Notes: generated by a model from the letters alone, not told the origin. A DNA stretch of 49,180 nucleotides, filler included, from Bipalium vagum (GCA_037834085.1; 2 parts of 2 records of this genome joined end to end with filler, not necessarily neighbours in it), one strand, 5' to 3'; positions 1 through 49,180 are shown, counted from the whole stretch's first letter. Program-made: numbers and translations.

Positions 1-73
1 AATAAAATAGATTCAGAAAAATTTGTTAAAAAGCGTTTTTTTGGAAAATAAGAGATTATTGTTCACTAAACAA

Positions 74-1023
74 TATTGGGGTTTTCAAAATAAAAAAAAA
101 TTTTTTTAGAAAATTTAAATTTATAGAATAAAAAAATGAAGTCAATAAAGTATATATTCTCCATTTTATCAGCAACTACTTCCCAACGTTTGATTAAACT
201 TTCAGTACCATTGCCATAACAGGGACTAAGGTTTTCATTACAGAATTGAAACCGGACAGTTTCGATATTATGAATTCTTTCAAACATCTTTCCACGAAGG
301 AATTGTTGTAAAGATCAGAACAAATAATAAACTAAAAAGGTAATGTCTGCATTATATGGGGGCTAAGACATTATTTCCCTTTGAAAGGGTTTCAGCTTTT
401 GCTGCTTCACTTTTGCAGTGTGTGACCTAAACCGGTTGTGATGAAAAATTATTTTTTTCTGCTGATCAATACAGAACGTTTCACAATTAATGCCTCTATC
501 AAACGGTCAAAACCCAAACACCGCACATATTGCTTTTATCCATCTCTTTTATGTGGTTCCATACCATGCTGACACTACAGTATAATAGAATAGACAATTC
601 TTCTAATGTTTGTCTAGGATCTGTTTCGATGATAGTCTTTAACTTATCATTATTCACCACAGATTGTCAATGCCCTCGTGCTTCGTTTTCTAAACTGAGA
701 CTGCCATTTTTGGCATTTACAAACATCAAGCATTTCACCGTAAACATCGTTGATATTTTTTTTTGGCAACGGTGACAAATGATCCCCATTTAAAATCATA
801 TAACATACAATGCCGAATATGAGCGTCATTTTGGAAATTTTCATTCATTTCTAAATACTTTAAATAAATTTAATACAACAATTTCTTTTATACTTCATAT
901 CCACCTTTGATTTTAAATTGAATTTAGAAATTTTGCTTATTGTGGATGATATAAACAATGTTAATTGGATTGGATAATTAAATTTTATTAAAAAAAACGA
1001 ACTTTCAGTGTGAAAACCATAAT
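74..1023 (-). mobile_element. Degenerate, internally deleted mariner (DD34D) transposon
   Basis: Minus-strand fragments: N-terminal HTH 'HIRHCMLYDFK...KNINDVYGEMLDV' and 'KTIIETDPRQTLEELS' (about 545-845); C-terminal 'SHTAKVKQQKL...PPYNAD...YYLF*SLQQFLRGKMF...LIKRWEVV' (about 150-445). Stops and frameshifts present; catalytic middle missing. Weak TIRs: tattggggttttca at 74, and revcomp tattatggttttca near 1023. Confidence 0.75.
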
Positions 1024-1173
1024 ATGTACACATATTTTCTCCAGTTTGAGGGGTTGAATTATGGAATTTTATCTCCTAGTAATAAAGAAAACCGATCTCC
1101 GAAAAATAAAATTATTATTGAAAATTGTTAATAGTTTAAACAAAGGTTGAATAAAATTTTTAGTAAAAATTAC

Positions 1174-4100
1174 CCATTGAGATTCGGGCAAATCAGGATA
1201 ACCAATCTTCATTTTTCCATTATTATCCATCCAAAAGATTAATTGTATACCTGATTGGGACATAAATTTGTGGATTGAATTTTTCTTAAAATATCCAATA
1301 TCACCGCCCCAAAGATAAAGAGGTACGGTATGAAGTAAGAGAAACTAAAAATTATTATAAAAACAATAAAGTAACTTGAGAAAATACATTTTTCGTTCCC
1401 GTTTCATTATATTCAGCAATAAGTTCTTTAACTTTTCCGGTAGTCGAATTTTTCAAACCATCATCTAATGTAGCCAGAAAAAGATTTAGAGGCTTTCGTG
1501 GACCAAATTCAGCTGTGTTGAATTTTGTTTTTTCAATTTGACCGGAATTGATTCTATTAACAGGAATTATTTNNNNNNNNNNNNNNNNNNNNNNNNNNNN
1601 NNNNNNNNNNNNNNNNNNNNNNNNNNNNNNNNNNNNNNNNNNNNNNNNNNNNNNNNNNNNNNNNNNNNNNNNNNNNNNNNNNNNNNNNNNNNNNNNNNNN
1701 NNNNNNNNNNNNNNNNNNNNNNNNNNNNNNNNNNTGGAGAAAAGTGAACTCACAAAAAAGGCGTCTTTGGCAATAATTTCAATAATTTTAAGAAAACTTA
1801 TAAAGGGATATAAACAAAATATCAAAGTTGATATGGTTTGAATTTGATAATTTTTAATGAAAAAGAGAGATACTTATCTCATCCCTGGTTTCACAAAATT
1901 ATCTTTTACATACCTAAGTAAACATAAAATAGGATCACCGAAAAGAAAGAAAAATCAAAAAAGGATGAATTCAGAAATTTTAAAGATATATTTCTAAAAT
2001 GTCTGTATAGATAAAACATAACAGATCATTAGTTTTAATTATTTTTTGTTTTAATAGTCTTACAACAATTATTTTTAAAAATCCATATACCACTGTTTTC
2101 AACAAGATAAATCGATAAAATACATTGTTACAAATGATTGAAAGTATTTCATTACTTAAATACAGAAATAATTCGATTTCAATGATTATGGAGAATAAAA
2201 ATAACAAAATCTCCTCTTTTTATCCGGAAGGTAACAGTGTTACGAAAATACTGAGACTTTAATTAATTAAGAATACGTTTAATCTTTGAGAAACGATTCT
2301 AATCAATTAGAAGTAGAATTGAAAGTTTTCTTATCTCTTGCTTTCATCTGTTATCAATGCACCAAACACAATATTCTCAGTCATCTATTAAATAAAACAG
2401 ATTGCTTGAGGAGTTTGGTATTCAAGTTCTCAGCTGATGGATGAACTGCGATATTAAATTCATTTCTATTATTAAAATCGCTGCAATTTCCATTGTCTCA
2501 GCAAACTGCAGAATTAGACGATCAAATTTTATATATTTTTAATTTATTAGTTTTTAAATTTCTTGTTTTTTTCCAGTGTTTTTCAGAAAGACCTGGGTAT
2601 TTTCTAATCGAATAATAAAATAAAATAATGTAATATAATATAATATAAAATAAAATAAAATAAAATAAAATAATTTAAAATAATATAAAATAATATAATT
2701 TAATATAATATAAAATAATATTGTATAATATAATATAATATAATAATATATAAAAACAAATTTACTAGTAGGAGAATAATATTCAGCGAGTTATTTATGT
2801 ATTATAATAGTATTACTTGAGTTATATTCCTGGTTTGTCATTTGTAATAAGGATAAGTCAAGACCGAAGCAAAATAATATGTTTTAGTTATTCAAATTAA
2901 TTAAGCAAACTTTTTTTTTAAAAATGAATCTCACCTATTATTTCGTTATTATTTAAATTATTTACTTTATAAAAATTTATCAGCATTTATAATGCTCCTT
3001 TATTTACAATTGATGAATTACAATTTTAATTACAAATATTTAATAACCAATAAAAAGTATAGCTTATAAAAATTTAATAATAGTTATTTAGGTATGAGAT
3101 CTTTATTTAAAAATTTTCTCCAAACTAATTGTTCGAACCACTCCTTATAACGTGAATTTTTATTTTTAGGAATAATATATAACAAAATAATAACAAATAT
3201 TCAATGTTTCAAGCAGTCAAGAAACTGAACCACCATTTAAAGCCATCATTTGAGATATGATAATATTATCGTTTTGAATAATATTTACAAAAAATTATTA
3301 AAATTCACCTTTAGTATTAACAGCATCATTATATAATCTTTAATTGGATAAAATGAAAGACTTATGATTTTAAAATTTTGTTTTAAAGAAAGGCTCATGC
3401 TCTATGGGTTTATAGAAACAAAATGATAATCCAGAGCCATTCTAAACGTTGAAATGTTGTTTTGTTTTACTTTTTAAAACCATTGTTCCTGTTTTCTAAT
3501 ATATTATGTAGCTATAGAGTTAACTATAGAAGAAACTTTATTTAGTCTTATCATTAAAAGTATATAAAATCGAAGTTATAAAATCGCGAGAGAAACCAAA
3601 TGACACTCTACATTCAAAATAGATACAAAACTCGAAATGAAAACCACTTTAAAATTATGATCACTCGTGAAAAATAATTTTTTATCTGATAGATCAAATT
3701 TCATTGTTCAAGCTTTGGTAGTAAAACTACTCTCTAAGCATATTGGATTAGAGTGTTTCATATTTTTATTAAAACATGTTTTCCAAGTCCTCTAGCCGTT
3801 CTCTTTTTAGAGAAATCTTTTTCTGAAAGGAGACCAACACAAAAATAAGTTTTGAAAGAGCTGTTGAAGGTAAAACTCACTACATTGAGGCACTTTGAAA
3901 TATAGTATAAAAATAAGGGGGACTTAAAAATGTTACTGAACGTCATATTTACTATTGAGATTTATTGGATGTTTAAAACAAAAAGCTCTTGATGATGAAG
4001 AGGCACTGTAGACCTTCGTTGGGAGATTGATTCTCAGTCCCAGTTTCAAAACGAAAATCAGTCTTGTGAGAAATAAGGAGGCTTAAAGTACTTTTAATGG

Positions 4101-6235
4101 ATTTTCACAAATATTACTTTAGATTTGGATGTTCCTTTATAATGTCAGCCATAAACTTTTCCGGGATAACATTTATTTTTGAAATAGAATAAACTGAACC
4201 ATCTTTAACGGATGTTGACTTGAAACCTTGAACAGAGGAATAATGAAAATACATCTGAAATGTTTTCAATTAAAAATCGAAATGAAAAAAGAAATGTCAA
4301 CATCCGACTGATCTCTGTTCTTCAGGAAATAATTCACTTCATATAGTAAATCATTATTATTTGTCTTATAACCCTTTTGCTGATGCTTTAGTGTACGAAT
4401 GTTATTCAATTCAGGGTTTTGTTCAATAATATGGTATCGGGCTACCATACATCTGTATTCCTTGTCGGTTATAAATCTCTGATATTCAGCTTGGAATTGA
4501 TTGTAGTTCTTCCACCCTGGTAAAGGTGTTTACAAAGTAATAGGCAACTTGATACTTACATTCAAAAGATGAGTCTTGTGGTAAAAGAATTGTATACTTC
4601 TTATTGGGGTCCATTTTCAGGTCACAGTCTTTAATGTATTCAAAGTATTTTCTAGAGTTTGGAAATTTATTCGAAGCAAGCTCTGGATTCCGTAAAATAT
4701 CACTAAACGATCGAACTAAGACAAATTTTACATAAATCTTTGACGAAATCTTTTATCACCTGATAATGGTATTGTTGCTTTATCCAGGACATGGTAAACC
4801 CCATTGGTTGCCATATTGTCTTGGGATATAATTCTGCTTTTACTGCCGTCGGGACCGATTAGTGATCGAACTTCAGAATTACCTTCAGTTGAACATTCAA
4901 CATTAACATCCTCTCTATTGACAGATGATAGTTTTCTGACACTTTTGTAAAGGGCTGCAGAGCAATATATTTTTCTTATGATATGATTACGAACTATCGT
5001 TTCCAAATCTCTTCCCTGGTAATTTGATTTGACCTTTTCCCAATCTTCATTCTTGACAGGAAACACTGTATAGGATTCTCTAGAGTCAGCGTCTTTCAAC
5101 TTATTTTGCAAGTCTTCTGGAATGTCGTTTGCAAAAGAGGATATTTCTGGATCCGATTTCAGAGCTGCCAAAAGATTTTGTCTGTCATATGATGTTCCGG
5201 ATCGTGGTATCAAGGGCTAAAAATATTCAAGAAAAAACTCATTATTCACGTTACTTCAAGATATACCTTTCTAATGAAATGAATCACACTGTTTTTACAT
5301 TCGATGCCCGCCTGGGTTAATTCAACACAATCAATACAAATCACCTATAAAACAAACAATACAAAGACTGTTACTTTCGGAGGCGTCCGAAACTTACTCC
5401 AAATGAATATCTGGTGACTTTCAGTTTCTGATTTCTATGGTAAGAGACAAGTTCTTGGTTGTTGCGTAATTTCGATGCATAATGTCGACCTTTTACGATA
5501 TGATAAAAAACTGGATTATTACTGCTCGAACTGGACGAGTATAACTTTGAAACGTCATCTGATTGTGGTGCAAATATTGTGAAATCTTCAGTGGGGTTAT
5601 CAGTTAACATTTCAGCGTTTTTAATTAACTTCGTAAAAGCTTGAACCTCAGCTAAATAATATAAATATTGATAATCTTAGAAAATGAAAAATTGATCATA
5701 GATCCTGATACCAAGGTGATAGATAACTCAACATTTTATAATATAACAACAACAATATTAAAAAAGAATTGAATTACGAAATAAGCCCAGAACTGCTGGA
5801 CATGACTTCCACTGGGGTATAGTCTTTGCGCAAGGTTGATTTCCAAAAGAATTCAAATCAAAGACTGGAGGACCTACTTTTTGAAATCCAGAACAACAAC
5901 GATATGCAATGTCCCTATTTTAACTGTAATAAAATCAGTTTTATTCTAAGACCATACAGTGTTTTTCCGCATCTATTAAGTGCAAATGGATCACAAGTTG
6001 AATACAATGGTGTTCCATCGGCTAGTTTCCAATGAGCACAATATCGATATCTGAAAACGAGATTAAATGTTTACTGAGTAAATACCAACAAATTTCACCC
6101 GAAAGTATCTGGATCAGCAATCTTGGAATCCGATACTGAAGATCGATAAACATAGTTGTTTTGGGCAATGATTTTGCCAACAATTAAACTGAAAATAAGT
6201 ATAATAATACAAAAGAACTTATTCATGAATAACAT
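1174..6235 (-). CDS. Secreted EMI/Cys-rich + multi-FAS1 (fasciclin) protein, periostin/TGFBI-like; multi-exon, partial
   Basis: Manually spliced with consistent phases: exons 6235-6099 (signal peptide MLFMNKFFCIIILIFSLIVGKIIA), 6050-5958, 5914-5778 (YRCCSGF, EMI-like Cys cluster), 5651-5398 (FTIFAP), 5344-5267, 5216-4760 (YTVFP...ATNGVYHVLDK), 4715-4560 (YTILLP), 4516-about 4300, about 4254-4118; then past the N gap about 1572-1376 and 1344-1174 (LHTVPLYLWGGDIGYF). Some coding sequence is in the gap at 1573-1734. The terminal exon was not found and probably lies left of the window. Confidence 0.9.
1573..1734. other. Assembly gap (N run)
   Basis: Run of N interrupting a FAS1 exon. Confidence 0.99.
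2612..2752. repeat. Low-complexity (AATAA/ATAAT)n microsatellite
   Basis: Degenerate pentamer repeats taaaa/taata in the FAS1 intron. Confidence 0.85.
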
Positions 6236-9200
6236 TTGAGACGAGTAGGTATAAGATATAAGTACTGAACTGGTTTTAAACTTTACTCTTGTCTTGGAGT
6301 GAGTCTAAATTAGCGATCTTCAATTGTACTTTGACTTGTAATTGATTGAATGGTTATTAAGAGAACGTTGTGAACTTCAAGTTAAAAATTAAAAAATATC
6401 AAATATCTCAAAACTGTTAGCAAGCCGAAAATTCACCTTAAATTTTTAAATTTGTTTTACAAAATGTTACATTTATAAGATTGTGTATAAATTAAGTATT
6501 CGATTTTGGAGCTCAGCAATGTTAATTAAATGTATTCAATTGAAATTTTTCTAGGAAATAGAATTTTATAATTTAATTTAAGTATTTAGTTGTTTTAATA
6601 AGTAGAGTTGATTGACTTTAATTGCAGTAAATTCAAATTTTAACTGTTCTTCATTGAAGAATAAGTGAAAATGGTTTTACTGACAGCTAAAATGGAACAG
6701 TCACATTTGAAGATGGAAAAAATATGTAGAATAAGTCAGCACCTGAGGTAATACAAATTGCTGCTAAGGAAGTTGGATGCTGTTTTAAAGCTATATATAA
6801 TGTAGTACAAAAAGATAAGTAAATAAAAGAAAAATATTAAATTTTAACAAATAAATGTTACTGTGAAAAACATTTGCAGTTATATGTTGAATATATTTTC
6901 CTATGACATTTTAAAATGGGATACCTAATTTATATATTATTACAGTATAATGTGTTGGTAACGAACAGTTGAGGCAATGTCTTTGTTTTGTTCGTTACTA
7001 CCAACGAACAAATATTTATGAACATGAAAATTTTTTTATAATCAAGAAATCACTCATACTCAGTTGTTTCTGTTTTCTTATTTTGTAAATTTCGTCATGC
7101 AAAATCATAAGACTTAGTAATACTGTTATTTCCATTTTCCAGAAGTCAATCAACAATTTCATGGTATATGAATTTTTTTCTTTCGGCGTAATTAATCCTG
7201 TCCCAAAAGTTTACGATAAAATGTTCACTGATCTCAGTTCCAGGACTGATTTAACATAAGATATGCCTGAAAAATGTCTGGTCTTCGTATAGGTGTGAGA
7301 TGATTTATTAAGAAAGAAGTATTGTGTTACATATTTCCCTTTATTAACGACTTTCGTTTGTCATCATATTAAACAAAAATTTGATTCCTTTCTAAAAGAA
7401 AGAGTTAAATTTAGAAGGAAATTGTTTTAATAATCTTTTTGATCTTATATTCATTTAGAAATCTTTACCCATACAATTAGTGACAAAAATTGGATTAGAC
7501 GAAAAACTATTGGAATAATACTTTGAGTTTGTCGAGGGTGAGTATTTATCTCTCTATTATTTAAATTTTGTTTATGCGATTATTTGAAATCTGAGCAAAT
7601 CATTGTCCTAAGATAAAATGATAACTTTTCTGTAGAACTATACCTTGTTCTATTTCTTCAAGCTATAATTTATTTTAACCAATTGTTAAAATTGTTTATC
7701 TGAATTGGCGGTTTCCATAATATTAATTATGCCAAATAAATATCGTGTTCCTCTAGAGACACAACATAACCATATTTTCCATTTTCCTGCTAATAGGTTT
7801 TCCAAGTCATTGTCCTCAAACGGTGATTGAGTTCAATATATTCTCCCAACAAATGTGAACTTTATAACTTTAAGAAAAATGATTGAATAATAATCATACC
7901 AAAAGTAACTAACATTTATAAAAAAACGTTTCTTTTTGGCTTCTCTATAAAAATGATAAATAAATTTTACATTTATTTTTAGTTTTTAAAAAAGAATTTT
8001 TATATTTTTTCATTACCTTCATCACCTGTATGTGCTCTTGAAGATAGAAGCCAATAATTATATAAAATATTAAAAACACTTTTTTTTAATTATTCATTTT
8101 TACATATAATCTTGAATTTATTTTTTCTGATTTTCCGATTTATTTCTACATTTATTTCGTTTGAAAATAATGTCAATTTCTTTTCAGAAGAAGGTTGAAA
8201 TAATGATTTAGTGAACTTTAAAATTCAGCTTTTTTGGGATTTTGGAAAATTATATTAAGTCAAGGACGTTATCTGATTTTTTGTATAATAAATTGGAAGA
8301 AGGATAAAAAAGAAAAAACCTTAGGATATGTTGATTTGTAAGTAAGAAATGATAATCCTTGTGCCATTAATATTTGGTATATCTGTGGTAATTATTGAAG
8401 CAGGAAACACCTTCACGAAGAAAATCATAATTCAAAGATAATATTTAACTAGAATTTTTCCTTATTTTGTTTTTTTGTTATTTTCTTTGAAATATGTATT
8501 TTTATAAATATTCACTCTTAATAAAACCTTATCAATTATAATTTAAATATAAAATAAAGTATAAAGTTTTTATTATTACTCAAACAAAAATAATTTAATT
8601 ATAATTATAATCATTTTTCAATGGAAATTTTTGATGATTAATTATCAATATTTAGCTTTCGGTTATCTTCAGTCCTGATATCATAATTCCCCGAAAATTG
8701 TTAAAGGATTTTTGATTATTATGGATATCTAGATACTTCAATATTTGAATAATATCAAAAACCAGTAATAATAGAATAAACTGAACTTTAATGTGTTTTT
8801 GAAACTTACTATGATTAGTTTTTCATTAATTATATAAGATTAAAGCTATTGTTGTTTTTTATTCACAAAACCAATCATTTTGATGTCATTCAAATAAAAT
8901 ATGAGAGATATTGGAACATAAAAATTATCAAATTCCTCTTTAAAACTTATAATTGAATGACATTTATTATTCTGAGATTTTTATTGAAAAATACAGAAAC
9001 CCATGCGTAAATTTAAGTGGACCAAAAATATATTAGCAAAGATTAAAAAATTGGTCATTAATTTATACATGATAAATATTATATCGATTTTATTTAAAAA
9101 GTAATTTTTAAGAATTTTATGGAAATGTAAATTAAATGTTTTTGTTTTACTACTCCAATAATTACTAGTAATGATAATTCAAAGATTTAATTTTCAAATG

Positions 9201-9238
9201 AATGTAATTAATTTACAATTATGGTTTAGTAAATAAAA

Positions 9239-11079
9239 ATGAATTTTAAAGTCGCTAATCGATACCGAATAGACAAGATTATCGGTAGAGGTTCATTTGG
9301 CCAAATTTATATAGGTAAGTCAAGAAAGGGTTACAGATTGTCATTAAAATAATTCACCAAAGGACATGATATTGTTAAAAATGAGGAAGTGGCCATTAAA
9401 ATTGAATGCAAAAATTTAAGCTTCCATCAACTGGAAAATGAAGGAAGGGTTTATGAGAAAATCAAGAGCAAATCAAGTAAGTAAACCATAAAATAAAATA
9501 AATCGAAAGAACTTTGTTATCAGTCGGAATTCCAAAAATCAAATGTTTTACCATTCAAAACGACTACAAAATCTTGGTCATGGAATTACTGGGACCGAAT
9601 TTGGCGGATCTGCATGATTATTGCAAGAGAAGATTCTCTTTGGAAACCGTATTGATTCTGACCCGGCAAATGATAGATCTCATCGAATATGTACATCAAA
9701 AGGGATACATACATCGGTAATACGTCCGTGCACAAGGCGAACTGAATTGGGTTTAGGGACATCAAACCGTCTAATTTTGCAATGGGCCTCGGAAAGGAAG
9801 CAGGGAAGGTGTACTTGATTGATTTTGGACTGGCCAGGCCTTATATTGATCTCAACAATGGTAAACACAAGATGTTGAGTAAGAAGCAGTATATGGTCGG
9901 TACGCTGAGATTTTGCAGTATTAGTGGTCAGCTTGGTTACAGTAATAGCATTGATTATGATCATAACGGTTGGGGGGTATATCTGTTCAAGTCTCGATTG
10001 TTTAATTTGAAAATTTTAAAAGACACACCTACAAGGAGTTATTGCCTAATCAGAGGAATTTTTAATAATAATTCAATAAATAATTTAAGTTAATAAAACT
10101 GAATTTTAAATAAAATTTTAATTCTGAATTCTTTTCAAATACTCACTGCTAGTTGAAAATTATTCGGAGATACCGGGATTCGAACCCGGGACCTTCACAT
10201 GCACTGCTCTGACCCCTGTAAAATTTGATATTTTAAATTTTAATATAATCAAAAGTATTTTAAATTACATGTTAAAATTTGGTTGAACTTCGATATCACT
10301 GTAGGTCTTTTGCCAAGGTTAATTTAATTATTATAAATTTAATATTTTTTTTCTTAAAAAATTTTTTTTGAATCCAGACTTACGAATTGTTTTTTTAAAT
10401 TATTGGAGCGTTTAACTTTAAATAATATACAACATAGTTACAAAATTAATGCTAAAAATTAATATTACTTTGAAATTAAATTATTCATTTAAAACAAAAA
10501 CAACGTGATGATTCAGATTCTTTGTGGTACAAAATCAATTGGAGGTATCAGACCTCACATAAATTCTTTTTCATTGAAAGGTAAATTATAAAAACCTTAC
10601 TGAAAATTGCTTTCATTCTTAATAATTTGTGTAAAACACTTTTATCGATCTTTTGATAAAGCAAGTTTCCAGTTATTCGTATTTAAAAATTATTCTAAAA
10701 TTAGTATTACTGTAGTAATATTCCTGAGAAATGGTGTCATAGCTCAGTTTAGATATTACTTATTCCTTCCATAAAATAAAATCTCAATTTCTTTATTTAT
10801 ATTTATTAGTAAAGACGAATAATTTTTATTTATTAATCAAATATCAAACTTTAAAACAATTTGAACACAATGGTTATAAAATTCTGAAAATTTAAATATT
10901 TAAAAATTTAGTATTTACAAAAACGATTGAGATTCTTTAGACAAACAAATATTTTTTATTCATACAATAAAATTAAATGCTCACAACAAGAATTTTCAAT
11001 TTTTAAAAAAAATATTTATTGATTTAATTTTCTTTTTAAACGCTTATCAAACTTTTCGGGTCATGTTTTTTTGATCGAT

Positions 11080-11110
<31 letters not shown>

Positions 11111-14100
11111 CTCAATTTTTCCATGTTGATAATGAGCAAATGGATATTAAATTAATAAACAGTGTAGTGATTGGTGTTTCATCCGATGCAATTATCCTTT
11201 TAAGAAAAAAACAGTCTGTTGTTACTATCAGGTAATTTAAAATATTAATCATTTTAGATAAATGCGGTGATTGTCGCACGATATTCAAGGAATGTATATA
11301 AAAAATAAACACACATTGTGTTTCATGGCGCTGCTACATGAAAAATTGCATAAATTACAATAGATATTTTTCTATTAGAAAAAATCCATTTTTTGAGAAA
11401 TTCAAAATACCTCTAAATAAATGTATATATTTATTACATTCATGAGCCCTTTCATTTTATTATTAAAAATATACATATTATATAAGTTTTGATTTTAAAA
11501 TTAAAATCTCTCCATCTATAAAAATAATTCCTGAAAATTATAACTGTTAATAAATTGGTAACAAAATGAAAGCATGGCAATCAATTAATACATCAAGCTT
11601 TTACAGCACTTTGGTCTTAGCAAGGTAATCAGAAGTAATTTTCAAGGATTCATTCTTGCAAAGAAAATCGTAAGAAAATCTTTATAATTCTAAAGATCTT
11701 TCATTCTGTTTCGTGAAATTATAAAAGATTAACTTTGACTTGGTACTAATTGAGAAAATCATTACTCCTAGTCCGTATTCTACACAATGAAAATGTGTTT
11801 TAGATGATTTTTGTTCTCAGTAATTCTGGTTTTATCAGATGTAACTGATTATTAAATTATCTCAACAGAATAATAGCCAAGTTCCATACTTTGAATCAAA
11901 GTAAAAGGTTTGCGAGTTATAGTTTGATTTTTATAAATTGATCCAACATCCGTTTATTATCTTTGACGATTAATGGCGTTTTTTCTAAAGGGATGTGTGG
12001 CGTCATTTAGGTATTAAAAAGTCGAAAAGCCCTTGACGGACTTAGTATTTAATAACTGTGCATGGAGACATCAAATAACTGATAGAATTATGACACAACA
12101 CAACTGATTTAAAGTTTTAGTGAGATTGGTTTAATGTATTGACTTTTACTATAATTTTCCTTGATTTTGTAAAACTTTTACCTAAGTTATTCCCTTAGAA
12201 AACTTTTCAAAATAATTTATGTACGATCTACTTCCACAATTTCACAAACCTGTCGATATTACTATACCAGAATTAGCTGAACCCGGTCTATAAGCATTTT
12301 TTGAACTAATTTTAAATTTCTTCAAAATTCTATGACTTATGAATCGATTAAAATAGAATAAAGAAAAATATCTGAAATGATGACTGAAAAAAATGACTTC
12401 CATCTCTAATTCTTCTACATTTAAATAAAATCAATAGAGAAAATATTTTCAAGGTTTTATGGCATAAAAAAGACTTTCAATTGAGACAAACTTTAAGTTA
12501 CAATAAGATCATAAAAAGGACATTAAAAGTATTTATGAAGAATAATGATTTAAGTATTATGAATCAGCGAAACAAGTATCCAAACAAAATTTGCATCCAA
12601 AAAAGGTACTGGTAGCAGTTTGATGGTGTTGTACTTGCGTAATCCACTACAGCTTTCTTAAAAGTGATAAAACAATAACAAGTGATAAATACTGTACCGA
12701 AATAGACGAAATGCATGAAAAACGTCGTCAAAGTATACCAATACTAATGAACAGTAAATGCCAGATTTTATTGCACGACAAGGCAAGACTGCACATCTCA
12801 CAAATAACGCTGCAAAAGTTAAATCAGTTGCAATATGAAGTCCTAATACATCCACCTTATTCTCTGAACTTAACACCAACTGATTTCCATTTTTCAAGCA
12901 CCTGGAATTATTTACTCGTCAAAAGAACTTCGCTGAATATCATCTGGATTCATGAAAAGCGTAATGAAAAATAATGTTAACCAACAATATTTTTAAAGGG
13001 ATCTTCATTGAGCCAATCCTTGAATTAATTGTTCTGATTTTTTATAAAATCTTTAACTATGAAATTAAAAAAAATATTATTAAATACTTTTGACAATTGA
13101 ATTAAATTTGGTGAGGATAAGAATTAAATAATAAAAAAAAAAAGCACATTTTATAAAAATTCTGATTATATGAACAAACAACAAAAATCAGTTGCTTTTT
13201 TGATTAATTTTAAGTTTTATTTAATAAATTTTTTTAGATGTAAAATTTCGGTATAAATTAAAGAAATAATGATAATATTTTTTTATTGCTTAAATAAATT
13301 AAAATTTATTTTTTCAGTATGAAAAATTATTGTTATTAAAATTATTATTATTTTTTTGATTTATTGAAAAATGAAGGTCAGTCTAAATATAACATTTAAT
13401 TTTTTTGAGTGTGGAACCATACCTTGTGTTTATAATTTGATTAATTGATATTATCAAATGAAGTTATGATTTAGGCTATGGAAAAGTACCATTATATATT
13501 TTCCCTTAATCAATAATAATAATGATAATAATAACTAAATTGATATGATTTATTTTGAGTTTTAATTTTTTAATTTCTCTCTAAGCAGAATTATTTTGAT
13601 ATTATGTATCATTTTTATTTTCTATTAATATTATTGATTTAAATTTAAAAATCGATACAACAAAAATTTTAATAGATATAATTATCGTTTTTGTAAACTG
13701 TTTTATCATAATAAATTTTACTCAAATTAAAAAAATTTTAAATTTTTATTTGAAAAATAATTTATTTTTATTGTTTTTGTAACAAAAAATTTTTGCTCAA
13801 AAATATGCTATTAATTTATATGAAACATGGTACTGTTAACATGTCCTTCAACTACACATTAAATAATAAATAGAACAATTAGGTTTTTATGTATTAACTA
13901 AGCACAGTCGCGGTTATCTTTTACCTTCAATGGCTCGCATTTATACAGTTGTCCTTCTTCAGCACTTGATTACGGATTTGAAACATCTTTCTAAGAAATT
14001 TTCATCCTTTTAACATGAGACATTTTTCTAAATTTTCTTGTATATTATCATCTGTATAAGTTACATAAAATTGGATAACCAGGCGCAAGATCTAGCATAC

Positions 14101-16240
14101 AAAATATAATATTGTTTTTTGAAATTCAGCGAGCTATTGAGTCTAAGGTATATTTCCTGACTGTCCGACCAGTCCAGTAGTCTATTTTTAGGAAATATCG
14201 CGACACCTTTCCAACTCGTAGGACATTGTACATTTAGGATGTGGAGTCCTGGCCAAAACATATTTGATAGATTTTCATTAAAAAATTATTGTTTAGATTC
14301 CCTTCAGAATAGAGAACATACATCGTGTACGCCCATAATCGCTGTAAAACTTAAGCGTGATTTAAAAATAATTTAAAATCATTTATTCTAACCAATTAAT
14401 TACAATTACAAAATTTATTAATTTCATCATTTGCAAAGTTTCATTTGTGAAACTTTTTGAATTGGATAATTTTTTGTCTTGGGGTAACTTGTGGGATAAG
14501 TCGAAGAAAGACTTCAATAATTAACTTCAAATAAAAATGGGCTGTACAAAATATAAAAGTCTGTATTAATTTTAATGATACGTTTCAATGCGTTTAGATC
14601 TGTCTCGAAGAGATGATATAGAACAATTATGTTATACACTGATTTTTCTTCTGTTGGGAAATTTACCATGGCAAGGATTGTCGATTAAAAATAAAATAGA
14701 AAAATATGAGAAAATTTGTGCGATCAAATCGTTAGATGTTTCACAATTATTTCCGGAAGTACAAGGTTTATCAGACATTTTAAATTGATTATTAATTATT
14801 ATTATTAGTAGTAGTATTACTATTAAGGTCGTACCAAAAGTCTTGTCACAAACATGTATTTACAAACTGGACAATTACAAAATAACGGTAGTTATTCTAA
14901 ATCAGAGGTATTGATCTTGTGCATCAATGATAGATTGAAATTCATTTTTCAACAACTGGAACTGGTGAATTACATTATCGGAAGAATAGTGTTCGCAAAG
15001 CATCTGTCACGTACATTTTCACTTCATCTGCCGATTGAAGGAATATCGATTCCGTTCAAATTTGGCAAACACCGGTCGAGCATATGATGTAACAAAGGAA
15101 TTTGTTTTCCCTCAAAGAATCGATTGCAGAAAGGCACAATGTTGACGAAAATAATGTCGGCTGTTAGAACTGATGTCCATTGACGTTTCACTTTGTGAAT
15201 CATTTTTCGATGGAATTTAGGGTAATATACACTTGTAACTGATACATCAGAAGGAGATCTACACAAAACTTTCCTATAAATGTACAAACAACAATGATCA
15301 CTGAATTTCTTCATATCGCAGACACCGTGCTACATGCAATCTTGTTTGTGAATCAGCTGCCAAATTTTTGTTGGACTGCTTTGTCCTTTTTGTCATATGA
15401 TATATTAACTTTTTATCGATGACTAAAAGATTTTCGCAAAAATTGTGTTGATGATTTTCAAAGAATTGAATGATTTGTTTTAGTTCTAAGATACGCTTTC
15501 TGAGTTGTTCTTCTGACTAAATGTTTGAGATCCATTTTACATTTTACCACTTAAAATAGAGATCTTCGATAAGAATACGTTATACGAAGCATTAATACCC
15601 TCAGTCAATTTGTCTATCGTAATGTGAAGATCATCATCTACTAATTCATGTACTACGCTCAAAAGTTCATCACAATGAAAAGACTACATATCTGGCATTG
15701 TCTTCTAAAGCAAATCGTTTTTCCAGATTGGAAGTCAGAATACTAGTGGTAAATTGTTTTCAAGGGTACTGATTCGTTGCACATGAATATATTTAGTCTC
15801 CGTCATTTCAACGACTTGTTTCAAAGAAGAAACGGTCTTTTTCACTTGTAACTTCCATATTTGAATATAGAATGACAGATGAGTAATAGTGCACTTACAA
15901 AATTACGCATAATTTTTGGTGTATAATAAGCTAATCATACCGCACAGGAATTCATTGGATGTTTAAATATTTTCATAGATTAACATGTTGTTTTGCTGGT
16001 ACCAATACTTTTGGTACGATCGCATTATATTTATTGTTATTATTAAATAATTTTATTTTAATATTAACTAGAAATTTCACTTTAGAAGAATTTCGTGAAT
16101 TTTTGTCATATTCTCGAAATATGAGCTTTGAAGAGAACCCTTGCTATTCATTTTACAAAAAAAAATTTGAAAATTTACAAAGAAGAACAAAGATTTGTGA
16201 TACAACCAATTTAGACTGGAACGCCATTTCTAAAAGGTAA
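9239..16240 (+). CDS. Casein kinase 1 family Ser/Thr kinase, 6 exons, about 296 aa
   Basis: Exons 9239-9314, 9363-9476, 9524-9716, 9757-9941, 14598-14765, 16086-16240 join in phase (891 nt). Motifs: [60 protein letters not shown]. All introns GT-AG. Confidence 0.93.
10166..10203 (-). pseudogene. 3' half of a tRNA-Ala(TGC)-like sequence (tRNA fragment or tRNA-derived repeat)
   Basis: Minus strand reads TGCATGTGAAGGT-CCCGG-GTTCGAATC-CCGG-TATCTCC: anticodon TGC, intact T-arm/B-box and acceptor 3' strand. No D-arm or 5' acceptor strand. Confidence 0.7.
11083..11110. repeat. (TA)n microsatellite
   Basis: Perfect TA dinucleotide run. Confidence 0.95.
11590..12100 (-). mobile_element. Possible highly decayed Penelope-like RT fragment
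   Basis: Faint motifs in shifting frames (LFDVSM..., [32 protein letters not shown]) in the order expected for a PLE reverse transcriptase. By-eye similarity only. Confidence 0.25.
12530..12975 (+). mobile_element. Mariner transposase fragment (DD34D catalytic region)
   Basis: '[14 protein letters not shown]...[26 protein letters not shown]...[10 protein letters not shown]...[17 protein letters not shown]' matches mariner LHPKK, HDNARPH and HPPYSPDLAPSDF motifs. Confidence 0.88.
13900..14300 (-). mobile_element. Decayed Tc1/IS630-like transposase 3' fragment
   Basis: Weak resemblance to Tc1-type C-terminus ('[15 protein letters not shown]', '[14 protein letters not shown]'); many stops. Confidence 0.3.
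14823..16027 (-). mobile_element. Full-length degenerate mariner-like element in CK1 intron 5
   Basis: TIRs share TCGTACCAAAAGT (near 14829, revcomp near 16010-16021); about 1.2 kb. Minus-strand '[16 protein letters not shown]...RILIEDL...[15 protein letters not shown]' resembles the mariner HTH and WVPHxL linker. Confidence 0.8.
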
Positions 16241-17781
16241 TGGAAAAAAGTTATCTAGGAATCATGAATCGTATTTGCTATAGACTCACATATGTATTAC
16301 TGTAACTTCCTAAATTGATTTCAGATAAAGATAAAGTTTTTTAAAAATCAAGTTATCCAATCGTTTGACAACCGTTAGCTGTGAAAATTTTTAGATGTTT
16401 TTATGGATTATTTTGTTTCCAAACAAAATATATCTAGTTTCTAAAAATGAGAATTTTATTTCTCATTTAGGATGCATGTTTAGTGATGAACCTAAGAGAA
16501 GGGAAAAGTATATTGAAAACTTAAAATTAAAGTGCTTGGTTCATCGAAGGAACCTTTTTAAAAACGTTTTAGGATTAAGCATATTCTCTGTGAAAAAGGG
16601 TTCAATTTCCCGATATCATGAAGGTACATTCCTGTAACTATCTTTATATTTAAATAGGTTCTGCCTGATCTTCAAGATATTAAAAATAGATTTAATTATA
16701 ATTTCCAATCTTTCGCTTTGAACTGAAAAATTAAATTGAGTTTAAAAGAAGAAACTAATGTGCTAGGAAAGTTGTCAAAAGTTTATATTACCTTTTTATA
16801 TACGATGCGTTTCATCATTTGCTCACGAGAAAGTCCAAGTGAAAAATATCTTGTATGGTTTTTTTGCATTTTGAAAATTTAACATAAGCTTTAAATCATT
16901 TCTGGCGATTCAGGACATCCTTTCAATAAACAGTTTGAATCATTTGCAATAGTTGGACAGTATTTTTATCCAATTTATAGTATAGCTGCTATTTGTTCGT
17001 TGTTTCATTTGATTGTTGTAAAAATGTAAAATAAATACTGTCATTAGAAATGTCTAAAAAACGACCACTAACTTTGCCATGTTTATTGATTATTATTCAG
17101 GAAATAAGCCCAATTAATTAAATTAATCATTTAACATATAAAACTAGAGAGTTCACCTTTGTCATGGGACACATTATACATGTTAAATTAGGATTTATAA
17201 TATTAATTATTATTATTATATGTTCAAGTTTGGTATAGATTTTTTTAGTTAAGTTATTTTGACTAATATTTAAGTCATAAATTAAAAAGTATTAAATTTA
17301 TTATAATGAAGATAGAAATGGGTAATGTACAACAGTCATTACATATTCCTTATTACACCAATTTTATCTGATCAAACAGTTACAAAACAGTTATAATTAT
17401 TTACAAAATGTAAAATAAGGTAAGAGTAGCTAAAAATTCATTTCTTCAATAATCTCGTGGCTGTGGAAATGATTATCGTTACATAGAGGATAATAAGCGT
17501 ACCGGATTTGGATGACTTCAAAGGAATTTTGAAAGAAAATTTACGTACAATCGAAGAGGATATTAGATATAAAATATATCACATTAATCCAATGTTTACA
17601 TAAAGGTAAAAATTTAGGAAAATAAATTACCATGAAACGATTGGCCAAAAAACTTACAATTCAAAAGAAATGCAAATCTTTTAGCAATTCATAATTCAAA
17701 TTTAATATAAATAATTATTAACAACATAAAATTAATGTTGCGGAAATTTATACAGGAAATAATTTATATACAGAAAATATA

Positions 17782-18830
17782 CAGGGTGCGTCAGGTATTT
17801 GAGGACAAAAATTGTTAAAATATATCATGCTAATTTTTTTAGTGGAGCTAAAATTGATTTGCAATATTTATTGATACAACATTAAATAATTATTTTTTAA
17901 TTAAGAAATGGAAGAGATAACTTTTGAATTAACACAAGAAATGAAAAGGCATATAGTTATTGTTGCATTAGTCGCCGGACACAGTGACTTAAAAATTTCG
18001 TTTGTCAATAAAATTAGAAAGGAATGTTTGGCATCTGATCGAAATATTTCCTCTATATCTAAAAGAAAAACACATTCCTCACGTTCAGGCATTGTCAGAA
18101 ATGTTTATTTTGTTCAAAAAATCCAAGATGTTTTTCATGAAAGTCCTGGAACATCAATGAGGGAAATTTCCCATCGGCTATCGGTTTCTGAGTCAACAAT
18201 AAGACGAACGGTACACAATGATTTAAAATGCAAGTCCTACGTCATGGGAAGACATTTTTTATCGGCAAAAAGCAAAGAAAATCGTTTAATCCACTCGAAG
18301 TGTCTTTTAAACAAAATCAAGCATCCTGATCATCCAAACATGCTATGGTTCTTTTCTGATGAAAAACGTTTTACTCAAGGTCAAAAGGTTAATATGTTAT
18401 GTACACTAAGTTTCCATCATCTTTAATGATATCGGGTGTTGTAAGCAACGAAGTGTGCGTCCGTATTTCTTTCCACAGGGACTTAGAACTAATGCATCTC
18501 TTAATATCGAGTGTATGGATACATATGTGAAGCCCTGGATTGAAAAAGTTGCCCACGGAAGGCCTCATAAGTTCCACCAGATTAAAATCCTTTGGACTAT
18601 TTCACATGGGACACCGTAGAGAAGGAAACGAACAAACATCCTCATAATACCAAAGATTCATTACGGGCTTCTATAAGTTTATCTGCTACAATAAATATGG
18701 ACAAAAACCATTTGATCGTGGCTTGTAAGCTTTTCAGAAACCACCTTGAAGCTATAATTGACACTGAAGGCGATCTTTTTGAATAAATAAAACTTGTATA
18801 CCTATGTACCTATAAAAACAATAAAACATT
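17782..18830 (+). mobile_element. maT/DD37D-type Tc1-mariner element, internally deleted
   Basis: Left end TA-CAGGGTGCGTC. ORF 17908-18426 has HTH (PGTSMREISHRLSVSESTIRR) and 'WFFSDEKRFT'; ORF 18592-18786 continues 'LNPLDYFTW...ACKLFRNHLEAIIDTEGD'. Second Asp region deleted; right TIR not found. Confidence 0.8.
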
Positions 18831-19057
18831 ACGGGACGAAATTCTTTTTAAAGTCTATTTACAGACTTGATTTATAATTTGTACTCTGAAATATCTTAAT
18901 TTTTTTAAATAATATAAAATGATAAAAAAGGTCATTTAATCATTTCAAATCAACATAAGCTGGAAAAATGTAAGATTTCAGCATCCAGTACAAGGGTTTA
19001 ATGATAAGCATTTATCACCCTCACCTTAATGGAGTGTCTGTTAATATCAAATTATTA

Positions 19058-19236
19058 CCGTAGATACGCGAGTATAACGCCACCAGACTATAACGCGAGA
19101 CATACAAAATTGGGTGAAAAAGTGAAATCAGTGTCCAATAAATTAAATTGTTGTTGTGTCTCGAGAATACCGCGACTCCCCAATTTTCACTCCAATTGCA
19201 GCTAAAAAATCTCGGGGCATACTCGCGTATCTACGG
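19058..19236. mobile_element. 179-bp MITE (Tc2/pogo-type CCGTA termini)
   Basis: Perfect TIRs CCGTAGATACGCGAGTAT / ATACTCGCGTATCTACGG, flanked by TA on both sides. Confidence 0.92.
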
Positions 19237-19598
19237 TAATATAAATTTCATATTAACTATTAATATTAATATTAGTTTCCTATCTTTCCGTGAGGTTTTC
19301 TCATATGTTTTAAAAACCTCACAATTCATTGATGATAATTGCTTCAAACTTTCGGATGGGAATCATAAAGCTCCTAAAAAGATTCAAACAGATGATGGCT
19401 AAAAATAGAAAATATTTTGATATTAAAATTTGATATTTATAATTAAAAAAAAAAACTGAACAAAGAAAAAAAACATTTATGAATATGTTCAGTAGAAGAA
19501 ATTGTAATCTCTTCAAATATAAATAATTGTTTGAACATTTATTATTAAATTTATGTTAATTTCAGGATTTAAAGAAAATATAGATTTACATGAAAATA

Positions 19599-21072
19599 CA
19601 GGGTGACACAAATTCTGTGAAAATTTCTTTTAATAAAATATTTATAAACATATCTTCTCACAGTGTTTTGTAATGTATCTAAGCACTTCTTCAGGTGTTT
19701 CACATAAAGAGTGGCCCATATATAGATGCCGCCACTTCTCATAATTGCTATTAAAGATTAGGCTACATAGTAACTAAAACAAAGAAATTTTTGAAATCGT
19801 ATTTTATTTATCTTTTTATTGAATAATTTATTTAGTGATAATCCTCTATATGAAGAGACAGCAACAAGAATTTAACGCCAAGGCAATTATTGATTTTTTT
19901 CCAAGAAAATTCACAAAATAAACTGGCTACGGTTAATCACTTTCAGCAGCAAAATATTAAAGAGAGAACAATTCGGAATGTGATATCACGCTTTCTGAAT
20001 ACTGGAGTAATAGATTACAAGTCAATACCAAGTCGTAAACCAGTTGTAAACACCCCCAGAATCCAAAGAAAAGTGTTGAAGCACGCGAAAAACAACAGAT
20101 CACTACAGAGCGTGTGTCATCAAAGCAGTTGCATCTGAGTCGTAGTACCTATCAGAGAGTGAGAGCAGCGGTTGGATTGCGTAGCAGAAAGAAGCAGAGG
20201 AAGCCTAAGTACATTAAAGGTCATATACAGCGTTCAATTAAGTGGTCAGCTAAGCTTTACAAGGATAGTCTTCCAAGTGGCAAGAATTACTTCTTTGTTT
20301 TGGATGACAAAACATATGTACCACTAGATCCGACGCAAGTGCCTGGTAACCAATATTATTTGTCGGATGATGAAGCGGAGACAACAGTTGAAGAGCGTGT
20401 AGTTCAAACCGGTAAATTTGAAAAAAGGTTTATGATCTGGCAAGAGTTGCCAGAAGATGGATCTGTTTCAGAGCCGTTTGTGACTAATGATACTGTTAAT
20501 GGTGAAATTTATCTAAAAGAATGTATTGAAAAGCGTCTTTTGCCGTTTTTTCAAAAGTTGGATGTCCAAAGGCCAATTTTATTTTGGCCTGATCTAGCAA
20601 CTTCGTATCGTTGTAACATAGTGACGGTCAAACTCATGGAAGAGGGCGTCAACTTTGCTTCTAAACAACAGAACCCGCTGAATGTACCACAGTTACGCCC
20701 AATTGAAAAATTTTGGGCACTTTGTAAGCACAGATATCACATGCTGAAAAAACCAGTTGACAGTATATCAAAAATGAAACGAATCTGGACACGCATCTCT
20801 AAGGAAATTGCAGCTGAGTTTGGAAAAACCTTGTTTAAACACTTTCGACAAAAATAATGCACTTGTTCCGAAAAAGGATCACTTTCTGTTAAAATTTTGT
20901 ATAAAATTGTTCTTGAATATAAATGTTATTCGTTCTAAAAGTTTACTTATGTTTATGTTTGCTGGTTTACCAAATGTAAAGATTTGACTGCGCGGTATCT
21001 ATATATGGGTCACCCTATATTTAAATGTTTTCCTAATAAAACTCTTTGTTTCAGAACTTTTGTGTCACCCTG
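19599..21072. mobile_element. Tc1-type MITE (CAGGGTGACACAAA TIRs) split by a DD37E element
   Basis: TA-CAGGGTGACACAAA at 19599 and TTTGTGTCACCCTG-TA ending 21072. Confidence 0.85.
19707..21017 (+). mobile_element. DD37E (ITmD37E-type) transposon with frameshifted transposase
   Basis: 27-bp TIRs match at 22/27 (aagagtggcccatatatagatgccgcc vs tagggtgacccatatatagataccgcg), TA flanks. Transposase from ATG near 19850 to 20857 with 'VLDDKTY', 'FWPD', 'NVPQLRPIEKFW'; exactly 37 residues between the second D and E. Confidence 0.92.
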
Positions 21073-22078
21073 TATATTCAAAAACGAGTTAAGTAATCTT
21101 AAGCTGAAATTTTTTGTAAAAATTTTTTTCTCATAAATATTTTGTGTAAATTTCCTTTACAGGGCTGTTTCGAAGATTATTAAAAATCGATGATAATCAA
21201 AAGATGAAGACAATTGAGAATGTAGAAAGTAGAAATTGACGCATGATTAATATTTCTTTATATTAGTACTTAAGTTAATTATTAAAAGATAATTAAGAAT
21301 CGACACCTATTACATAATTAACCTTTAAGGTGAAAATCCTGATTATTAAAATAGTTTCCGAACTGTTATCACACCATATATAAGCACTTTTATTTGTTTT
21401 TTCGACTGTATACTAGCGTGGCTAGCAGACATTTTATCCCTTATATGCTACTAAGCATATAAGAGCTGGTTGGTTCTTTTTCTCATATATTCTTTTCATT
21501 TATTTTGGGTTAATCTTAAAATTGTAAAGTTCATTACAAACAATGAATCGCAAACCAAATATCAATTCTAAAAACGAAACGTAAATTTTGTATAACAACA
21601 AAATATTAAAAAATTTTTTTTTAATTGATCTTAATTGCTTTTCAACATAATAATATCTTATATTAACCAAATAGCAGTGATCCGAAGCATTTTCTTTTAA
21701 TACATCTAGGCTCGGTAATAACGAATAATATTTACTCATAGGTCTAAGATTTGTTACTTCTCAAAAAATAAACAAGTTCATCATACAATAAAACGTCAAC
21801 ACTAATCTCAGAAATGAAATAATTAATCCTCCCAAATTATATTCCAAAAAATTAGATAAACAATAACCTTCAATAAATTCCTGCTCAAACGTTACGCTCA
21901 CCTATTACCCGATAACAAAAATATTAATAATACGTAGAATGGTCGAACAAAAACACTAATGGTAGTAGATATATAGGATGGTGGTGGTGAATAAAATAAT
22001 TAAAATAATAATTATAAACCAGTTGGAATCCGGATATCCTTCCAAAATAAATTATCACGAAACAAATTAATTGATATA

Positions 22079-22414
22079 CAGTAGAATCCGCTTTATCCGA
22101 ATTCGTCTAATCCGAGAAATAAACATGAAATGGATAAATCAGTGGAAAGCACATTTCATTATAAGTCATCAATTAGTTGGAGAGAGTTCTTCTGTTCACG
22201 AAGATACAGTGAGTACATGGAGAAATAATATTATTCTCAGAATATTCGGTCAATACCATCCATCTGATATTTTTAATTGTGATAAATTTGGCTTATTTTG
22301 GCGTTTGACTCCTGATTAATTCAAATTTTTGATTATTCCATTTTCAAAAATCAGATTTGTCTAATCGAATGTTTTTTATGGTCCTTAGGAATTCGGATTA
22401 GGCGAACTCTACTG
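22079..22414 (+). mobile_element. Internally deleted Tigger/pogo element (336 bp)
   Basis: TIRs cagtagaatccgctttatccgaat vs revcomp cagtagagttcgcctaatccgaat. Retained coding piece 'VGESSSV...YHPSDIFNCDKFGLFWRLTPD' matches the TIGD DIFNxDETGLFW motif. Confidence 0.88.
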
Positions 22415-22644
22415 TGAATGGCAACTTTCTGTAGTCAAATCGTGATTTTTCAACAGTTTTACAGTCTTTCAAAAGTTCTATAATCTTCCAAAAATTTTCC
22501 TATACTAGATTCACTAAAGATGACTTCCAGTTATAATTTTTATCTCAAAAATTTTCATCACTCAGATGAGACAAACGTCTTTTATTAACTTAAATTATAA
22601 TCCCAGTCTTGGTTAATAATGATTTTCTCAATTTTTCCTGATTA

Positions 22645-24125
22645 CACCAGAGTCAATTTTTTTAGACTAATCAAGTCATATGCAACTCGTTACGCTGATC
22701 ATGAAAATATATACATTCAGCAGTCTATCACATTATTTTTGAAAAAAATTAAATATTTTTTTTACTATACTGTTAAAATTTTTCGGATATTTTAAATAAA
22801 ATGTCACAGCGGCGATGCGTAAATGACAAACCTATTTTGCTAAATCTGCTGCTAATATACTTTCCAACATGACAGGTTTAAAATCACATGTTATAAAGAA
22901 AAGATTTAAAGAATAATTCAAATTCAAATTAGGCGACCAGGAAAAACTATTCGCACCACATTATATATGTAGAAAATGCTTCTCTTATTTGTCAATGTTT
23001 TCTGATGGTAAGATTCAGAAGTTACCATTGTGTACACCTACTGCACGAAGAAAGCAAAGAAATGATTATGATGATTGTTATTTTTACTTAATCAATACGT
23101 CGGGTTTTAACAAAAGGGCAGTCTAACATATTTAAATACCCGACAGAAATCAGACAATGTCATTTTTTGCAAATACCATTTTTCTCTAATTGTGTATTCA
23201 AGTGAGGCATCGGAAAAATGATTTTCATGAAATATCTTTTGGATATATTGCATTTTGATGCTTACCGATAGAGTATGGGAGGAAAGGTAATTAGAATCTT
23301 GAAAGGATTGCAGTGTGTTTACACCAAATACTCTTGCTTTCTTCTATATATTAGATAGTAGGTCACGTGATTAGTACTATACAGTCAAAGAATGGTCAAT
23401 CCTTGAGAACTGCACATCTCGCCATTACAACATGAAGCATGGAACACTTGTCATTTGGTCTTAATATTCTCTTGCCAAGACTTCATATCAAGCTATGGTT
23501 TTTCAAGAACTTTATTAAAGCCTTAGAACCAGAAGACCAATCGCTTCAAATATTAAAAGTATATTTCCCAAAATTATCATGGGCTAAAATTAAAGAAGGG
23601 ATTTTGGTTGGAAGAAAAATACGGAAACTAATGAGAAATATGAATTTCAAACAGAGCCTAAGTCAAACTGAATGTCTAGTCTTGGAAGCTTTGGTAGATA
23701 CGATGAACAACTTTTTAGGTTTGTCTTGGTGCTACTATATCTAAATAAAGTAATATTCAATTTTAACAGGTAAATATGGAATATTAAGATGTCCCCTAAA
23801 ATACACTACTTGAAGTGACATTTGATTTTTCCCACATGATTTGGGCAAAATTAGTGATGAACATGGTAAAAGATTTCACCAAACAATAAGCACCATGAAA
23901 AAGCGATACCAGGGGCAGGGGATGAGCGCACTGTGGGGATTTCTGTTGGTTAAGATTTTAAAAAATTATCATTACTATAAAAAACTTTAGTTACATAATC
24001 GATGATTTTAATGTAATCCATTTTTAAGGTAAGAGTAAAATTGAAATTTATTTGGAATCAGCAGAAAACTACACCTGGTCTGATAGGTTTCATCTAATAA
24101 AAAAAGTTCAAATACATGGGCGGTG
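22645..24125 (+). mobile_element. Chapaev3-type (CMC) DNA transposon, degenerate
   Basis: CAC...GTG termini with TTA on both sides (22642-44, 24126-28). Pseudo-ORF from 22801: 'MSQRRCVND', 'KLGDQEKLFAPHYICRKC', 'NDYDDCYF', 'LLPRLHIKL...FPKLSWAKIKEGILVG', 'SDEHGKRFHQTISTMKKRYQG'. Confidence 0.82.
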
Positions 24126-24668
24126 TTATAAGTATTTTTTATTTTTGTGATGAATTTTCAGATCTCCGTACCATTCGGTTTTAAAAAAATCCCCATTTTT
24201 ATTTGATCCCGTAATAAATGAATAAAACTTCATTAATTTTGTTAATTGATAAATTTCAAAAAATATTGTTATGTGCAAAAAATCATCGGATTTGTCAGTT
24301 TTTTATGATCCTGGTCGGAAAATTCTAAAATTCTAAACATAAACAATTTGATTCTATTATAATTATGCGCATAAACATCAATTAATGTCATAAAATCACA
24401 ATGCTGATTAAAAAATAATTGATAAATTATTATTGCTTGCTATTTTTAATAATTATTTCTCAGTTTTTTATTTGAATATTTTTTTGTTTTTATTCATTGA
24501 ATCTAACAAACAAGTTTGCTGCCGTTTTTTCTATTAAATACAGAAATTACGTTAATAACTTTTAATAATAATAATAATAAAAATTAATATATAACAATAT
24601 ACAAAATAAACTACAGATATTTAAACCACTTTAAAACGTTGAATTATCTTAAATTAGAAATATGTAAA

Positions 24669-24671
24669 TAA

Positions 24672-24746
<75 letters not shown>

Positions 24747-24747
24747 A
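24669..24747. repeat. (AAAT)n microsatellite
   Basis: Perfect tetranucleotide run. Confidence 0.95.
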
Positions 24748-26509
24748 CATAAATTGAAATAATAAAATAAATATAAATTAATTAAATTATTAATGAATTA
24801 ATTAACAGTCAATAATCAATTCATAACTTATCATAAAACATAATTGACAATATATAAATAATATATTGATTTTTAAATCACCTTAAGCAATGTATTAAGA
24901 TCAATTAAATATATGTAATAAATAAATAAAAACACATGTATTTAATAAAATAAATAATTAATTTATTAAATTTTTAATAAATTAAAAAATATTATAAATA
25001 TAATAATATATAAAATATATTCCCCAATAAAATTTAAGTTTAATCATAATATAATATAATTCAATATGATTTAAATTTTTAATAAAATGATCGATTTTAA
25101 CATTTCTTTCTGAAATCTCTTAAAATAATATCATTTTTTAATTTCGTTTCAAATTGTGTTTTTGATGATCTCTTAAAATTGGCAAAAATACCTCGCTATA
25201 GATTTAAATATGATTTTCTAACGCTCATATCATAAATGATTATATTTTCTTTTCATAAATTCATTTCCCTTCACACAATTTTAATATTTGACAAAATTAT
25301 TTAAGTCTTCATCAAGTTCTGAAAATATGAATTTATGAATTTTAGAAAATATTTTGAACAAATACAAGAGCTTAAAATTAAAATGCTTTTGTTTTAATTT
25401 TTCTCAATGTAGGTCTAATTGAATAATTGATTTTTAAATTACTTTTTTATATCTTGAGTTTTTCACACATTTTAATATCACTCTTTTCAGCTGTTTAATT
25501 GATATATAAATTTTGAAAATGTAAAATTTTCCTAAATGAGATAAAATTCGAATTATTCGATTATTTTTAATTACTTTAAATATTATTGGTCTCTAATTAT
25601 TTGTTTAATTAAAAATCTGTTATATTCATTAATATCTTAATATTAATATATTTGCAGTTTTTATATTATTTTTTATATATATTATATTAATATTTTTTAT
25701 ATTATTTTTTATTATTTATTTTGATTTTAAACCTAAGACCATTTTTAAAGCAGAATGTTAGTTGATTATAATTTTTATTTTTAAAAAAGTAAAAGAAATA
25801 AACAAAAAGGGAAAGTAAATTATGTTCCAGAGAAACAAGCCAAATATTTCAACAGGACTTAGCAAAAATGGAGTTATTGTTCACGGCTCCTCTATACAAA
25901 AAAGACAATGAATTTGAAAGGAAAACAACTAGACTTCAGAAAAAAAAATAATTGACCGTTGTCTTGATGAAAAAAAAGGATATATGGATTATTGAAGATT
26001 AAAGAAACATGTTTTCTGACGAAAGCCTTTTATCGAAAAAGAATAGAGATCTCATTTTAGTAGGAAAAATGACAACGATAAGATTACAGTAGGTCAAATT
26101 GTTCAAACAATTAATCATCCTTTGTTGACACTGGCCGAACGTGTTCACATTAATTCGCACAATATTGTAATTCAGCCGGTGCATTTATATTCACCTAAAA
26201 AATAATAATATAGAATAATTGCTTTAATAATGAGATTTTGTATAATCAATTAATATAACATAAGGATATTTTTCCGATAATTAACATAATTATTGATCAT
26301 TTTTTCATGTAAGAATTTGGTTTTGAGATTAACTCTAAAGATCCTGGCAAAGCATGAATTGAGTGTCAAAAATGATTTTAATTGCATTTGACATAATATA
26401 TGACTTATTTAAATATATTTTTATTTGCTTTAATCCTATTTTTTGTTAAAATTTTCCTTTATCTTAAAATTTTTAGGTAAGTCATAAACTTTAAATAATA
26501 GTTTCAAAG

Positions 26510-26609
26510 NNNNNNNNNNNNNNNNNNNNNNNNNNNNNNNNNNNNNNNNNNNNTTAATTAATTAANNNNNNNNNNNNNNNNNNNNNNNNNNNNNNNNNNN
26601 NNNNNNNNN
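26510..26609. other. Synthetic contig-joining linker
   Basis: Exactly 44 N + TTAATTAATTAA + 44 N = 100 nt; the palindromic core has stops in all six frames. Confidence 0.95.
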
Positions 26610-26894
26610 TGCTGACCAGGGTTTTCCCTGGCACAGCGTTTTAATTAAGGAGTGGTGTTAGTGGACTGCCTGAGCAGTTTGTTTGTTTTTTTTTTGTTTG
26701 ACTGCCGATTGTTGCAGTTTGTTTGAGGTGACTGCCTGTTGCAGTTTGCTGTTGTAATTACAAGGGTCTTACCCTTATTTTATCAATATACTTTAAGATA
26801 TATTGTTTTAGTGTTTTTGGGTGCGAGCTCGATAGTTAAGCCCATAGCAACCTTAGTTAAGGTCAGATACGCTAGGGGGCAGGTTTGCGCCAAC
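26610..26894 (-). mobile_element. Probable LTR fragment (TGTTGGCG start, BEL/Pao-like), truncated at contig end
   Basis: Abrupt GC-richer block; minus strand begins TGTTGGCGCAAACC at 26894 and contains three imperfect AAACTGC...GGCAGTC repeats. Confidence 0.45.
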
Positions 26895-27599
26895 ACAGTC
26901 TATTTTATAATTTTCTTCTAGTATAACTGTTCTTATTAACTGTTCTAAAAAAATAAAATTTCCTTTTACTGATTATTTAGACCGTTTTTTATCGCTAAAC
27001 ATTACAGTTTTCGTTTAATACCACTTGGGTTGTCCAATTTGGTCCTTTTGCTTACAATATAAATTAATCCATAAAGTCTCTAAAGTCAATTTTACACCGT
27101 TCATTATTTTTAGTTCATGAAAAGAACTGAAAATTCTATAATCATCAATTGATTTGTTTATATTTAGACCGCAAAGATTCAAGAACGAATAGATAAAGAC
27201 GTTGTTGGTTCCCTGAAAGTAATTGTAAGCAATTTTATATATAATTATTTTCCTAATTTTTCATCAAATCCGTACTCATTATCCCTATCAGCTTGTTTTT
27301 GGCTTTTTGGTCATAGTGTTTTGAGTAGATTGAAGGAAAGTTTTGTAGCAATTAATTCTTTGACTTTGATGGAGAAATGAGTCACATAGAATATGAACTC
27401 ATTAAGAATTTCGTCAAGTATTATATCATTCTTTTATCTTATTTAACCAAACTGAATCTAATTCTGACTCCAAATTTTAAATTTGGATACTTCATATGAA
27501 CTTCTTCCAAGTGATCCATTGGCATTTTGTCATCAATGCCAGGAGAATTATTATTAACTTAGATCTCCGATTTAGACCTTTTTATTTTTTAAAACACAA

Positions 27600-28185
27600 A
27601 AGCCTGGTTTGGAGATTATTTGAAACTGCTGCGGAAAGCCAGGCCCACATTCTGAATCATTGTCCGTCACGTCCACAACACCCGACTATAAAACACAATC
27701 ACATGTTGGTCCTTCTATGGAAATCTTTAAAGGAAATAGAATTATATATGGACATCGATGTGACACCAATGGAATTGGAGACCCGACTGCGATTGAATTT
27801 GATCATAAGGATCCTTGGCAAACACCAGATCCATCTGGTGGAAGTTAGGGTTCATTATTATGATACCAAGCTATTTGTTGAAAATAAACAAGCCAAAATA
27901 AACAAGCGAAGTACCAAAACCTAGCTGTGAAATGGGAACTTGGTCCCGATCAATCGTTTCCCTCTGGACGTTTAATCTCGGGTGTCTGGGGTCTTGTAAC
28001 CCTGAAAATGACAGAATTTTCTAGAAATTAGGTCTGAAAGAAGACAAAATTAATAAAATATCTACGGATCTTGTAGTCTCTGCAATTGCACAAAGCTATC
28101 ACATATATCTCCAATATATTAAGACTCCTTTTATTCCCACTTCTTCTCTTGTTCTTTCCCTTCTATACTTATTTATAATAAAATC
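27600..28185 (+). mobile_element. 3' fragment of an RLE-type non-LTR retrotransposon (NeSL/R5/Utopia-like)
   Basis: Degenerate CCHC knuckle 'ESQAHILNHC...KHN', RPD-like 'RLRLNLII', 'HLVEVRV', 'AKINK..YQNLA', 'GCLGSCNPENDRIF*KLGL', then a pyrimidine-rich 3' UTR and AATAAA near 28177. Confidence 0.8.
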
Positions 28186-28570
28186 TTCACTGCTATTATC
28201 TATCGGTACTATTATAGGTGTGCAATTATGCACCTACATAGTTGGGGTGCATAATTGATTTGCTTTCTCTTTTTATGTCCCAGTGATTTGTGCTCAAATA
28301 CTGCCATTAGAGGTGTGCTTTGTACCAGTTATAGTCTTCACCATGTAAGGGAACCTATAATTGATTTTTATTTCATATAGAAAACAGCCTATTTTCTTAA
28401 TCTACTCTTCTTTTTATGAATGATGTACTTATTGCTTGACTTCCTTTATTTTAATTAAATGCTGTGAATGTCTTCGTATGTTCATGAGGATATATCTTTT
28501 CTTTTATTTCTAAAAAAACCAATTCAAGTGAGTAAAGTAAATCTTAACCAAACCAGTTGGAAGGAGAAAG

Positions 28571-29063
28571 ATGGCTTGTGAATTTCCCACCAATGATTCT
28601 CACATTATAAGAGACTTTCACCACATCTGAAACCGCGCCTTAAAGAAACCTGAACCTTTAATCAAGCAGTTGAACCCTCAAAGTAGATGCGACACGGATG
28701 GACCCATGGGAACGGTCACCTGAGTCTGATTCATCCATGAATCCCATCATACAAAGATTGGAGATCAGTGACTGGATAATGGTGGACCAAAGTCGACTGA
28801 TGATGACTAAGAAACATGGTCGAATTCCAGGGGAAGTACTAATTACCTATATGGGGTACCATATGATTGAATCCCATTGGGACAAATAATTAATATCGGA
28901 ACCTGATTATATCTCCATAGATGCCTAGATCGAGGATTGACCAGGAAACTAGGTTGATTTCTCATTGACACACAGAAAATGTCCCTATTGTTGATGTTGT
29001 TCCCTATGTTGATCTCCATAAGATATAAATCCTGTTTTCATCGCCAAAGTTAGTCTGGTCTAG
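28571..29063 (+). pseudogene. Orphan decayed intronless ORF, possible endogenous viral element
   Basis: About 490-nt GC-richer block from ATG 28571 to TAG 29063 with internal stops and frameshifts. No recognisable TE motif. Confidence 0.3.
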
Positions 29064-30199
29064 TTAAATAAAAGAAAAAAACAGGTGAAAAATAACTCAA
29101 AGATGTAGTCAATATATCAGAAACTAAATGAGGAAGAAACTTTATTTTGATGCACCATATATTGTGTGAGAGTCATCAATTGAAAAGAAAAGGAGATAAT
29201 TCAAGTGGTGGAAAAAATTAAAATAATGGCAATACAATTACAATAATTATTTATAATAATAATTATTTACACAAAATAGCATTTAGTATTTTTAGTTCTT
29301 TTTAATAAACATAATTCTCTTTATTTTTCAATCTTCTTCTCCATAATCATTAAATGATTCATAACTGTGGAGTGAATAAGGTGGAACTGTCAGGCAATCT
29401 CTCGGCTTAATCAACACATTCATTTTATCATTGAACATTGAAACATGACATCTTCAGAATTCTGATTAACATCTGTACATGGCACGCTCATTTTAACCGT
29501 TCCCTGTTCGAATGCACAATCGATATTTCGGCAAGCCTTTGCATCACAATAACTTTTGGAATTCAAAGCTAATTCTTACATGACTGCTTTAATGATTTTT
29601 TATGTTCATTTTACAATAATAAATAACTTCTAATAATAATAAATTTAGAATTTATCATCGGATATTTTTAATTATGATTTTGATCATTTTATGATCTTAC
29701 AAAGAAATTGTATTATGTGATAAATGTCTTTTTAATATTTTATTTGTGATTTTATTCATAATTTTTTAAAAATAATAAATTAAATAATGATAAGAAATAA
29801 TAAAAAGAAGTAATAAATAATTATTAAATTAATAAATAATATAAAATAATAATATAAATGATATAATACAAATGATATATAATAAGACATATCAACTAGA
29901 GGGCCAGCAGATGAAAGCAGAGGCGGATCTAAAAAAGAATATAAATAGATAGATAAATAAATAATAAATAAACATATGTAGGAGGAAGCTAGACCAGTCT
30001 GGTACCTGAAGGAAAGGAAATAATAAATCATAAAAATTGGCCTTCAAAATTCATAACTAAAATTTAAAGCGGAAATTTTGAAAATTAGAGTTTATCATAA
30101 CTCATTCAAGAAGCAAAGCGTAAGTGAATTATCACAGTCGCTTTAATTAACTAATTAATTAATTAAACAGAACGTGAATATAACTCCCCGTTTCTGTTA

Positions 30200-31118
30200 C
30201 GATCTAGTTATCAGATCCGAATTTTTTTACTTCAGGGCGTCTGCACATTTCCTCGTGTAGATTGATATCTTCTTTAATTATTTGGAATTAAATCAATTTG
30301 GAGATCCACTCGTTGAGTAGAGTTGATATATTGGCTCTCTGCGTCGACAAACACTTTAGCCGTTATGTTTGATTTGATCTGTTCGGTGAGATAGTCTTGG
30401 ATGGTATTTTGACGACAGTTCTGAAATATTCTCGACTGATCACAGCCGACGAGAACATGGGATAGAGTTTCCTCTGGTTCATCAGATCTTCGGCATCCTC
30501 TGAATGGTAGGCCGTGTCGAGCATTGATTTGGATAGAGTATGATCTGGCTCTATGTATGAAATTCCATGCAGAGATGGATATATTTCGCCATTGAGTATA
30601 GGTCTGGTGGAGATGAATGATTGACCAATTGAAGACGCGAAGCGACCAGCACTTGATTGATTATTCCAGTTGAATTTCCATGAATGATCGATTAGATGAT
30701 GAAGTCTTTTGGAAATTAATTTGGCATCCTTTGGTTTGACAAGTACCTCATTTTTATAGTCTGGATTAAGTTGTTGGAAGACTTTAAGGCAAATTCCATT
30801 TTCATTGAGTTGATATTTGACCGATATCTTGTGTCTCGTTTGCAATTGGTTAATTGGAACTGGTTTTTCTCCACCAACAATTTTGATGAAATTGGACATC
30901 TAGGTCCTTCTCAGGTCACTTAGGGATTCCCTAATCCCGATGGGTCCCCTTGATAAATCCTTTTGCGTAGACATATCCATGAGTTTTAACCTTGAATCTT
31001 TGAATTGCTGAAGTAGAAATTGATTCGTTGATTGAATTGTTGTTGGGCAAATTTCTTTTGATGTTGCGTCCCAAATAATTAGAATATTAAATTTTGTGAA
31101 ACTATATAAACTCTTCAA
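30200..31118 (-). pseudogene. Orphan interrupted ORF (>280 codons), possible RNA-virus-derived element
   Basis: ORFs 30900-31118 and 30363-30899 are one frame broken by a single TAG; a frameshifted continuation 'IKSNITAKVFVDAESQYINSTQRVDLQIDLIPNN' follows. No introns. Confidence 0.45.
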
Positions 31119-31490
31119 TTAACAAAATTTGATTAAAAAAAATCCAGTTATATATTTTTAAAAACTAATTGCACTTATCATGAATTCCTTGTCCAATTTT
31201 GTAGGTTCGAGTGATTTTATATCTAGTGATTTTAATAAATTTTATATAAGAGCTTCAAGTTTCATCATCTATTATATAATTTTTATTGTTAGACATTTTT
31301 CTTTCTTTATATATTTAATAAAGTTCTTAAAATGGTTAATAATAATTAAATAACTTAATCATTTTAATACTGAAATTTAAAATAACAATAGTTGAAAATT
31401 AAAATAGGGATATTTTAAAAATATTTTACAAAATAATTATTTTATTACTGATTTGTTTTAAAAATAAGTTTTTAGTAACGATTTTTGAAT

Positions 31491-32147
31491 ATGAATAAAG
31501 AATATGATTTAGAGCCACTTATTTTATCCTTGTGTAAATTTCGTGAAAAAGTTATTCAGCTAAGAGCACTAGTAGAATTTCAAGTATTATTTAAAAAGTA
31601 AAATTCTAGAATGTATTAGTCATTTAGTTTACGGATCACGAATGGTCTAAATATTTGAATATATTTGGATTGTTAGCCTCAGAATTGAATAACATTGTGA
31701 AAACAATGCTTACGGATAAGAATTTTCCGCTTGATAATTTGGCAATGATTCCTGTTGCACTCAGTCCAAATTCTGATTCTGTATTAATTAATTCAACACA
31801 AGATCGTATTAAAGCCTTTACTTATGAAGTTCCTCCTCAGTATTTACGTACTTTGCTAGACCCAAAGGTATGTTCCATTTAATTATTTTTAGTTATTCAA
31901 TCTATTCTAGGTTCAACATGCAAGGAAAGATCAATTAATTAAAGCCAATAATTTATCACAAGAAATTGTGTCTAAACAAAGTACATCAAATAAAGTTGTA
32001 GACAATGCAATCAAAGAGTTATCCTCGTTGAAAAGTCAAATTGACGTAGAAAGTCTGGATAAGCCAATGAAATCAGCCCAGTTAAATGAAATACAAGACT
32101 TATTTAATTGTATGGTAACCGGTAAAGGATTAAAACTAACAAAATAA
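31491..32147 (+). CDS. MED8: Mediator complex subunit 8, 3 exons, 189 aa
   Basis: Exons 31491-31583, 31628-31867, 31911-32147 with 44- and 43-nt GT-AG introns, all phase 0. 'WSKYLNIFGLLASELN...IPVALSP...TQDRIKAFTYEVPPQYLRTLLDPKV...MVTGKGL' matches the MED8 pattern W...F.LL..L / P..LSP / T..R...F..E..P..LRT..DP.V / GKGL. Confidence 0.88.
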
Positions 32148-34386
32148 AATCAATCAATTATAAATGATTTTTATCCTGACTGCTAAATTTTTTTATTTGA
32201 TGTGCAGCCATTTTTAATTTTATTTTTGCACGCTTATCGAGTTGTAAATTTTAACTCGTTTTTTCCAGTTTATGATGAATTTAATGTTCAAACATAGTTA
32301 GAGATGAAAATTATCTTTTATAGCTTCAGTATTGTAATAGAATTTAACTGAAATAACACTTTCTATATGGAAGAAATTACAGGAAAAAATTTCTAGATTT
32401 ACAGATCTCTTAAAAGTTTTTACACTAAATACACTTTCGTAACTACTGTATTCCTTAAAAACTTAGCGTAATCAATATTACAGTAATGTATTTATGAAGG
32501 CTTCTGATTTTGCCTCATTCCGTGTGTTATATTACTTTTAATTTAGTGTAGATTTGCTTAAAACAACAAAAAATTATTCTAAAAGGGATACAAACCAATG
32601 AAAAATTTAATGTTGCCCAAAAAATATCAAATAATTCATGGATTTTATGAAATTAACAGAAAACTTTATATTGGTTTATAATAAAAATATTGTAAACATA
32701 AACGAAAATATTAAGAGTTAAAATATCAAAAATTCCTAATTTCCAAAAGTAGCTTTTGAAAATCTTATCAGAAAACGAAAAAAATCGATCTCATTAAAAA
32801 TATATATGTATTTTCATTTGTTGAAAATATTAAGTTTTCAGATATTCAACGTATTTTAATGTACACATATAATTCAAATCCATAACGGTTTAAAAGCAGT
32901 GGCACCTGTTGAACGTAAGTGCAATTCACTGTATATTAAATATTTTACGATTTCAAATTTTGCGATTTTTTTGTTTTATTTGCTTTTAAGAATTCGAATT
33001 ATTTTCATTTTGATTTAATTATTTTGTACGACAGCAGATTTTGGTGTGCAGTCAGAAAGAGTTGATGTGAATATTGTCAAGTATTAAGAACAGAGAAGAG
33101 TTATGAAAAAAATTATTTATTTTTTTAGAATTAAAATTTTTTAAAAATTTTAGTTATTAATATTAGTTAAGTTATTTATTATTTTAGTTATCATAGTAAA
33201 ATATTGCTTATTAATAAATATAATATTGCTTATTATTTATAAATGGCCAGGGAAGATTTTTGGAAAAATATTTATGACATTGGATGTTTAAGAATTCGAT
33301 TAGAACAAAAATTCCTCGGGTCATCACAATCTTTTAAAATCAATTTATGATGATAATAGTCGAAATGTTGCTCAATGTTATTGTTGATATAAAAAATAGC
33401 TAAAGTTTTGAGTCAAAGTTGGTAATTTGATACAATTTGTTCAATATTTGGTGTATCGACTTTAACCTGACTCTAAATCTTAGGTGGTTCAAAATAACAA
33501 CACTTAGTAAAGAAATATAATTTGTATTTGTATCACAATGGTTTGCTCAAACTACAATAATAACAATAACACAAAATCGTCAAATTCAACAAAAGAATCT
33601 CCAGAAATTGCCAAAAATTAACCAAGAGTTAATCAAAACCAACAGTTAATGATAAATATTTAATTGAAGTTAATCAAACCTGAATAGAAAACAAACAAAA
33701 TGATAATAATTATCCGAGGAAAAGTTGTGAAGAGCTAGCCAATAAGGTGTTAGTCAATATAGAAACTATAACTAAATCAAATAGAGACTCTTCAGTAGAA
33801 ATTTGGATTCCATACCAGTTGATAAAAAATCACAATTCTTTAAAGATTAACCTTTGCAATTCAAAATTGATTTGTAATAGCAAGAACCAATCTCTTAAGC
33901 AAATAATAACATCCGATTAAAATTCACATAAAGGAAATCAAGCCTAGATGAATCAGTATTTCCAACTCAAAAACCAAATTTTCATAAAAAACATTACTTT
34001 TATTTGGTGGGAATTTAAAGGACCATGGCATTGGTAACTATGGGAATTGGGGCAATTCTATTAACAGACATTTCTTTTTTGGACAATTTAGATACTTTAA
34101 AACATGTTTTTGAAAAGAAAATGTTTCATATTTTAAGATTCCATTTCAAAATTTTCAATTGTGTTTAATTTAATTGGATCTATTTCGGTAAATGCACCAC
34201 CTGAAACAATTTTAGGTGTATCTAATAGAACTTTTGATGCTGATTTCAAATCTGTTTTTCGTTTTTTCTAGCAGTTCAGATAAATACAAAAAGAGTTAAT
34301 TATTTTTTATACATATTTTTATGATTGTTATACATTATATAATTACTCTTATTATTATTAAATACATAAGCGCAAAAATTCAAATT

Positions 34387-34590
34387 GTAGGGTTTTCCAA
34401 AGGTACGTCACCGATTATAATAATAATAATAACAATTAATAATTTCACTAGTATACGTCGACGCAGTAGCGTGTGCTCGTGTAACTGTAACTCTTCATGT
34501 TTACAACGTTGTGTTCATTTCTCTCAATAAAACCTTATCTACTGAATCAAAACACCCACGATAATACTCTATCCGCTCCCTGTGACCTGA
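34387..34590 (+). mobile_element. Possible solo LTR
   Basis: Starts TGTAGGG, CpG-containing block, AATAAA near 34526; a clean CA end and TSD were not found. Confidence 0.3.
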
Positions 34591-35709
34591 ATCAAAACTT
34601 TCACAAAAACCTTATTGGTAAACACAATCACAGCTAAATATAAAACCAACAATTTATCTATTGTTGGTTTATATATAAATCACCCCAAAAAACAATAATA
34701 ATAAGTCGTGATAACCAAAATGTCGAATAATAGCACAGCAAAAATAATTATAAAAATAAAATTCCTAATTATAAAGAGAGAATGAAAAAGATGATCACTA
34801 GGAGGAGGTACCGAAAAAAAATAAAATAAAGGTGTTCCCGGGTCGCCCTCTAGGTCCTTCACAGGCTGACTAGGGGTTCCCAAGCCCTCTGGGTACCCTT
34901 GCTAATTCCTTTTGCGTCGTTATATCCACTTGCGAGAAGAAAAACTTGGAATATGAATTTGGAAATAATCGTCTTCGGAGTTATGAAATCACTTGTGAAT
35001 TGTCACGATCTAATTTTAGTTGTCGAATTGTTACTGTCGAATTTAATTATTTCGACCAAGACTAGCATAGGATATCTCACATTGTCTGTTAATTAAGGGA
35101 AGATTTTGGTAGAAATAGGGAAAACGAAGCAATTAGATCCCCAAAAATTATTATCAAGGAGCAAATTTTGGAATTTGGAGGGTACTTGTCTTCAAAATGA
35201 TTATTTTAGAATCAGTATATAAGGAAAAGCATTTCCTCACAATTTCACCCTAAAAAATTTCATTCCTCAAGAAGCGTGCAAAATAAGATTATTGTATAAT
35301 ATTTTTCGATTCGTAGAAGATTATTGTTATTCAATTCTCAACGAGAAGATTATCGTTTATTATTTTCAACAATTATTTTTCATGCATATTAACAGTACTG
35401 GGATTATGCTTAAATTCCCCACCAGTGAGTTATCGGTTAGCAACCGTTAAGAAGTTTTAGCTGCAGGTTAACCGTAAGATATTTTGTTTAAAACTTTCAT
35501 TATTCTTTTAAATTGTTCATTATTAACTTTTTGGTGTTTTTATTATAATTAACTATTTAAGTTTGATTAACGTTCAATTAAAAATTTATCATTAACTGTT
35601 CGGTTTGATTAACTCTTGGTTAGTTTTTGACAATTACTATTTCTGGCGATTCTTTTGTTGAGTTTGACGATTTTGTGTTATTATTATCATTGTAGTTTTG
35701 GTAACGGTA

Positions 35710-36086
35710 CAGTGCAACTTCTATTTTGGATCACAAAATTTCAAAAGTGGTCCAATATTAGAAGACATAAAAAGGCTATAAAACATGTTTTATATGAAGT
35801 TATATGGATGTAATAATTTGCTGGGAAGATTCTTCATTGCTAAGTTGCTTGGCAATATTATATTTATCTTCATATGATAATTTTTTACTCATTCATGATT
35901 TTGAAAATCTTATATACTAAAATATTATTATAACAAATTATTAAAATTTTTGGACCAAGAATTTTATTTTTTATATGAAAACACCGAGAAATATGATAAG
36001 TACAAATTATTGGTTCAGATTTGGAGTTTGGTCCGTTTATAGAAGTGGTCCATTTCAGAAATTGGTCCAAAATAGAAGTTGCACTG
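35710..36086. mobile_element. 377-bp Tigger/pogo-type MITE
   Basis: Perfect TIRs CAGTGCAACTTCTATTTTGGA / TCCAAAATAGAAGTTGCACTG with TA flanks. Confidence 0.92.
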
Positions 36087-36818
36087 TATAGTATCTCCCC
36101 TGTTCGATTAAGCTTTATTTTTATTGGTTCATTTTCGCGAGGCAATCAAAAAACTGGGTATACTCTACCATAGCCTCTAAGAGCCGAAGTCAGGTTAAAG
36201 TTAACACACTAAATATTGACCAGTTCTAATTATTGGCCAGACACTGAAAAAATTTACTCCAAGAGGTAAATGATCTTACTCGTGACCTAGGACTTTCTAA
36301 GAGAAAAACAGAACTCTTAGACAATTAAAGATTTTGCACGATGATGTTAGTTCAAACCATTTTCAACAGAAATTTAAAATTGCTACAGGTTTTTAAAAAT
36401 AATTCTTTGTGCTATTGCTTTGACGCTAATTGTCTTTTTAAAGCTTTTAACCAAGCTCATTGTAAATGAATGATGTTTATTTATAGATGGTTCTAAGGTA
36501 AGCTTTAAAGTTTAAATAATTTTTTCAAATATAATAAATTTATGATTATAAAAAATTATTATTTTAATTAAAAATGATTTTAAAATTAAAAATTCCAATG
36601 GTATAATTACACTCATATTATTACCATCATTATTATTTAATTTTATAACAGGAAATTTTATTTAGAAAATTGGTCACCATTACATTTTACCAACATTGTT
36701 AAACTGAAGAAAAATATAAAAATCTAAATCATTTATAGAAATATATGAGAAACATTGGTTTTTCGTTTGTAATCTATTCTTAATAAATAGAAATCTATTT
36801 AAAGAAGCATGTCAAAAT

Positions 36819-39800
36819 TCATGTTGAATTGGAAAAATATACATCATATTTGAGCAGAAATCTGATAAATTTATATTTACTTTTTATCGATTCCATCAAT
36901 ATCAGAATTTTCGTTGAGTTCGGATCTATCAAACTTCTAAACGGAATGAAATAGATCACGTGGTATTGGTAAAATTTGAACAGGACAGAATCTTTGAAAT
37001 TGTCAGAAATAACCGATGTTAAGTGATTGCCGATATTGGTCGATAAATATTCGCTGGTCAGGAAAATGGTCAAATAATAACCTATTTTCGACGCCTTGAT
37101 TGCATTGATAAACGTGCCGATGTAATCGAATTTTTTTTCAGCTATTATGGCTATATGAGTCAAAATGCTTCGCAGGTCCGATATTTCAGACGACGTGATG
37201 ATAATAGTACAATTGTTACTTTTGGCCCGTTCAATAAGACTGATCACTCCCTGTCTAGCCAATGAATCTAGATACGGCAAGGGATCGTCGAGAATGATTA
37301 TTTTTGGATAGCCTATTATTGCCAGAGCAATATCCAATTTCTTAACACTGTTTTTTGACAAATCCTTCACTCGTTTTTCCTTTTCCTCAATCAATAACAG
37401 AGTATTCAAAATTTCCAAAACAAAGCACTTCAAACTGTATTCCGGTAACAATTGTATCCGGCACCAATATGTCATTATTTCCTCAACAGTCAAATCAGGA
37501 ATGAAATACGGACTATCGGAACAATATCCGATTTTGATACCGAATTTCTTCCAGTCCAGCGACTCGATCAGATTGTTATACAAATAAACACCGCCGGTCG
37601 TCGATGATTTTCGGCCGAGAATTATATTCAACAAATTTGTTTTTCCACTGTAATTCCTACCAATTATTCCCCAAACAGTTCCCTGGGGAAATTCCACATT
37701 GAGGTCCTCGAAAATCAATTTTTTGTTCTGCACCAAAGAAATGTTTTTCAAATAGAGAAACGAGTTTTCATTTTCCAAAGTCGTCAATGGTTTTTGCTCG
37801 ATTGAGGCTCCTAGGGAATTTTTCAGCAGACCCAAAACGTGCTTGGTTCGATATTTTTGAAAATGCCACAAAAACATCGATGAAAAGTATACCAACCACT
37901 GACAGAAAAGCAACTGATTTAAAAATATCGCATCATCCTCATCCAGCTTTAGCCCGGCATTCAAAGTGGCAGCGGGAAAAATAATTTTGAACATATTCTC
38001 GACCCAATAAAATTCGATGTTCGTTGTTTTGACACCTCCGAAACTCATTTTTTGAATTTTTATCACATAGTTTATGAGATAAATGATGTTAAGATAAAAA
38101 ATGCTGAAAATGTCCAAAAACTTCATGAAAAAGCTGATGGTCGCCTTAAAACCTGTCACATAGTCGACCAGCAGTTTTAAGGAAGAGTCTGCCAGCACAA
38201 ATAAAAAGTAAATCGATACTATGTACAACGGTGTACCGACCATCACTGTCAAATTGTGGTCGTCCATTACGTAAAGAAATAGAATCATGAAAATCATAAT
38301 CAATAAATTAAGACAAACGTCCAAAAAGTATATCGGCAAATACAAAAGCGTCACATGTACCCCGGCCAATTTGTGGATCATGTAAAACCGTTGCTGGACG
38401 CTCTGTGAAACGTACCGATACGCCGTTACGGAATAGGCACACAAAATAACCATAATCAAAACAAGCAGGTAATTGAGTTCCACTGCACCTAGTTGGACTT
38501 GAAGATCGATTCTTTCAAATTGCGTGATGGCGATTTCTTTAGGAGAAATGAGAATGTTGTCCACAATGTTATAGGCAAAGATTCGATTTTTGTAATCATT
38601 GGCCATGACAATGGCTTTCGTTATCTTGTTTTTGTCTTTTTTGTTATAGCTATTAGCACCAATGTAATAAATGGCAAACAGAGTTGAATTATTGTACTCG
38701 AGATAATCGATTTCTCCTTGCTCGAAAAGATAGTTCTGAAATTTCAGAAATCCAGCCGTTTCGTTAGACTGGTCAAAGTGCTTTGTGTTGACTGTTGAAA
38801 TGACTTTGACACTTTTTTGAGTGGTCATAAACAAATATTCACACTGTTCAACGTTTCCTTGGCAACCAATAAATATTTTATGATTTTCATTGATTTCTTC
38901 CAAATAAGTGATGGCCGAGTATCCATTGTCCATAAGAAAGTTTGTTGTGTGGTTAAAACTGACTACGCCAGTCCAAATTATGAAAATGATTATGGGGATG
39001 GCAAATCGCATCACCAACCGATTGGGATAACAGAAATAAACGTTCAATCTTTGCATTAAAATGAGCGACAAGTACCGCCGGTAAAGTAGCGATGTCCGAT
39101 GGATTTTTTTCGGCAAAACGTCGATCTTACAGTACGTCATGCGTCTTTTGTTCTTCAATTTCATATAATAATCATACGCATTGGACAGAAAATGTCTCAT
39201 GCCAATCGAAACGAACTTGTAACGCCATAATCCGAGTCGAGAGCCGTGGAAATTCAATTTGTTGAATAGGTCCCACAATTCGTTCACGGACATTTGTGGC
39301 ACATCGAAATATGCGACGCCGTCGGTGGTTTCGTTGTGTTTGATGACGGGAAAGGTAAGTTTCATGTAGCGGATGAACGTGTAATCGCCAATATCCGGTT
39401 CGACAGAGCAAAGTAATTTGTAAACCATTCGATTGATGGTGATGTTCTCCACATCGATTTGCGAAATGGCTCTGCCCTCGATTATCACGATGACGCTATC
39501 TGTTACGTATTCGATAACATCGGAATTGCAGCAAGTGTAAATGATGGTTTTCGATGATTTCTGATGGGCGAATAGAGCGTAAACGTTTTGCATGGAAACG
39601 AAGTCCAACCCATCGACAGGATCATCCAGCAAAACGATCGGCTTTTCTGACAGAAAACAGCAGGCAATACTTACCATTCGGATGACGGATATTGGACAAT
39701 TTCTCAAAAGATCATTCAAATATTGACCCAGCTTTAACATATCGATAAAGATAACCAATCGCTGTGATAAAACTTCGAAATTGGTTCTCTTTCTCTGAAG

Positions 39801-41552
39801 AATCAGTTTGAAATATTCTGACACCGTCAAGAAACTTAGCAGTCTAACATCGTCGACATATTTACTGATGTAACTGTAGGCCTCTTTTCGGTGAGTGACA
39901 ACACTTTTCCCTTTTATGATAACGTTTCCGCTGTTGAATGAATAAGCACCTGCAATGATATTGAGTAAAGTGCTCTTTCCAGAACCGTTTGGTCCGAGTA
40001 TGCTGGTGATTTTGTTCTCTCGGAATTTCACATTGACTCTTTTGAGAATGTTTTTCGATTTCCCGTTGACCTTGAACGATTTCACCACGTTGTGAACTGT
40101 GATTATATAATCTGATTTGGAAAAAATGATGTGACCATCAGTGTCGATTACAGATTTCGAAGGGTTGATGTTTTCGAATTTTGGTTTCTTCTTTCGGATC
40201 TTTTTCGTGATTTTCGAAAATTTGCTTTGATACGACTTCCATGTTTTCATCTTACGACCTTTTATTATGTAGATCTTTTTTTTCAGAAAATTATTGAACA
40301 AAATAACCAAAACATAGGCTATGATATGGACAACCTGAAAAAACAGTGCGACAACAACACCAAAACATTTCTCAGAATATTCATGAAACATGTCTGAATT
40401 ATCGATAAAAAACCGGAATTCAGATTGAAGATTCTCCAGAAATATCAGTGACCAACTGACAGCAAACAGCGGTGACAAGCATGTCAGATATTGGAACATG
40501 CAATTCATCCCGCCCTGCTGATTGAATGAGAACACATACAACAGCTGGGGAACCATAATCATCCCCAGGAAATAGAGAATATTGTACGTACTCATGTCCA
40601 GCTCACACAACACGATTCCAAACATTATAATTGTGTTGGTGTTTATTAGAAATATGATCAACAAAATATACCACGGAATACTGTAAATAATTCTCGAATT
40701 AAAATAGTCGGTACACAAAGTAAAACTAGTACAAATATAAATAACACAACACAAAATCTGATAAAGACCGATTATTATCATATAATTGATCACGGCGTAC
40801 CCCCCTTTCTGTGGAAACAAAGATTGAGAGCTCAAGTGTCTGATGTTCTTTAAATGCAAAACAACACAGCCGAATATTAGATAATAAAACATCATCTGAA
40901 TTGACGGCCACTGAATTTCCAAAAATAGAGAGTTTGGCAAGCCAGATATGAGGATTTCGGGAATTTTTTCTTCTGGATAGTTGGAAAATAATGCGCATTT
41001 TACAACATAGAGAAGCGTCAAATAAACTGACTTGACGTCTTTCGATAATGAAAGCTCAGAGCCATATCGACCTTTAATATTTGACGCGAATGTCAAACGA
41101 TTTACGTGGTAATTGGAAAATGTCATGTTGAGAAAAGTTAAATCTTGTAACACAACATTTTCTATTACGGTGAAGTTCAAAATTTGATAGTCTAAGTAGG
41201 TATATTCGAAATAAAGCAACGTTTTCCATGTTTCGATGATGGGAATTACACTAAAGGCATTTGGAAATGCTTTTACCTCATTTGGAAACGCTAGTTCTTG
41301 AAACATTTTTGTCAAAATTGGATTGATTGGAACGTATAATATATACAATCTAGGTCTAGGAAATAATTTACTACATTCCAAAGGCAGAAATTGAGGTCTT
41401 ATTGGTTTTAAAATACCACGGAAATGTATCATTAATAATGGATTGAGAAATGCAAACATGAGAAGAAAGGGAAAATAATTTTTGCAGTATAATAAATTTA
41501 GTTTCAAAAACAAACCTGTTATACGAATAGTCCAAAATATCTTATTTTTCAT
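36819..41552 (-). CDS. Full-size ABCA-subfamily transporter-like protein, single exon, degenerate NBDs
   Basis: Uninterrupted 1577-aa ORF with TMD-NBD-R-TMD-NBD-R layout, each half having one TM helix, an extracellular loop, then a TM bundle. Walker A GPNGSGKST and GRNYSGKT; Walker B LLDDP and ILDDP. Confidence 0.92.
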   Translation of the reverse strand: MKNKIFWTIRITGLFLKLNLLYCKNYFPFLLMFAFLNPLLMIHFRGILKPIRPQFLPLECSKLFPRPRLYILYVPINPILTKMFQELAFPNEVKAFPNAFSVIPIIETWKTLLYFEYTYLDYQILNFTVIENVVLQDLTFLNMTFSNYHVNRLTFASNIKGRYGSELSLSKDVKSVYLTLLYVVKCALFSNYPEEKIPEILISGLPNSLFLEIQWPSIQMMFYYLIFGCVVLHLKNIRHLSSQSLFPQKGGYAVINYMIIIGLYQILCCVIYICTSFTLCTDYFNSRIIYSIPWYILLIIFLINTNTIIMFGIVLCELDMSTYNILYFLGMIMVPQLLYVFSFNQQGGMNCMFQYLTCLSPLFAVSWSLIFLENLQSEFRFFIDNSDMFHEYSEKCFGVVVALFFQVVHIIAYVLVILFNNFLKKKIYIIKGRKMKTWKSYQSKFSKITKKIRKKKPKFENINPSKSVIDTDGHIIFSKSDYIITVHNVVKSFKVNGKSKNILKRVNVKFRENKITSILGPNGSGKSTLLNIIAGAYSFNSGNVIIKGKSVVTHRKEAYSYISKYVDDVRLLSFLTVSEYFKLILQRKRTNFEVLSQRLVIFIDMLKLGQYLNDLLRNCPISVIRMVSIACCFLSEKPIVLLDDPVDGLDFVSMQNVYALFAHQKSSKTIIYTCCNSDVIEYVTDSVIVIIEGRAISQIDVENITINRMVYKLLCSVEPDIGDYTFIRYMKLTFPVIKHNETTDGVAYFDVPQMSVNELWDLFNKLNFHGSRLGLWRYKFVSIGMRHFLSNAYDYYMKLKNKRRMTYCKIDVLPKKIHRTSLLYRRYLSLILMQRLNVYFCYPNRLVMRFAIPIIIFIIWTGVVSFNHTTNFLMDNGYSAITYLEEINENHKIFIGCQGNVEQCEYLFMTTQKSVKVISTVNTKHFDQSNETAGFLKFQNYLFEQGEIDYLEYNNSTLFAIYYIGANSYNKKDKNKITKAIVMANDYKNRIFAYNIVDNILISPKEIAITQFERIDLQVQLGAVELNYLLVLIMVILCAYSVTAYRYVSQSVQQRFYMIHKLAGVHVTLLYLPIYFLDVCLNLLIMIFMILFLYVMDDHNLTVMVGTPLYIVSIYFLFVLADSSLKLLVDYVTGFKATISFFMKFLDIFSIFYLNIIYLINYVIKIQKMSFGGVKTTNIEFYWVENMFKIIFPAATLNAGLKLDEDDAIFLNQLLFCQWLVYFSSMFLWHFQKYRTKHVLGLLKNSLGASIEQKPLTTLENENSFLYLKNISLVQNKKLIFEDLNVEFPQGTVWGIIGRNYSGKTNLLNIILGRKSSTTGGVYLYNNLIESLDWKKFGIKIGYCSDSPYFIPDLTVEEIMTYWCRIQLLPEYSLKCFVLEILNTLLLIEEKEKRVKDLSKNSVKKLDIALAIIGYPKIIILDDPLPYLDSLARQGVISLIERAKSNNCTIIITSSEISDLRSILTHIAIIAEKKFDYIGTFINAIKASKIGYYLTIFLTSEYLSTNIGNHLTSVISDNFKDSVLFKFYQYHVIYFIPFRSLIDPNSTKILILMESIKSKYKFIRFLLKYDVYFSNST

Positions 41553-41942
41553 TTAAAATACAATTACTGTAAAAGGCACAGTTAAACAATAATTAGTGGT
41601 ATAAAACCATTTCAAACATTTTTCAGAAGTAAAATGTCTTATTATAAAATATATTCTCCTCTTTAATCATAATTTAAAAATTTGATTTCAAAGAGAAATT
41701 AAATTAGATAAATTTATTTCAAAATAATAAATAAAATAGTTCTTATTAATCTTTTATTAACTATTGTTAATTTTAAAAATTTTTATTAATTTAAATTGCT
41801 TTATTGAAATAATACTTAAAGAAAATCCAATGTAGTTCAAAATATTCACGATTTTATCAAAATTTACATTTGTGTTTGCCTGCAAATTGTGTGTTCTGTT
41901 TGTAAAGTCGGTTAGAAATAAAAAATATTTTTATTGTTACTA

Positions 41943-43227
41943 TTAGGCTGTAAATTAATTTTTCTTGATTTTTTACAAAATATTAAGTAAAATAATTTAT
42001 TTAAGAATAATAATTAAAATCATTCGATAACATAATTTCCGTCATTTCTTAAGACCTTCTCCCATTTTCCACCATTTTTTAGAAATCTTTATTCCAGAAA
42101 TTGATAGATTTGCTATGACAGAAATTTGTGATCCAAATTTTAAGATCATGCTCGTTCTAAAAAGTAATATCATCTTTGATTTGGTTTGACAGCGAGCGGA
42201 AAAAATATAAATCTGTTGGTCCAAGGTCTGGAGAATACGGAGAGTATTGAAGAACCTACTACATGAGTTCTTGGAAGATGGTTTTGGAATTATTTTCTGT
42301 GTGGTCTGGCGTTATCATGGGGAAGAATCACTTTGGCTCTTTTATATTGGTATTTCACTTTAATAATGTAGATTACTCGACGAACTTGGTTTATGTATCG
42401 GAGCTTATGACTGTCTTATCTTGTAGGATCATTTCCCAGTGTATCCGACAATCAAAATTCTGCCAAACACAGATCATAATTTTTATTGGATGCAACTCTG
42501 GTGTACCTGTGCAACCAGGAGTCACCCGCTCCTTCATATATAGGCATCATTATCATCCCTTGTTATGATTCGATGAAGACAACGCTCTTTGCGCCGCGTG
42601 TTACTAGGTGTCTTGCAATTTTTAAAAAACTTTCTCTGAGTTTTTCATTGAGGTGATATGGTGCACAGGAACCAATTTTTCGACAATAACCATTTGATTT
42701 TAGGTGGCAGAAGACTGTCATTGGATTGCGGTTCATCTTATGTGACAATTTCCTTCGTGTTTTATGATCGTTACAGTTTGATTATTTAACTTGTACTATG
42801 TAATATTTGCAGATGTTATTCCTTAAATGATCATCTGAACATATTGATCGTAAACTCCTGTTATAAAGATTTGCTAGACCTTTTTAATCATTTGTTTCAT
42901 TAAAGTAATCATTAAAGTTTCTTTTTGAATATATAGACTATGCTTTTTAAATTTATAAAAGTATCACAAATTTTACAATATAACTTGTTTTGAGAATGAT
43001 ACACGAATTCATCATTATAAATCTTTACATGCGGTATAATTGACTCTTTATCACTCTTTAGATTTCGGCATTATATGGAATTTTAAAAAAATTATTGAAA
43101 CAAATTTTAAATTTTAAAATAGCATTTTAAAACTGTAATAATAAATAAAAAAGGTATTTATATGGCATTTAACTTGCTCTAACGATACCATTTTCGAGAT
43201 CAAGGATTTTATTATTTTTTGGCCTAA
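41943..43227 (-). mobile_element. Degenerate mariner element (about 1.28 kb)
   Basis: 'TVFCHLKSNGYCRKIGSCAPYHLNEK', 'VILPHDNARPH', 'PYSPDLGPTDLYFFRSLSN'; both ends read TA-TTAGGC. Confidence 0.85.
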
Positions 43228-43544
43228 TATTTTCTTTGGTTTGTATTCTTCCTATTGTATAGTGTATGTGTGTATGAATATTCTGTAAGAGCCTGATTAG
43301 ATGATCTTGAATACTCATGATCTAAATACAGTCAATTTAATTTATTTCCTTCAATTTTAATTTTCTAGAATTATTTAATAATATAAAATTAAGTTATTAC
43401 ATTATAAATTATTTTGTTATTTTATTATAAAAGTTTTGGAAATTATGTTATAGTGCATTAAATTATTATATACCAGATTGAGGGAAAAGTATTGAATTCC
43501 CTCTTTTATTGAATCCCATGACATGATCTTTTTCAGGTACGGTA

Positions 43545-43972
43545 TAAAAAAATTCATAGGACATTGGCAAAGTGTAGTAAATGCCAAATGGTACATATTT
43601 TGATTACTAAAATTAGGAACTGGTTTATTAATATATGTTTCTGTTACAACATCAGCTGTTGGGGCCGTACAATTATTTATTGGAGAAACAATTCGTAAAG
43701 GTATTTCGAAAGAAAAAAAGAAAAATAAAGAAATTTGTAAAATATTAGAATCATCAATTAATAAACGTTATATATATATATATTTTAAAAGCATCAGAAG
43801 ATAAAATTTTAACTATTGAAGAGAACAAGCAAAAATGATAATTGATGAATGTAAAGAAAATATTGAAAAATTAAAATCAGGAAATATTATTGAAAAACGT
43901 AATAAAGAAGTTAAAAAAGAATTGAAAAATAAACTTAAAGAAGAATATAAAGAAAAGAAAAAGAAGTTTTAA
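43545..43972 (+). pseudogene. Maverick accessory membrane protein (PW/'gasderminX'-like), decayed
   Basis: Hydrophobic 'LGTGLLIYVSVTTSAVGAVQLFIG' followed by 'KKNKEICKILESSINK...KASEDKILTIEE...IIDE', resembling the K..EI..LA.SK.N.I...ISKAL.D..IS.EEF pattern. Confidence 0.55.
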
Positions 43973-43974
43973 TT

Positions 43975-45020
43975 TTTTTCTCTAAAGTATTATAATGCTC
44001 ACTTCCAAAATGTTTCTTCTTCTTCTACAATTTTCTTTATTTCACTAAAATTATTTTTTATATTTATTTTGATTGAAAGGAAACCATTAATCTTAATTTA
44101 ACTAATTATTGATTGAAAAGTATCCTTTTTTAATCTCATTTCTTTCCAATACATTGGACCATCCATAGAAACAATCGATGGAACAGTAAGAGTTAATAAT
44201 GAATTGTTATAATCAAAAGAATGAATTTTTATTACACTGGAATATCCATCGTCTATAATGAATTAGTTAATCAGTATTATTATTCTTATTATAAAGGTCT
44301 CTAAAATACATCAGATCTTTTTCCTCTGGAGAATAATATTCAATGTTGGTGTTACTTCTTTGTTCATCATTATCATCATAAATTATACATTCATTATAAA
44401 TACCATTTTGTGTAAGATAAGAAGTATTTGTTTCTGAAGTAGTTTTCCAATATATTTCATTATTTTCAATAACCTTTTTAATTATAGCAAATTTACAATT
44501 ACAGTAATATAGTGAGATTGATAGTAACCTAAATCTTGGATATTCACGAGATATATTTTTTAGATTTAATGCAAAATAGAAATCTGATTTTTGATAAGTA
44601 TATCCTTACTCAATAAATATTTTTGATTTCTTTAAATGAATGATATAGGTAGTGTAAATGTTTATACATACCACTAATATTTATTTTTTTAAAAAGAGTA
44701 TTATTTATTAAATGGTTTTGATTGTGTAAATATGTTTTAAGTTGATCTACAAGTTTCTATTCTTCTTCTAAACATGTATCGATTGTTAATATATTTTTAC
44801 ATATCTTTACATTATTTATTTGATTTAATAAATTTGATTTTAAATATTGTTCTACTTCTTCTATTTTCTTATCCTTATCTTGTTTATTAGCGTCATCTTT
44901 ATTAACATTATCTTTCTCAACTTTAGCTTTCTTAACATGAACATAATTAAGTATGGCTTTCTCATTTAATGTTAATATTTTCTAATTTTCTAATTTATTA
45001 ATTGCATTAATGATGTCTAT
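43975..45020 (-). pseudogene. Decayed Maverick ORF(s), possibly PZ-like
   Basis: Coding-like minus-strand frames ('EYYSPEEKDLMYFRDLYNKN', 'LLLTVPSIVSMDGPMYWKEMRL') inside the element; assignment uncertain. Confidence 0.35.
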
Positions 45021-45188
45021 CTTTAGAATGTTTAATAAAAATGTGTTTTATTTTGTTAAAGTCATTCAAAAGTATATACATTTTTAATATATTAATTTTT
45101 AATATATTAATTTTAATATATTTATTTTAATATATTTATTTTTAATATATTTTTCATTTATTATTATTATAATTATATAAAAAATATA

Positions 45189-47335
45189 ATGAATAAAATG
45201 AGTGAATATAAATGTGAAATTTGTCATCAAATTTTTAAAACATCACATGCATTAAGTGAACATAAAAAATCAAAAAAACATTTATTTCATCTAATTTCAG
45301 TTCAAGTGCCTTTATTAAATAATGTTAATTTAAGGAATGAAGATGACAATGCTTCTCAATTTAAAATATAAGAAAAACGTTTCATGATATTTCTTCACCA
45401 AATATTACGATAATAAAATATGTAATAAATAATAAAGATAATATAATGAAGAGTTTTATTTAGTTGCCAGGTAATCATAAACAATCTGGCTTTTAAATTC
45501 AAAAAATTGACCTACTTTCAATGACTTTGGAATCTACATAGATACATAATTTTCGACATTAGAATTAGAACACCGCTCAAAAGTATTAGGCAGGTACTTG
45601 AATTTTTAAATATAATACAAGTAGATCATTTTCACAAGGATTTATTGTTTTAAAAAAGTTTATTTAGATTATAAAAATCTCCATTTTATGTTAAATATAA
45701 ATAATAAAGATAATATAATGAATTATTTACAAAACATGTTAAATTTTAAAAAATTAAATATCAATTTATAGTTAATGTTACGATAATTAATACTAGAGAT
45801 AATGAATTCATTACAAAAAATTGAGTCTGATCAGATTATAAATTTAAATAGAAATATAACAGAGGATGACATGATAAAAGGTATTTCTAATTATCAAGAA
45901 TTTTTGGATAGAGAAATAGATAGAGTACAATGATCAGGATGGATAATTGACAAATATAAATAAATTCAATAAAGGGGGGTTCTTTTATAGAATAACATTT
46001 TGGAAGTAATTGTTTTGTTAATACAAAAACACATAATAAATGTTTTCAATATTGTGTATTAGCTCATTTAAATCCCTTAAAAAAATGCTAATGATCCAAA
46101 TAGATATACTTATGATACTGAATTATTTAAAGAATTAAATAAGTCTACACCAGGAAATAATTGGGTTTCAATTAATGATATGTAACAATTTGAAAAAAAG
46201 ATAAACATACCAATAAATGTATATGAATTAATGGGTAAGGGAATGTAAGAGAAAACTATAAAACAGATTTAATATATTATTCAGATTTGAATGAGAAATT
46301 AAAGAGTCTATTGACCTCTTATTACTATCCAACAAAGTTGACATTCCTTCGGAAACATCCAACAAAAATGGAATAATAATTATCATTATGTTTTAATTAA
46401 ACATTTTCAAAGAGACGTGTATGGAGAAATAGGATATAATTTACGTCCAAGGGAAGAGATAAAATTTTTTAAGAGGTATTTGAATATCAAACAACTTTAA
46501 AAGCTCATGAAAATCATAAAAGATTATGTATAGATCATAAACCAGCTAAGGTAAACATGCCAAATACTGAATTCAATAAATTTAAAGGTTATAATAATAT
46601 CTTAAATTTTAATAATTATTCAAAAATGATTAGAGTACCATTTATCATAGTGCGTGATATTGAAGCTATTAATATACCTATTCATAATGTAAGAAAAATA
46701 GAACAGACGAAGTCTGCTTTAAGTTTAGTTAACAAAAAAAACAGTGGGGATCTTCTCGAAGAGAATCCAACTTCGTTGGATCTCTTTAATCAAGTACCCT
46801 CGTGCATACATGCTAAATTAATTTCTAAATATCCAGAATTTAAAGAGAAGGAAATTATTATATTTACACGAGAATACTGTGAAAAAGATTTTGTTAAATG
46901 CTTAAATGAAAAGGAAAAAGAATTAAGTGAACTATTAAAAGTAAATATAAAAATGAAAATGAGTGAAGAAGATCCAACGAAGTTGTATCTACAAAGTTAA
47001 GATAAAGTTAATTTTAATAATGCAACAGAATGTATATACTGTAATAAAAGTGTTACAACTGCAAAATATAAATCAAAGGTTATAGATCATGATCACTCCA
47101 ATGGAAGATATAGAGGAGCAGCTCATTACGCATGTAATTTATTAGCTAAAAACCATCTCATATACCCATTTATTTTTATAATGAAAGTAAATATGATTTT
47201 CATTTAATTATAAGAGTTAGGTGAACAAGCAATTCATAAAATTGATACTATACCTTTAACAGATGAAACATACATTAGTTTTAAGTAAGGATGTATTCAA
47301 TTTATGGATTCTTTAAGAATGTTTCAATCAAGTAT
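45189..47335 (+). pseudogene. Maverick protein-primed DNA polymerase B, 5' half (C2H2 finger, exonuclease, endonuclease VII insert)
   Basis: 'YKCEICHQIF...LSEHKKSKKH', 'SGWII...KGGSFI', 'KCFQYCVLAHLNP', 'YHYVLIK', ExoI-like 'VPFIIVRDIEA', 'CIYC...VIDHDHSNGRYRGAAHYACNL', 'KYDFHLII', 'FMDSLRMF'. Polymerase domain absent. Confidence 0.9.
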
Positions 47336-47369
47336 TTCTTTTTTCATATCCTTTATTATTTTCATATAC

Positions 47370-47765
47370 TTTTTTTTCATCTAATATCCATCCAAAATTT
47401 TCTCCATCATTATTTTTATCAGTCATTACAAAATTAGTAATTGAATTTGATGCTCTTAAATATTCAATTCTTTCAATAGGAACTGATCCTAATATTAAAA
47501 TTGCATTTGTAAATAAATATGGGAAGAAATTGTTTTCTAAAGTTATATCATCACCTGTTTTTATATCTTCAATTTAAAATTTATAACTTAATAAGGCTTC
47601 TGATAATTCTAAAACATTTGCTTTATTGTTTAAATCAAATGTTAAAGTGCTATCTATGTTTAAATTTGCTGATGTTGCTGTATTTAATGATATAGATGTA
47701 TAATGACGTTTTTGTACTATTAAATCTTAGTGGTAAATATTTTTGTTAAAATTTAGTTTTGTCAG
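47370..47765 (-). pseudogene. Maverick major capsid protein, 5' fragment
   Basis: 'ANLNIDSTLTFDL...ITLENNFFPYLFTNAILILGSVPIERIE' matches the NN...LF.....L....IE motif of Maverick double-jelly-roll capsid proteins. Confidence 0.75.
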
Positions 47766-47799
47766 TTTTTTATAAATAAATATAATGAAAGTGAACCTT

Positions 47800-48418
47800 T
47801 GGTTCTACAGACTTTGTCCTCATTATTTTTATTCAAATGCAGATGGTGAAATATTTTTATCATCTAAATTAATAAATAAATATTTATATTTTCCTTTCAT
47901 ATGAAAGTTGAACAGATAAACAAATTTATCTTTCGCCATAAAAGTTGCTAACATATCATCATAAATATTATTTTAATCTCTTTTTGATATTTTAAATAAA
48001 ATTAATACATTATAATTATTTCTTATACTTTTTATATCTAACTGATAATATGATTGAGATAAATAAATAATAGAATATGTATGGTGTCTTCCTCTAGTAA
48101 AATACATTTGATAAGATGTTGGTTTTTTTCATTTATTACATCATCAACATTTATTAATTTTTTTCTATTTTTATCCAATTTATTTAGTGGATGAATTTCA
48201 TCTGCTTTATCACTTAATATCACATTAATTGATTTTTGTTTATACTCATAGTCTTCCTCATGAAATTTTATTTTCTTTTTTTCTATAAACATTTGATAAA
48301 CATCTTCTTTCAAAAATCCACAACTAAAACCATCTCTAAATATTGAAGGTAAATTTTTATGATTATTAATTTTTATAGAATTATCATTTAAGAAATCAGA
48401 ACAAAGGTTTTCATCCAT
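47800..48418 (-). pseudogene. Maverick A32/FtsK-like packaging ATPase, decayed
   Basis: Walker B-like 'LINVDDVINEKNQ', then after a frameshift 'FTRGRHHTYSIIYLSQSYYQL...IRNN...LILFK'. Walker A lost. Confidence 0.85.
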
Positions 48419-48429
48419 TTTTTAAAATT

Positions 48430-49180
48430 AAATTTTAAAATTTTTTTAAGTCAATTGTAAAACTAACATCTTCTCCATTAAAATCTATAATTTTCGCATC
48501 TTAATCTTTAATTTTAAATCTTATTTCATTAATATTTTCATTATTAAAAGAAAATAAATTGGAAATTTTGGTCTTTCAATTATTCAAGATCCTCTTGAAC
48601 ATTGTTTGAAGGAAAATCAAAAATATTATTTGTTTTTCTCCCATTAAAAACCCCCCCCATTTGCAATATTACATTCAATCATATTCTATTAATTTTTTTA
48701 ATTTTAACTGTTTTAGATTTATGATTTCCTTCCTTATAAGTTTCATTTAATTCGAGTCCTAATTAATCACCTAATGAGTTTTCCTTAGGAAATGAGACAC
48801 TACATCCTTTTTCTATTTTCATTATACAGTTTAAAGAAATTAGATTTGCTTTTATTTGTATATAAAACTGTTTATCTTTTAAAGGTTCTAAATCTAATCA
48901 TCTTTAAATCCATTCTCTATATATTTTGATATTTCAAAAACTTCGTATGATCCCAGAGTTTATTTTAATTTCATAGTTTTATTCTTTCCTTTGGAATCTG
49001 TCACAGCTACATCTATTCTATTATTATTTTCTGTAGATTAGAATTATAAATTGAAAAATAAACTACAGCTAATTCATAGTTTAAATTTGGATTAAGAATT
49101 AGTGGAGTTTCAAAAGTGTAGGTTATATCTGATTTTTTAGTTTCTACCATAAATGATGTTGAAAATTTATTTGATAATTG
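48430..49180 (-). pseudogene. Maverick minor capsid (penton-like) protein, decayed
   Basis: 'PLILNPNLNYELAVVYFSIYNS', 'GSYEVFEISKYI', 'SLGD*LG', 'IECNIANGGVFNG', 'INEIRF...IDFNGEDV'. Confidence 0.8.

What the first reader, a model, noticed from the sequence alone, without database searches (positions are those of the whole stretch)
36819..41552. Intact ABCA transporter in which both NBDs appear catalytically dead
Seen: a 4.7-kb ORF with no stop or frameshift, while nearby TE ORFs are almost all broken, which suggests purifying selection. Both NBDs keep Walker A but show the same four losses. Q-loop Gln: IGYCPQ becomes ISKYVD and IGYCSD. Signature LSGG becomes CPISV and LSKNS. Catalytic Walker B Glu: LDEP becomes LDDP in both. 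H-loop His: TTH becomes TCC and TSS. Established: these residues are needed for hydrolysis, and asymmetric ABC proteins (CFTR, SUR, TAP) normally keep one consensus site. Inference: a pseudo-ATPase ABCA that may bind nucleotide and act as a scaffold, sensor or channel regulator, not a lipid pump. This is the best candidate for an undescribed system here.
Basis: partly seen in the sequence, partly recalled or inferred. Interest (0 to 1): 0.78.

Follow-up and report, generated by a model that had tools for sequence, protein, structure and literature searches.

The report
ABCA transporter with two dead ATPase sites
An intact, single-exon gene encodes a full-size ABCA-type lipid-transporter look-alike in which both ATP-burning sites have lost their catalytic residues but kept their ATP/Mg-binding residues. 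Four distant relatives share this state, so it looks like a preserved "pseudo-pump", not a dying gene.

Summary
Window 36819-41552 (-) is one uninterrupted 1577-codon ORF, with a chance probability of 1e-42 to 1e-55. It encodes TMD1/ECD1-NBD1-RD1-TMD2/ECD2-NBD2-RD2. Both NBDs match ABCA3/ABCA4/ABCA1 best, and the AlphaFold models match solved ABCA structures.

Gapless alignments show that both NBDs lack the Q-loop Gln (Asp), the signature SGG (CPIS; SKN), the Walker-B Glu (Asp) and the H-loop His (Cys; Ser). The Walker-A Gly/Lys/Thr, Walker-B Asp and D-loop Asp are kept.

An exhaustive HMMER search found only four close relatives, all UniParc-only records, at 54, 45, 24 and 23% identity. All four lack the signature and H-loop in both NBDs. 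NBDs and R-domains are the best-conserved parts (53-66%) and linkers the worst (24-33%). That pattern indicates long-term purifying selection on a non-catalytic state.

At least six other ABCA3-like proteins in arthropod proteomes are also degenerate in both NBDs. I found no paper describing this.

Most likely this is a nucleotide-binding, non-hydrolysing ABCA derivative that does not pump. Expression, dN/dS, the organism and the function remain untested.

The parts
36819..41552 (-). Whole single-exon ORF, 1577 aa plus stop: ABCA-type full transporter look-alike
40263..41552 (-). Residues 1-430: TM1 (about 26-48), small ECD1 (about 50-250), TM2-TM6 (about 253-417)
   Evidence: Hydropathy. AF2 N-half model with helices 214-449. 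Foldseek top hits are ABCA4/3/1/7. No Pfam ABC2_membrane_3 hit.
39438..40103 (-). NBD1 (residues 484-705), degenerate
   Evidence: Pfam ABC_tran. Best PDB match is ABCA4 NBD1, 77.6 bits.
39969..39995 (-). NBD1 Walker A GPNGSGKST, intact. G520, G523, G525, K526 and T528 are invariant in all 5 family members.
39852..39854 (-). NBD1 Q-loop position: Asp567 in place of Gln
39684..39698 (-). NBD1 signature position: CPISV in place of LSGGM. Cys619 is invariant in the family.
39618..39632 (-). NBD1 Walker B LLDDP: Mg-binding Asp643 kept, catalytic Glu replaced by Asp644
39528..39530 (-). NBD1 H-loop position: Cys675 in place of His
39153..39437 (-). Regulatory (R) domain 1, residues 706-800; 52-66% identical within the close subclade
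37848..39152 (-). Residues 801-1235: TM7 (about 846-864), ECD2 (about 865-1020), TM8-TM12
   Evidence: Hydropathy. AF2 model. Foldseek gives ABCA3 TMq 0.60-0.64.
37098..37757 (-). NBD2 (residues 1266-1485), degenerate
   Evidence: Pfam ABC_tran. Best PDB match is ABCA3 NBD2+RD2, 91.4 bits.
37638..37661 (-). NBD2 Walker A GRNYSGKT (N1300, G1303, K1304 invariant in the family; the 4th-position Gly is not conserved)
37515..37517 (-). NBD2 Q-loop position: Asp1346 in place of Gln
37347..37361 (-). NBD2 signature position: LSKNS in place of YSGGN
37281..37295 (-). NBD2 Walker B ILDDP: Asp1422 kept, catalytic Glu replaced by Asp1423 (in all 5 family members)
37188..37190 (-). NBD2 H-loop position: Ser1455 in place of His
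36822..37097 (-). Regulatory (R) domain 2, residues 1486-1577, with the conserved GYYLTIF motif
   Evidence: Alignment to ABCA3 1404-1695

Best explanation
The ORF is a real, selectively maintained gene. It encodes a highly diverged ABCA3-like full 'transporter' whose two composite ATP sites can no longer hydrolyse ATP by the canonical ABC mechanism.

Shown:
- ABCA architecture and fold.
- Loss of the Q-loop Gln, signature SGG, Walker-B Glu and H-loop His in both NBDs.
- Retention of the Walker-A Gly/Lys/Thr, the Mg-binding Walker-B Asp and the D-loop Asp.
- The same pattern in four relatives as distant as 23% identity.
- NBDs and R-domains are the most conserved parts of the family.

Inferred:
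- The ancestor of this small clade lost the trans-acting signature and the H-loop in both sites first. One member, P0017, still has the NBD1 Glu and the NBD2 Gln. After a burst of change the new state was kept.
- NBD1 at least still binds nucleotide/Mg2+ as a ligand or structural cofactor. NBD2 is less certain, because its A-loop aromatic is gone and its P-loop is looser.
- Without signature motifs the ATP-sandwich NBD dimer that drives the ABCA power stroke should be weak or absent. The protein is therefore not a cycling lipid pump.
- It more likely acts as a static or ligand-modulated membrane protein: a lipid-binding or lipid-presenting receptor, a scaffold, or an adenine-nucleotide sensor. 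Its own well-conserved but non-canonical TMDs would do that work.
For: - ORF integrity: P 1e-42 to 1e-55. Simulated neutral change of only 1% leaves the ORF stop-free in 3% of trials, and 2% in 0.25%.
- The Logan contigs of run X1 cover 36571-39000 and 39758-42000 as long unbranched pieces at about 24x with no differences. So no near-identical parent copy is collapsed there.
- ABCA identity: both NBDs hit ABCA3/4/1/7 first. The AF2 model of residues 430-1577 (pLDDT 76.8, pTM 0.72) gives 20 ABCA structures as top Foldseek hits, with TMq 0.51-0.64 over about 1170-1290 columns. ABCB/ABCC follow at about 0.35 or lower. The N-half model also hits ABCAs first. Atlas neighbours of P0001 are all ABCA clusters.
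- Motif losses.
- Family: an exhaustive HMMER search of 1.84 billion representatives gives P0001 (1334 bits), P0016 (310) and P0017 (284) above a generic ABCA level of 183 bits or less. P0002 came from the word search. The five form a 100%-supported clade on a stem of 1.2-1.9 substitutions/site.
- Selective retention: of 57 (NBD1) and 52 (NBD2) positions that are at least 85% conserved in canonical ABCAs, all five members keep exactly the P-loop, Walker-B Asp/Pro and D-loop residues. They lose the catalytic ones. They also share new invariant residues (C619, Y580, D1423, K1404, I1437, L1460).
- Domain identities: NBD 53-66%, RD 48-66%, TMD 43-56%, linkers 24-33%.
- GC3 is 0.45 against a flank GC of 0.27.
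- Literature: ABCA4 E1087D (the same Glu->Asp change) has low basal ATPase and no substrate-stimulated ATPase, and both Walker-B Glu residues are required (PMC11405800). In ABCB1, mutating both Walker-B Glu to Asp, Gln or Ala leaves only residual ATPase (PMC7756269).
Against: - No expression evidence. The only public run holding the DNA is one DNA run, and no RNA run does.
- The four relatives are database gene models (UniParc-only) with no DNA on record. dN/dS could not be computed and their intactness is a prediction.
- Nucleotide binding is inferred from motif conservation only.
- Asp can act as a weak general base, and Asp/Glu at the Q-loop position could still ligate Mg2+. Slow hydrolysis is therefore not excluded.
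- One 554-nt contig of run X1 (39214-39787) diverges in its last 164 nt, with 5 substitutions and 20 nt of gaps. This hints at a second, possibly frame-broken, allele or partial copy.
- Phylogenetic placement is affected by long branches (tool warnings).
Confidence: 0.68

Rival explanations
1. Young processed retrocopy or duplicate that is not under selection and simply has not yet accumulated stops. The real functional gene lies elsewhere in the genome.
For: - The ORF has no intron over 4.7 kb, while the neighbouring Med8 gene has two 43-44-nt introns in 570 nt of CDS.
- It sits among repeats and TE debris.
- A variant contig hints at a second related sequence.
Against: - Only 1% neutral divergence would already break the ORF in 97% of simulations.
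- A parent within 1% would collapse or branch the k-mer assembly. Yet 36571-39000 and 39758-42000 are long unbranched contigs at the lowest local depth, with zero differences.
- No poly(A) tract follows the stop.
- GC3 of 0.45 has not decayed toward the flank GC of 0.27.
- Even if this copy were young, the doubly degenerate state is a property of the whole deep clade.
Confidence: 0.08
2. The protein is still an active, if slow, ATP-driven lipid transporter. It would use non-canonical chemistry: Asp as general base, Asp/Glu at the Q-loop position binding Mg2+, and other residues replacing the signature and the His.
For: - Walker A, Walker-B Asp and D-loop are strictly conserved.
- The replacements at the catalytic and Q-loop positions are acidic in four of five members at each site, not random.
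- TMDs are conserved within the family.
Against: - The same E->D change in ABCA4 abolishes substrate-stimulated ATPase (PMC11405800).
- Here it is combined with loss of the H-loop His and of both signature motifs in both sites.
- In the review read here, the degenerate site of full-length human ABC proteins is always NBS1 alone (PMC7756269).
Confidence: 0.12
3. The NBDs are purely structural remnants that no longer bind nucleotide at all. The protein works as a nucleotide-independent membrane protein.
For: - The NBD2 A-loop aromatic is lost in all five members, and the 4th Walker-A Gly varies (Y/N/N/S/G). P0001 even has Ala at the first Gly.
- Another degenerate ABCA-like protein (Galendromus LOC100900973) has lost the NBD1 P-loop altogether. 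Full loss therefore happens.
Against: - The NBD1 P-loop GP[NI]GSGK[ST]T, Walker-B Asp and D-loop Asp are invariant across members that share only 23% identity. The catalytic residues next to them were free to change.
- Such selective retention is hard to explain without ligand binding.
Confidence: 0.1
4. Assembly or reading artefact: the ORF or the motif losses come from mis-assembly or alignment error.
For: The assembly consists of short contigs, and the middle of the gene (38971-39787) is fragmented into short unitigs in the Logan assembly.
Against: - An independent assembly agrees base for base over most of the gene.
- The motif alignments are gapless.
- The same residues recur in four independent database proteins.
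Confidence: 0.02

Closest known systems
Human ABCA3 (PDB 7W01/7W02) and the ABCA3-like group of animal ABCA full transporters
   Same: - Domain order TMD1(ECD1)-NBD1-RD1-TMD2(ECD2)-NBD2-RD2 and similar length (1577 vs 1704 aa).
- Best sequence match for NBD2+RD2 (91 bits).
- Best structural match (E 1e-45, TMq 0.60-0.64).
- Falls inside the ABCA3-like part of the tree.
   Different: - Only 15-18% identity overall.
- The TMDs no longer hit Pfam ABC2_membrane_3.
- ECDs are small.
- Every catalytic motif except Walker A, the Walker-B Asp and the D-loop is lost in both NBDs.
ABC proteins with one degenerate nucleotide-binding site (ABCC family including CFTR and SUR, TAP1/2, some human ABCA/ABCB/ABCG; review PMC7756269)
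   Same: The same kinds of substitution occur: Walker-B Glu->Asp/Ser, H-loop deviation and a degenerate signature. In those proteins the degenerate site still binds ATP tightly.
   Different: In those proteins only NBS1 is degenerate and NBS2 is a consensus, hydrolysing site. Here both composite sites are degenerate on both faces.
Other doubly degenerate ABCA3-like proteins found here: Onthophagus taurus XP_071053342, Trichogramma kaykai KAL7306042, Trichonephila clavata GFQ80635, Dinothrombium tinctorium RWS12061, Galendromus occidentalis LOC100900973, and Logan contig protein P0111
   Same: - Full-length ABCA-like proteins with two or more catalytic-motif losses in both NBDs, always including the signature and the H-loop.
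- Some group near the family in the tree.
   Different: - Only 23-30% identical to the window protein in the NBDs.
- The Onthophagus and Trichogramma proteins keep the Walker-B Glu in both NBDs; Trichonephila and Dinothrombium keep it in one; P0111 and Galendromus in neither.
- Onthophagus groups with a canonical moth ABCA, so that loss is independent. The grouping of the mite proteins with the family may be long-branch attraction.
P0125, an unannotated 1609-aa single-ORF ABCA from an ENA metagenome assembly (locus L081)
   Same: - Sister to the family once the other degenerate proteins are removed (97% SH-aLRT).
- Same NBD1 P-loop GPNGSGKST and a GLD D-loop.
- Also an uninterrupted ORF.
   Different: - Fully canonical Q-loop, LSGGQ, LDEP and H-loop, and it has Pfam ABC2_membrane_3.
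- GC is 40%, so it comes from another organism.

Membership tests
ABCA subfamily of ABC transporters | Two ABC-type nucleotide-binding domains in one chain | tested here: met
   Pfam ABC_tran in two stretches, E 2.6e-38, in all 5 family members.
ABCA subfamily of ABC transporters | NBD sequences closest to ABCA NBDs rather than to other subfamilies | tested here: met
   The top 13 PDB sequence hits are ABCA3/4/1/7 for both NBDs. The next are bacterial NosF and ABCG at E 1e-17 to 1e-19.
ABCA subfamily of ABC transporters | Full-transporter topology with a large extracellular domain between TM1-TM2 and between TM7-TM8 | tested here: met
   Hydropathy gives TM1 at 26-48, the next TM at 253, TM7 at 846-864 and the next at 1021. 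The ECDs are short (about 200 and 155 aa), and ECD1 residues 112-174 are modelled at pLDDT below 50.
ABCA subfamily of ABC transporters | ABCA (type V) transmembrane fold plus cytoplasmic R domain after each NBD | tested here: met
   For the AF2 model of 430-1577, the Foldseek top 20 are all ABCA, with TMq 0.51-0.64 over about 1170-1290 columns, against about 0.35 or lower for ABCB/ABCC. The sequence alignment to ABCA3 runs through RD2. The N-half model is weaker (TMq 0.29-0.35) but its top hits are ABCA.
ABCA subfamily of ABC transporters | TMD recognisable as Pfam ABC2_membrane_3 (PF12698) | tested here: not met
   No hit at E <= 1 in any of the 5 family members, although canonical relatives carry it. 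The TMD sequence is too diverged. Fold evidence stands in for it.
Catalytically competent ABC ATPase | Walker-B catalytic Glu, H-loop His, Q-loop Gln and LSGGQ signature in at least one composite site | tested here: not met
   All four are absent from both NBDs of the window protein. Both composite sites therefore lack cis and trans elements.
ABC proteins with one degenerate site (CFTR/SUR/TAP type) | One consensus, hydrolysis-competent site retained | tested here: not met
   No consensus site remains. In human full-length ABCs only NBS1 is degenerate (PMC7756269).
Nucleotide-binding P-loop domain | Walker A GxxxxGK[ST] and the Walker-B Mg-binding Asp | tested here: met
   NBD1 GPNGSGKST and D643; NBD2 GRNYSGKT and D1422. 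These residues are invariant across the family. Actual binding is not testable with these tools.
Processed retrogene | Intronless copy with a 3' poly(A) tract and target-site duplications | tested here: inconclusive
   The ORF is intronless while the neighbouring gene has introns. No poly(A) tract follows the stop. Target-site duplications were not searched for. The 3' flank is a high-copy repeat.

The most novel reading that the evidence does not exclude
This is a member of a conserved clade of ABCA-derived pseudo-ATPases. It would be the first full-length ABC 'transporter' lineage maintained by selection with no consensus ATP site. It would have been re-purposed from a lipid pump into an ATP-binding but non-hydrolysing (or nucleotide-independent) membrane receptor, scaffold or sensor. 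The same transition would have happened repeatedly in arthropod-type ABCA3-like paralogues without being noticed.
Probability: 0.45. Interest if true: 0.8.

Novelty: new variant of a known kind. Interest (0 to 1): 0.62.

Why it matters
The ABC field holds that transport needs at least one hydrolysis-competent site. The known 'degenerate' ABC proteins all keep one.

A full-size ABCA that lost both sites and has still been conserved over deep divergence, with its P-loops intact, would be a natural experiment. It asks what an ABC scaffold can do with ATP binding alone, or with none.

Similar doubly degenerate ABCA3-like genes lie unremarked in beetle, wasp, spider and mite proteomes. That gives tractable organisms in which knock-down, localisation and biochemistry could be done. 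It also warns that genome surveys counting 'ABCA transporters' include non-pumps.

Tried and rejected
1. DNA of the four relatives, for dN/dS. The look-up of encoding contigs found no record for P0001, P0002, P0016 or P0017. They exist only as UniParc ids UPI000609E10A, UPI000606877A, UPI000602DF85 and UPI000606E39B.
2. The metagenome scan with the family alignment returned only generic, mostly bacterial, NBDs at 31% identity or less. Loci L001-L080 were not used further.
3. Expression. Only one DNA run (coded X1) holds the sequence and no RNA run does.
5. Rfam found nothing in the piece.
6. Organism identification was not achieved.
   - Nearest named canonical hits are arthropod (Anopheles, a pseudoscorpion, a tick), but the family sits on a very long branch.
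   - My guess that the relatives come from salmon louse was not supported. The published survey lists three ABCAs, one full and two partial (PMC4587908).
   - A planarian guess gave nothing usable.
   - A word search from P0016 found no closer named relatives.
7. The Atlas could not read the window protein itself.
8. Literature searches for a described ABC transporter with two degenerate sites found none. That is absence in the open-access library only.
9. The Med8 exons were scanned one by one.

Full report
**Observation**

The piece 26610-49180 contains one outstanding ORF, 36819-41552 on the minus strand, of 1577 codons. The next longest stop-free stretch is 178 codons. The flanks are 26.8% GC and carry a stop in 7.75% of codons in every frame. 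At that rate a stop-free run of 1577 codons has P about 1e-55. Using the ORF's own other five frames gives 1e-42. Logan's independent contigs of the only public run that holds this DNA (coded X1) reproduce 36571-39000 and 39758-42000 with no difference.

In gapless HMMER alignments to ABCA4 NBD1, ABCA3 NBD2 and 39 canonical ABCAs:
- NBD1 reads GPNGSGKST (Walker A, intact), D567 for the Q-loop Gln, CPIS for LSGG, LLDDP for LLDEP, and C675 for the H-loop His.
- NBD2 reads GRNYSGKT, D1346, SKN for SGG, ILDDP, and S1455.
- The A-loop aromatic of NBD2 is also gone (Q1275).

**What it is**

- Pfam sees two ABC_tran domains.
- Both NBDs match ABCA3, ABCA4, ABCA1 and ABCA7 ahead of everything else in the PDB. 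The NBD2 alignment runs on through the ABCA-specific R domain.
- Hydropathy gives the ABCA topology: TM1, an extracellular domain, five TMs, NBD1, RD1, TM7, a second extracellular domain, five TMs, NBD2, RD2.
- An AlphaFold2 model of residues 430-1577 (pLDDT 76.8, pTM 0.72) has twenty ABCA structures as its best Foldseek matches. ABCA3 is first at E 1e-45, and TMq is 0.51-0.64 over about 1170-1290 columns. ABCB and ABCC proteins follow at TMq about 0.35 or lower.
- The N-terminal half (pLDDT 73.7) also finds ABCAs first, at lower TM-scores. Part of ECD1 is poorly modelled.
- The one ABCA feature not met is sequence recognition of the TMD. No family member hits Pfam ABC2_membrane_3 even at E = 1.

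**Relatives**

- A word search of 5.8 billion clusters found two full-length relatives, P0001 (54% identity) and P0002 (45%).
- An exhaustive HMMER scan of 1.84 billion representatives with residues 430-1577 added P0016 (310 bits) and P0017 (284 bits). Everything else is generic ABCA at 183 bits or less.
- All four are singletons known only by UniParc identifiers, with no contig on record.
- A search from P0016 found nothing closer. A metagenome DNA scan found only generic NBDs.
- In trees the five sequences form a 100%-supported clade on a very long stem (1.2-1.9 substitutions per site). The clade sits inside the ABCA3-like group. It lies next to mite and tick proteins, or, once other degenerate proteins are removed, next to an unannotated canonical single-ORF ABCA from a metagenome (P0125). 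The tool warns of long-branch attraction, so I treat the placement as 'ABCA3-like, probably of arthropod type' and no more.

**The degenerate state is old and is maintained**

- All five members lack the signature and the H-loop His in both NBDs. P0017 alone keeps the NBD1 Walker-B Glu and the NBD2 Q-loop Gln. This suggests an order of loss: signature and H-loop first, the rest later.
- I took the positions that are at least 85% conserved in canonical ABCAs (57 in NBD1, 52 in NBD2). The ones kept in all five members are almost exactly the phosphate-binding loop (G520, G523, G525, K526, T528; N1300, G1303, K1304), the Walker-B Asp and Pro (D643, P645; D1422, P1424), the D-loop Asp (D650; D1429) and a few fold glycines.
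- The catalytic positions are lost in all or nearly all members. Several replacements are themselves invariant in the family (C619, Y580, D1423, K1404, I1437, L1460).
- Within the family the NBDs (53-66% identity) and R domains (48-66%) are better conserved than the TMDs (43-56%), the ECDs (38-53%) and the linkers (24-33%).
- This is the signature of purifying selection on a new, non-catalytic state, not of decay.

**Is this copy merely young?**

- It has no intron, whereas the neighbouring Med8 gene has two GT-AG introns of 43-44 nt in about 570 nt of coding sequence. A retroposed origin at some time is therefore plausible.
- In simulation, 1% of neutral substitutions already introduces a stop in 97% of trials, and 2% in 99.75%. 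An unconstrained copy would have to be within about 1% of its parent.
- Such a parent would collapse or branch the k-mer assembly. Most of the gene instead lies on two long unbranched contigs at the lowest local depth, about 24x.
- No poly(A) tract follows the stop. GC3 (0.45) is far above the flank GC (0.27).
- One caveat: between 38971 and 39787 the Logan assembly breaks into short unitigs of depth 31-34. One of them diverges over its last 164 nt, with five substitutions and 20 nt of gaps. A second allele or partial copy, possibly out of frame there, may exist.

**Mechanism**

- The Walker-B Glu is needed for hydrolysis, not binding. The natural E1087D variant has low basal ATPase and no substrate-stimulated ATPase (PMC11405800).
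- In ABCB1, replacing both Walker-B glutamates by Asp, Gln or Ala leaves only residual ATPase. In full-length human ABC proteins only NBS1 is ever degenerate, and such sites still bind ATP tightly (PMC7756269).
- Here both sites combine Glu->Asp with loss of the His, the Gln and the trans-acting signature. Canonical hydrolysis, and probably the tight ATP-sandwich dimer that powers ABCA lipid movement, should be lost.
- The strict retention of the P-loop, Mg-binding Asp and D-loop argues that nucleotide is still bound, most convincingly in NBD1.
- My best reading (confidence about 0.68 for the core, lower for the specifics) is a nucleotide-binding, non-hydrolysing ABCA derivative that no longer pumps. 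It would serve as a lipid-binding receptor or scaffold, or as a nucleotide-modulated membrane protein.
- Rivals, with their refuting tests listed in the rivals section: slow non-canonical ATPase (0.12), purely structural NBDs (0.10), young unconstrained copy (0.08), artefact (0.02).

**Comparison and novelty**

- It works like, and by fold is, an ABCA. It fails the test for a catalytically competent ABC ATPase, and the test for the 'one degenerate site' class (CFTR, SUR, TAP).
- I surveyed the 164 proteins fetched by then. Of 147 other proteins with exactly two scoreable NBDs, 115 were fully canonical, 23 had a single loss and 4 had one badly degenerate NBD.
- Five had two or more losses in both NBDs. 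They come from Trichogramma kaykai, Onthophagus taurus, Trichonephila clavata and Dinothrombium tinctorium, plus an unnamed transcript-like contig.
- A later look at the proteins fetched by the P0016 search found a sixth, from Galendromus occidentalis.
- They are annotated 'ABCA3-like', 'ABCA1-like' or 'uncharacterized'. The beetle one groups with a canonical moth ABCA, so that loss is independent.
- Double degeneration of ABCA3-like paralogues is thus recurrent. I found no paper that describes it (open-access library only).
- I rate the finding a new variant of a known kind.

**Limits**

- The organism is unidentified. It is an AT-rich, repeat-rich eukaryote with short GT-AG introns.
- There is no RNA evidence and no DNA of relatives, so no dN/dS.
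- The function is inferred from sequence alone.
- The Med8 exons were scanned separately.

Noticed in passing
window 31492-32146 (+): A small Med8 (Mediator subunit 8) gene. It has three exons (31492-31583, 31628-31868, 31912-32146) separated by two GT-AG introns of 43-44 nt. Exon 2 hits Pfam Med8 at E 9e-15. This shows the genome has very short introns, in contrast to the intronless 4.7-kb ABCA ORF.
   Followed up: partly
window 39214-39787: A 554-nt Logan contig of run X1 (depth 33, against 24 for the long contigs) matches the gene but diverges over its last 164 nt. It has 5 substitutions (39624, 39627, 39686, 39705, 39740) and gaps of 10, 7 and 3 nt (39714-39735). These fall in the NBD1 helical region just before the signature. 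It may be a second allele or partial paralogue, and the 20-nt gap total is not a multiple of 3.
   Followed up: no
window 36400-36770 and 41636-42000: The flanks immediately 3' and 5' of the ORF are high-copy repeats in run X1. Summed contig depth is about 400 and 64-99, against about 24 for the gene.
   Followed up: no
window 46473-47204 (+): Two adjacent stop-free stretches are separated by an in-frame stop. The second hits Pfam Endonuclease_7 (E 1e-6), with a C..C...DHDH..G.YRG..H..CN motif. This looks like debris of a polymerase- or endonuclease-carrying mobile element.
   Followed up: partly
window about 42160-42237 (-): The translation YSPDLGPTDLYFFRSLSNQIKDD resembles the C-terminal part of a mariner/Tc1 transposase. 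This was recognised by eye only. Pfam gave no hit for the surrounding stop-free stretch, which lies in a different reading frame, so the motif itself was not scanned.
   Followed up: partly
window 30277-31118 (-): ORFs of 178 aa and 72 aa lie in one frame, separated by a single stop. Neither has a Pfam hit. Probably a broken gene or TE ORF of unknown family.
   Followed up: partly
proteins P0097, P0101/P0166, P0103, P0137, P0111, P0187: Full-length ABCA3-like proteins of Trichogramma, Onthophagus, Trichonephila, Dinothrombium, an unnamed Logan contig and Galendromus also have two or more catalytic-motif losses in both NBDs. The Galendromus protein has even lost the NBD1 P-loop. This is a recurrent, apparently undescribed class.
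   Followed up: partly
locus L081:271-5100 (protein P0125): A canonical 1609-aa ABCA encoded by one uninterrupted ORF on a 6-kb ENA metagenome contig (GC 40%). It shares the family's NBD1 P-loop GPNGSGKST, and it is the family's sister once the other degenerate sequences are left out of the tree.
   Followed up: partly
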